A DNA stretch of 63,952 bases, filler included, from Pelomyxa schiedti (GCA_020536535.1; 9 parts of 9 records of this genome joined end to end with filler, not necessarily neighbours in it); one strand, 5' to 3'. Shown: positions 1 to 63,952, counted from the whole stretch's first letter. Notes: a model not told the origin generated them from the letters alone. Program-made: numbers and translations.

Positions 1-261
1 TATACAACTACCACGTGTCAACCCTGCCCCAAAATTTGGCCCTGCTCGAATTAAGGAGGAACGTTGGTCTTCCAACTCAATCGAAGATTGACTTGGAAGC
101 TGTGATCCCTCCCAATCACATTTACCACCCTCCATAAACACCGGGGAGAAGACCCGGACCATCACATAACCGCCTTTGATCAGTAACACACATAATGTAG
201 CAGCCTCACCATAACCACACAACCAATTTCAACACACGCCTGCCGTTTGTGTGGGCTTAAC

Positions 262-332
262 CCCTCTGTTGTTTAGTGGCAGAATACTTGTTTAGGGTAC
301 AAGTGGCCCCGGTTCGATTCCGGGCAGAGCCC
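262..332 (+). pseudogene. 5'-damaged tRNA-Pro(AGG) copy
   Basis: Identical to the tRNA-Pro at 1070/15110 from base 264 on, but the first two bases are CC instead of GG, breaking two acceptor-stem pairs. Upstream sequence is unrelated. Confidence 0.8.
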
Positions 333-381
333 AACAAACTTTTTGCCCTCTTGTGCCCTTGTCTTTGTTTTCTAGCAACAG

Positions 382-685
382 ATGTCGCGGTCGTACAACA
401 GTGGTGGTGTTACGCAGACCACAGGCTCGGGAGGGGGCGTACAGCTGCAGCTGCCCTCAACTCAATCAACAAGGGTCCCTTACGAGTTCCTGTCACCATC
501 CAACACCCACAACAACCAGCAAATACCGTCAGCAAATAGGCCCCCCTCCAACGAGTACTACGAAGACGACGACGACGAGGAGGACTACGACCGGCCCGTT
601 CACGCCACCCAGCAGCAGCCGCAGCGCGGCACCACCTCCCATAATAGAAACCGCGCCACAACCCAGCAGCAACAGCACAGGCCGC
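382..685 (+). CDS. 5' fragment of Q-rich hypothetical protein (near-identical copy or allele of 15230..16224), cut by gap
   Basis: MSRSYNSGG... matches the 15230 gene except for small indels in AAC/GAC triplet runs. Ends at the N gap 686-785. Confidence 0.7.
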
Positions 686-875
686 NNNNNNNNNNNNNNN
701 NNNNNNNNNNNNNNNNNNNNNNNNNNNNNNNNNNNNNNNNNNNNNNNNNNNNNNNNNNNNNNNNNNNNNNNNNNNNNNNNNNNNNGGCACCCATAGCCAG
801 AAATACCAACTGAAACCGAAACCAACGTCCGCTTCGAGGCTTTCTAACTCATAGTACCCAGCAAAAAATTAAGTG

Positions 876-948
876 AGGCTCCAGTGGGAATCGAACCCGC
901 GATCTTCGCTTTACGAGAGCGACGCTTTGCCAACTAAGCCATGAAGCC
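876..948 (-). tRNA. tRNA-Thr(CGT)
   Basis: Reverse complement folds as a cloverleaf: GGCTTCA/TGGAGCC acceptor, GCTT/AAGC D stem, TCGCT-CTCGTAA-AGCGA anticodon arm, TTCGATT T loop, U discriminator, T6 terminator downstream. Confidence 0.95.
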
Positions 949-1069
949 TTTACGCTCGGCAATTACCAGCTCAGTTCACCTAGAAATGGGACCAAGTTGG
1001 AGAGACAACACAAAACGGAACGTGAAATGGTCAATAAAAAATGCATGCCTGTAAAGTGGGCTGTGCCAA

Positions 1070-1140
1070 GGCTCTGTTGTTTAGTGGCAGAATACTTGTT
1101 TAGGGTACAAGTGGCCCCGGTTCGATTCCGGGCAGAGCCC
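1070..1140 (+). tRNA. tRNA-Pro(AGG)
   Basis: GGCTCTG/CAGAGCC acceptor, CTTGT-TTAGGGT-ACAAG anticodon arm, CCCGG-TTCGATT-CCGGG T arm, followed by a poly-T Pol III terminator. Confidence 0.95.
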
Positions 1141-1278
1141 AATAAACTTTTTTTTTATTTTCTTGCGTTGTCTTGGCTTTTTGGGGGCTCCCCAAAAGAC
1201 ATGTGCATTCTTTCAGTGCGTCGCAAACAGGTTTTTTGTCCCATCTTGCGAGTATTTTTCTGATATTTGTGTAAAGGG

Positions 1279-3199
1279 ATGCGTATTTCCTACAGGGTAA
1301 CGGTTGTGGTGTGGTTGTGTATCTTATGGGGCTGCGCCTGGGCACAGTGGTGCACAGAGCCAGCCATTGTACAACATTACTGGACGGGCATTTATGGGCA
1401 CTTCGAGACCACACAGTACGGCTCTTTAAATGACAATGACAATGACACCTACACCGGGCTCTGCGGCTCGTCTCAGCTCCCCGGTAAAAAACGCGTTGCA
1501 AACAAAAAAAAACCAACAACACCGACGCGTCCGGCAAAGTAAACTTTTTTTTTTGCCTAACGATAAATGACCGGCAGATGCGTGGTACACGTTCCAGCCA
1601 ACTGTTTCTGGTCAACTTGTTGCTTCTACTTGTGGAACCACTTGGGATACTGTAATCGAGGTTTGTTTGTTTGTTTGTTTGTTTGTTTGTTTGTTTGTTT
1701 GTTTGTTTGTTTGTTTGTTTGTTTGTTTGTTTGCTTTTCCTGTTCTCCCACACAAATGGCCTATCTGTTCCTTATCTTGGGCAATTGTCCACACAACAGG
1801 TGCAGGGCGGCACTACATGCAGCGGGCGTGTCTGCGAGGCGACGGATGACGATGGTTGCGCTTATGCTTCCATTGTCACTCTGTCTGCCAGCGCATATAC
1901 GTTCTACAACATACGGATACGCCCGTGGGCGTACTATTCTACAACGGCCCATTTTATGTTCACTCTTGAGTTTACTCCTGCAGGAGTTCAATCAACATCC
2001 GAGTCGTCTTCAAGCTCACACAATACTCAACATAGTAATGAGAGTGATGATGAGTGTAAGCTTCGTTCCTGTCCCTTCAATTCATCTTACCACTATTTTA
2101 TGCGCAAAGTCTGCCCGGACCGGGTCTTTATTTGGGATGAGGGGTCTTCAACTTACTACTTGACATCAGGCAATGATGTTAACACTGGTGATTGCTGGGA
2201 TGACGAATTGATCTTTGAGTACGGTGAGACAATTGCAATTATAATTAATTCCGGAATAACAAAACAATAAGTAACTCTCACACAGGCATGTGGTTTGAGT
2301 TTTTTACTGATGACTCTTCAAAACTCTCGATATGTTCCGACTGGCCAATCACCCTCATTGTAAGAAGAAACCTCAGAGTAGAGATCTTCTAATGATTTTT
2401 TATAGTTCGTCAGAAATTTATGTGAGAGCTCTTCTACGCCATACTGCTATTATACAGCTTCAAGCAACTGGAAAGGTTGGGATGATTGCGAATACCAAAT
2501 TGAAGTTGACGTGGGCTCAAATTATGATTGGAATCTCAGATTCTTAGTCAAATCGTAATGAGTCCCTATTTTTTTTTACCTTAAAAAATGACTCTTGTAA
2601 AGGCAGCATACTGATACGATAACTGTGAGTACATATACATATGAGTGGTCATCCTCCCATGAATGGTACCACTTTCCATGTAATGTCTCAAATTATTTCC
2701 GAACCGCATTTTAACTTTTCTCAGTCTGGCTTGTGGTTCTGGCCTTCAGTCTCCTGTTCTTAAGTCTTGGATTATTCTGTTTGCTTGGGGCTTACTGCTG
2801 CCACAAAAGAATCGCAAATAGGAGGTAGCCACCCATCCTACTTTTCCATTTTTTTGTTAATATATTGGAAGGAGGGAGCAATTCCAACACCTGGATGTCC
2901 AGAATGACCTGGTTGAAATTCCTTACATAAACAGACAACCGGCCTCAACAGAGACTACTCAGCCTTACAATTTAAGTCCCTCCGTGATAGCACCTCCCAG
3001 TGTGGAACCGTATGTGAACCTTCAGTTGCTTTTCAATTTCCCTCACACACTTCACAGACCATTCACACCTTTGTATGGATATGTTTCGTTCTTTCAACAA
3101 CAACAACAGCAGCTTATCGTTCCCCCAACACAACCACCACCCCAATTGTATCCCACGATTACTCTGCCATCTCTCACCCCAACAACCAGCAACAATTGA
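1279..3199 (+). CDS. Multi-exon type I membrane protein with a PPC-like (pre-peptidase C-terminal-like) beta domain
   Basis: Signal peptide MRISYRVTVVVWLCILWGCAWA. Spliced exons give DAWYTF...STCGTTWDTVIEVQGG...DDDGC...YNIRI, then an S/T-rich linker, a Cys-rich segment, a TM helix (VWLVVLAFSLLFLSLGLFCLLGAYCC) and a P/Q-rich tail. Confidence 0.65.
1661..1732 (+). repeat. (GTTT)18 microsatellite at an intron 5' end
   Basis: Perfect tetranucleotide repeat starting at the GT donor. Confidence 0.95.
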
Positions 3200-3251
3200 G
3201 CTACCCTTTGTATTTTTTTTTGGCAAGTTCGAAAAGTTTTATTTTATGGCA

Positions 3252-3570
3252 TCAAGGCAAAGTCCAAACACCCACTAGGCCATGAATATCAGGGGGAGTA
3301 AGGCACAGCACAACAAACACCAGAGGGTGCATCTATCACCTTCAGTTGTTGTTCCTCCACACTTGTCTGAGAACGATTCACCAAATTTCTTGTCGAAAAG
3401 TGCGCCAACGGCGCACTTTGTGTTTCGAAGAGGACTTTTCACGTGACCCGAAGTGCGCCACACCGTGTCGTCAATGGGGGGGCGAATTCCTTTACCAAAT
3501 TTGGGACTGCAGTGGTGCTGTGACATCGATGGTGATGAGTGTGCCTGACGAACGCGACCCTGACGAGTTC
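3252..3570. pseudogene. Rearranged remnant of the HPRCG-family 3' end
   Basis: 3252-3360 (-) encodes VEEQQLKVIDA...VLCLTPPDIHGLVGVWTLP* with a frameshift. 3478-3570 (+) encodes GGEFLYQIWDCSGAVTSMVMSVPDERDP. Both match the genes at 6366 and 7917. Confidence 0.75.
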
Positions 3571-3571
3571 A

Positions 3572-4780
3572 TCAGTCACAAAGCAAGTGAAGATGGCGGA
3601 CAGGAAAGAAATGTGGAGCAGACACAGTCAGAATGTTGGTGTGAGTGATTGGATCAACGAGTGTGACTTCAAAGCTTCCAACCCTCACCACAGTCAGATT
3701 CCTCGAGGAGTTCTTGAGCTTATAGTATGACTCTCCAGGATCACCATGGTGCTGTGGCCACACCTGTATCGCTTCAGTGCTGCGTGCATCGCCGTAGCCA
3801 TTCACACACACAAAGACCTTTCCCTCCCACGACCACATGGATGGGTGAGATCCGGGAGCCGAATGTTGCAGGTTACACTCACACTCAACAAAGCACATGA
3901 ACTTGGATGCGTGGGAAGCGGCAAGGTCAACGAGGAGCAGCTCAGTTTGGAACTGCAGGATTGCAAGGGTGTTATCGTCAACCATTGCAGCTGCATCACT
4001 GTTGATGTCCAGCTGGAATGTGACCATGTTGTTGTTATTATTGTCACTGGTAGCCATTTTGTTGTTTGATGCTGTTTTGGCACTTTTAATTGATAATTCC
4101 AAAGAAGGTATATCCAACTTCCACAACAGCATGCTTCTCACTTTGAGCACGATGAGCCAGTTTGATCTATAAAGCACTTTGTCATTTGGGCCAACCCATG
4201 CTCCCATAATGGGCCAGCGAAACAATCCACTGCTCTCCTGGCCAGAGTCAATGTCAACCAACACCACATTTCCATCCTCACCGTCGTAATCGCTGTTGTG
4301 AGTCTCAATGCCATTTCCACAGAATTCACAGCAATCACTGATGATGGGACCATGCACAACGAGGAACATTCCAGCGGCCACACCTAGTGCCTCACACTCA
4401 CACATCAACGCCACAGCCCTGTGTGACACAACGCCAAGAGTGTGAGTGACCCAGACACTCACAACAATGGAGGTTGCCTGGCCCAGTTCCCCTCTTCCTG
4501 CCTGGTCGTTATCGCTGGCAGGGATTATGGGATCCCCGGGGCCGGCGGATGTGTCGCGACCGACGCTGAAGAGGATGCGTCGATTCGGTTGCATGACCCA
4601 GTCTCGACCAATGAGGGACAACAACGGTGGGGTGAGCGACGACACGTCGGAAGCGGCACCGCACCGTCCCACAATTACACCTGCGCCGAGGGCAACAAAC
4701 TGACCCAGCGCATCGAGGTACACACTGCCGGGCAAACGACTGAGGAGGAGCGCATCTTTAAATGGCCGTCGTTGCATCAT
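3572..4780 (-). CDS. Intronless lineage-specific family protein (N-terminal RCG motif, beta-rich body)
   Basis: Long ORF, first ATG at 4780. Motif ALGQFVALGAGVIVGRCG..S...LTPPLLSLIGRDWVM is shared with its neighbours. Confidence 0.75.
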   Translation of the reverse strand: MMQRRPFKDALLLSRLPGSVYLDALGQFVALGAGVIVGRCGAASDVSSLTPPLLSLIGRDWVMQPNRRILFSVGRDTSAGPGDPIIPASDNDQAGRGELGQATSIVVSVWVTHTLGVVSHRAVALMCECEALGVAAGMFLVVHGPIISDCCEFCGNGIETHNSDYDGEDGNVVLVDIDSGQESSGLFRWPIMGAWVGPNDKVLYRSNWLIVLKVRSMLLWKLDIPSLELSIKSAKTASNNKMATSDNNNNNMVTFQLDINSDAAAMVDDNTLAILQFQTELLLVDLAASHASKFMCFVECECNLQHSAPGSHPSMWSWEGKVFVCVNGYGDARSTEAIQVWPQHHGDPGESYYKLKNSSRNLTVVRVGSFEVTLVDPITHTNILTVSAPHFFPVRHLHLLCD

Positions 4781-4904
4781 CAAAGTCGCACGAAACGTAT
4801 AAAATGGTTCGTGCTCACCGTTGGCATCTTGGGTTGAAGGCCATTTCACAGACCCTGCAGATGGAATTCGTTGTAAAATTCGTATTTTTTGGACAGAAGA
4901 ATGT

Positions 4905-6167
4905 TTAATTCATTCTCAGGAACAAGAAGGGAGATTCTGTGTTGGAATGGGGGAGGAATGGTTGGCGCAACAGCCAAGTGCCAGTGACTGCATCAACAAG
5001 GTCAAAGCACCCCTCCTGTTGCATCATCAATGCAATGAAGCCATTCCCGCACTTGAACTCCCCATCGAGGGTGAAGATCCTGACTGGTCTCTCAAACTCA
5101 TCAGTTGAGAAAACACTCAGTGTGTTGTTGGTGATGTCCTCTTCTGCAAAGTGTGTGGAATCCACCTTGTGTATCACCCAGTTTGAGCAAGTGTGCAAGA
5201 CTTTGAGTGGACGAAGTGACCTGAGGCCAACCACAGGGGTTCCAGGGTCGCTCTTTTTTCTCTCATTCATTGGCACAATCAACTTGTGGTCTTTGGAGTG
5301 GAAAACCATGCCTTTAATGGTGCCAAATGCAGGGACCGAGTCCGTGACCACAAGTTGGCCTGAGTCATAACTCTTTTCCAAGTCAACACAGAGCATATGA
5401 AATCTGCGGTGGCTGTCTTCAATCCTTATCAACAGTGCCGCTTCGTTGTCGTTGATCATATCCACCAACTGTATCTCCCCTGTCACGTACACGCCTTTAG
5501 TCACTCCTCCTCCTCCATGCAACAACAATCCAAGTGGCCGTATCAAGATCGTATGTGCACTGTAATCGAACAGTTTGCACAGAACAGCCCAGTTCCTCCC
5601 CTTGCGAACATCGAGGTACCCACGGGGGATGTTGCCACTCACCACCTCCTCGACCGCCGTCATCTCCACAGGGTCCACGACTTCGATGTTGGACCTGGCC
5701 CCGATCGGCAGGCCGCAGCCGACGCCGACCCACTCGAACACCCCCTCGATGTGCGTGATCCCGCACCACCCCCGCAGCCCCACCACGCCCAGCGTCAGCG
5801 ACACGCCAACGACCACCACGTTTGTCTCTGCGTGGGTGTTGGCGGCAGCGGCGGCGGCGGGGGCGGCGGAGGAGGAGGAGGCCACCAAGTGGCGGCCGCT
5901 GATGAGGAGCTGCCTGTCCACGTGCATGACGAGCCTCTGGCCGATGTCGCAGGCGAGGACGGCGTGGGGCACGAGGGACGCGGGGCAGCCGCGGGCGCCG
6001 CAGCGAGGCACCACGACGCAGGCGAGCAGCGCGGCGAGCTGGTCGCGTGCCCACAGCACGTGATGGGGCGCCGCGAGTGTCCCACGCACGGCAACCCGCT
6101 GTGGCTGTGGTGGTGCCGGTTGTGGTTGCTGTTGTTGTCGAGGTAGTGGTGGTTCCTCCTTGTTCAT
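4905..6167 (-). CDS. Intronless lineage-specific family protein (RCG motif)
   Basis: 420-aa ORF with ARDQLAALLACVVVPRCG and a C-terminal VDSTHF...GNGF...DLVDAVTGTWLL motif shared with paralogues. Confidence 0.8.
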   Translation of the reverse strand: MNKEEPPLPRQQQQPQPAPPQPQRVAVRGTLAAPHHVLWARDQLAALLACVVVPRCGARGCPASLVPHAVLACDIGQRLVMHVDRQLLISGRHLVASSSSAAPAAAAAANTHAETNVVVVGVSLTLGVVGLRGWCGITHIEGVFEWVGVGCGLPIGARSNIEVVDPVEMTAVEEVVSGNIPRGYLDVRKGRNWAVLCKLFDYSAHTILIRPLGLLLHGGGGVTKGVYVTGEIQLVDMINDNEAALLIRIEDSHRRFHMLCVDLEKSYDSGQLVVTDSVPAFGTIKGMVFHSKDHKLIVPMNERKKSDPGTPVVGLRSLRPLKVLHTCSNWVIHKVDSTHFAEEDITNNTLSVFSTDEFERPVRIFTLDGEFKCGNGFIALMMQQEGCFDLVDAVTGTWLLRQPFLPHSNTESPFLFLRMN

Positions 6168-6365
6168 TGTTGTTTGGTTATGCCGAAATTGTGGAGCTCG
6201 CCAGAGTTAGAAGTGATCGGAACCTTTTGATCGTGAAGGCTCTGTAACCTCTCTCACCCGTGAACAAACACCAACAGGGGAGGCTGTGAAAAAACCAAAA
6301 AAGTGCACATGGAAACTTTAATGCTTTTACTTTGACTTAAGCCTGGTATTGTTGTTTTGCTGGCA

Positions 6366-7742
6366 TCAAGGCAAAGTCCAAACACCATCAAGAACAGCAT
6401 GGCACAGCACAACAACACCAGAGGATGCATCAATCACTTTCATTTGTTGTTCCTCCACAGTGAAAAGGAACCCTGACTCTGCTGCGGCAACACAATGGAG
6501 GTACACATCGCCGTTGACAGGCACACTCGCCACCATCGATGTCACTGCGCCACTGCAATCCCAAATTTGGTAAAGGAATTCGCAATCCTCACGGGAATTG
6601 AAGCTGAGACAGAACTGCGAGTCACTCACACGATACAGGCTCTGTATGCCTGCCCTCCCATCAATCAGAACTCTCATGGTGCCAGTTTTTTCCTCCACCT
6701 CAATGACTTCACATGTTGGGCGGTGACGTGCCCGTGTGGGCACCCTGCTAAACACAATGAAACAGTGTGATCCACTCTTTCTCTTCAGTGGAAGCACTGA
6801 AACTAAACTTGAGTGTGCTGTTAAGCCGCACCTGGTCTCACTCACAACCACCTGGCTCTTGGATTTGTATGCACCCTCAACATCAAACAAGATCAACCTG
6901 GTTTCGACTGGATCATTCCTAAACATGATTCCACTCCCCCAATTCTTCCTCAACACCACAGCAAGCATCTCACTCGAATTGGACTTGGAAAAAGACAGCA
7001 GCTTCACATAGTAATCAGCAGCACTGCACTCCCCAGATAGCGGAACCACAACCCTGTCAGGATCAGGCTGGGCAGCAGTATCCCCCGTCACGCTCATGAT
7101 CACAACGCCAACCATTCCCCCGCACCTGTCCCTCACCAGCGCGTCACCGTCGCCACTCTCGCCCTCGCACTCAGCCACGCTCCCAACGAACCACCTCCAG
7201 TTCCCCTCACATGCAACATAGTACCCCACAACGTCCTCCGCCTGCCACAGCAGCCACTCTCTGGCCTCACCGTCCCCTCTCGCGGTTGCCCCGCCACCGC
7301 CACCACAGTCATGGAGCGTCACACTGAAGCCCGGCGCCGGCGCCCCCCTTCGCGTCTCACCAACCCACCGAGTGGGGCTCACCCACCACGCCGCGCCGCC
7401 GCCCTGGTTCGCGGCGCCCCCCTTCGCGTGCGGCCTGGGCTCTCTCGTGAGCCGCAGCAGCAGGGGAGACACTGAGAACGTGGTGAGCTGGTGGCTGACA
7501 ATCTCCCTGAAGACGAAGTTTGTGGCGGTCTCGGTGACGAAGGACCAGAGGAGCCTGGCGACGAGCGAGCCGTCGGCGGAGAGGGCGGCCCTGGCTCCTG
7601 GAGTGAGCCGCGAACCGCACCGCGGGTGGCCGCCGAACACCAACGCGGCGATAGGGTCGGTGGGCCGACCCCCCCACGCACCAACAGTTGAGCCACGACA
7701 CCCATTAGGGGGAGTAGATATGTCGTCGTTGGTTTGCATCAT
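6366..7742 (-). CDS. Intronless lineage-specific family protein (HPRCG motif)
   Basis: 458-aa ORF, close paralogue of 7917 and 9131 (RLLWSFVTETAT, LYRVSDSQFCL, QIWDC, ESGFLF). Confidence 0.85.
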   Translation of the reverse strand: MMQTNDDISTPPNGCRGSTVGAWGGRPTDPIAALVFGGHPRCGSRLTPGARAALSADGSLVARLLWSFVTETATNFVFREIVSHQLTTFSVSPLLLRLTREPRPHAKGGAANQGGGAAWWVSPTRWVGETRRGAPAPGFSVTLHDCGGGGGATARGDGEAREWLLWQAEDVVGYYVACEGNWRWFVGSVAECEGESGDGDALVRDRCGGMVGVVIMSVTGDTAAQPDPDRVVVPLSGECSAADYYVKLLSFSKSNSSEMLAVVLRKNWGSGIMFRNDPVETRLILFDVEGAYKSKSQVVVSETRCGLTAHSSLVSVLPLKRKSGSHCFIVFSRVPTRARHRPTCEVIEVEEKTGTMRVLIDGRAGIQSLYRVSDSQFCLSFNSREDCEFLYQIWDCSGAVTSMVASVPVNGDVYLHCVAAAESGFLFTVEEQQMKVIDASSGVVVLCHAVLDGVWTLP

Positions 7743-7916
7743 TTTTTTTCGGTTTTTTTGTGATGTCGTACAACGAAGTACAGTTCCATCTCCTTCGCGG
7801 CAAGCGTTGGATGCTAAATTTCCTTTTCAGCAGAAGGAAGGTTCTTCGCGGGGTCTCAAGGCAAAGCCCACACACCAACTACTATTGTAGCGATGCTCCC
7901 CCACAGTGAAAATGTG

Positions 7917-9083
7917 TCAGGGTACATTTTGGTGCTCCCCCACAGTGAAAATGGACCCTGACTCTGCAGCGACACCACAATAGTAGTTGAACAGACCAGG
8001 GTCGCGTTTGTCAGGCGCACTCATCACCATTGATGTCACAGCACCACTGCAATCCCAGATTTGGTAAAGGGAACCTCCACCATTGAAACTGAGACAGAAC
8101 TGTGAGTCACTCACGCGATACAGGCTTATTATTCTTTGGTCACCCTCACTCAAAACTTTCGTGGTGCCAGTTGTTTCCTCCACCTCAATGACTTGAGATA
8201 TGCCGCTTCTCGCTTTGCTTGAATACACCCTGCCAAGCACAATGAAGCAGTGTGATCCACTCTTTCTCTGCAGTGGAAGCACCGAAAGTAAATCTGTGTG
8301 TTCTGTGAATCTGAACTTGGTATCACTCACGATCACTGGACTCTTGCAGTTGTATGCACTCTCAACATCAAACAAGATCCATCTGGTCTCAATGGGATCA
8401 TTCCTCGACACGATACCACTCTCCCTATTCTTCCTCAGCACCACAGCCAGCATCTCATTCGAATGGTACCTTGAAAACGACAGCAGCTTCACATAGTAAT
8501 CATCGGCACAGCACTCCCCAGAGATCGGAACCACGACCCTGTCAGGATCAGGCTTGTCAGCTTCCCCCACCACGCTCACGATCACAACGCCAACCATTCC
8601 CCCGCACCTGTCCCTCACCGTCGCACCATCACCATCACCATTCTCTCCGTCGGCGTTGGCAACAAACCACCTCCCGTTCACATCGCACGCGGCGTAGCAC
8701 CCCAGGAGACCGTCCCTCGCTGCCCACAGCAAGCACCCCCCGCCGCCGCGGCCCTCGTTGTTGTCGTGGAGCACCCACCTGCAGCCGGATGGGTGGAGCG
8801 AGTGCAGGAGATCCACCCAACGGGTGGGGCTGTCCCACCACGTGGCGGCGCCGGCCATGCCCACGCCGCCCTGCGGGTGGGGCCTGGGGCCCATCATCAG
8901 GCTCTGCAGCAGGGGAGACACGGAGAAGGCGTGCGGCCTGGCCCTCGGGCGCCCGCTGGGGTCGAACAACTCCCCGAACACGAGGTTGGTGGCGGTCTCG
9001 GTGACGAAGGCCCACAGGAGCCTGGCTACGGCAGCGAGGGCGTGCCTGGCCCCTGGTGGTGTGTTGCTTCTTGTTGCTTGCAT
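7917..9083 (-). CDS. HPRCG-family paralogue lacking the HPRCG motif and with a truncated C-terminus (possible pseudogene)
   Basis: 388-aa ORF. The N-terminal motif is missing and the C-terminus is replaced by a templated insertion; the original GVWALP* end lies downstream near 7855-7875. Confidence 0.7.
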   Translation of the reverse strand: MQATRSNTPPGARHALAAVARLLWAFVTETATNLVFGELFDPSGRPRARPHAFSVSPLLQSLMMGPRPHPQGGVGMAGAATWWDSPTRWVDLLHSLHPSGCRWVLHDNNEGRGGGGCLLWAARDGLLGCYAACDVNGRWFVANADGENGDGDGATVRDRCGGMVGVVIVSVVGEADKPDPDRVVVPISGECCADDYYVKLLSFSRYHSNEMLAVVLRKNRESGIVSRNDPIETRWILFDVESAYNCKSPVIVSDTKFRFTEHTDLLSVLPLQRKSGSHCFIVLGRVYSSKARSGISQVIEVEETTGTTKVLSEGDQRIISLYRVSDSQFCLSFNGGGSLYQIWDCSGAVTSMVMSAPDKRDPGLFNYYCGVAAESGSIFTVGEHQNVP

Positions 9084-9130
9084 TTTTTTTACGTGTTCTT
9101 TCTACCTGAAAGGACAAGCAACGGATGGGG

Positions 9131-10444
9131 TTACTGCTTTTTTTCGTGGATCATGGAAGCCCAAAGACCATCAAAACCACAAATCTCAGGGAATGGGAGG
9201 CACAACACAACGGCACCAGAGGATGCCTCGATCACCTTCACTTGTTTGTTCCCAGAAGTGAAAATGAACCCCGACCCTGCAACAGCCACACAGAAATGAT
9301 TGCCTTCGTCCGGTACACTCCTCACCAGTGCTGTTGCGTCACCGTTGCCACAGTCCCACAATTGATACATGTGGGGGCCTTTCCCGAAGGTGACACACAA
9401 CAGTGAGTCACTCACGCGGTACACTGCACGTGGCCTCTCTTTTTTATCGACCAGTACACTCACTGCACCACTTCTCTCTTCGGCTTCCACTATTTCATGC
9501 ACAGGTGGGCGCCCTGCCTTCACTCTGCCGTTCACAATGAAGCACCGTGACCCGCTCCTTCTCTTCATTGGCAACACTGGCCCCACCAAAAACCCTGGGG
9601 TTGGAAAGGTGCACGCTGTGTCACTCAGGATCACCAAGCTCTTTGATTGAAATGTGCTCCCAACATCCACGATGAGGAACCTGCTCTCCCTCGGCACCCT
9701 TCCCGACATTACAACAAGCAGCTCATTCGAGCTAGACTGCGAAAATGACATCGAGTCCACACCCTCTCCACTCCACCCGCACTCCTTGATTTGAACAGCA
9801 ACACCAGACACGTCAGCCTTGGGATCATCACCACCAATGAGGCTCATTATAACAACTCCAATTGTTCCCGTGCACTCCCCGCCACCATCGACGCCATCGC
9901 AGGTCGTTATCACGAACCACATGTGGTTCGCAGCGCTGGGCACTCTCCGGAACCCAGGCCTCCTCTCAGCCAGGCACCTCTCCTCGCCAGCCGAGTCGCA
10001 CAGAAACCACTGGTGCAGGTACGGCGGCGGCGGGTCCAGCGACCTCACCTCCTCCACCCAGCGAGACCCGCCCAGCCACGCCACCGCCCCGCGCCCTGGG
10101 GTGCTTTTCCCTGGCCCCACGAGCTGCGGGTCCCGGGTGAGCCCCAGCAGCACCGCGGACACCGAGAAGGCATGCAGCCGGCTCCTGGGCCACCCGCTGG
10201 GGGTGAACCACTCCCCGAACACGAAGTCTGTGGCGGTATCGGTGACGAAGGACCAGAGGAGCCTGGCGATGAGGCAGCCGCTGGTGGCGAGTGCGCCGGC
10301 GGCGCCTGGAGGAGCCATTCGTGAGCCGCAGCGTGGGTGGGCCCCTGTCACAAACGCCAAGAGTTGGTCCTTGGCTCGAATCCACACGCCTTCACCACTA
10401 TAACTACAACAACCCTGTTGCGTGTGGCTTCTTGTTGACTGCAT
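9131..10444 (-). CDS. Intronless lineage-specific family protein (HPRCG motif)
   Basis: 437-aa ORF with RAKDQLLAFVTGAHPRCGS; paralogue of 6366 and 7917. Confidence 0.85.
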   Translation of the reverse strand: MQSTRSHTQQGCCSYSGEGVWIRAKDQLLAFVTGAHPRCGSRMAPPGAAGALATSGCLIARLLWSFVTDTATDFVFGEWFTPSGWPRSRLHAFSVSAVLLGLTRDPQLVGPGKSTPGRGAVAWLGGSRWVEEVRSLDPPPPYLHQWFLCDSAGEERCLAERRPGFRRVPSAANHMWFVITTCDGVDGGGECTGTIGVVIMSLIGGDDPKADVSGVAVQIKECGWSGEGVDSMSFSQSSSNELLVVMSGRVPRESRFLIVDVGSTFQSKSLVILSDTACTFPTPGFLVGPVLPMKRRSGSRCFIVNGRVKAGRPPVHEIVEAEERSGAVSVLVDKKERPRAVYRVSDSLLCVTFGKGPHMYQLWDCGNGDATALVRSVPDEGNHFCVAVAGSGFIFTSGNKQVKVIEASSGAVVLCLPFPEICGFDGLWASMIHEKKQ

Positions 10445-10506
10445 TTTTGGTTCTGTTGCGAAACATCACTTCGCAGAACGCGACGTACGTGATATCAACG
10501 ACAACG

Positions 10507-13500
10507 ATGGACGATGTGTCGGTCCGGGTCCACGAAGCAGAGGAGAGTGAGGACACGGGTGGGACAAGTGCTGATATCCTCTGCTTCGTCGTTGGCCCCG
10601 ATCTCCTAGTCAACAGGCTCCTCGAATCCGTCGCTCGTACAGGCTCCTTTATGCTGCTGCCAAAGAGCGATCCTCCCATAATGGCCGTCATGCGGACGCA
10701 GCCCTCCCCCAGCCCCACCGCCACCGGCGTTGCGGACGTGAACAACCCCGCGATGTCTTCATCGTCCTGCTCCTACACTTCCCCGTCAAAAACGTCGATG
10801 ACAACAGCTGCTCCGTCGAGGCACAAAACCGGGGAACGCGACGCCGACGATTTGACGTCCCTTGTCCCGCTGTGCAACGAGGTGTCATTATGGGACCCAA
10901 CAAACATCCAAAAAAATCGGTATGTTTTCAAACGTTGCAACCGGGGAGATAAACTGACAAGGGTGGCATCTGACGTACACCTTGAGTGTGTTTTGTCCCC
11001 CCTCCCTCATATATATTTATTTCTTATATTCCCAGTGAAATTTTTCATTTGTTTGTCTTGCCAGGCCAAATCCAAAAGCAATTATAGTGCTGCATACAGT
11101 GGAGGACAGGAATTCCTTCAAATTAATGCCCAATACACTGGAAGATTTGCTGGATTCATCCTCTGCTGACAGGATGTCTGATTCAAAGTGTCCACCAGTG
11201 AATGCCGGTGTGTTGGTGGTTGACTGCAGGGAATCACCCGGCGATACCGCCGATACTGACACAAACATCGTTGTGCACTCTCTGCAGGCTATTGAATTGG
11301 CATTTGCCGTATGTTTCACAACTTAAATGTTAAACCAGAGTTAATTTTCCCCCAGTTCTGTGCTTTCAAAATGCTCAAGTGGGCTCCAAAACCAGACACT
11401 CTGGGTGTACTTTTATCATTGGTATCAGAGGCCTCTCACCAATTGGCGACTGTGTGCTCAGTCACAAGGGATCTTTACTTCAGTGACTTCACAGTGGGAA
11501 CCCCACCTCCACTGCACACACCGTGCGTCCTGGATATCGCACAAGCCAATGCCACAGCAGCCCACGTGATAATGCAATTGGTGCACAATCACAGGCCACA
11601 GCTGCCATTCTTCAGTGTAACAATGGCACTTAGGACATGGGTCACAACAAAGAACTGGGATGCCGTTGGTGTTGTGTGCCTTGCTCGCTCTCTCACTCAG
11701 TCTGAGGACATCAACCTGTCTTACTTGGAACTGGAATCAGTCCACGGAACATTGAGGACTCTGTCATGCAGGACACTCGACCTCTCTGGAAACAATATCA
11801 CCAGTATACCCAAGTGGCTTGCTGAAATGCCCAATGTTATCTTTGGAAACACTCATTGGGCCCCATTTCGTCAGGAACAAGAAGATGTATTTCTGCAAAG
11901 TAGGAATTACGTGACAACAAACACACACAAACTCGTGTTTGTTGGTGACACTGCCGTTGGGAAGACCATACTTTTGAGGTGTATGATGGAGAATAAGAAA
12001 AAACTGACCACAAAGCACATCCACACTGGGCTTTCTGTGTATCACAAGGTCAGATTCAGAAGCAAAACAATACGTTGGACAGTGTGGGACCTTGGTGTGT
12101 GTTTATTTTTCTTCCCTTCACAGTTGTATAGTATATATTCAGACCCACAATACAGGAGGGGATTCACTGTCGCCGTTTCATCCCTGGTTCCTCCTGAGCA
12201 AGTCAATATTAATCCTGGTATTTGATGTTCGCAAGTCACTTGAAGTGGAGGAACCACGCAAGCCAAGTGTTTATCGCTGGATGAATGAAATCACAGTTTC
12301 AAGAAGCAGGGGTGACAAGACAAGAAGAGTCATTGTACCTGTTGGAACTCACATGGAGGGTATTGACGCAAAGGACCTCAAGGTGTACTCTCTTCTCGAA
12401 CCAATTGTCACCCATCAAGAAGTCCCATTTGCATTATTGATGCAACTTAGTGATGGGTCTGGATGGACGTGTGAGGACCGCCATATAAAAGAATGTGGGG
12501 GAAGAGGTGTTTCTTTACTCATTGCGCATCTTGAAGGCGCCACATGTGGTGATGGAATTCCAAACTCCGTTCCCCAGCAGTGGCTTGCACTCCACAAGGA
12601 ACTCAGAAAAATGAGGAAGAAAAGAAGAGTTTCAACACTGAGATGGTCAAAGTTTGTGAAACTTTCCATTCAGTGTGGACTTGCAGGAAGAACAAGGGAA
12701 ATTGAGGAGTGTGCACACTTTTTGGTATCCATTGGAACCATCATCCACTTCAGGTATCCTTTTTGGCTCCTGTCACCGAACCACCCTGGTGCAGCACCAT
12801 CACCTGGTCTCTCTGACTTGGTCATTCTGGAACCTGGTTCCTTTTTGCTTCAGCTCATTGAGGACACGAGCTTCTCAGGGAAAAAATCTACCTCAAGGTT
12901 ACTTTCCTCAGCAACAAGGGCAGCTCTTCCAGCAATTCTTGATGAGTTTTGTGGCCTTTACACTCTCCGTTCCAAGTCTGCAAACCTCTTTGAGGGAGAA
13001 TATCTTTCGCTATTCCCCCTGTCGCATACACAGCTCTCTTGTACAGCATTAACTGACAGTTTCCAGGCATCATCAGCAAAAGGCACAATAACCTCAAGTA
13101 GTGCTACAATTACAGGAAGATCAATTAAGTTCCCACAGTTTCCGCTACAAGTGTTCTTCAAAGCAATTTCCATGGCACTGATGTCTCTTCTCTCTGATGA
13201 GAATGGATGGGTCACAAAGTTTTGTTGGAGTGATACAATCTGGCTTTCACATTCTTGTCCGCATGAGGGAAAACTCCTGGAGAAAGTGTTTTTGTTCATT
13301 ACCTGCCGAGATGATACAGTTTCCATTTGCATGCGATCAGAGGAGTGTAAAATGCACTGGAACCTACCATTGCAACAAAGTTTCTGGGCTGGCCTTGTTG
13401 GCATTCTTCACCATTTCAGTCATTTAATGGTTTCTCACTTTGAGGAAGAAAGCGACCCATCGCAGTGGGTTGGCAACTACATTGAACTTTTCCCTTGCCC

Positions 13501-14717
13501 CCATTGCTTGCTGGAAGGCACTGCAGAGAAAGACTGGTCGGAGCCTCGCCAACCCTTTTCATTTCCAGCACACTTCTTTTATTTCGTTGAAAGTGACATC
13601 TTTGACGCAATGAAAAATACAGAAAACCAATTGACTTGTGGCTTGGGAACTTGCCCAGTTGACGTGGCGATGGTTGCCCCTGATCTCCTATTAAAGAACC
13701 CTAAATCAATTTCCCGTGGATCAGATACAGCGGACCTACTAGTAATCCCCTCTGAATTAAAGGAAGTATTTGGTAATGAAACCACCAAATGCGTCACTTT
13801 GGGTGAACTGCTTTCTCTACTCATTGGAAAAGGTACTGGAACCACCTCCGTTTTGGACCAAGTGATTCCGATAAGCTTGAGGATTAAAATTCTGTGGGAC
13901 TTGGTGTTGGGATTGGATTACCTCCACAAACAAAAGCCTCCCATCGTGCACGGCAAAATCTCACCAGGTTATTCTCCCTCTCTTTCCCCACATACCAAAA
14001 CAAACCCACCAAACAGATCACATTATCATGCTCTCACTGGATGATTCCGGAACGGGTCCCAGTGCAAAGGTGTGTGCATCAACTAAATAATAAATAAATA
14101 CTAAAGATAATACATTTTTTTAAAAATCTATCCTCAAAATTAGATCAAGGATGCTAATGGAGCTTCCAAACTCTTTGCCGGTAATTTAATAATGCCCGCA
14201 TCAGCTGTTATTTCACCGGCCGATGTGGAATTCCTTGCTCCGGAGGTTCTTTCCCGGTTGCCCTTTGACACTAAAGCTGATGTATGGAGCTTAGGTATTA
14301 ACTACCGTTTCTTTGCGCGACTTACGAATTCCAGGAATTACGGCATCACTGCTATTGGACCCTCTTAAAAAACCGTACACACACATCGCCTCAGACCCAA
14401 AATACACCTTGACAGAATACACCACATCCCATAACCCCGATTACCACCCCCGGCCTTACCCTGAGGCAATTGGCCGAGGCATTCTACGCGGTGACATCAC
14501 GCCATTCCCTAACACAACACCAATTGCCGGCACCGGCAATACCAGCAACCCCAACGCAGGTGATTGTGGGATGCACGAGCCACAGCAGGCTTATCTGAAC
14601 TTGGGAAAGCAGATAAGGACCATGTGCCTTGAGCCCAACCCCAAAGTCAGGCCATCGATCGACGCAATCCTGAGAATCCGGGACTACATCCTGACCACTG
14701 ATGATTTAGGAGAATGA
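10507..14717 (+). CDS. ROCO-family protein (degenerate GTPase-like N-terminus, short LRR, Roc, COR, pseudokinase)
   Basis: LRR LDLSGNNITSIP; P-loop KLVFVGDTAVGKT; spliced WDLGG; VGTH; COR VPQQW...FLVSIGTIIHF...CPHC...APDL; kinase C-lobe LDYLHKQKPPIVHG, FLAPE, KADVWSLG, RPSIDAI. All introns GT-AG. Confidence 0.85.
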
Positions 14718-14937
14718 CGGTTCCAACAACAATAAATGCAACGGCAGCCACGGCCGCAAATCTCTACCACCGCGGCAGCACGCATCGACGCAAGGGCGCA
14801 GTTTATTACGCTCAGCGGTGCAGTGCCAAAACAACAGAACAAGGTAGTTCTCAAGAATCCCAAATTCACTTTTCACTCTGGGGCCTTATTACGGAGCAGA
14901 AAAGCACACTCCAAGACTTGCGCCGTAGCAAAAAACA

Positions 14938-15010
14938 AGGCTCCAGTGGGAATCGAACCCGCGATCTTCGCTTTACGAGAGCGACGCTTTGCCAACTAAG
15001 CCATGAAGCC
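14938..15010 (-). tRNA. tRNA-Thr(CGT)
   Basis: Identical to 876..948, with a T6 terminator. Confidence 0.95.
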
Positions 15011-15054
15011 TTCACAGAAGCTCGAACCCTCCTCTGTGCATCTTGAAGCAGATA

Positions 15055-15091
15055 ACCGAACATGAAATTGGTCAATAAAAATGCATGCCTG
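15055..15091 (+). promoter_or_regulatory. Conserved element upstream of tRNA-Pro (second copy at about 1015-1051)
   Basis: GAAC(A/G)TGAAAT(T)GGTCAATAAAA(A)ATGCATGCCTG is kept at the same distance from tRNA-Pro in both spacers, while the rest of the spacer is unalignable. Confidence 0.5.
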
Positions 15092-15109
15092 AAGATTCCT
15101 TTATGTCAA

Positions 15110-15180
15110 GGCTCTGTTGTTTAGTGGCAGAATACTTGTTTAGGGTACAAGTGGCCCCGGTTCGATTCCGGGCAGAGCCC
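15110..15180 (+). tRNA. tRNA-Pro(AGG)
   Basis: Identical to 1070..1140, followed by T5. Confidence 0.95.
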
Positions 15181-15229
15181 AACAAACTTTTTGCCCTCTT
15201 GTGCCCTTGTGTTTGTTTTCTTGCAACAG

Positions 15230-16224
15230 ATGTCGCGGTCGTACAACAGTGGTGGTGTTACGCAGACCACAGGCTCGGGAGGGGGCGTACAGCTGCAGCT
15301 GCCCTCAACTCAATCAACAAGGGTACCTTACGAGTTCCTGTCACCATCCAACACCCACAACCAGCAAATACCGTCAGCAAATAGGCCCCCCTCCAACGAG
15401 TACTACGAAGACGACGACGACGACGAGGAGGACTACGACCGGCCCGTTCACGCCACCCAGCAGCAGCCGCAGCGCGGCACCACCTCCCATAATAGAAACC
15501 GCGCCACAACCCAGCAGCAACAGCACAGGCCGCAGGTTCCCCAACAACAACAAAGGCAGGCTCCGCCCCAGCAGCAGCAACAACAGCAAGCCGCCCGACG
15601 CGGAGCAAGAGACGTGAAACCAACAACGCCAACAACACGCGGCGATTATGGGGCAGCCCAAGGCGGCGACGATGAAGAAAACAACGACGACGACGACGGG
15701 GAGGACGTCGAGGAGGCGCTGGCGATGATGGAGGAACAAAACAACACCCTCGCCGATCAGATCCAAGCACTCGAATTAACTCTGGATAAGCTACGGGTAT
15801 TAATTAATGCCAATGTAATTATACTTAATTCAGTTTGGGGACTAAATGAAATTTATTTATACTACTGTATCAGTTCATTTAGTTGATGTAAAGTTACGAA
15901 CATACTATGCACAAGTAATATGCCTAATACTAGGCTACTTTGTATTCAGTATTGTACCCAGACGTAACACCACAGCGTGTATCTAACAGCACCTTGCTTT
16001 AGGCTGTGCATGAACAGCAGTGCGAAGCTATCAACGTGATGCGGATGACCAAGACACACAGGCAACACTCAGTGCAGGGCGGTAGAGAACGCCTCCTTGA
16101 ACTCATCACTTCCCAGCAACAGCAACAACAGCAACAGCAACGCACACAACAACAGTCACAGCAACAACAACAACAGGCTCAGAAACCACCTACTCTACTA
16201 GGTTCCCTCATCCCTGGCTTCTGA
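15230..16224 (+). CDS. Q-rich coiled-coil hypothetical protein (2 exons)
   Basis: MSRSYNSGG...LDKLR|AVHEQQCEA...LIPGF*, with a GT-AG intron at about 15795-16002. Confidence 0.7.
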
Positions 16225-16350
16225 AATCAACACTAACCAGCAAATAACACTCCTCTCACCAGGAACACCTTTTCCAATTCTACAAACAAAACGTTTTAGA
16301 ATTAAAGAAATTCTTCCTTTCCACTTTGACAAAAGAATGTTGGTGTGTTT

Positions 16351-17869
16351 TCAGAAGAAAGTGTCATCACTGTTGGTGGTTTCTGCTGATGTGGATTCAT
16401 TGTTGTCCATTGGTGCATCTTGCTCCTGCTCTTCTTCTCCTTGTGGCTCCGGTTCGCTTTGGGCTGTTGGTTGTTCTGCCTCCAGTTCCGGTTGTGGCTC
16501 CGGTTCCGACTCTGGTTGCGGTGTCACTGAGCGTTCTTGTTTGATTGCTACTGGTTTGGGTTTGTGTTTAGGTGTTGCTACAGGGGCTGGTGCGGGTGTT
16601 GCAGGTGGTGCGGGTGTTGGTGCCGCAGTGGGTGCTGGTGGTGCTGGTTGTTTGGGTGTGACGGCGACGGTGGGTTTGGTGGGTTGCTTGGGAGTCAAGG
16701 AGATTGTAGGCTTGGTGGATTTGGGTGTTGTGGCGATGGTGGGTATTTTTGGAGTCGTTGAGATGGCTGGCTTGGCAGCGGGTTTGGTTGCGGTTGAAAC
16801 GATGGGCTTTGTGCTAGCTGGTGGTTGGGTCTGGGGAGCAGGGGCTTTTTTTGTAGAAACTGCACTTCTTTTAGGGGCTGGTGGTTGCGGTTGTGGTTCT
16901 GGTGGTGGGGCTGGTTGAGCTTCTTCCTGCGGTTGTGTCTCTGGTTGTGGCTGTGTCTGTGGTTGTGGCTCAGTTTGTTGTTCTGGTTGGGTTTCGGGTT
17001 CTGCGGGCATTACTGCTGGTACACTTGCGGCGCGATGAGTTGATTTCTTGGATTTAACTTTGCTTGCGGATGCAGGTGCTGGTGCAGGAGGAAGGCTTGG
17101 CGAGCTTGGAGTGGAACCTTCAGCTGTAGCTTTGTGAGATTTCTCCTTTTTGACAGGCTTTACTGCTTCCTTGGAAGGGGTTGCAGGTATCTCAGGCTGC
17201 CGCGGGCGTTTTCTGGTTTTCTCTGGATTTCCTTCTTTTGGCGTTGTGGAGTCCGATGAGGTTTCCACAGATTCCACGGAAGGGGTACCCTGCACATCAG
17301 GAGGAACGGGAGTCCTTGATGAGGTGTGGTGCCGAATTTTTTCTGTGTGGGGTTAATTATATTCATAAGTTTGTGCTCGTACTTGGGTGACTGGCCTCAG
17401 GTTCAATTTGATCTACCTTGCGGAGAGTGATACCCTTCGGGGTTTCCTGTCCCTCAGACCAATTTGCCTGCTCATAGAGAGATATCAAGTCTTGAAAAGC
17501 TTTGCTTGAAGAGGTATGAGACAAAAGAAAAGCTGAACAAGAAGCTTACCTAGTAATGAAGGGAAGTTTGCTTTTCACAGCAGAAATGACAGATTCGATT
17601 GTGCTTTTTGAGTGATTCCACTGGCAATAAGCAGCCTCAAATTCACGCAGTTCCGCCGTAACCCACTGCCGCGGCCTCACAACGAGCCGTGGTGCTTTTA
17701 GTCCCTTGACTGAAATTTTCCCAAGGGCGCCTGAGCGAATAGAGTTAACAATAAGGCTACCTTACATATGTAACGTAATTTAGATTTTAACAATGGTCAC
17801 ACCCAAGTAAGTTGTTACGGACTCCTTGTACTCGGCAAAGTCCTCCTCTGCCGCCTTTAGATCCGCCAT
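16351..17869 (-). CDS. Hypothetical protein with long P/T/K/E-rich low-complexity C-terminus
   Basis: ATG at 17869 (MADLKAAEEDFAEYKE), several short introns, and a large terminal exon (ORF 16351..17295). Confidence 0.65.
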
Positions 17870-18197
17870 CTGTGTATTAAAGGACGAAGGGTCAAAACAC
17901 AAGCTGACCGCGGCGGAAAAAAAAACAAAATGCACACCAACGCATCACGTGCCAGATCTTCCACTGCTCCTGTTGCCATTTACGCTCCCTACTACTACTA
18001 ACTACTCTAGTACGACTACGCCCGTACGCGTAAAGATCTCTCAGGCCTTTTTTCAGATCTACACAAAAAGAATCTGGCGCCAAATCAAATAGCGACCTGC
18101 AACTGCTGAGTTTAGAAAAATAGAAACCGCACCTAACCAAACCCAACAACTTGGCACCGCACCGCGCCGCTCTCACCAGTGCCGCGCGCTGTGACCG

Positions 18198-21100
18198 ATG
18201 CTCACCGAACCGTGCTGCACCCCCAAGCCGCCACCATCGGCCCGTGCCGAAGCACCCAGCGCGCCGAGTGACGAAGATGTGGTCGTGGTCGAGGAGGATG
18301 AGCCGTACGAGGTCGAGTGGGTGTATGTGACCGACGACGAGGATGATGGCGATCCGACCCATAATTTCGCCGGTGGTGGTGACCAACCAATGAGCGTCGA
18401 CGAAAGTACTTGCAGCGAAAGCGGCGAGATCTGCACCCACGACGACGTCTCGGCAGGTGATAATTCCGCGAGCAGCAATGACAGTCATAGTAGTAGTAAT
18501 GGCCGCAATGGAGGAACTCATGGGAATGTCAAAAATGGGACAGCGACTGCGAATGCGGATTTGAATCTGGACTTTAATGTGAATGCAATTGCAATTGCAC
18601 AAAATGACACCAACAAGACTGGCTGCCATCCTTCGGAGCAGAACCCACCAAACACATCACCAACACCCACAATCCATGTTAGCAATACCTCCGCTTTCGA
18701 GAATATACAGCAGCCTCCAATGGTTCAGTCACCACACATAAATCCACGAGAACAAGTATCACAAGCACAAGCACAAGCTCTGTGTGAAAACCGGCTTTCA
18801 CATACACAAATACCAACGCTACATAGCCAAATTCAGACACCCCAGATGGAATGCGGAGTACTTCTGCAGCCAGAAGTTCACGCACAGAATCTAGAGGCAC
18901 AGCAAACTGAAAGCAATGGACCTGGCCTTCTCACACATGGGAAAGAAAAACAAAACTCCAATAGTGGATGTAGAACCAACCTAAGAAGGATGCTGGAGGT
19001 GAGAATTGGTGCAATTCGAGAGAAGAGGAGTGATGTCAATATTCCGGAGATCAATACTCAGCTGCTGATTGGCGGGGGAGCCCCAGAGTCACAGACAAGA
19101 GCTAGAGACGAAGATAGAGGAGTCCAAGAGAAAGCACAACAAATGGCGAAAGAAAAGGAAGCAGTAATGCCGAGGGGATCAGAGAACGATTTCCACGGAG
19201 CAAATCAACTGGAAGTGACACACCCACAGCCATGCACAAAACCAACTAAGACAATACATGATGAACTCACTGATGCTATGTATGAAGTCATGGTACGCAG
19301 TCTGCCATCAAAGCCTTTGCCACTGACATGGGAACACGTATGTACCTTTTTATAATTTTTTTTAAATAACATTTGTAAGCTCAAGGTTCTGATGGCTACA
19401 GAAAATGGACTTCAAGAACTATCAGTCAAAGGTGAATCATAATGTCTTTCTTGCTCACATTGATTTTGTGCCCCAGATCTCATTAGTATTATTCGCCTCA
19501 TTCGCACTTGGTTTCCTCAAAATGAAGAGCTGAACCAGCTTAAATTGGCCCTCCTACCCACACACAAAGACACCTTGATCCAAGCACTCTGGAAAATTCT
19601 TCAGATTCCCAGTACTTCACCACCCTCCCAATGGCAGGTCGAATTAGCTGAGATGCTTGAGAAACGACCTTTAATGCCCAAACGGCCTGTTCCACTTGAA
19701 GGGCAAGTGTGTACTCATTCCCAGGACTCTCTCCAAATACGAGCAACACAACTACAAATTCTGCCACCACAACCATCAGCACACAACAATCTGGCTTCCG
19801 TACAAGTGCCACTTCCACTTCCTCTGCCAACGCCAGCAGCACCTACCCCAATTACGTTGGAGAAACCAACTCAACCTCAACCTCCACCACCAAATCCTCG
19901 GCCAATAATTCAACCTGCCATGTATTCCCAAATAGCACAACAAAACTTGCATACTCCAATGCAACACCCAATGGGATTCCCTTTTGTGTTCCCAATAGAA
20001 CATTCCCAAATGCCACTACCAACACCCCACCCTCAAGTACAAAACCCTCTCCTCCCAACACCGCAGCCCATGCCTCATCACGAAAAATCGCATCCAACCC
20101 TTTACCCTCACTTGCATCATCCTCAAATACCACCACCAAATGCCCCTCCCCAAATAAGACAGATCTTTCCTCCTCAAATGCCACAACCAATACCTCCTCC
20201 CCAAATGTTCCAAATGGCGCCTCCACACAGGCAACCAATGTTTCCTCCGCCAATACCACAACCAACGCAAATCCCACAACCAATGCCTCCTCCCCAGATG
20301 GCGCCTCCACAGAGGCAGCCAATGTTTCCTCCACAACTCTCACAGCCATCGACTCAACCTCAACAAACTCCACCACCTCCGGAAATTCTCGTTCAAATGT
20401 CATTTTTCCCCAATTCCACAACAATTGCACCTCCCCCTAATGGATCCACTTTTCCTCTATCAGGGAGCAGTTCACAATTCCCACTACACCCTACTGAGGG
20501 TGGATTCGCAGGAATAGCACACAATCTGTCCTCCTCTCTTCAATCAATGCCATTCACCAACATCCAGTTCATCAGAACGTATGCGGAGTATCAATAAGTT
20601 TCCAGACTCACATCTTGCCAGGCAGGACCCTTTCTTGGAAGAGGTGGGCCAAGTGACCAACTTTTCAGGACTGAATCGTATTTGCAAGGTATACACAGTT
20701 TGTTGTCACTCTGACTCATGGAACTTTAGATTAATATTTCCGACGTTCACTGGAAACAGATATCGGAAGGGCATTTCGTTCATCTCAGGCTGTTTCATTC
20801 CGCGAAAGGGGTCGACGTATCTCCTGCGTGGATAAGAGAAATACTAGTCAACAACTCCCGGCTACCAAATAGAGTATGTGTTCTCGCAGTCTACTTTGTT
20901 TAATTTCCAGAAGACAGCTCCTAAAAGACGTAAATCAGAATCAGCATTCATATTTTATTGCCCGCAAGCCATTGATATCACACGATTTCTGCAGCTGGGT
21001 TCTAATGTACTGATATTCACGTGGGCAGTAACAGAGACGCACGAACTGCAAAATGTTACAGGAGTTTTACAAATTCTAAGAAAGAGATCCACTCAAAATG

Positions 21101-21924
21101 CATGTGCGTATCAATATACCTTCTCTAACGGACTTGCATTAGATAATCTCATTGTTACCGAGAAAAAATACCTTCGCGGTACCAGTGAGCAAAAAGCAGA
21201 ACGATGATGAAATTCTTGAAGTCAATTTTCAAGTTTCTCTCATGTGCATGCTTACCCGAGGGAGGATAAGTGTTCCAGTCAAAGGAATCCGGTGTGAGCA
21301 TGCCCAGTGCATGGATGCTGCTGGGTATCTGGAGTTCTGCAATCAGATCAGGCTGTGGATGTGCCCTGTTTGCAACCAACCTTGCCCTTGTCAAGTATGC
21401 CCACCGCACTCCCACAATGCTCACCAGTTTCGGCAGGATTTGGTTGTTGACGAATGGTTCAGTGGTATTCTATCGCAGGTCACTCGAAAATCAATTAGTA
21501 GTGTTACCATCAACGCGGACGGCTCCCCTGTAATTCCCACAATTACCGGAGCAGGTTCTCCCTGAACCAATCAACCAACAAAGCTTAACTCATACTTACC
21601 ACATTCACAGAAGATTCCGATTCCGATTCCGGTTCCGACGGAGACATCCCACCCCATTCTAACACCGGCACCGCACGCACCACCCTACCAATAATAAAAA
21701 CAAAGCACAAACACCAACACCAGAATCACCAGCACCAGCAGTGGCAACAACAACACCAACAAACGAGGAGAACAGCACAACCTCCACGGCTAACTATCCC
21801 CACAAAAACAACTACCACAATCACAACCACCACAACCACAACAACCACAACAACAACTTCCAACAACCACAATACCAACCAACTCACCAGAGGTTCCCTT
21901 GTGTGCCCGATAGAAATAGATTAG
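18198..21924 (+). CDS. SIZ/PIAS-type SUMO E3 ligase (MIZ/SP-RING zinc finger)
   Basis: VSLMCMLTRGRISVPVKGIRCEHAQCMD...WMCPVCNQ...DLVVDEWF SP-RING, a Pro-rich middle, and SIM-like motifs (EDVVVVEEDE and C-terminal PIEID*). Confidence 0.85.
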
Positions 21925-21992
21925 TTTGGCTTAGACTACTAGTAGCCGGCTAATTATTTTATTTACTTCTCGGAAGGGTGGTTTTTTCGTCG

Positions 21993-22882
21993 ATGACCAA
22001 CGAGGGTGCAGCGGCGATGGACGCGCGAGTAGTGGTGGTTGCCGGGGCCCACGGCGACACCCACGATGATGGGACGGTGTCGTCGGTTGCTACCGAAACG
22101 CCGGCGGCGACGGTAGCCGATGGAAGCGAAGTTACCAAAAGCAGCCCGGCGGCGAGTAGGAGGAACCCTTTGCTGACGTCATCGGGGGGCACGCCCAGGT
22201 ACACGCTAAAAATACACAAGGCAGTCAACATCAAGGGAATGGACGCAAATGGAAAATCAGACGCGTGTGTTTTTCATTGGCTGTGTGGAACAATATGCTT
22301 ATTGGGTGTTCTCTGTATCTTTTTTTTTTTGTTTGTTTGTTTTTGTTGTTATTGTTTGATGGTTCATTTGTTCCTATTTTTTTCCCCACTCTGGGGATTG
22401 TGTTGTGTGGCTGGTGGGTACCGGAGTTAATAAACTAGGAATGAAGATACTGCACATTGACCAACTACAAGGGGAAGCCTAAATCGACCAAGGTTATAAT
22501 GGCCACGCTCAATCCTATCTGGAATGGTACCGTTTGCGCATCTACTCTAATTCACTGATAAGTGAACTGAATTTAGAGACGTTTATTGTAAGAGGACCCA
22601 CTCTTCGCATTTCAATGTATGACAAAGATTTGGTATCTCCCCATTCTAGCTTATTTTATAGCATATATTGATTTTACTTACCTGAAATAGATGAGTGCTG
22701 ATGATATGATTGGCTATGCGGACATTGACCTACAGTCTGCAGCAGATGGCACAGAACGTGATTTCCGGATGTTGGACGAAACAGGCCATCACAGCCACAG
22801 AGGGCACCTGTTGGTTATCGTCTATCCTGGTGATACCAGGCCCAAGGGTAAATATGTTCCCGGCCACAATGATACTCTATGA
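21993..22882 (+). CDS. C2-domain protein
   Basis: Spliced: LKIHKAVNIKGMDANGKSDAYC...TKVIMATLNPIWNETF...MYDKDLMSADDMIG, with Ca-binding Asp residues present. Confidence 0.9.
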
Positions 22883-23101
22883 GAACTTATCAAATACCAC
22901 TGTGATGTAAAAGCTAAAAAAAAATCTCTCCCCTCTTGTTTGGCAACAAGACACCTCCCATGATACACCACCACAACATGAGACTTCACATTTTCAAATC
23001 ACCCAAATGAAAATACAACGTTTGCAACTTTTCTCTTTTAAAACATCTGTTGTTGAATAGCATACAGTCGCGGCACGCCACTCCTCCCGTAAATGCATCA
23101 G

Positions 23102-24833
23102 TCAATCAGAGCATGCGGGGACAATGACAGTGTAAACATCCATCTTTGCCTCTCGTCCTCTGATTGTAACCTCCCCTAGTGCTTCGATTGGCAATCTGCC
23201 TGCAATGGCCCTTTGCACACTCTCAGAGAATAGAATCTTGGTTCCAAGGTCTTTGTTGAGTTGTTCCAACCGCGCTGCGGATTTGAAATTAGTTTGCTAC
23301 ATTAACAGATGTATTGAGGAATTTCTTTCATACCAGCAACATTAACGGCATCACCAAGAACTGTGTAATCAAATCTTTGAGGGGAGCCGAAATTACCTAC
23401 AAGTACACGGCCAGTATTGATTCCTGCTCTGAACTCAATTGCCGGTAGACCCTAACGATTCTATTAATTGTGAATATGTTCTGAAAGATACCTTGTTTTT
23501 GTTCTCGGCGTTCATTATATTCAACTCTTCAAAACACCTCATCACGGCATGAACTGCTTTGTAGGTGTGGTCTTCGCAGGGGTGGGGGTGATTCCAGAAA
23601 GACATAATACAGTCCTACACTTTGTTATACTACACATAATGTCCGTTTTCACTCACGCCAATGAACTTGTCAACCGTTGCGCCTTCAGCGATGAGAACTT
23701 GGCACATCCGCTGCATAAAGACACTCATCAGGGTCACTAATGTATTTGGGGCCATTTTCTGTGTATTGTGACAACCTCTTCTTTCAGAACAACTAACATA
23801 CTTCGCAAAGACTCGTGAAACCAACAATGTCCATGAAAACAACCTATTCGCTACCGTGAGAAACAAAGAAAGAAAATGAACACACTCACGGTCACGTTGT
23901 GCCTTTCCAGATAAAGTGAGGACATCTTGTCATTTCCATCCAAGAGCTGTCTTACAACACCGGCCGATACATACCTTTTCAAGGTGAGGAATGCATAGAA
24001 GCCAGGGAAACAAACTTGCTGAAAGCGTGTATTCCTTGCTTCATTGCCATGTAATCCCTTATCATGGAATGAAGCTCAGTGAATATATTTACACTGTTTC
24101 CAACAGGTTTAAATCTCAGTTTAGAAAGGTTCTGCATATCTTAACGTAGTTTTAGAGGTGATTCCACGTTGGGATCAACCAACCTTTGATGAGGTTTCTC
24201 AGTGGAGAGACCAAAAGGACTGATAGGACAAGGGCTAGAGCCACACTGACAGCAATGCTACACACAAGTACTACTATGCTGTCCTTGGTCCCTTCCTCGA
24301 TTGTTTTCATCATCTCCGAGCTCGGAATTGCTGCGAATCCACACCATAGGCGCTGGCCTGCTTTAATTTCTACGTGGGTAACTTAGTTAAAACACTTCTG
24401 GGTTCAGGAATACATACGCGCTACTGCCACTGTGAATGTACTGCCATTCACAGTGAATCGCATGTGAGTCAGTGCTGTTATATTACTGCATCCACCTTGC
24501 AGGTTAATTTCCCGTGCAATGGCGGCTATAACGGCGTTGTTACTGCAATTTGCTTGAAGGGGCTGATCACGGCCGGCTGTCAAGAATTAGATGAAATTTG
24601 GGAGCTATTGGAAGTTTACTTTGGTCAACGTTAACAACAGTTCCATTGGAGGCTCCAAGAAGAAACCCATCCTGAGTTGTCACGTAAATAATGTTTGTTC
24701 CAGCTGCAATCTTAAACATGTAAGTGTAAAAAAAATACCCGTTTTTCTTACATCTCGCAAACTGTCAGACAGCCCTCTCACAGTATAAGATCGTTGAAGT
24801 ACTCCCATTAGTTCCCCACTTGTGCTCATATCT
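23102..24833 (-). CDS. Membrane class III adenylate cyclase (TM-HAMP-like-cyclase), 5' end lost in gap
   Basis: Spliced: [64 protein letters not shown]. The Lys/Asp pair indicates ATP specificity. TM helix upstream. Confidence 0.9.
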
Positions 24834-24933
24834 NNNNNNNNNNNNNNNNNNNNNNNNNNNNNNNNNNNNNNNNNNNNNNNNNNNNNNNNNNNNNNNNNNN
24901 NNNNNNNNNNNNNNNNNNNNNNNNNNNNNNNNN

Positions 24934-25792
24934 AATCACCCGGCGATACCGCCGATACTGACACAAACATCGTTGTGCACTCTCTGCAGGCTATTGAATT
25001 GGCATTTGCCGTATGTTTCACAACTTAAATGTTAAACCAGAGTTAATTTTCCCCAAGTTCTGTGCTTTCAAAATGCTCAAGTGGGCTCCAAAACCAGACA
25101 CTCTGGATGTACTTTTATCATTGGTTTCAGAGGCCTCTCACCAATTGGCGACTGTGTGCTCAGTCACAAGGGATCTTTACTTCAGTGACTTCACAGTGGA
25201 AACCCCACCTCCACTGCACACACCGTGCGTCCTGGATATCGCACAAGCCAATGCCACAGCAGCCCACGTGATACTGCAATTGGTGCACAATCACAGGCCA
25301 CAGCTGCCATTCTTCAGTGTAACAATGGCACTTAGGGCATGGGTCACAACAAAGAACTGGGATGCTGTTGGTGTTGTGTGCCTTGCTCGCTCTCTCACTC
25401 AGTCTGATGACATCAACCTGTCTTACTTGGAACTGGAATCAGTCCCCGGAGCATTGAGGACTCTGTCATGCAGGACACTCGACCTCTCTGGAAACAATAT
25501 CACCAGTATACCCAAGTGGCTTGCTGAAATGCCCAATGTTATCTTTGGAAACACTCGTTGGGCCCCATTTCGTCAGGAACAAGAAGATGTATTTCTGCAA
25601 AGTAGGAATTACGTGACAACAAACACACATAAACTCGTGTTTGTTGGTGACACTGCCGTTGGGAAGACCACACTTTTGAGGTGTATGATGGAGAATAAGA
25701 AAAAACTGACCACAAAGCACATCCACACTGGGCTTTCTGTGTATCACAAGGTCAGATTCAGAAGCAAAACAATACGTTGGACAGTGTGGGAC
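24934..25792 (+). repeat. Near-identical copy (allele or recent paralogue) of ROCO segment 11232..12090
   Basis: 859 bp, 13 substitutions by manual comparison, bounded by a gap and a linker. Confidence 0.9.
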
Positions 25793-25892
25793 NNNNNNNN
25801 NNNNNNNNNNNNNNNNNNNNNNNNNNNNNNNNNNNNTTAATTAATTAANNNNNNNNNNNNNNNNNNNNNNNNNNNNNNNNNNNNNNNNNNNN
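25793..25892. other. Artificial contig linker (others at 30014, 36798, 48547, 50663, 52520, 56200, 61956)
   Basis: N44-TTAATTAATTAA-N44, which places stops in all six frames. Confidence 0.97.
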
Positions 25893-25980
25893 CGCAGACA
25901 ACTCTTGTCGGTGCTGTAAAATGTTGTTGGAACGGAAAACCCCAGGTGCCCTGCAGCACAAGATTCGGGACAGTTTCTGA

Positions 25981-28900
25981 CTACGAGTTGGAATCTGGGA
26001 GGAGAGACGCAACAATCCCCGCGAGGCAAGTGGCAATGTGCTCCGTGGTGGTTGCAGACGAGGGCCAGGGGGTGCTGCCCAACGACGGTGGTGCCGAGCC
26101 TGTGGTGCTCGTGCTCGTGCTCGTGCTTGCTGTTGTTGCCGTGGTTGGTGCGCGTGTGCCTGTGGCGCTGCTGCTTGTTGTTGTGAACGCCATCTCCGCA
26201 CATGTCATCAGCATTTTCTCGATCGCCGGGAATGGCGGCCGGTTGATCTCTGTGTGGTGTGTTTGTTTGTACAGTGGATAAGGTACTGGAAAGAAGAACA
26301 ACGAACCGAGGATGGAGAGGCAGGACTCAACAACGAGAGAGAACAGACCAACGCACGCCCGGTGCTCGTTGTTGTTGTTGTTCATCTTGGGATCACGTCG
26401 CAACGCCGAAATGATTGCGATCCTACGGCTGAGGCACTCAGCAATGGGCATGTCTCCAACGTCATCGCAAAGCCGGTCCACTTCTGTGTGTGTTGTTGTG
26501 AGTCACGGGGAGATGACGGGGGAGAGAGAACCAACCCTGTGTTGTGTGTGTGTTGTTGTGAGAAACGAACCAGAAATTTCAGGGGATGACAGTGATGACC
26601 TCTGGAGCTTCATAAACTCACCCATTTTGGCAAAGGACTTGGGGAGTGTGACCTCCGGTACGGTGCCCTGCAGAAGTTCACTCAACAAAACTGCAAACTC
26701 CCACATGTCTCCTGCGATCATCAGTGTCAGAACAACAACCGGAATTAGAGAATTCACCACCAACCTTGAATTCCGTAGTGACGAGAGTGCATCTGTGGTG
26801 GCAGGTAAATCGGCGTTCCTGCACCGTTGGTGAAAGTACCAAGTGCTGTTGGTCTATGTCCACCAGGGAGAGCATTTCCGACGCTGGCTCTTGACACTCC
26901 TTTGGTGATCGCGTCAAATTGGAATGAAGTGATGGAGAGAGAGAAAAACCGAAATCAGCGATTTTTGGAGTTCCACAAGAATCCAGGAGAACGTTGTTGC
27001 TGCTCAGGTCCCGGTGCATGATATTCCTCCTGTGTGTTTGTGTTTAAACACAGTTAATACCGCAGTACTTTAATTAAAACATAAATTGAAAAGAGGCAAG
27101 ACGAAATCACAAACAAGTGAAGGGCAGTCATTCCTTTGGCAATTCCTGAAGAGATCGCAACAACTTCCACAAATGTCAAACTTTTCTGATGTGTGCGTTG
27201 TGGGTGTCAGTGTCAAAAGAAGAAGTTTAACTTCGAGGGTGGTGTGTGGGAATGAAGAAAAAGGCCAAACAAACATGATGAAGGAGCTGCCTGAGGCTCA
27301 ATTCCATGAGTTCAGAGACGATCCAGAGTGACCCTGTGCTTGTGATGCACGTTCTGTGTGATTCAGTAGAAGACACAAGCAAACTCTCTGCGAGCACGAG
27401 CACGAACACCGAGACTGAGAGACTGACCTGCTGAGTCAGCACTCGGACCTGACATCTTAGGAAATCAAGTTCGCGGAAATCTACCTGATCGTTCACCTCG
27501 ATTTCAAGTCGTTTTCGAGTCCTTATAAGCCCGACACACTCCGACCTTAGAATCACGACCCAAACCTCATAAATCAAAACAAACAACAAAACAGAACAAA
27601 TAATAGAATCCTTTCTTGATCTCGTTCTTGTTCTCTGCTTTGCCGTCACACAACGAACTACATCCCACAGAAGCACACAGTTCCAAGGCATCTCACAATG
27701 TTTGGGTGCCTCAAGCTTGACGAAATCTGTGGGAGATGTGGTGAGCAAATTTTTTTCCAACACACAGGATCATCGATTACACAGCTCTTGCTCACACACA
27801 CAGACACACAAGCTCACCAGAGCTTCTTGCTGAAACCTGGTGATGTTGAACTCGGATTTTATGCTTTCGTGAAGTGATTTCACTGCCACAAGTGATGTTG
27901 TTGTAGTTGTTATTTCTGATGATGTTGAGGAGGAGGAAGATGTTGCTGCTGGTGCTGTGTTGTTGGGAAGGAAGAAGGAGCACTTGAAAACGGTTCCATA
28001 TGATCCAACTCCAAGTGTTGAAACAACTTTCAGGTCTTTCTCTTGTATTGTCATGCTTGATTTGATTCGCACTTGAATTGACACAACCACTCTGTTTGTG
28101 CTGCTGCAGCAGCAGTTGCCTTGCTGTTGTTGATGAATTTCTTCCAAGGTTCTGGATGGATCACTCAACAGTTCCTCCACTCCAGAGCTGTTATCTGAAC
28201 CAACAATGAAAATGAGTTGTTGTGTCGGTTCAACTCCAAACTTCCTTGAGATGATGATTTTCACAACCTGGGAATTTGGTTGGTACGTTTTTTTCCCACA
28301 CAAGCACAGAAAAGTGATCAACAAATCACACAAACAACGAGGATGGAACATCAATACATACCATTTGAAGAGGACAGGAGGCACACACAATTTCATCAAA
28401 AGAGGCAAGGTCCTCAAACACAATCGTGACTGGCAAGCATTTGCAGTTGTTGTTATTGTTTTCAGGGAGAATGTTGCACCACGTGCCGCCTTCCCCTCCT
28501 TGTTCAACATGTGACATCACGTGATTCGTGTCTGCCATTGACAGTTAGAGAGAGCAATGCTTGTTGGTTGATTGAAAAAGTTATGTGTTGTGAATGTGAA
28601 GAAACAAACGGTTTTGATCAGATGCTCTTTCATCACAAAAAATCTTCAGGTTCTCGGCACTTTCTTCCTCCAGTGTGGAGATCTGTTCCATCAGCTCTTT
28701 TTTGTTTGTTCGTTAGAAGGAAAAAAAGTGGAGTGGGGTTCTCAAAGAGAGAAGAAAGGAGGTTAAAACCCTTGATCTTTGCAGTTGAATCATCAAATCT
28801 CTTTTGGTTGAGCTGTCTTTCATCATGGAGAAGCTTCAGGTTCTTTGTGTTTTCTTCCTCCAGTTGTGTGATTCGTGCCTTCAGTTCTTTGATTTCTTCG

Positions 28901-29890
28901 GCACAATGTTTGAGTTAGTTTTGAAGAAAACGGTGGTGTGGGGTGAGAAGTGCGAAGTGTTTCAGAGAAGAAAGGAGGTGAAAAAACCAGATTGTGTGTG
29001 TGTGAGTGAGGTGCGTGCACGTTGATATTTGAAATTTGGAGGGTTGCGTTACCACTCTGCTGCTGTATTTCAGTAGTGATTTCCCTGTTTCTTCCTTGTT
29101 TCCCGCCGTTGTTGCTGCTGCCAGTGATGGTGCCACAACCTACTTCAATACCTTTGGACACCACCACATTGCTGGTGGTAGTTGTTGTTGGGGCCTTTGC
29201 TGCCGTCGTTGTTGTTGCTGTGGGTGGTGTTTGTTGTTGTGGTGGTGGGAAGGTGGGCTTTGGGAATGGCATAATCCTTGCGTTGTGATCCATCAAGAGG
29301 TTGCAGATATTAGTGTGGTTCCTTCTTGTTGCCACATCCAGTGGTGTTTCACCTTTGCCGTTCTTGCAGTTTGTGTCAATTCCATTGACTTTGAGCAGAA
29401 CCTTCACCCCTTCCACGAATCCCTCTTCACAAGCAACGTGCAGTGCTGTTTGACCATTAATAGACTGGTATCGTGTTTTTTCCGCCACCAAGTTGACGTC
29501 CACACGTGGGCACTCAAGCAACGCCACCACCACACCCACGTGGTGACACCGACATGCAATGGCCAGTGGGCACTCCTTGTTCACATCCACATCGGGTCTT
29601 GCCACCAACATCCTCACCACTGCCTCGTGGCCCCAGTAAGCGGCGAGACCCAGTGGCGTCGCACCAAAACCGTTGGTTTTGGTTGGGTCGATCGGGGGGT
29701 CGCGTGACGCACCCACGGCAAGGAGCTGCCCAACAACCGACTCGTGTCCGAAGCGGCACGCAATGTGAAATAGGGTGCAACCAAGACCATTGATGGGGGT
29801 GTTGATGTCCCACGTGGGTGACGGCAGCTCGGGCATGGTGCCACGCTGGCACGCATCACTCATGGCCTTGTACTGCCGTTGTGTTGTCAT
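25981..29890 (-). CDS. Ankyrin repeat - coiled coil - ubiquitin-like - TKL protein kinase, interrupted by a 325-bp insertion
   Basis: Ankyrin repeats (TPLGLAAYWGH, TALHVACEEG); LGVGSYGTV, VAVK, RHPNIV, HRDLSSNNVLL, ADFG, GTPIYLPP, GDMWEF, RPPF. All introns GT-AG. Confidence 0.85.
27355..27679 (+). mobile_element. Solo-LTR-like insertion (TG...CA, 4-bp TSD GTTC)
   Basis: GTTC at 27351-54 and 27680-83; ends TGTGTG...CACACA; internal TATAAG and AATAAT followed by a T-rich tract. Removal restores RHPNIVRCLGTCITSTGSLWIVSE. Confidence 0.85.
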
Positions 29891-31188
29891 CGCAATAGAC
29901 TTACCCTAAAAATCATTAATCAGCGTTTTCTCATCCATCTGGCAGAAATCGGCTTCACGCAACAGCTTTTGATAAATCGAAAGCTGGCGATAAAACAAAA
30001 GTTTCCGTTCTGGNNNNNNNNNNNNNNNNNNNNNNNNNNNNNNNNNNNNNNNNNNNNTTAATTAATTAANNNNNNNNNNNNNNNNNNNNNNNNNNNNNNN
30101 NNNNNNNNNNNNNCACCTTCCTGCGGGTAGTGACGTGGGCCGTTGTGGCGACAAGAGAATGTACAGTCGTGTGCCCCCTAGACCGGTGTTCCCGGATATG
30201 CGACACTAGAAGAAGAAAAAAAAATGTTTTTTTTCCCTTAAACACCCATCAATGCTTCCCCTACACTCACACTTCAGAGCCTGGGAAACAACACTCGTGC
30301 AGGTAATCGTCGCCTGCACAAGGGGAAGGCTCGTGCCGCTTCAGGAGCCACTGATATTTCCGGGTAACCCGGAATTACAGTAATAATAATAGCGGCGTGA
30401 ATAGTAGTAATATATGTTGGTGATAATATATTAGGAGTAGAAGCAGTAGTAGCCCCCTCTAATAATGTGCTGCCCTAGCACAGCGCCATTGTGGGACAGC
30501 AGTAGCAGGTCGTTGCTGTGGAGGCAATACAGCTTGCTGGTGGTGCGGTGGTGGAACGTACAGCAACGGTTGTGATGATGGTGATGAGAGGTGTATTAAA
30601 CTGTGACCCTTGCCATCGGTTCAAAGAACAAACACCTTGTTTCAATTTAATTCTTCACTTTAAAGAGGACTGTTCTTTTATCGTTTTGTCCAAGTTTCCA
30701 TAAATATTATATTATAATATTATTATTATATTGCTCTGCATGGTACTGACCTGAGCACTCAGAAGACTGCTTGTAAGCCCCACAGCAGACAATGTGGAGT
30801 CGTGTGGGCTCCAGCATGCACCATTGGTGGCACCTGTTCTTCTCTTCGTTATCCAAGCTGAAGGCGTGGTCTTGGTGCTGGTAAAAGTCCTCTCTATGCT
30901 TTTCCACCAATTTACCTTTTTTCTCATCCCAAAGGCCACTGTTTGTGTTTCTCTTTTTTTTGAACATGAAAACGATCTGCTAGCATCTGCTGGTGCAGCT
31001 AGCATAAATGCCAGCTGCACCAGAACGCGCTACAAGCGCGGGAACACGCTAAAAGCGTTTTTTGGGGTAAGTCTATTCAGTTTATTCATTAACCTTCTCT
31101 TGTTTCTTCCTCCCACACAGTTGAGAGTTTTTTGTGAATGGGAGAAACAGGTGAAGATAGACATTTTCGTTGCTACGGTCTTGTGTTA

Positions 31189-33904
31189 CATGCCCTCTTA
31201 TGGCACAGTGACAGAGCCACAACCACAAAAACAACACAAACACCAGCGGCGCCCAAGGCGTGCAGTTCCATGGAACACACCCAAAACCACACAAAGGCCA
31301 AGGTTGAGAGTTGAGTTACCTTCGTTTTTTAAGCAGGGGATCACATTTCTTGGAATCCATCAACAGTGGCGATGGCAGCCTCGACCACGGATATCCGACT
31401 GAGCCACGCACAGGGTCACGACAGAGTGCCGTCGCTGTGCAGTTTGGCGTCACGCGTCGCGGTGTGCAGCGTCGACCGAGTCATCACCGCCATGGTCCAC
31501 GAGCACCGCCTGCCCTATCCCTCGACCTCGGCCTCGGCCTCGTCTGCGGCGGCCCCCACTGCGAAGCGCTCGCCGCCGAGATTGGCCGCGTCGGTCCCGG
31601 CTCCACGTACGTTCGTTTAGATTAGACCACACATCGAATTGACACGACACGTTGATGTTGATGCACAGATAGCGCAGTTGCACTTGCCACGCACGCCAGC
31701 AGCAGAAGCGCGGCCGTGGCCAATTGTGGGACTGAAACCGAGACTGAGACCGGGACCGGGACCGGGACTGGGATTAGGGCGACCAAAACTATACAAAGGG
31801 AGGTGAATCTCTTGGGGGTGCTTCATGATGCCGTCGTGTGCGGCGCACGTGGAGGCCTGTCGTGCAAAAGTGCCCTGTGTGAAAACCACTCCTTCTTTCT
31901 CGGAAATGCAACTGAACGGCTAGTGGACTGCAGTGTGGAAATGAATGCAATCACAAACACAACAACTAATACAACAATGACAACTAGCAATGCTGCAGCA
32001 GCAACAACAACAACTACTACTACTACAGCAACCACAAGCAGCAGGAGTAGCAGAGGAATAAGAAATGGTGATGGTGTTGGGGGCACATCCATGGTGAGCT
32101 GTTTTGTAAGGCTGTCATACGCACTGCAGATGTACTGGGGACCCCTGCGTTGCATTGTGGTGTGGCGTGCATCCTGCTCCTGGAGGGATCCACTCGGTGA
32201 TTCTGAAGTATCTGATAGAAAGAATGATTTGAACACTTGCCAGAATGTCTGTGAGGGGGTGCCACTGTCTTCAGACAGCAGGTTTCAGGCAGAAGGGGCT
32301 AGCGACAAGGGAATTGTTACTAATGAAAAGGGGGCTCTGTCTAATGCCGTGGCTAGTGGAGCGCAGTCGAGCAGTTGCAATTTGCCTGATGTTCCTACAC
32401 CATCACAAGCAAAGAGACCTCGCCTCAGTCACAACACAAATGCAACAATGTGTGAGAAGAGTCCTGGTACTCCTTGTCAACTCCAACCTATTGTCTCGTC
32501 AACACCATGGGATCACCTACCAGCTCTCTCTCACTGTTGTCGGAACACTTTTGCTTCATCTATTTCAGCTCAGAGGGTTTATCTTTTATTTCATCAAACA
32601 GTACCTAACCTGATAAGGTATTCTTTGAGTTGGATCTAAGGGGAAATATCCCCAATCTGCAAGATTTTCTACCTACCCTTTCACAAATTACCAATACTTT
32701 TAATGTAGTCTTAATCTTCTTTCAGTATTTATCTCACTGTAATAAGATGCTACAAGTGGATGGAAGTCTCATCACAGACACCGGTATGGCTCAACTGTGT
32801 GAAATATTGAAGGACTCCCTGCTTTCGGTTTCGGCTTCCAACTGTAGCAAAATTTCAGATAACTCAATTGTCGATCTTTCAAATTGCCCAAACTTGACAG
32901 AACTGTGTCTAAGTACATAGCTCTCAGTGATTCATTATTCATTTCTTTAGGTGGTTGCACAAGTATTACCGACTTCACAGTGGAAGTTATCTGCACCAAC
33001 TGTAGAGCCTTAAAGAGGCTAGATATCTCCCACTGTGAAGTGCGTGCACAGTTACTTTTCAAAATCATTGTGCTGATCCTTTTTTAAGAATATTACTGAT
33101 GCGGCCATTAAAGAAAAACCATCAGGCGAGACTACTGTTGGCTTATCTGGGCTCACATACCTAAGTTTGGCTTGGGACGATATTTGGTATTACATGATAT
33201 ACTTTTCTGTTCTTAATAAGCCACAGTTCTGCCCTTGGGAACATACCTAAAATATGTCCTTTCCTTGAAGTGTTAAACCTATGTGGAACCTCATTAAAGG
33301 ATCGTAGATTATCTAAGTTACTCAATGCACTTACTAACCTCACAGAGCTGGTTTGTTGATCTCCCTAAAAGTAAAATTAACTGGTTCCAGGACTTAAGTT
33401 GGTGCAATCGCGTATTTCGCAAAGACAGGGCATTGAAAGTTTCTAACGACTCATTCAATTATTGTGGTGCTAAAAAAGCCATTGCAGTGCTTCGGAAAAA
33501 TTCGTACTTTATCAATTGGAGGCACGGATATCAATGATTCTTTACTCAGTGAACTCTTGAACCACATTCCGGAGCTTGAGGTTTCCGCTAACTCATTCTC
33601 CCCTGTCCACTCATGCACATCGCAGTACTTGAGCATTTCCTTCTGTAAACATGTAACGGGCTCAACTCTGATAACTGACCTTTCCCACTGTCCATCCCTC
33701 AAGGTCTCCTTCTATCTCGACCTCCCCCAACACCAAATTTTCTGCTAAATAACACGGAATTCCCAGGTTCTTGAAACCCTAGACTGCTGCCTGAATGAAG
33801 AAACCATCAATCAAGTCCGCATGTCCTTCCCTGGTATCAAAATCATATGGTCTCCCGTACCAGTCTACAGCAACGCGGCTTTCGACGACGCTCTGATTCT
33901 CTAA
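31189..33904 (+). CDS. Cys-containing (AMN1/FBXL-type) LRR protein with a BC-box-like motif
   Basis: Repeats NCSKISDNSI, GCTSITDFTV, LKRLDISHC, LSISFCKHVT; N-terminal RVPSLCSLASRVAV. Start codon uncertain. Confidence 0.7.
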
Positions 33905-34071
33905 ATTTCTATTCTTCACAAAATCAACTTCTGTTATTTTTCCTGCTTTTTATTGCATCTTCTGCAACAACCACTTAAAAGGCATCAGTGCCCGGCGGCC
34001 GAACACAATTCCATAGCCCATAAGGGCAACAAAAAAAAAAAAAAAAGAAAATCAAACTAGTCAATAGGGCT

Positions 34072-34683
34072 ATGGCGGCTATAGCGGCAACGGTCGCACT
34101 GGCCGCCGGTGCGTATGCGGCATGGAACCATGTATCAAACATACCATTCCAGTACGTCAGGGATCTGACCGAGGAGGAGAAGGAAAAAATAAAGCACAAG
34201 TACAACATCACGTATTATAAATACACTGTGATAAAGCCTCTCACTGTGAGTAGCCCCAATTTTTCATTTTTTTTTTTCCTTCTTGCATTTCGTTTCGTGC
34301 TTACCTTCCCGAATTGTCTCTTAATATCTTTTACTAGCAAGAAGTTGGCGGCAAGACAGTCACTGTGCCTGTCGGGTTTCTTACAGATGGTTTGTATACC
34401 ACGTTATTCCTTCTCAAATGTGTAATGTATCTCAGGTTGCAGTGGGCCACTTACCTGTGATAAATTCGAGGAAGCGGAGTGGCTGGTAAACAAACCATAC
34501 TTTGTATTCTTGATTTACACCATGATGCAGATGCACGATTGGTTGTACTCCACCCACGAAGTTGACAAAGCTACAGCCGATAAGGTGCTGGCTAGCCTCC
34601 CTGATCGCGAGCTGGCTGTACATTACTTTGGCGATTCTGCGTGGGAAACCAGTGGTTCACGTGGCCCGCAGTTTCTTCCCTAG
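34072..34683 (+). CDS. DUF1353-like small protein (4 exons)
   Basis: Spliced: ...KTVTVPVGFLTDGCSGP...EWLMHDWLY...ADKVL...AVHYFGDSAW, with a hydrophobic N-terminus. Confidence 0.7.
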
Positions 34684-34987
34684 AATCCTTCTCAAGGAAG
34701 ATAATATTGAAGATACCATGTTTATACATTCTTCGCGGAGTGAGCCAATGTTGCCTTGGGTGTTTGCAAAATGGAAAAAATCATTGAAAATCAAAACGAA
34801 ATCCACTGGGGGCAACAATTTTAGTGGCTATAAACGTCCACTTGACTTGTTTCTGATTGGTCCACTGATCCATTGCCCAGAAGTTCATTTCTTCGTGGCT
34901 AAAAATCTGAGAAAGGGCAGAACTTTTCCTGTTTCGTCAGATCGTGAGACAAACTGGTTACAAGTTCAAAAAACTAGACCAAAAGCA

Positions 34988-35227
34988 ATGCCAGGCTCTT
35001 CGTGCGTGACTGGGCTGGACGAGGATCTAGGCGTACGTTTATACTACCTTACGTTGTTGCTGTTTGTCATTTGTTCCACAATCAGCGGGTCTGGTCTTTC
35101 CTGTGGGGCACGCACCCGAGATTGGGGGCACTCAGTCCAGTGAACGTGCTAACGAGCCACATATGTTGCATCATCGCTGCAATGGTGAGCGCCCCAGTCG
35201 CTCTGACGCAAGCGGGCCAGGTATCCT

Positions 35228-35259
<32 letters not shown>

Positions 35260-36480
35260 CCCCCGCCCCCCCCCTTTGCTCTTGTTTCACCCGCTCTGGG
35301 TTACTATGGCACATACTAAGGGAAAAAAAGGCATTGGATGGATGTGATTGGTTGGAGGGCCGGCACTTGCTAAGGCAGTCTCTGGAACTGGACCCTCATT
35401 TCGGCCCGGCATTACTTTTCTTGCGCCATTTCCAGCGAGCCATGCCGAAACTTTTGTGGCCTTGGGAGGTGGGATTATGCTTCTCTTCTTATTGCAGCCA
35501 AGTGGCAAATACCGTCGCTAATTACAAAACAGCGCCAGTTGAAAAAGAAAGCAAAACTCTCGAGGAACAAGGATAAGGCAAAGGAGTATTTACTTCGTTT
35601 TGGGCACAGGAGCTCTTACCTCACTTGCATACATGGCTCATATTCCTATTTTGTAGAGGTACTCCAAATTCTTTATGCAACATCAGTAAATTGAAATTGT
35701 AATTGTCCCTAGTCTAATGTTGACTTGGCGCGTTCTTTCTGGGCCACAGCTTCAAAGCAAGGTTTCACCTCCAAGGGAGCAAGGTTTACGAACTTAATGT
35801 GAACCAAGGGAATTGTTGGGCTATGAACATCTACGGTGCTTGTATGAGTGAAGAGACCCTTCCTAATGAGTCAGAATCCTGGGCTGTGCAACTTCTTTCC
35901 CAAGCAGCAGAAAAAGGACATGCTGGTACTCTTTTTTTTAATATTCTATATGTGGTTGACGTAAATTGCAGCTGCGATTCATAACCTTGGGGTAGTTGCC
36001 TTCTTTCATGCTTTTCACTCAACGTTCAAAGTTGTGCTACTTGCAGGGTCAAGGAGTTGCTGAAAATAAACAACGCGCAATGCAACTGTTTAAAGACGCC
36101 GCGGAGAGGGGGTAAGCTTCCTAAATTTTAAATTGGAGATAAACAACATAAAGGCATGTCTCTGCCATGATTCAACTTGGTTGCTGTTATGAACGCGGTA
36201 AACCCTCCTCCCTTCTTCAACGGCTTTATTGTATTCACCTGCACTAAAATTTCCCAGGCTGGGGCGTAACACCTGATCCTGAATTGGCATTTCAATATTA
36301 CAAGAAGGGGGCGTCTACTAATGATAAAATTGCTATTTTCAATGTCGGGGTAAGCAACTTTCACTCGATCCCACTTTCTAAACAATCAAGATCTGCTTTG
36401 GCAGGGGGATAGGAAGGAAGCAAAATCGCGACAAAGCACTTAAGTGGCTTCAACGGGCAGCCAACTTACACTACAAGTAG
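34988..36480 (+). CDS. SEL1-repeat protein with N-terminal HPRLG motif
   Basis: RVWSFLWGTHPRLGALSPVNVL; SEL1 motifs AVQLLSQAAEKGH, AMQLFKDAAERG, ALKWLQRAA. Confidence 0.7.
35229..35274 (+). repeat. Intronic poly-C tract
   Basis: 46-nt C run with two G interruptions, just after a GT donor. Confidence 0.9.
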
Positions 36481-37328
36481 ATAACACACAAAATAAACTT
36501 CGAACTTAACAAATCGACAGAGAGGCAGAAAAGGCTCTTGCTGTGCTGGGACACAACTCCAACACAAATTAGCATTTCCTCTGTTTTTGTACACAACTCA
36601 CAAAAGAAAAGTGAAAATCTTTTTTCTTGTACACGCCATCCATATTTAGATTCCATTTCTCTGTATGTTCAATGCGCAACACAATCATCTCTTCAAACCA
36701 CCAGTTGTAGCAGTGGCTCTCAATGTTGTAGTTGATGTTGATGATGCATAAGCAGAGGTTGCTCTCAATGTTGTAGTAGAAGCCAGGCTGTTTTTAGNNN
36801 NNNNNNNNNNNNNNNNNNNNNNNNNNNNNNNNNNNNNNNNNTTAATTAATTAANNNNNNNNNNNNNNNNNNNNNNNNNNNNNNNNNNNNNNNNNNNNAAT
36901 TCATTGGCAGCACAATGAACCAGGACATGAGCCAGTTCAACACCAAATCCCTCCTTGATCACTTCCCTGTCCCCTTGTTTTCCACACATGGAGCACCAGC
37001 CAAGGAAGCCCCACCAAAGCCCAAGTGGAAGTCCCGGCTCCAATCATTCCCTTTTTCCTTGTTTTCATCATTGTCATCGAGCCCAACACAACAACCACCA
37101 GGAACAGCAGCAGCACCTGTGCAAGTTGCTGCAAATCCTCTTGGCGAGTTGATGCAGAGAGTGATGATTGAGATGATGAAGACAAGGCTGCCAGGATTTC
37201 AGCCTCCAGTGTGGTTTCATCATTTTGTAAATCTTCTTAGAATGATCACCCAGTAAGTGAGTCACTTTGCCATCCTCCAATGCCTCCTAATCAAAAAGAA
37301 CTGTGGCCTAGCAATTTCTGTTAAAGGG

Positions 37329-39648
37329 ATGACCACAACAAACACGCCCCGAGTTGTCTGGTTGTCCAAGATCGTCTGGGAGTGGGTGATGCCGTGGCTC
37401 GTCCCACAATCACCACCCACCGCGACGTCCATGTCTCGCGCGATGGACACCAAACACGCGGTGACGATGTTCGGGGTGGGGGAGGGCGTGTTCCCCCTCG
37501 TCGGCCTCGTGTCCTCGTCCCTCTTGCGCCACTACGCCTCCCACCACCTCGCAATCGACNNNNNNNNNNNNNNNNNNNNNNNNNNNNNNNNNNNNNNNNN
37601 NNNNNNNNNNNNNNNNNNNNNNNNNNNNNNNNNNNNNNNNNNNNNNNNNNNNNNNNNNNTGTTCGGGGTGGGGGAGGGCGTGTTCCCCCTCGTCGGCCTC
37701 GTGTCCTCGTCCCTCTTGCGCCACTACGCCTCCCACCACCTCGCAATCGACGCGGCCGCAGAGGCCGGCGCGACCTCGTGTGTCAACTGGCTCATCGCCA
37801 ACCGCCGCGCAGCGAAACAACAACAACAACAACGACGCGATGAGGGCGAGGCGGGGGAGTGCGAGGGAATTGTGGGACCTGGTAGTGTGTGGACCAGCAG
37901 GAACAAGGAGGTCATTTGGGTGCTTGGGGGATTGTGTTGCGGTGGACACCTCGAAATGGCACAGAGGCTGGTTGATGGAACGTGGCCTGGTGGTGGATTC
38001 ACGTGGAGCGAGAATCCCATCGTTATGGGTGGTGGCGGCGGCACTGATGAATGTGGAATCAGTGACCACGTGAGGGATGCAGGAATTCTGAAGAGGGTGT
38101 GCAAGAATGGGCACATGGATGTAGCGAGGTGGATTGTTGAGAGGTTCAACATCAGGGAGCCTTGGGAGGTTGTTGGTCCGTTTCGCGGCGCAGTTTCTAA
38201 AGGACACCTGGCGCTGGCTCAGTGGCTTTTCAACACCTTTCACTTGGGGGAATGTGTATTCAGAGACCAGGAGGTTTCGTGCAGTGTGCACTTAAAGGCG
38301 TACAGGAGTGAAAACTTGGAAGTGGTGAAGTGGTGCTTTGAGGCATTTCCCAGGGAGGAGCCAATTTACGGTCTCTTTTCGGACTACGGGACTGGCAAAA
38401 AGAGTAGCAGCGTTGATATTTGCAAATTCATCACTGAGCGCATGTCTGGTACTGGTAGTCTATTCAAAACTGTGCACAGGGTGGATGTTCTGAAGTGGGC
38501 AACGTCTTTCACCTCAGCAATCCCCACCAGCGTTGCCAGATTCTGCAAAGGCAAAGGTGGCCTCGAATTGGTCAGATATGCCGTTGAAGAGTACTCAATC
38601 AAGCCAACTCCAGATGACTTCATTGCAGCCTGTAAAACCAAATCCAAAGAAGGTGTTGCACTGGTGAGGTGGTTGTCCACGAAGGTGACACTCTCACCTT
38701 CGGACCTCGGCAATTCCCTCACCGTTGCATTGGCCAGAGACAACACAGCAATTGCCACGTGGCTGGATGAGACCTTCAACATCATGAAACGACTCAGCGC
38801 TTGGAACTCTGCACCGGGTGTGTTGCTGTTAAAGGTTTGTAAGGCAACCAAATATTATCATGAAAGAGTGAAGGGCGTGGAGTGGATCATGAGTTTCCCT
38901 GAAATGGGATGTGTTGAGGAGAGTTTGGTTGTGAGAGCTGTAAATAAGCTTGTCAACCGAGGTCTGTCAACAACCCCACTTCTTCTCATGGAGAAGTTCA
39001 CCATCAGCGAACCAACGAGGACAAATCTCCTGCTTGGAATCCTCAAGGAAAGCATTCAAAGTGATGGGATCACACAAGCCAAGAAGATCATTTCGATGGG
39101 CGATTTCACCAAAAGTTCTGTGGCACGGTGCCTTACAAATGCTGTTGGATTGAGATCTACAAAAGCAGTCAAGTGGCTGATCATGCACTTCCAACTTGAC
39201 CGTGGCCACATTACGACTTATAAAAACAAGATTCTGTTGAGGATGATGGAACAGGGAAAAGAGAGCTGTGCAGAGTGGCTCATCAAGAAGTTCCATGTTA
39301 CTCTGGAGGAGGTAAACTTGAATCCAAATTAACTTACAAACCCGGTAACACTTCTGATCTTTACATAAGGTGCTGGACCTCCCATTTAATCTAGATCCAG
39401 GCAACAAGTTTGACCTGTTCATGTGGGAGATGATAGTGAGGCAGTTTCGGGGCACAATCACAGGCACAAAGATCAAGCAGAGGCTCTTTCCAGTCATTCT
39501 CCACTCACCCTTCATTGCACTCTCAGCAATCCGGCTTTTCCCAGACCTGACAATGGATTACATCATTACTCTGTGCCAGTCCACTACCCCGTTCGATCTT
39601 ACCCTTGACACTCGTTGTTGGTTCCGGCACTGTTATAATCATCATTAA
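37329..39648 (+). CDS. Lineage-specific degenerate ankyrin-like repeat protein
   Basis: Long ORF with GHLEMAQRL, NGHMDVARWI, KGHLALAQWL, NLEVVKWC; one intron near 39312-39370; spans an assembly gap. Confidence 0.75.
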
Positions 39649-39774
39649 ACTGTTCATTTTTCCCTTATATTTTTCAAGATTGTTGTTACTCACCAGTGAA
39701 CGAATAAAAAAAAAAAATCCAAAACGGTGGCGAAAAAGAAGGGTAGTTCTTTTGAAAAAAATACCAAAAAAAGG

Positions 39775-42415
39775 TCAGCTGTGAGCTCCCCAGGAGGGTC
39801 TCATCTGTACGCTGTTTTGATTGTGAATGATCACAGCAGGATACAAGCCCCTTGGGACGTTGTTCACCGTCGCCGTTGCGTTGTCGTGCAGCGGCCACGT
39901 CGCGGTGAGCGCGAGTGTGCGCGCATCGTACCTCAGCGTCACCTCCTCTGTCCCGCCGGTGGCCCCCGCGGTCCTCGTGTTCCTCGGGAGGTTCCACTGG
40001 TGCCCGGTCGTCGACCACCCGTACATCGACTCATAGGGGCTGTTGCAGCCGTGGTCCACGGGCTTCGGGATGAGTCCGTAGCCGACCCAGTAGGAGCCGT
40101 AGTCCTTGAGGTCGGAGATCGACAGGTGCCACTCATAGAGGCGGTCCCCGTTGAGCTGCGTGGTGGCGGTCGCGGTCGAGTTTTGGAATGTGATGCTGTG
40201 GCCTGGTGGCTTGTGCACTATGGACTTGTCGTCCGGCGAAATCGCGAGGAGTCGCCCGCAGTCCCATTCCATTGGCACCAGGTCTGTTTTAAGGTGTTTT
40301 AGGTGCGGAGGGTTTGACTTGGGAAAATGCACGCACCAAATGAAACAGTGGAGGTTGTGGATTGGCCAGCCACCGCGAGCGTAACTGCCGCTTCATTCAG
40401 GCCGTAAAACGCCGGAACAGAGCACGATATCTCAGTGTGTGGATTGGTCACTTCGACGTTGCTGCAAATCACACCTGATATATAAACACCGGTTGTTAGC
40501 GATCGCAGACAATTGATTTGGGGATACAAACCATTTACCGAAACGGTTATCGCAGTTGGTAAGGCACCAAACCGGTGCCCCCGGATAGTCATCTTCCCTC
40601 CACATTGGCACAGTTTGGAGACATTATGAATCTCCGGTCCTGCGTTGTTTTTAATTGACAGGATACGCGGTTGGCATACACGTACCCTTGCAAGAAAACC
40701 TTGTGTCATTTGGTCTGTCGGCAACTTGTCCAAACACAGAGAGTGACACCGGAAGGTCACGGCCAATACAATTTTCTGGCACAGTGAATGTAAGAACAGA
40801 GCCAGGAGTGAAAATGTTCACGTTTGTGCACTCTGATTCACCAACTCGCACACAAATATCTCGCTTTGTTGCCGCTACTTGCCATCTTCCGCACAGTGTC
40901 ACTTTGAAAGCTCCTCCGCCGGTGTTGGAATGTGGTGTTTCTTCCTCCTCCTTGATATGAGATAAAATCGGCCCTGTGAATGGGATCAGTGTGGACAAGA
41001 AGAGGGATGATAGGTGCTCGTACCTAGAGAAATTAAGCCCATCTGTGGAATCTTAGCCTTGAGGGGCTCAATGTCATCCAAGTACAGATTCGAGAATGCG
41101 TTTGCACAGGGTGAGAGGTGTTCCGGTTTGCATTCAAGTTGCTGCGTGGTGGATATGTATTAGGGTTGTGGGTGGAAGGCAAGTAAACCTTGTGGAGTCC
41201 AGGAATTGACTCACACAATCCAAGGACTTTCACTGGGTCAAAAGTTTTCAAGATGGATTCGCACTTTGATGTATACTTCTCAACGTGCTCAATACAGGCA
41301 GCGATTCTTTCCTGCTGCTTTGATAATGAAACCACTGCGCAGGGGGTTTAAAAAAACAAGAGAGTAAACCGACTGGCCAAACCCTTTGAGGATGCAATTT
41401 CTCTTGACTGTGAGAGTAATTCTTCTTGCCTCTTTTGCAATCGTGAAATCAGCTCAGCGAATTCTTTACAAATCCTGGTCTCAATCTCGGAATGGACCTT
41501 GGTTTTTTCCAGTGGAGTGTTGGAATTGAAAAATATAGGAAATGGGAAAAGTACCTGCTTGATGTTTGAGCTCTCAAGCTCTATTGCTTTGACAGAGGAA
41601 CACAAATCGGTGTGCAAATTGGATAATTGCAAAAGAAAGGTATCAACAACGGGTTTTTTCTTGCTGTGCAAATCTTCCGCGGTTATAAGGCGGTGCCCCT
41701 TTTGCAAAGAAAAGGGTTTATTCCTTGATAAATTGAGAGGGTGCTGACGCATGCAGGCAAACCTTGTGGCAAGCTGCATCCGAGCACATCTGACAAATGA
41801 CCGTCTGATCCGTTTCGCAGAACAAGTCAAGCTTAAGTCCATGCTCTGCACAGCACGTACTATTTCCTATTTGTTTTTTTGCTCAATCAGTTGAAAGAGG
41901 AAAAGGAAAAAACTAACAGCAATAAGGAAAGTGATACCATCCGTCACATTCCGAGCGATAGTGGAGCTCAGAGGATCAGGACCATTAGTAGTCATCGACA
42001 GTGATTCCAACCTGGATTCCCTGGAACACCCGCACGCGCGGCACCACACATCAACAACATCAACTCCCCGACACCCGAAACTTGTTGTTTCCCGCGCTGC
42101 TTGGCACAGCGGCCGAGCACACGAGCCCGAGAACGCGGAAGACGACGACGGCGATGATGGGATGCCCACGAGGGAGAAAGTGGCGATGGCCCCGCTGCAG
42201 TCCCCACACACGCGGTGCCCGCACGTCGGCGCCACCACCACTACCGAGGGGTGGGTGCTGGCGGCCACCCCCGCGGGTTCCCCTGCCTCCGCGGCGTCCG
42301 CGACGCGAACATTCCCATTGGGCACCCTCACTGGTGGTGCCAAAGATTCCTCCTCGCCGCACACGCAGCAGCAACGGCACTCGCCCGGAGGTCGCGGTTG
42401 CGTCGTGGTTGCCGT
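39775..42415 (-). CDS. TRIM-like protein A: RING - B-box - coiled coil - 2x IPT/TIG - SPRY-like (no ATG, ACG at 42415)
   Basis: CCVC...CGHRVCGDC...WCRAC; CAEH...LFCETDQTVICQMC...HKGH; TLCGRW, TIRGHRFG; YEWHLSI...GLYPAV. Confidence 0.75.
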
Positions 42416-42594
42416 TGTTGGTGCACTCTCTCTGAATTATGCGTCAACGTGCTCACAGTACGATTTATTGCGAAACAAGGGCCGTTGTTGTTTCGTGATG
42501 AAACTTTAACGAAGCTGGAAAAAAAAGTGAACAACAGCAAAAAGTGTTTGAAGAAGCTCAACTACAGGGAGGTCAATTGTATTTGAACTCTTGG

Positions 42595-45537
42595 TCAATG
42601 GGTTCCAGGTGTGGTTGTTATCTTTACAGAGTTGCAGTTATGCAGGTTGACAGCGGGATACAGGCCACTTGGCACGTTCCTCACTGTTGCTGCGTCGTGA
42701 TGGAGCGGCCACGTTGCAGTGAGAGTGAGTGTTCGCGGGTCATACCTCAGTGTCACTTCCTCACTGCCGCCTGTGGCCTGGAACGCGGGCGTGCCATGAG
42801 GTAGTCTCATCCGCGTGCCGTCCGTTGCCCAGCCGTAGATGTCCCTGTGCTGTAGCTCGCTGTTGTCAAGCGGCCTCGGCATCACACCATATACTACAAG
42901 CTTGTCGCCGCGAGATGCCACTAGGTCGGTGATGGACAGGTGCCACTCATAAACGCGGTCGCCGGCGAGCTGCGTGGTTGCTATCGCCGTTGATTGCCCG
43001 TGCACGTTGACCCGGCTCTTGTGGACTGTGGACTTGTCAGTGTTCGTGATGCTGAGGAGTCTCCCGCAGCACCCTGTGTCCCACTCCCAAATGTCCTCTT
43101 TTGTATTTTGCCGGTGTTAGGTGTTTGGATTACAGGAGAGTTGAAACACACACCAAAATACAAAGTGGAAGAAACACGCTGACCGGCAACCGCCAGAGTC
43201 AATGTGTGAATTGACGGTTCATCAGCCTGCAATTGTGGGGGAACTTTGCAGGTGATCTCAGTGTTTGGGCGCTTTACTTCCATGTTCCGGCACAGCACAC
43301 CTGTGTTTTGTGATAATCGAAAAAAATGAGCTCATCACACCATTCACTGAAGCAGTGATTGCTGTTGGCGAGGTACCAAACCTTTGTCCAGTTATTGTTA
43401 TCATCCTTCTGGCACAGGTAACCTTGGTTACATTTGTTATCTTTGGTCCTGTGCGAATGTGATCGGAGATTCAGTGAGTAAAGCGCGGAAAACCTGGGAA
43501 TGAGAACCGCGGATCATTTGGACTGTCAGATGGCGTGCCAAACACAGAGAGAGACACAGGGAGGTCGCACCCAACGCCATCTTCCGGCACAGTGAATGAA
43601 AGAATAGATCCCGGAGCGACAATGTGCAGGTTTGTGCACACGAATTCGCCGACTCGCACTCGAATGTCTTCGTTCTTTGCTGTTGGCCCCCACTGCCCCC
43701 ACAGTGTCACTGTATTTGGCCCTGAGGTAAAGCATTCAACCACTGGTCCTGATGCCGTTTGTTAGTTTTTTTCTGGAATTAGACAATGGTGAGAGGGGTA
43801 CTGGAAGAAATGAAGCATAGGAGAGGAATCTTTTCCTTAAAGGCAGCAGTGTCATCGATGTACGTCCAAGTGCTCGTTGTACAAGGTGACAGGCATTCCG
43901 GTTTGAGTTCAAGTTGCTGTTGTGCCTGATGTTAAACATGGTGGAGTGAAGAACGAAAGAAGGAACCTTGAGGATTCCAGGGATCGACCCAAACAGCTCA
44001 ATGATCTTCGATTCGTCACCACTTTTCAATATTGCCAAGCACTTTGACTGGTATTTCTCAATGTGCTCAAGTCCGGCTGAAATAATTTCCAGTTGTCTTG
44101 ACAATGCACAAACTGTGTGACATGAAAAACCAGAATTACCAATTATGCACTCAAAAACCTTTGGAGGATGCAATTTCCATGGAGGTTGAAATTAATTTGT
44201 CTTGTCTCCTGTGCAATCTTGACATCACGTCAGAGAACTCTTTTTGAACATTTTCCTCAAGTTTCTTCTGATCCTATTTAAGGTTTATTTTTATCTTTAT
44301 TTAAAAGGCAAAGCACCTGAGTTATCTTGACAGCCTCAGATTTGATGGACACAGCCAACAAATTCAAATCAGTGGCCACTTTCGACAGTTGCCCGAAAAA
44401 GGCCTTCAGGCTTGGATGATTTCCGAGAGTCATGTCTTGCACCGGAACGGCATCGTGTCCCTGTAGGTGTCAAACAAATAAATTGACTGTTTCAAGGCCG
44501 GCAACCTTGTGGGATGAATAGATAACGCATCTTGTGCAAATGAAAGTGTTGTCTGTCTGACAGAACACATCAAGTGGAAGCTGGTGATTTTCACACATCT
44601 TCACGCCTGTTTTTAGGGTCACTTCGTTATAACCGAGGTGAGATATGTAAAATATTTTCCTGTATCACATAAAACAGTATTTACAAATCGGACCAAATTA
44701 ATCGCCAACAAAAGAGGAAGAATTACTGGATGTGAAATCAGTAGTTGCTGCCGCTGCAGTAGACACAGGACCGGACTTGACATGGGACATCATCCACGGT
44801 GACCAGTGGGCTCGAGACCAGCATGACTCACAAAACACCATCACAGTCTTGCCGAAAGGTGATGCCTTTGTGCACTCCTCGCACACGTACTTTGCTGCAA
44901 CTCCTGTGTTCCCAGCTGCCTGGCACATCACGCACATCACAATGGCAGCGGCAGGAGCAGCAGAAGCGCCCTTCCTCCTCCTCCTCTTTGGATTTGTTGG
45001 CGTGACAGTGTTGATATCTGGTGACTCTTCTTCCCCTTCCCTTTCCACTCCCACGTCCTTCTTTCCAGAGGCTTCGGCATCCGCAGGTATGGTACTTTGG
45101 TCCCATGATTGCAACTCGCGGGTGTGGGCCTGGGCCTGGTGTTGTTGCACTGTTGCCTCCCTCGTGCACCCGCACGCTGGGCACCAAAACTCGATCTTCT
45201 TCTTGTCGGCAGCCGCCGATGATGAATCACAAGGAGCCCCGCCCGACGACGACGACGAGGCGCTGGGGAGATCCGCCGCGAAGGTCACGATGGCCTCGCC
45301 ACACCCGCGGCACAGCGGGTGCCCGCACGACGCCACCAGCCACGACCGCGGGAGGGCCGGCGAGGGAGGAGGAGGAGGAGGCGGCGGACGAGAGGAGGAT
45401 GGAGGGGAGGCGGCGCACGGGGTGTCAAGGGGAGGAGGAGCGGCAGGGAGGGTAGTGGTGATACATAAGCACACGGAGCAACGAGGCGGGGGCGTAGGCG
45501 TATTCACAGAGTGGGGCGTGCCGGCCGAAGTACGCAT
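42595..45537 (-). CDS. TRIM-like protein B: RING - B-box1 - B-box2 - coiled coil - 2x IPT/TIG - SPRY-like
   Basis: CSVC...CGHPLCRGC...WCPAC; CVMC...CEEC...FCESC..H...H; CENH...VFCQTD; two TIG repeats; SPRY strands. The junctions checked splice in frame. Confidence 0.8.
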
Positions 45538-45700
45538 GCACGAGATATGTGGCACACAACTCCCCCCTTTGCTTTTGTTGTTGTTGTTGTTGTTGTTGTT
45601 GTTATTTGAACGGTTCGTGAGACGAATAAATAAAAGCCGGTGTGGTCACATCATCGTGGTCACAACATCTTCCGGTAACTAATCTTTTTGATTTAATTTT

Positions 45701-47713
45701 TCAGGAGATCCTCACAGTGTTGTGGTTGTTGATGTTGACAGCGGGATACAAGCCCCTTGGGATGTTGTTCACCGTTGCCGTTGCGTTGTCGTGTAGCGGC
45801 CACGTCGCGGTGAGTGCGAGTCTGTCTGCGTCATACCTCAGTGTCACCTCCTCTGTCCCACCAGTGGCCTTGAATGCAGGTGTGCCTGGGGTCAGATTGC
45901 AGGACTGGCTGGCCGTTGACCAGCAGTACATGAAGTTGCGGGGGGACACATGGTTCTGGTCGAACGGCTTCTGAATGAGTCCGTAGGCAACACAGGAGCA
46001 TGCTCCCTCGAGGTCAGAGATTGACAGGTGCCACTCATACACGCGGTCACCAACAAGCTGTGTGGTGGCTACCGCTGTTGAGCTGTCAGCTGGTTTTCCA
46101 AACACAAAGAGTGACACAGGTTGATCGCGGCCAACACCATTGTTTGGCACAGTGAAAGTGAGAACAGAGCCAGGAGTGACAATGTTCACGTTTTTGCACA
46201 CTGATTCACAAACTCGCACGCAAATGTCTTCCTTGGTTGCAGTTGGGAGCCACTGCCCACACAGTGTAATAACAGCGCGCTTGGTCCAAGGTGTTTGTGG
46301 TGCTTCCTCTTTGATGCTTTCGAGAACTGGTCCTATGGATTGTCAAAAATTCTTGGAAGAATCAGGCACACACCAGATGAAATGAAACACAGGTGAGGAA
46401 TGTTTTCCTTGAAGGACTCCAAATCACTTGTGCGAGTCCAGGTCCTATTTGTGCAAGGTGACAAGTGTTCTGGGTTGCATTCAAGTTGCTGTGTGTAAAT
46501 GTAAATGTAAACACTGTGAGTGAAGAGGCAAAGAAATAACCTTGAGTACTCCAGGAATGGCCTCACACAATCAAATATCTGCTGCCCCCGACAATTTTCC
46601 AATGTTGTGATGCACCTCGATTTGTACTTGTCAATGTGACCTCGTGCAGCAGAAACGATTTCCAGTTGTTTTGACAATGCAGCAGCTAGTGAAGATCAAA
46701 AAATGAAGACGATACACTAAAAAACCTTTGGAGGATGCAATTGCCTCTGCGGTTGAAAGTAATTCATTTAGCCTTCTTTGTAATTGTGCAATGAGGTCAC
46801 TGAATCCCTTCTTAATAGTTTCTTCAAACTGAGGTTTTATTTAGATCTAATCTTTGTTGGGGTGGGAACGCGACCATCTTCTTCTTGTCTGCCTCTGATT
46901 TGATGTCTATCGACAAAGAATCCAACCTGCCCTCCAATATTGACAGCTGATTTAAAAACTCCTTTGGGGTTGGCCTACTATTGTAAGACATGTCCTCCAG
47001 TGATACGGCATTGTGACCCTTTTGCAAGTCAGAGAAATAGATTAATAAGTGTACAACAACTACCTTGTGGGAGGAAAATACAATACACCTCGAGCAGATG
47101 AACGTGCCATCTGTTTGACAGAACACATCAAGGGGAAGATGGTGACTTTCACAGAGTTCCGCACCTATTTTTTGTTTGATGAGGTTCTTACGAAAGTGTT
47201 ACGGTAAATAGTGGGAATAGATTGATGGTACAAGAGTTACCAGAGACCACAACAGGCGCCGCAGCAGAAGCCGAGGCCGTAGGAGAAGCAGAAGCGGGAC
47301 CAACTTTCCTCCTCTTTGAATTGCCTGGTGCAAATGCATCCGTGTTGTTCTGTTGCACCAAATTTGTCCGTCAGCCTCCAACACTCCGGGCACCAAAACA
47401 AAATCCTCCTTCTCGTTGTTTCCTCCGGCGCCGACGAAGAAGAAGAAGAATATGTCGAGGTAGAGCAGGGGTACGACGACGAGGATGAGGAAGCAGTAGT
47501 GGCACAACGCCTTCGGCGGAGGTCCCTTTCAAAAGTAATTATGGCATCACTGCAGGCACGGCACACAGTGTGCCCACACAGCGGCTCCACGACGAAGCAC
47601 ACGGTCGGCGACGACGGCTGGCGTGCTTCGTCGATTGGACCGAGGCACACAGAGCAATGACGATGTGGTCGTGGACTTGGTTTGACTGTCGGTGTAGATG
47701 TCAACTCTGCCAT
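45701..47713 (-). pseudogene. TRIM-like paralogue C, probable pseudogene
   Basis: Frameshifts near 47345 and 46570, and a deletion fusing IPT1 to mid-SPRY (FGKPADS|STAVATTQL). Confidence 0.7.
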
Positions 47714-47807
47714 GTTGCTTTATTTTTCTATTTCAACCGGATGACTCGCAGGCCGCGGTCATTGTTGCCATCAAAACGAAAGAGCCCTTATGATTTCTGT
47801 TAACGGG

Positions 47808-47912
47808 ATGCTGATACAACGAAACAGACACACGCAACGAGTTGTGTGGTTGTCCAAGATCGTTTGGGAATGGGTGATGCCGTGGCTCGTATACACAATC
47901 ACCACCGACTGA
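47808..47912 (+). pseudogene. 5' remnant of a paralogue of the 37329 gene
   Basis: TTTCTGTTAA.GGGATG context and RVVWLSKIVWEWVMPWLV, followed by an early stop. Confidence 0.75.
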
Positions 47913-48300
47913 TCAGTCTGACTGAAATTTCAATCAAACCAAATCTTCAGTCCCTGCACTGCCGCCTCGTGTGGTCAGCCCCACTTCTGATAAATCAACA
48001 ATAATTTCCTTCTTTGAAAAAAAACTGTACTCTCACAGAACCTATTCAAACCCAATTGGAATCATAACAACAACAACACCAGACCTCCGATAACCAAAAT
48101 GAAAATGACAGTGTTCCGGTCCGTTTATTATTTTCGGCCAGTAATTTGATCTTTGATTTCTTTCCGGAAAAATGGATGACCACGTTGCCGCGTCGTTGCA
48201 TGCCCACGACGGAAAAAAAGCGAAACAAAAGGAAGTCGAGAACCCAACAAAAAAACAAAAGAAAGCAACAACACAACAAAACAAACAGTAACCAAGTTCA

Positions 48301-48546
<246 letters not shown>

Positions 48547-48646
48547 NNNNNNNNNNNNNNNNNNNNNNNNNNNNNNNNNNNNNNNNNNNNTTAATTAATT
48601 AANNNNNNNNNNNNNNNNNNNNNNNNNNNNNNNNNNNNNNNNNNNN

Positions 48647-49939
48647 TGCCCGGAAGTACACCTAGCCTTTTTTCTGCGATTTAATGATCGTAAAAGAAAG
48701 AGGTTTGACAAACTGGATTTTGATTTGCAGTGCATGAAGGGCAGAAGTCGTATCCGTAACCACATTTAGAGCAGTGAGCAACCATAGAGGCCATTGATAC
48801 ACGTCGGAACATGTCCTGACACTGGGCACATTTGTATCCCGCTTGGGATGATAGAACTGTGGTCAGGAGGGAGTGTTCAGTTATTTCTGTGAGTTCGTGC
48901 CTCTGATTATCCCGGTTGGCAGGACAAATCATCCTCTGCAAAAAAAGAGCAACTTAAGAGGGTTGCACTTTGGGTGGCATTAAAGACAACACACTGGATT
49001 GACATCTTCACAAATGACACATTGTCTCCCTCGAGTATTCTCAAAAAGGTACTGTCGGTATTGTAAAGTACAGTACAACAATCAAGTAAAAAATTCATGA
49101 AATACTCACTTGTGAGAAGGCTTTCCCTTCTAACTTGCACAAGTCCCTGCGAGGTTGGTGTCTATCTGGGTACTGTTCCTTTATGGTTTGCGCAATATAA
49201 TTTGAACATGTTGCAAAGTACTCGATCGGAGATGGATCTTATTGGATTAAAAAGCCGCTGTTAAATAAAATCCAAAAGAAAAAAAAAGGAGGGGTACCCA
49301 CCTCTCCTCCCCCTGGCAGCACAACAATCACAGTATACTTTCAAGGCATTATCGAGGGTATCGGGCATCAACTCATTCCATGACCGCGGCTTCCTCGCGT
49401 TGTCAGGAACCTACAAATAACAATGGTGTATTAATTGTTTATTGTTTTTGTTTAATGGTTTTTGGTTTTTGGTTTTTTGTTTTTTCCTTAATTTGCACCC
49501 CTTTATTCCCATAATAACACAAGCCTAGCCCCCAATTTAACACCGTCGCGACAACATACATCGATTGCGCCGCTGAGGCACACTGAGCACCTGGGTCTCA
49601 CGTGCGCGACCGACACCGCCGGCTTGCTGTCGCACATCGTGCACACGACGTAGAACCCGCTCGCCAGGCACTCCTCGTACCTCTCCTCCAAGTCCTCCAC
49701 GTGCCTGCTCGCGCTCGCGCTGGTGCTCGTAGTGGCACTCGCGGCACTCGCGGTCGCGGCGGCTGCCCCCCTCGCCGTGGGGGTTGTGGTGCTCGTTGTC
49801 GGCGTCGTCGCTGCGGCCGTGGGGGTGCGGGGAGGGTCGGCCATCATGGGGTCGTCGCCGTCTGCGGCGGGGGGGCGGGCGGCGCGGCGCTGCTGGGCTG
49901 TGGGCGGGGTGCCGGGGGGAGTGCGGGCGCGGAGGAGGG
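48647..49939 (-). CDS. Parkin-like RING0-RING1 protein fragment (both ends missing)
   Basis: Exons 49939-49560, 49410-49302, 49237-49110, 49051-48995 and 48935-48714 give GFYVVCTMC...HVRPRCSVC...PRSWNEL...YCDCC...IEYFATC...YLFENTRGRQCVICEDVNP. Confidence 0.75.
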
Positions 49940-50039
49940 NNNNNNNNNNNNNNNNNNNNNNNNNNNNNNNNNNNNNNNNNNNNNNNNNNNNNNNNNNNNN
50001 NNNNNNNNNNNNNNNNNNNNNNNNNNNNNNNNNNNNNNN

Positions 50040-50662
50040 ATCACAGTATACTTTCAAGGCATTATCGAGGGTATCGGGCATCAACTCATTCCATGACCGC
50101 GGCTTCCTCGCGTTGTCAGGAACCTACAAATAACAATGGTGTATTAATTGTTTATTGTTTATTGTTTATTGTTTAATGGTTTTTGGTTTTTTGGTTTTAC
50201 GGTTTTTTGTTTTTTCCTTAATTTGCCGACCCCTTTATTCCCATAATAACACAAGCCTAGCCCCCAATTTAACACCGTCGCGACAACATACATCGATTGC
50301 GCCGCTGAGGCACACTGAGCACCTGGGCCTCACGTGCGCGACCGACACCGCCGGCTTGCTGTCGCACATAGTGCACACGACGTAGAACCCGCTCGCCAGG
50401 CACTCCTCGTACCTCTCCTCCAAGTCCTCCACGTGCCTGCTCGCGCTCGCGCTGGTGCTCGTAGTGGCACTCGCGGTCGCGGTGGCTGCCCCCCTCGCCG
50501 TGGGGGTTGTGGTGCTCGTTGTCGGCGTCGTCGCTGCGGCGGTGGGGGTGCGGGGAGGGTCGGCCATCATGGGGTCGTCGCCGTCTGCGGCGGGGGGGCG
50601 GGCGGCGCGGCGCTGCTGGGCTGTGGGCGGGGTGCCGGGGGGAGTGCGGGCGCGGAGGAGGG
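50040..50662 (-). repeat. Near-identical second copy (allele or assembly bubble) of 49329..49939
   Basis: Same two RING0 exons, with small indels in the intron and the Ala/Thr tract. Confidence 0.85.
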
Positions 50663-50762
50663 NNNNNNNNNNNNNNNNNNNNNNNNNNNNNNNNNNNNNN
50701 NNNNNNTTAATTAATTAANNNNNNNNNNNNNNNNNNNNNNNNNNNNNNNNNNNNNNNNNNNN

Positions 50763-50999
50763 AGTTGTGATTACAATGTGTGGGATGTGAACACAGACCT
50801 GTGTAAGCCGTTGAGGACAGTGAAGGGCACCCCTGGCTTCATCACAAAACATGCCTTTCTTGAAGGTGGTCTTATATTCCAACAGAGCAAGAACAGGAAG
50901 GAAATTCATGTTAGAGACAGCACCAGTCACCATATCATTACACTAAAATCATTCAGACCAATAGTACAGTTCTCTGATCATTTCTCATTTCAAAATTGA
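50763..50999 (+). CDS. 3' end of a lineage-specific family gene
   Basis: VWDVN...PLRTV...EGGLIFQ...IHVRDSTS.HIITL resembles the family C-terminal motif. Confidence 0.55.
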   Translation, partial: SCDYNVWDVNTDLCKPLRTVKGTPGFITKHAFLEGGLIFQQSKNRKEIHVRDSTSHHIITLKSFRPIVQFSDHFSFQN

Positions 51000-51410
51000 A
51001 AATGAAAAAAACAAAAGAGTATCAACACCACTTTGCACCAACCCGCCCATGTGTACCCCCTTTGGCATGGCGATTGCAGTGTAGAGAGACGCGGCCCTAG
51101 GCTTGTCACACTCCACACACACGCCAAAACCACCCGAGCGCCACCATCGCGTCGCGGGGTTGCCCAAGTCGGCGGCCATGGCCCACGCCGACACCGCCTT
51201 GTGCGCGTCGCGGTTGGAACCAAAACGGGTGCCCTTGCAGTACTCGCACCCAAGCAGGAACAGGCCACCGCCATCACGTGCAGTGGTGCACCAGCGCAGG
51301 GCCTCGTCGAGGTTCGGGGCCACCCCACGCTGTCCAAAGTGGTAACGCAGAGCCGGTTCTCTCATTGCCTGGTCGATGAGGAGGTGGATGGGGGAGGTGT
51401 CTGTTGCCAT
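50985..51410 (-). CDS. Short SEL1-repeat protein (possibly degenerate)
   Basis: YHFGQRGVAPNLDEALRW, AVSAWAMAADLGNP; paralogue of 52274. Confidence 0.6.
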   Translation of the reverse strand: MATDTSPIHLLIDQAMREPALRYHFGQRGVAPNLDEALRWCTTARDGGGLFLLGCEYCKGTRFGSNRDAHKAVSAWAMAADLGNPATRWWRSGGFGVCVECDKPRAASLYTAIAMPKGVHMGGLVQSGVDTLLFFSFSILK

Positions 51411-52273
51411 TTTTTTTATTGCCTAATCTGAAGGTGTGAACATCAACCCTCAACAAAATAATCATCAATGATGGCCGCAATGTGTGGTGGTTGTGGTGAC
51501 GGTGGTACCACCCCCAGCTACATCAGTTCCCCCTCAGCTGGGAATGCCGACAGCAAAGCAATGGGGGTACTGGCTTGGTGTTACCACTACGGTACGGTAA
51601 ACGTGGAGCGGACAAGGCACTTCACCTGTACCGCGCGGTAGCAGTGTCAGTGGTGGTGGGGATGATGATGACAAGACAACCATGATGGCAAAACAGAGAG
51701 AGAGAGCTACTGTGTGTGGTGGAATCGGGATCTGTGGGAGTGATATTATGAATCGTGTCCGTTACCACGCCAACTCCATCCACTGAAAAGGAATACCACT
51801 GGAAGCAGTTGAAATCAGTGAGTACGTATGTCAACCCTGAGGGTGTGCTCACTGAGGTTTAGACCTACCAGATTAAGTTTGGTGAACTAACCAGAATGAG
51901 GGGAAAGTGAACAAATTTTCCGCATCTAGGTCTTTCTTCAATTCAATCAGGATCAGATATTAACATTGGAACAGGGTGCCATGTTGATATATCTCTGGCT
52001 TCACTATTGTGATCCATTATCTGTTGGGAACCAGGAAAGCCTTTGACTGTGTGTTTTCTCCCAAGCAGTTATTATTTAAAAATAAAAAGAGCGCATAATA
52101 ATAATATATAATATATATTATACTAGTTAGTTCCACTATATGTATGTATGGAACCGCTACACACGATTTTAGCAGTTGTATTCAACAACTTGGAAAACCC
52201 CAAGTTGTTTGTGGCAAAAATTGAACACGTGAACCATCAATTCGGCTAGTTGAGAAATTTTTTGTAGGCTACA

Positions 52274-52519
52274 ATGACACACGCGGCCAGTAAAAGCAGC
52301 ATTGGTTCCCTCATCGACCAGGCCAACGCAGGCAACACCCCATCTATGCGTGAGCTGGCTCGGTGCTACCGCATTGGTGCCCAGGGAGTGGCCAAGAGCC
52401 TGGACAAGGCATTGCGCTGGTACCACGCCGCGTGCGACGGCGACGGCATGTACAACGTGGGGGGTGACTACTTCCAAGGCAGCTGCGACGTGGACAGGGC
52501 CGTGTCTGCGTGGAGCATG
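52274..52519 (+). CDS. SEL1-repeat protein, 5' fragment
   Basis: QANAGNTPSMRELARCYRIGAQGVAKSLDKALRWY. Confidence 0.75.
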
Positions 52520-54069
52520 NNNNNNNNNNNNNNNNNNNNNNNNNNNNNNNNNNNNNNNNNNNNTTAATTAATTAANNNNNNNNNNNNNNNNNNNNNNNNN
52601 NNNNNNNNNNNNNNNNNNNCTACCTCCACCCCCTTCACCTCCCCCACTTTTTTTCCTGTAGCTCAGCTAACCCTGCACCAGGGAAATCTACTAAATTTTT
52701 AAGGTGGGTGGTACTTTTATGCTGCTTTTAAAGCTTGGCATGTTGCAAGTGAAGACCAAGACAAACCTACATTTTCATACCCTAAGTTTTTAGAGTTTGT
52801 AATATCCTCATTTAAATTCTTTATTTACCACTCCACAGTGTAAAGACAATCATTATTTGCGGACTCTTTTTGATACTTAAGCTGATTCGTTTTTAGATTA
52901 TATATGGCTGAATAAAAAAAACACCAGACTGCCAATCCTGAGTGATGACTCAATAATTCGATTTTGTGGAAAAAAGAGGAAGGGCCAAGACAGGACTCCA
53001 ATTTGGCGCAAATCTGATAAAACAATTTTTTCCCCCAAAACTTGTGTGCACAACAGTAGAGCTGGGATGCCTCTGTTCAGACCAAAAGCATGCCCAACGT
53101 GTTGTCGAAGGACAGTACTATAGGTTGTACTGTCTGAATCCAGTCTCTTCCATCCTGCTGAACGAAAAAAAAATCGGTTATGCTGGTTTCGTACCCAGGC
53201 TTTTTCAGCCTAAAAAACGAATTTGAAGGGCAGGTGGGATGTCGGTGGTGCTGTTGGCTGTGTGTGGTGAGTCGGTGCAACAACAACAAATGGGATAGAG
53301 GAGAAAGGTTGTTGTCATGCAACTATGTGGTCCCAGCCACCAAAAACCTACCCGCACACAACACAACCAAGTAAGAAGAAAATCACTAGAAGGTGCTTGA
53401 CAGAAACTCAAGGAACAACGCGAGGTAACCAAAACAAAAAAAACGTGGGGCTGAGTCCTGGGGCAAAAAAAAAAAGCTGGGACAGGGGAGAGGGGGGGGA
53501 GGGTGCAGGGCCGAGAAGTGAGGTGGGAAGGGGTGGAAGGGGGGAGCGGCAGTGAAGCACTCTAACTACAGGATTTACATAATGCCACTAATGGAAAAAA
53601 ACACTCAATGGTCAAGAAACCAAAATGGAAAGCCAAACAAATACTCTTCAACTTATTTCACAATAAGTCTGCCTTGAAGCACTTTACTTCACATCATGTG
53701 AAGAGTTGTCTTGCCACCTTGAGCACCTTACATCTTTCCATAAAAAAGGTAAAAAAAAAAAGAAACTCTCACAATTTATGTGTTGCATCTAGGCTATTCC
53801 TTTAACTGGCTTTTCTTGTACTATCATTTTTAACAATCACAGAAAATTGAAATAGGTTATTTTTTAATTTTTGTGTTACTTTCATAATAAATGCTTTTTA
53901 GTTGTTACAACAACAAGATATTCCTAGATGGGAACCTCACTGCAAAGCAATAGCTAAGCAACACCGAAAAGATACTCCCTCTGGCCAAGTAGAAGCTGCA
54001 GCTGAAGAGAATCTTATGGGCTGGCTAAACAATGAATTACACACCACACACCATTTGGTATTTTATGTC

Positions 54070-54304
54070 TGGCCCCCCCTGGGTCCCCTGCTTGTCCCCT
54101 CACCCTCCCGCTTTTTTTTTTTTTTAACACCCTTCACCTCCACCGCTTTTTTTTTTTTTAGGCCCTCCACCCCCTTCACCCCCCCACTTTTTTTTTGTTT
54201 GGCACCTCTGCCCCCTTCACCCCCCACTTTTTTTTTGTTTGGCACCTTCCCCTCCCCCGCTTTTTTTCCCTTAGCTCAGCTAACTCCACAGCAGGGAAAT
54301 CCTG
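54070..54304. repeat. C/T-rich subterminal repeats ending in a transposon-like terminus (related copy at 52620-52690)
   Basis: Units such as CCCCTTCACC(C/T)CCC.CTTTTTTT, then TAGCTCAGCTAAC...CAGGGAAATCCTG; the reverse complement begins CAGG, as in hAT TIRs. Confidence 0.55.
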
Positions 54305-54525
54305 TGAAGAGACTACCTCAAGATCCTTGGACAAAGAAAACACTCAAAATTACTGAGTCTGCTCAAGTGCACCAACAAGCACAAGCAAGACAGTCTAAGC
54401 ACCAACCACTTTGAGAAACCTGTACTCATTGTGCTGTGGGAAGCAGGAATTGTTGACTTACCTCAGAACAAAAAAAGTTCACTGTGCAAGACATGAGAGA
54501 TTGGCTTATATCTGAGCAAATGCCT

Positions 54526-56199
54526 TCAGAGGGCCTCAGACCAGAGCTGATTGAAAGAATAAGAAATGTGGTTTTGCTTTTCCAGTGGTGGTGGTTGTGC
54601 TTCTGGGTGGTTTCTGGAATTCAATTTATAGCTCACTTTGGCCTCCAATAACCTAGTGCTGATTTGTGGCCCTGGCACCAACATTGTGTCTAGCTCATTA
54701 AAAGAACTTTCCACCTTTTGTGTAGTAATTGGTTGAAAAGCAGACTTCCCTACGAAATTTATCCAAGGAGCAGTAAGGGGCAATAGCTGGCTTCCCTCCT
54801 TTGCTATCATGCACATACCTCTTCAAGTCTTTCTTTAGACCTAATGCAGCTTGTCCACTTTTGGAAGTAATGAGCAACTGTAGCTTTGTATGCTCCCAGG
54901 AAAGCTTTAGCCACATCAATACCAAGTGTCGTCACATCAACCAAGGGAGACAACTTATCAACCTCTGGTGCTTCAGCCCACTCTGTCATTGAAATCTGAA
55001 AAGGAGCAAACTCAGAAAGGAAAGAGAGCTGCACTCAAAGTATAGGATTCTGTAACCAAGCTCTCATGGCATAGCAAGTCTGCCTCAAAGTACGGTGGTT
55101 GCTTGCACAGTGGTCATTAATATACCTTGGATTTGTGGAATCCTTTGCTCAACCCATACAACAGCATTTTTTTTTTTTTTTTAGCACAGTCAACCAACGA
55201 GTGGCCAGAGGAAGGGGAATGGTGGTTTCATCAGGGGGATCTAACTTATGGTTGTGACACCAATAGAGAGAAATTGAGAGATGGCCTCTGAGGGGTTCAT
55301 TCCTTTATGAAAAATCCACCAAATGTGATACAGCATTGCCACTACATTGGCATTTGGGCTTTTTATTGAGTGCTTGAATGACCCCTTTTCATTGAGCCCA
55401 CATGCTGCTGCAATCCCATGATTCAATGCAATATTGGCTATGTGCAACACACAGCCAGTTGACCTGCACTCTGACTCTTTCATTTTCAACTTTTTCCTCA
55501 CTAACTCAATGGTGCCTCCTACTTCTCCTTGCATCCCAGTGTGTACTTCTGCAAAGTACACGAGCTCGGACTTCGGAGATCACAAGAGATCTTGATTACC
55601 AGAATGGGACTCTGAGAGGAAACATCACACCGGCAACACGCCAGCAACGCAAACAGAGAAAGACTCAACAGACTCGGCATAGCAGAATGCAGGTGAACTC
55701 TGCATTAGGAAGGACACAACCGCTTCTCAAACCAACTGCACACACGAGACAAACAACACCAAAAATAACCAAACTTTGTGCATCCTACAATGCTACTACA
55801 GCGCCCTTGTGCGTAACTAAAAGACAAGACATACAGAGGCCAAACCAACTCTGTGTAATGTGGAGACAACATGTTCTGCCAGTTCTTCAGCTGAGCAGTG
55901 TGGAGTGAAAGAGAAACTCAGCACTTTGCACACTGTAGTATTCTCCACAGCAATTCAGCCAGGGCAGCATTGATATTGGGTATGTCACTTCTACTTGGAA
56001 GTTGCTCCAAAGTAATTACTTTACCAGTTGTGTACAACTGAAAGAAATAATATAATCATACATGAGAAAACAAAACCCATACATGAGAAATGGCAAGAAT
56101 TTCAGGTAACTTTCTGGCACTCACATAGGTTGACAACCAGCGAATGCACCTTGCTTGCAACAGCTTGTCACAAGTTGAGTCACTGTTGTTGGATGCAGA
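54526..56199 (-). mobile_element. Degenerate hAT-type transposase
   Basis: SAEELAEHVVSTLHRVGL, MQGEVGG, GCVLHIANI (CxxH), ATRW, PITTQKVESSFN (dimerisation-domain motif), with stops and frameshifts. Confidence 0.65.
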
Positions 56200-56299
56200 N
56201 NNNNNNNNNNNNNNNNNNNNNNNNNNNNNNNNNNNNNNNNNNNTTAATTAATTAANNNNNNNNNNNNNNNNNNNNNNNNNNNNNNNNNNNNNNNNNNNN

Positions 56300-58181
56300 C
56301 CTTTTCGAGGATTAGAATCGCATTAACTCGGTTCAGTGCATGCCAATATACGGGATATAGTGAGAATACCGATGTGCAGCTGCAGTGTGGGTCACATCAT
56401 ACTCTAATTTTGGTAAAACTGAAGAGTAGTGTTTCACCTTGTTGGGACGTAAGATCAGGAGGATTGTTGTTGTTTAAATGTGACATTTGGGTCTCCCCAG
56501 GTCCGAGTCAATTTCTGAACCGCTTTGTGTTGAACTGCCGCTAAGATCGCAGTTATGGAACTGAAATTCCCTATCTTGTGCAACTGGTCTGCGACCTGAA
56601 GGATATAACTCAGAAAACCAACTCTATCCTGAAGGGAGTGCATGGACAGAAGTTCCACCAAAACTGCATTGGAGAGCTGTCATTCAAGGTGAGAGAATAT
56701 TCACATTAATGATGATAGGAACAACCCTGTCCGACCACTCAATGCACCCGGTGATGTTGGGTGCATCAATATCCCGCGTTTCGGTTTCCCACCTCTTCAA
56801 CAGAAATTCAGGAGCCTGAATTGAAGACATTGAATTCGATTCCATCAGTGTCAGTTGTTCGCAAAACGAGTCCACAGAACACAGTGGAAATACTGCTCGA
56901 GAAGGAATCCCCGGTGGTATCGTCTCATTGCGTGCCCTGATGGGAGGTATCACCAATTTCGAGCAACTTTTTTCACTGTGAATTCGATGAGAGAGAGCTT
57001 TTGGGTGCCAGTTCACCTCGTTGAAAGTGCACTCTTTATCCGTTCAGGCATAGTATCAATGAAATCTTTCAGCAGCAGAAGAGATTCAAGGCGCGGTTTT
57101 GAGAAGAGCACCACATCAACGAGTATGTGCATTGGAAGAGAAGAGAGCACACAGCAGTGTGAAAGTCGATGTGAATGTGACGCCAAGACCTGAATGGAAC
57201 ATTTCTTCCACTGTTGATGCAGCAAATGAAAGGAGTTATCAACTTGAAAGCAGTGAGTGAGATGACACAATGTCACGAAACGGACTCACCTCGAACCAAA
57301 GATTCAGGGCATATTGACAACCAATTTTTAACAAACATGCAACACCTGGAGGTGTGATTAAGTTGACTTTCCCCACTGGCAAACCTGAGCATTGGTATTT
57401 TGTTTGAAGGGTCTGCAGTCAGGAAGTTTTTACATTTCTAAGGTGAAAAAAAGAAGTGTGACACTTCTTTTTTAGTAGGCACATGAGTGGGAATGCAAAC
57501 ATACATCTATCAGAATTCTCAATAGCGGACAAGCTGGAATGACAGAATCGTGTATCAATATAAACTCCTTCAAGTATTGGGGTGATGGTCTCAATACACC
57601 CAGAAAATTTGGTCCGTCTTTTTTTTTTTCCTCTCAGTGGGGAGAAAAAAAGGGGGGGGTAAAGAACGGCAACCATTGAGAGTGAATTCTTCAAACATGG
57701 AACGCACCAAAACGGGCAAAGTTGCAGCCTTCAAAACTGGCTGCGATCCACCTCCTTGTGTCCCAACAATAACGAGCTCCGCTGCCCCTGCATCCCCCGT
57801 ACTTCGTAGTTTTTTTTTTACACCAACATAAACTATGGGAACAGTGGGGGGAAAACCAAGGCGGGGAGGAGTACAGTGGCACATTGACACTCACGTGGTG
57901 AATGACCCACAACTCGATTCCACCAGGGAGAACGTCCCTTGCATCCTCTTCGCGTAACCTTCTGGACGAATAATGAGTAATTCGATTTTCTTTTCTTTTC
58001 GGCCTCGCTGAGGAGTCACAGCAGTGACTGCGCACGCTGAGGATGTGCGCACCTCGTTGTGTGCAGGTGATTTATGAAGATGCCCAAACGAAGTTCCTGA
58101 ACTGTCCAGCCCCTCGTGAGAAAGGGTCAAATGGTATTTGTCAGCTCCAGCTCTTATTCCAGTTTTGACTTGCTCAGCCAA
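56300..58181 (-). CDS. RasGEF (REM + CDC25 domain), both ends incomplete
   Basis: VLKAATLPVLV; FCEQLTLMES...IQAPEFL...APNI; LHKIGNFSSITAILAAVQHKAVQKLTRTW. Confidence 0.85.
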
Positions 58182-61100
58182 GCTCTCAGGTTGCGAACAA
58201 CAAGCGTGACAAGCAACAACAACAACAATCGGGGCAGGAGGACAACATGTCCATGTTGCACCAAGCCTTCTTCAGACGCAAGGTCTGTGTGTGTCTGTTC
58301 GCGTGCCTGTGTGTGTTGCGTTGTGTTGTCAAGATATACCTCACCAACATGAAACACACGCACGGTGCACCACACAGGCTGTTGCCGTGCTTGCACGGAG
58401 TGAACCTGAGATGCATCAAGTTTGTCCGGATTGCATCTGTGTCATCAACCGCCTCCGCCGCCAACAACAACAACACACAGCAGCCGACGCCAACAGCGGA
58501 CCCGTCGGTCACCACATCGCCTTCATCATCATCGTCGTCGTCGTCGGTGACCACCGCGGCTCGTGATGGTGTTGGCTGTGCAACGGCCGCAGTTGACGCA
58601 CAAGTGCCCATGACTGACAGAAACCCCAGAACAGCAGCAGCACCAGCAACGACAACAAGTGGCGGGGGTGCGGTGTCAGAGTCATGGGAGGTGGAGTGCC
58701 CAGTGTGTGGCTCACGATTCCCAGTGACCAACTTGGCAGGGATGTCGGAGGTTGAAAATTCGTCGCCAGAAGAAGCAGGACTGTTGCCGCTGGGTGGTGG
58801 GGGTGATTACCACTTGGTGAAGGTGCTGGAAAGTGTGCTCAAAATTGATCCACTTGCTGTTTCTGAAAAACCAGCAACCCCTGTGAATTGTGGTGTGATT
58901 GAAGCGGTACTTCCGGAATTTGCTGACCATAAAAAAAAAGCTAAAAAGGGATGCACACTCCTGGCTGTTGTGTTTTGCCCCCAGTGTGATAAAAACCTGT
59001 GCAAAACCTGCTCTGATTTTCTCCATGAAGTCTTCCATGATCACGTTCCTGCGGAAAGAGTACTTCTGAAGCATTCCGGTTCGCAAATATTGAGCAGTAA
59101 TTAGGAAAAAACGACTGAAAAGAGATCGTTCAAGTGCATTCATGACGGCCGAAAAGCGAAGTTATATTGCACATCCTGTGACTCGTTCATTTGTTCATCA
59201 TGTCAAATTAATTTCCACAGAGTACTTACTCTCATTGCACACTCCCACCAAAAGTATTGAGGCACACAAACTTACCCTTTCAACATAGAGTCACGAATTA
59301 TTCCCTGTGAAACATGCGATTCAGTCAGCCAGGAAGGAATTGAGCGAACTTTGCACCTCTTTGAATCTGAGCAAAAGCAGGCTTGATTCAGCAATTGTCC
59401 ACCTCAAGTCGATCAGTGATGTCTCTGAATTGGTACGGTGCCTCTCTGCAAAAACAATTGTCTTTGCAGCTCATTGTCACTTCTTTCCCTCTGAAGCACA
59501 TCAAACTGATATCAGAACAAGTCGAAAGGGAGTTTTCTTCGCTCAGGTTGTCCTCTCAAGAGAGAGAAGAAGATCTCAAGAGAAAACTCAGAGAAATGAA
59601 CTCTCCGAGAGGTGTGTTTGATTATTGATAACATGCAGCAATAAAAATCACTCAATGTGCTCCCTCTGCAGTGACTGAAGTCGGAGAACAGCAGACTCAA
59701 CTCCAAGGGCTTGTTTCAAGCATTGACGAAAGTGTGCGATACTGTGAAGCCATACTGGGTGAGCTTGAGGCAGACCCAATGGCACTTCTCGTGAAAAAGC
59801 AAATCAAGGACCATCTCACAGTTTGTGCATCCCTGATTCAACAAATTAATTCACATGTGACGTCAGGAACTTTCCAAAATGGCATCACAAGCCCCCTTGG
59901 AGCCAGTGTTGCCACCCTCTCACACAATCACTTTCCCGAAAACCATCTTGCACCCGGAGCAATGGGGATGTTCTGGAACACAGGGAAGTTTCGATTTTGG
60001 ATTATTCTCCGCAATAAACAAGCATGGATTTATCCAGATTGCCGGTGATTTGTCTGCAATGACTGTCGAGCTCTCCTCACCAGGAACAACAACATCTTCA
60101 AAAACAGAATTAAATCAGATCAAATTTCCTCTCTCAAATGAGATAATGACTGCGAAGTATACACCTCAATCGGTCACCAATGACAAAATGCACAAGGCAC
60201 TCACACCAATGGAGTGTGTTGTTCTCCCCCAACCCGGCAGCAGGTTCTGTGAGCAGCATGGATTTCCACTCACGATTCTCTGTTGGGGTCCAAACCCATC
60301 AACTTCAAAAACCATGCCACCTCCACTGTTATCCCTCTCTGCTTCACTGACACCCAACAACTCGATCTCAACACCAACACAACGAGGCTACCCAAAAATA
60401 ATTTGCACCAATTGCCTGTTCTCAGGGGATCACATTGGACACACAAACCATGAGCACCTCCCTGTTGCCGAAAAGAGACTGCGGGCATCACTGAAAGGAA
60501 CACTCGGGGTGGGGACGCACTCATTAAGCAATGCACTGAGGTGCTCGAGGTGAAATCAAACGCCGAATTGCAACTGAAGGAGCTGCAAGTGCAAGTGAAC
60601 CAGTGCAACAGCGTCATGGAAACCGGAGTTCAACAATCTGTGAAGTCCGCCATGGAGAACCTGAGGGTCTGCCAAGTCGCTCTCGAGAAAATTGCCACAT
60701 CAAAGGTTTGTACTTCTGCCTCTGTTTCTGTGTTTCACATTCTTTTTCGCACACAGAGTAAAGTTTTGCAAGATGCGGTGACAGAGTCCAGGAATCAATT
60801 TTATGTGCTTTCCAACAGCATTGCTCTGGGCAATAGACTGTGGTCTTCTTTCCAACAACAGTCTGGCGGTGGTGGTGTCAAGCCAATGGAAATCCCTTCC
60901 ATGGAATGCCCAGCTGACGGAAACGCATGCAGCTTTTCTTTCCTCGACACCTTCATGCAACTTGGCGGTGGTGGTGATGGTGGTAAAACATGTGGAACAG
61001 GGGCTTGTGCCAGCAGCCAACGTGGTGGAGTTGGCGGGGTGGGTACAGTGACTCTGCCAGGGACACTCAAGGCAGCGAACACAGGCTCATTCAGAGGTGG

Positions 61101-61639
61101 GACGGGTGGTGGAGCATACAACTCAGGTGGCGGGGGAGGTGGCGCAGCAGGAACAGGGGGCAATGGTGGTGCTGGAAAGAATGCATCCTACACTGATAGT
61201 GTGTGCTGTGATGGTGGTGGTGTGGGTGCTGGGTCTGGTGGTGGAAGTTCAGAGAGGGCAGTTCAATGTAAAAAAACAAAACAACAACACACAACACAAT
61301 ACAAAACTCAACCAAACAACCAAATCACAAAAAAAAAAAAAAAATGAAGCAGGAACACCAGGTCAAAATGGAGGCAGGGGAGGAGACGGTGGAACAAACG
61401 GCTGTCGTGACTCAGCAGGGAGTGGAGGTGGCTGTTGGCTTGGGACACTCCAAGGAAAGCCTGTTGGAGGACAACCAGGGGCATCAGGCGAGAACAGGAA
61501 GAGGGGAACACCAGGTGGCCGATTCGGTGGTGGTGGTGGTGGAAATGATGAACGTTGTGGTGTGGCTGACTGCAATGAAGGAAAAGGTGGCGACGGTGGT
61601 GCTCTGTTCATCATGGGAAGTGATTCTTTGCTTGGATAG
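58131..61639 (+). CDS. TRIM-like protein D: RING - B-boxes - CC - filamin-like - B-box - CC - glycine-rich domain
   Basis: CPCC...AR|LLPCLHGVNLRC...CPVC; FCPQCDKNLCKTC..H...H; CIH...YCTSCDSFICSSC; FCEQH...ICTNC...HIGH; GGxGG-rich C-terminus. Start uncertain. Confidence 0.75.
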
Positions 61640-62055
61640 CCCACTATGTATTTAACGTTAATGTACAAATCAAAAAAAAACATTTTTTCCATTATTCCAG
61701 AGCCCCACTTGGACATGCAAACGGTCTGAAGGATGTATCAAAACCCCATTTCATGATACTGGACTGAGTGAGTGTCTGTGTTTGGTTGCAATTGATGTGC
61801 AACGCCCCCAGTTGATCCACCCTGTTGGTGGTGTATCGGGCATTCACTCCATCTTCAATAAATTTGAGGTCAGTAAGGCAAGTTGCCCTTTTGAAAGCAA
61901 GGTGAGATTTGAATACCTTGTTGGATAATGGTCAGATTTGTATGTAATACCAAGGNNNNNNNNNNNNNNNNNNNNNNNNNNNNNNNNNNNNNNNNNNNNT
62001 TAATTAATTAANNNNNNNNNNNNNNNNNNNNNNNNNNNNNNNNNNNNNNNNNNNN

Positions 62056-62369
62056 TGTTCCATGTGTCTGACACCCTGTTCTGTGCATCCTTCCACACAA
62101 ACAAGCTGCAAGAGTGGTTTAATCTCTACCACCGTGATAACCCAACCCAACCAATTGAGCTGGCACCATCAATCAGGGACAACAGCAAGTCACACAAGGG
62201 GAACACAGTGAGGAAGTTCATGGCTCATTCTGGATTCATTTTTGGTGTGTTTGGCAATCTGATTGATGTGATTGAGCCCACAACTGGGTTCTTGTGCCTC
62301 ACAATAAAGCTCCCTGGACTGACTCCCACTGTTAACCTTTCCATTCCCTTCTCTGGTTTCTCCTCCTGA
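62056..62369 (+). CDS. 3' end of a lineage-specific family gene
   Basis: HVSDTLFC...HSGFIF...IDVIEPTTGFLCL matches the family motif RVSDSQFC...ESGFLF...KVIDASSG. Confidence 0.65.
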
Positions 62370-63952
62370 CTGGCCAGTAGAATTACATTTGAGGTATGAG
62401 TATCTGAGTGGAAGGTATCCAAAAAGAAAAAGAGTTATTGGGTTTTCTATTAGACTTCCCCTAAAACAGTTTACAGCCAGCTGGAGTGTTGTCTTCCAGC
62501 CAGCAAATCGTTTGACAGCCATCACGTGGTGTGGGGGCTGATATGAGGGGTTGCAGCCAGCAAGTTGTTTGTCAGCCAGCAGATCATTTTGTTTTTGTCT
62601 ATCCATATTACACGAAACACTTCATACAAGCACCATAAATAAAAACGTCCATAGTACAAAAATGGCGCCGAACCAAACGAGCCAAAACAAAATGTGGCCC
62701 ACTTGAACCGGCAGGCCAATAACAGGTTGCCCCCTCAATGCTAACCCACATGGTTTACTCCCAAAAACATTTTGCTTGTTTACAAAAACGTGGGTAAAAG
62801 ATTTGTGGGATTTTGAGGCCAATAAAGGTCAAGAGTCATTGAGACACTGATTGAAAGCCAAAGATGTGGTCTTACATCATTTCAATGCAATGTTCATTGC
62901 AACCCTTGTTGGGGGGGTATCCATGATTAGACAGAGTTCCAACAAAAACGACAGTTTTTCTGGCTACTGGTACTTATGGGAAGGGTTTCCTCTCCAGTAA
63001 ATACTAAATATGTGCATTCAAAGCTCACTGGAAAGACCAGAACAGAAACCAAAAGGAAATCACAAAAACCAAATCGTAGCTGAACTTCCCCTTCACCCTT
63101 CAAACTCATATGAGTAACAGCAATAAATTAACACTTACCACTCAAATCAGCTCCACCAGCACTCTCTCAGTGAGCTGTGTAATTAAGGAATTATCTTACA
63201 GCAAGTGGAGCCATACCAACAACAGGATGATGCGGTTCAAGCATGGTATTCACTCAAACTGGAAGGAGAATACCCATACTAATTGGTTGCCGTAATGAGG
63301 AGACAGTTTACAATCATTCTGAATGAATTTGCGAGCCACACAAAAGTCACTTTATATCCTGGGATCTATGTTGGTCAGGGATTACATCTAGCTAAGAGTT
63401 GATTCCTATTGGGCCAAGTCAGACATAGGAATTGCAACAATCCTGGACATACCACAAGGCAAGAAAGCATAGGGATCACTTTTTGAGGTGCAGGATTACC
63501 CTTGTACCGTCAGCACCAGCAGTTCTTCAGCAGATCTGAACATCTGAATAAATTGAGAAATGAACCTGGAGTAATTTCTCCTCCAACCCAGTACAGTCCC
63601 AATATCCATTGCCCACAGGGGGCAAAAAAACTCTTAGAAGTGTCCGGGAGGTGCAAGGAATGGGATGAGAGTGCACGTGCATCTGAACGCAGAGGGCTTG
63701 AGCGCTTCCCTTCCTCCAGCGACTGAGTGAGTGGGTGATCTGATGTTCGTGAAAAAAATGCTTTTTTCTTTCCTTTTCCCTGACTGAGACTCCTTGGGCT
63801 GCAAACTGTGACGTGGCTCGTTGTGATCGCAGGTACAAGAGGAGTAGTTTGCCCCCAAAGCCGGTGGTGCCGGATTTGCGACAGTCAAAGAGGAAAAAAA
63901 TAATCCAGGTTTTCTGGAAAGTGGCCATCAGGGGGACAGTGTCTCCTGAAGC

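Follow-up and report, generated by a model that had tools for sequence, protein, structure and literature searches.

A likely Parkin-family RBR ubiquitin ligase of non-canonical architecture encoded in the anaerobic amoeba Pelomyxa schiedti

An intron-rich gene on the minus strand

We analysed a window of 63,952 nucleotides of DNA, filler included, in which parts of nine records of the Pelomyxa schiedti assembly GCA_020536535.1 are joined end to end. One piece of this window carries a minus-strand gene at 48647-50662, for which six exons were derived from the sequence (Table 1). The piece carries only about the first 270 codons, or the 5' third, of this transcribed and intron-rich gene, and the reading frame leaves the piece at 48647. 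All five introns are of the GT-AG type, 47-149 nt in length and AT-rich (31-42% GC, against 39-70% GC in the exons). RNA contigs assembled from single-cell RNA runs confirm three of them, introns 3, 4 and 5. In the case of intron 5, the contigs of runs X3 and X4 join 48665 to 48713, which corresponds to an intron at 48667-48713 once a single ambiguous base is placed; the apparent stop at 48681-48683 is intronic, because the RNA contigs splice intron 5 out. We also considered whether the TAA triplets in introns 4 and 5 could reflect a non-standard genetic code or truncation of the protein, and rejected this reading, as the RNA contigs remove both introns. These contigs cross the exon 3/4, 4/5 and 5/6 joins and thereby link the exons of the RING0-like domain to those of the zinc fingers described below. 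The two copies of this region in the piece differ in how many units of a short T/G-rich repeat intron 1 carries.

Table 1. Features of the gene in the window (positions counted from the first letter of the window)
Feature	Position	Strand	Description
Second copy	50040-50662	minus	Second copy of part of exon 2, intron 1 and exon 1; past a run of N
Exon 1	49560-49847	minus	Annotated ATG at 49847-49845; frame stays open upstream to the N gap
Exon 1 product	49560-49847	minus	Ala/Thr/Ser/Pro-rich low-complexity stretch, then N-terminal half of the RING0-like domain
RING0 half in exon 1	49560-49847	minus	F146 equivalent; zinc loops 1 and 2 (each C-x2-C); K161/R163 replaced by H/R
Intron 1	49411-49559	minus	149 nt, GTATGT..TAG, 33% GC; join as in KAH3765652.1; covered by no RNA contig
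Exon 2	49302-49410	minus	Middle of the RING0-like domain; P180 and W183 equivalents (PRSW); zinc loop 3 (C-D-C-C); ends in phase 1
Intron 2	49238-49301	minus	64 nt, GTGGGT..AAG; sole frame-keeping acceptor; join as in KAH3765652.1
Exon 3	49110-49237	minus	End of the RING0-like domain and linker to exon 4; IEYFATC supplies the C212 equivalent
Intron 3	49052-49109	minus	58 nt, GTGAGT..CAG; skipped exactly by a run X3 RNA contig
Exon 4	48995-49051	minus	19 codons, YLFENTRGRQCVICEDVNP; ends C-V-I-C-E-D-V-N-P
Intron 4	48936-48994	minus	59 nt, GTGTGT..GCAG; skipped exactly by a run X3 RNA contig
Exon 5	48714-48935	minus	74 codons, starting and ending in phase 0; codes for finger 1 of three (two-zinc, C1_2/ZZ-like)
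Intron 5	48667-48713	minus	47 nt, GTTTGT..AAG; holds TAA at 48681-48683
Exon 6 (first 20 nt)	48647-48666	minus	Start of the second C1/ZZ-like finger; truncated at the edge of the piece

The region 49327-49939 is repeated at 50040-50662 with 91-99% identity, and run X2 contains a variant contig over the stretch matching this second copy. Rather than a second gene, this copy most likely represents redundancy of haplotype or assembly. DNA runs X1 and X2 both contain the stretch, and parts of it occur in RNA runs X3 and X4, all four runs coming from one study; a 10.7-kb contig of run X1 reaches about 8.6 kb past one side of it, apparently upstream of the gene. The host is P. schiedti or a near-identical strain, allele or relative. 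This anaerobic amoeba has mitochondrion-related organelles, and its assembly was obtained from amplified single cells, seven in number (PMC8887013). A first-pass annotation, made from the sequence alone, had guessed the host to be an anaerobe with reduced mitochondria, and in this it was correct (PMC8887013).

An exhaustive HMMER search of 1.8 billion proteins with exon 5 retrieved a full-length version of the product, KAH3765652.1 (E 4e-43), a 740-residue "hypothetical protein Pelo_2487 [Pelomyxa schiedti]" that carries exons 1-6 with joins exactly as modelled, including the exon 1/2 and 2/3 joins. The same search returned a 1563-residue repeat protein (P0002), which appears unrelated by eye and was set aside. 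The window exons were searched singly and never joined, and the contiguous KAH3765652.1 (P0001) serves as the proxy for everything downstream of 48647. Domains past residue 274 were read outside the window, from this protein and its contig, JAHLWZ010000194.1 (L001), which matches the piece with 96% identity across 842 aligned columns. Exon 1 aligns with residues 1-96 of KAH3765652.1, with 80 of the 87 aligned residues identical (seven substitutions plus short indels) and T62A as the sole change in the part that encodes the domain. Identity is similarly high in exon 2 (residues 97-132; 35 of 36, H122Y), exon 3 (41 of 42, Y159H), exon 4 (19 of 19) and the start of exon 6 (residues 269-274; 6 of 6), and exon 5 differs by L236M, which brings the differences in the domain-coding exons to four residues in total. 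At the nucleotide level, 10 of 536 exon positions differ between the window and the contig, against 15 of 303 intron positions plus 7 indel columns; this higher conservation of exons than of introns points to constraint on the coding sequence. In our reading, the piece represents a further allele or haplotype of the KAH3765652.1 gene.

When mapped on its contig, KAH3765652.1 occupies about 16 exons separated by short GT-AG introns, with the open frame intact throughout. In both the piece and this contig, the 5' frame is open to the contig edge and local duplications lie beside gaps. A word search with residues 50-560 of the protein returned only the protein itself, a metagenome scan with the protein found no relative, word searches with exon 5 and the exon 1 open reading frame gave no matches, and an exact-product look-up of four open reading frames of the window found none on record. 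KAH3765652.1 is deposited in GenBank as a hypothetical protein and, as far as we found, is apparently undescribed; the Pelomyxa literature that we found does not mention it.

A RING0-like domain in exons 1-3

No RBR ligase has been studied more closely than Parkin, owing to its part in Parkinson's disease and mitophagy. The first-pass annotation had proposed that the spliced product tracks human Parkin motif by motif, and all six motifs that it quoted are indeed found on the minus strand, in order, across exons 1-4: FYVVCTMC and HVRPRCSVC in exon 1, PRSWNEL and YCDCC in exon 2, IEYFATC in exon 3, and YLFENTRGRQCVICEDVNP, which constitutes exon 4. Its assignment of both RING0 and RING1 to 48995-49700 is supported for the RING0-like part, but at most the first C-x2-C of RING1 lies inside that span.

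For the RING0-like region, PF17976 is the top Pfam family (E 0.006) and the RING0 of Bactrocera Parkin aligns along its length; both scores fall below curated thresholds. Specifically, PF17976 (zf-RING_12) leads 24,736 Pfam models when residues 50-200 or 60-160 of KAH3765652.1 are scanned (E 0.006-0.009, about 17 bits against a cutoff of 25), the match, at residues 65-118, covering only profile positions 2-51 of 73; it is absent when the whole protein is scanned with Pfam. A phmmer search of solved structures with residues 45-200 alone gave no match. When RING0 and RING1 were placed in one query, residues 63-149 aligned with residues 108-189 of Bactrocera Parkin (13.8 bits, i-E 0.15, 177,635 sequences), and human Parkin gave weaker alignments in the same register. 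Exon-by-exon scans of the window against Pfam and solved structures returned nothing Parkin-like; these pieces, of 19-74 residues, are too short, and the blank scans are therefore not counted against the Parkin reading. A single-sequence AlphaFold model of the RING0 region reached a pLDDT of 41, too poor for a fold search, and the Cys-rich part of exon 1 matched only generic zinc-finger and zinc-ribbon clusters in the protein atlas.

At the residue level, zinc loops 1, 2 and 4 align Cys-to-Cys with Parkin, and loop 3 is represented by a C-x-C-C cluster at the expected place. Seven of the eight RING0 zinc ligands are kept, the eighth, H215, being replaced by Tyr in exon 3. The equivalents of F146 and W183, which the first-pass annotation had described as kept, are confirmed in HMMER alignments to Parkin RING0, and P180 is kept as well, with Tyr at the position of F208. 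In Parkin, F146, P180, W183 and F208 line the pocket that holds RING2 (PMC3730226). The replacement of the phospho-Ubl patch K161/R163/K211 by H/R/T, also proposed from the first reading, likewise holds in the Parkin alignments (the Thr at the K211 position lies in exon 3), and K151 is replaced by Thr. Overall, about one quarter of RING0 positions are identical to animal Parkin, as counted on the printed alignment, and the domain is longer than that of Parkin through small insertions.

These features could also belong to an RBR ligase with an unrelated N-terminal zinc domain, whose likeness to RING0 would reflect chance C-x2-C spacing. The sub-threshold scores, the region's failure to match a solved structure when searched alone, the Tyr at H215 and the additional length would all fit such a protein. 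However, PF17976 is the best of all Pfam models for this region in a test aimed at one family named beforehand; the Bactrocera alignment is collinear with, and upstream of, a significant match to Parkin-type RING1; and the conserved residues extend beyond the zinc ligands to the core formed by F146, P180 and W183, whose roles are known in Parkin (PMC3730226). We therefore regard chance spacing as unlikely. The resemblance to Parkin, as measured in these alignments, exceeds chance, and homology of the domain to Parkin RING0 is likely, because Parkin was the family named in advance of the test and the RING0 match runs collinear with the significant one to Parkin RING1. When the Parkin RING0 domain (also termed UPD) was described, it was reported to resemble no structure in the PDB and no sequence in the human genome (PMC3730226).

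Parkin-type RING1 and RING2 and a proposed finger cassette

The Parkin reading of exons 1-4 implies a transcript that continues into IBR and RING2, and KAH3765652.1 carries both, the IBR by a weak match, and in its RING2 a Cys and a His stand where Parkin has its catalytic pair. The closest known counterpart is animal Parkin, for example that of human, rat, Bactrocera dorsalis and Pediculus humanus (solved structures 5C1Z, 4K95, 6DJW and 5CAW). Residues 399-475 match PF17978 (zf-RING_14, Parkin RING1) with 35.8-39.4 bits against a cutoff of 26.6. With residues 390-560, covering RING1 and IBR, all 23 solved-structure matches at E<=1 are Parkins (human, rat and Bactrocera), and no Ariadne or other RBR ligase appears at that threshold. 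The IBR itself is weakly matched (PF01485, residues 489-535, E 0.035, 14.6 bits against a cutoff of 24.3); the Parkin alignment extends into its first cysteines, and its Cys pattern is visible by eye. RING2 is recovered by the IBR_1 and IBR_2 models (27.9 bits against a cutoff of 27), and its best solved-structure matches are Parkin RING2 (E 1.5e-4), with Ariadne/ARIH1 behind (E 0.02-0.06). In the alignment with the Parkin C-M-H motif, C684 falls on the catalytic Cys431 and H686 on His433, and the position of the triad residue Glu444 is occupied by Asn. The PF17978 region lies outside the piece, save possibly its first C-x2-C in exon 4.

Among known systems, Ariadne/ARIH1-type ligases also share the RING1-IBR-RING2 order and the catalytic Cys in RING2, and ARIH1 and ARIH2 give weak RING2 matches (E 0.02-0.14). 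In contrast, they give no match to RING1-IBR at E<=1, Parkin outscores Ariadne on every domain, and Pfam scans of KAH3765652.1 detected no Ariadne-specific family. In the searches of solved structures, the RING0-like domain, RING1 and RING2 of this protein each have Parkin as their top or sole RBR match.

The Parkin-like character proposed in the first-pass annotation is supported, with an architecture that departs from that of canonical Parkin. A Ubl domain (residues 571-638; PF00240, 26 bits against a cutoff of 25.4, with many ubiquitin matches among solved structures) sits internally, between IBR and RING2, and has Thr in place of Ser65. KAH3765652.1, whose annotated N-terminus is of low complexity, showed neither an N-terminal Ubl nor REP or ACT elements, and inspection by eye revealed no REP-like Trp motif; an upstream Ubl exon may exist, the frame being open to the contig edge in both versions. 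The first-pass annotation took the H/R/T patch as a hint of regulation that does not depend on PINK1; such regulation may exist, but two of the three residues of the phospho-ubiquitin pocket, H302 and R305, are retained, here as H461 and R464 (roles of pocket residues: PMC11368401). Additionally, RING2 is followed by an extra Cys-rich tail.

A further departure is a set of three zinc fingers. Exons 5, 6 and 7, read on the contig of KAH3765652.1, measure 222, 225 and 192 nt, are in phase 0 at both ends and encode one finger each. On one side they directly adjoin C-V-I-C-E-D-V-N-P, which closes exon 4, and on the other A-M-L-F-F-P-K-P-C-T-H, which opens exon 8; without them, the sequence would read C-x2-C-x13-C-x-H-x2-C-x2-C, a canonical RING resembling that of Parkin. 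The body of RING1 lies about 210 residues downstream of the exon 4 motif, outside the piece. Judging from this pattern, the C-x2-C of exon 4 is probably the first zinc-ligand pair of RING1. HMMER instead picks a later C-P-V-C, at the end of finger 3, as that first pair. We lean somewhat towards a cassette inserted inside RING1, with the exon 4 motif as a genuine part of the domain, because this C-P-V-C falls on the last C-x2-C pair, which is invariant in the finger family, and its tail looks like the way finger 2 ends. Skipping of exons 5-7 was not observed in the RNA contigs, whose coverage is thin.

Relatives of exon 5 include metagenomic three-repeat proteins (P0003-P0006; E 1.5e-9 to 1e-5 among 1.8 billion proteins). 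Thirteen aligned repeats share an invariant C, an H and three C-x2-C pairs, making eight ligands, and at E<=0.1 Pfam recognises C1_2 in nine and ZZ in eight of the 13; exon 5 itself matches neither. The model of exon 5 (pLDDT 77) finds its best fold match in the KKT2a central domain (TM 0.65, with a non-significant E of 0.5), followed by C1 domains, and the protein atlas places the exon in generic zinc-finger and zinc-ribbon clusters only. Exons 5-7 share their ligand pattern with these metagenomic repeat proteins, and the closest known fingers are of the C1_2 (DC1), ZZ and kinetoplastid KKT2-KKT3 central types; exon 5 differs in falling below all Pfam cutoffs, and the fingers of KAH3765652.1 differ in being located inside an RBR ligase. 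UPF0515/Shiftless and ribosomal eL43 had also been considered for exon 5 on the basis of a weak, generic zinc-ribbon likeness, and were dropped after the C1/ZZ-like relatives were found.

Proposed identity and implications for the Parkin family

Taken at the level of sequence, these findings make it probable that the gene encodes an RBR E3 ubiquitin ligase of the Parkin family, of about 740 residues and non-canonical architecture. The predicted order of its domains is a low-complexity N-terminus, a RING0/UPD-like two-zinc domain (exons 1-3), the C-x2-C-EDVNP motif (exon 4), three C1/ZZ-like fingers, a Parkin-type RING1 body, IBR, Ubl, RING2 and the Cys-rich tail. With animal Parkin (PRKN), it would share the RING0-like domain, RING1 with its Parkin-specific extension (PF17978), a weakly matched IBR and RING2, together with the Cys and His of the catalytic pair, F146, P180, W183, seven of eight RING0 ligands, H302 and R305. 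It differs from Parkin in that the annotated model has no N-terminal Ubl and instead carries a Ubl where Parkin has the REP linker, in that three fingers split C-x2-C-EDVNP from the remaining RING1, and in the tail; in the residues at K151 (Thr), K161/K211 (His/Thr), H215 (Tyr) and Glu444 (Asn); and in its host, an anaerobic amoebozoan.

By homology, RING1 would bind ubiquitin-charged E2, and ubiquitin would be transferred to Cys684 in RING2, with His686 adjacent, and from there to a substrate. RING0 probably packs on RING2 as in Parkin, in an autoinhibited arrangement, because F146, P180 and W183 are kept and F208 is replaced by Tyr. The internal Ubl and the finger exons probably serve in regulation and in the recognition of targets or membranes, and the ligase may take part in the turnover of mitochondrion-related organelles or of endosymbionts.

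A review of RBR evolution described the Parkin subfamily as animal-specific (PMC2904391), and Entamoeba histolytica is reported to have neither PINK1 nor Parkin (PMC9796589). An organelle study of P. schiedti and a comparative one of Archamoebae mention neither Parkin nor PINK1, mitophagy or ubiquitin. Given that the subfamily is called animal-specific and that the assembly derives from amplified single cells (PMC8887013), contamination, for instance with animal DNA, or recent transfer from an animal has to be weighed. We consider either very improbable. Similarity to animal Parkins is low, with bit scores below 40 and only about a quarter of RING0 positions identical, and no animal Parkin in our searches has a comparable architecture. 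Furthermore, the gene has about 16 short GT-AG introns, consistent with the 7.4 introns per gene of P. schiedti (PMC8887013), where 98% of introns are GT-AG (PMC8887013); it recurs in the DNA runs and, in parts, in the RNA runs of the same study; and two or three allelic versions of it exist. A decaying pseudogene, or an amplification or assembly chimera in which, for example, a finger-repeat gene was fused to an RBR gene, might be suspected from the local duplications beside gaps and from a 5' end at the contig edge in both versions, but it is scarcely credible in view of the frame intact over about 16 exons, the RNA contigs that tie RING0 to the fingers, the greater conservation of exons than of introns between versions, and the precise phase-0 boundaries of the inserted exons.

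For a Parkin-family ligase native to P. schiedti, a joint reading can be offered tentatively, and we hold it to be less likely than not. The Parkin family, with its RING0, may predate animals, reaching back at least to the common ancestor of Amoebozoa and animals, and may persist in rewired form in this anaerobic amoeba. The three-finger cassette would have entered a phase-0 intron inside RING1, the Ubl would have replaced the REP linker, and the phospho-Ubl patch would have been lost. Such a ligase might act on hydrogenosome-like organelles, or on the many prokaryotic endosymbionts, without the canonical PINK1 switch.

If our reading is true, a RING0-RING1-IBR-RING2 protein in an archamoeba would move the origin of the Parkin family earlier or reveal a transfer between lineages. 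The protein would also constitute a natural experiment in Parkin regulation, with the Ubl relocated, foreign fingers placed in or just before RING1, the phospho-Ubl patch degenerate and the phospho-ubiquitin pocket partly kept. Its host contains mitochondrion-related organelles rather than respiring mitochondria, which raises the question of whether the usual PINK1/Parkin trigger could operate there. As this host is also rich in endosymbionts, the protein may offer a handle on the roles that Parkin-like ligases had before, or apart from, mitophagy.

Duplicated segments in the window and in the P0001 contig

Two copies of a segment of the Parkin-like RBR ligase gene, minus-strand in the window, flank a run of N (see table). 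They share 91-99% identity, with small indels between them both in the repeat of the intron and in the Ala/Thr/Ser tract, and they are probably two haplotypes set in tandem by the scaffolder. A second duplication was found in L001 (JAHLWZ010000194.1), the GenBank contig that carries the gene for P0001 (KAH3765652.1), a 740-aa P. schiedti protein near-identical to the full-length product. One of its copies is 100% identical to the first 121 bases of the window piece, and the annotated gene model on L001 must jump over the duplicate, which probably arose when amplified DNA from single cells was assembled.

Coordinates of features in the window, L001 and P0001
Feature	Position	Remark
Repeated segment (part of exon 2, intron 1, exon 1)	window 49327-49939 and 50040-50662	copies flank run of N
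T/G-rich short-period repeat in intron 1	window 49436-49508; also 50142-50224	
Long open frames opposite exon 1	window 49602-49940	+ strand
Internal duplicate (exon 5 end, intron 5, exon 6 start)	L001 1123-1243 and 1344-1464	
Internal ubiquitin-like domain	P0001 571-638; L001 about 2841-3176	outside window
Extra Cys-rich tail past RING2, several additional cysteines	P0001 700-740	outside window

Introns and opposite-strand frames

Much of intron 1 is occupied by the T/G-rich repeat, whose units include GGTTTTT and TTTATTG (+ strand) and whose length is unequal between the two window copies. Translated in frame past the D-V-N-P that ends exon 4, intron 4 (48936-48994) reads P-V-C-C-L, a stop and C-H-P-K-C, superficially resembling the Parkin RING1 continuation P-V-L-V-F-Q-C-N-S-R-H. 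This likeness is probably due to chance, because the intron, 59 nt long and with a stop inside, is removed by splicing in RNA. The sequence that carries the open frames facing exon 1 has a GC content of 65-81%, and these frames are most simply explained as a by-product of GC-richness, not as genes.

Additional domains of P0001

Parkin finishes in a short W-F-D-V end, whereas P0001 continues into the Cys-rich tail, which may form an additional zinc site. The internal ubiquitin-like domain has Thr where ubiquitin and Parkin have Ser65, and Val at the Ile44 position; the domain thus retains a phosphorylatable residue and the hydrophobic patch.
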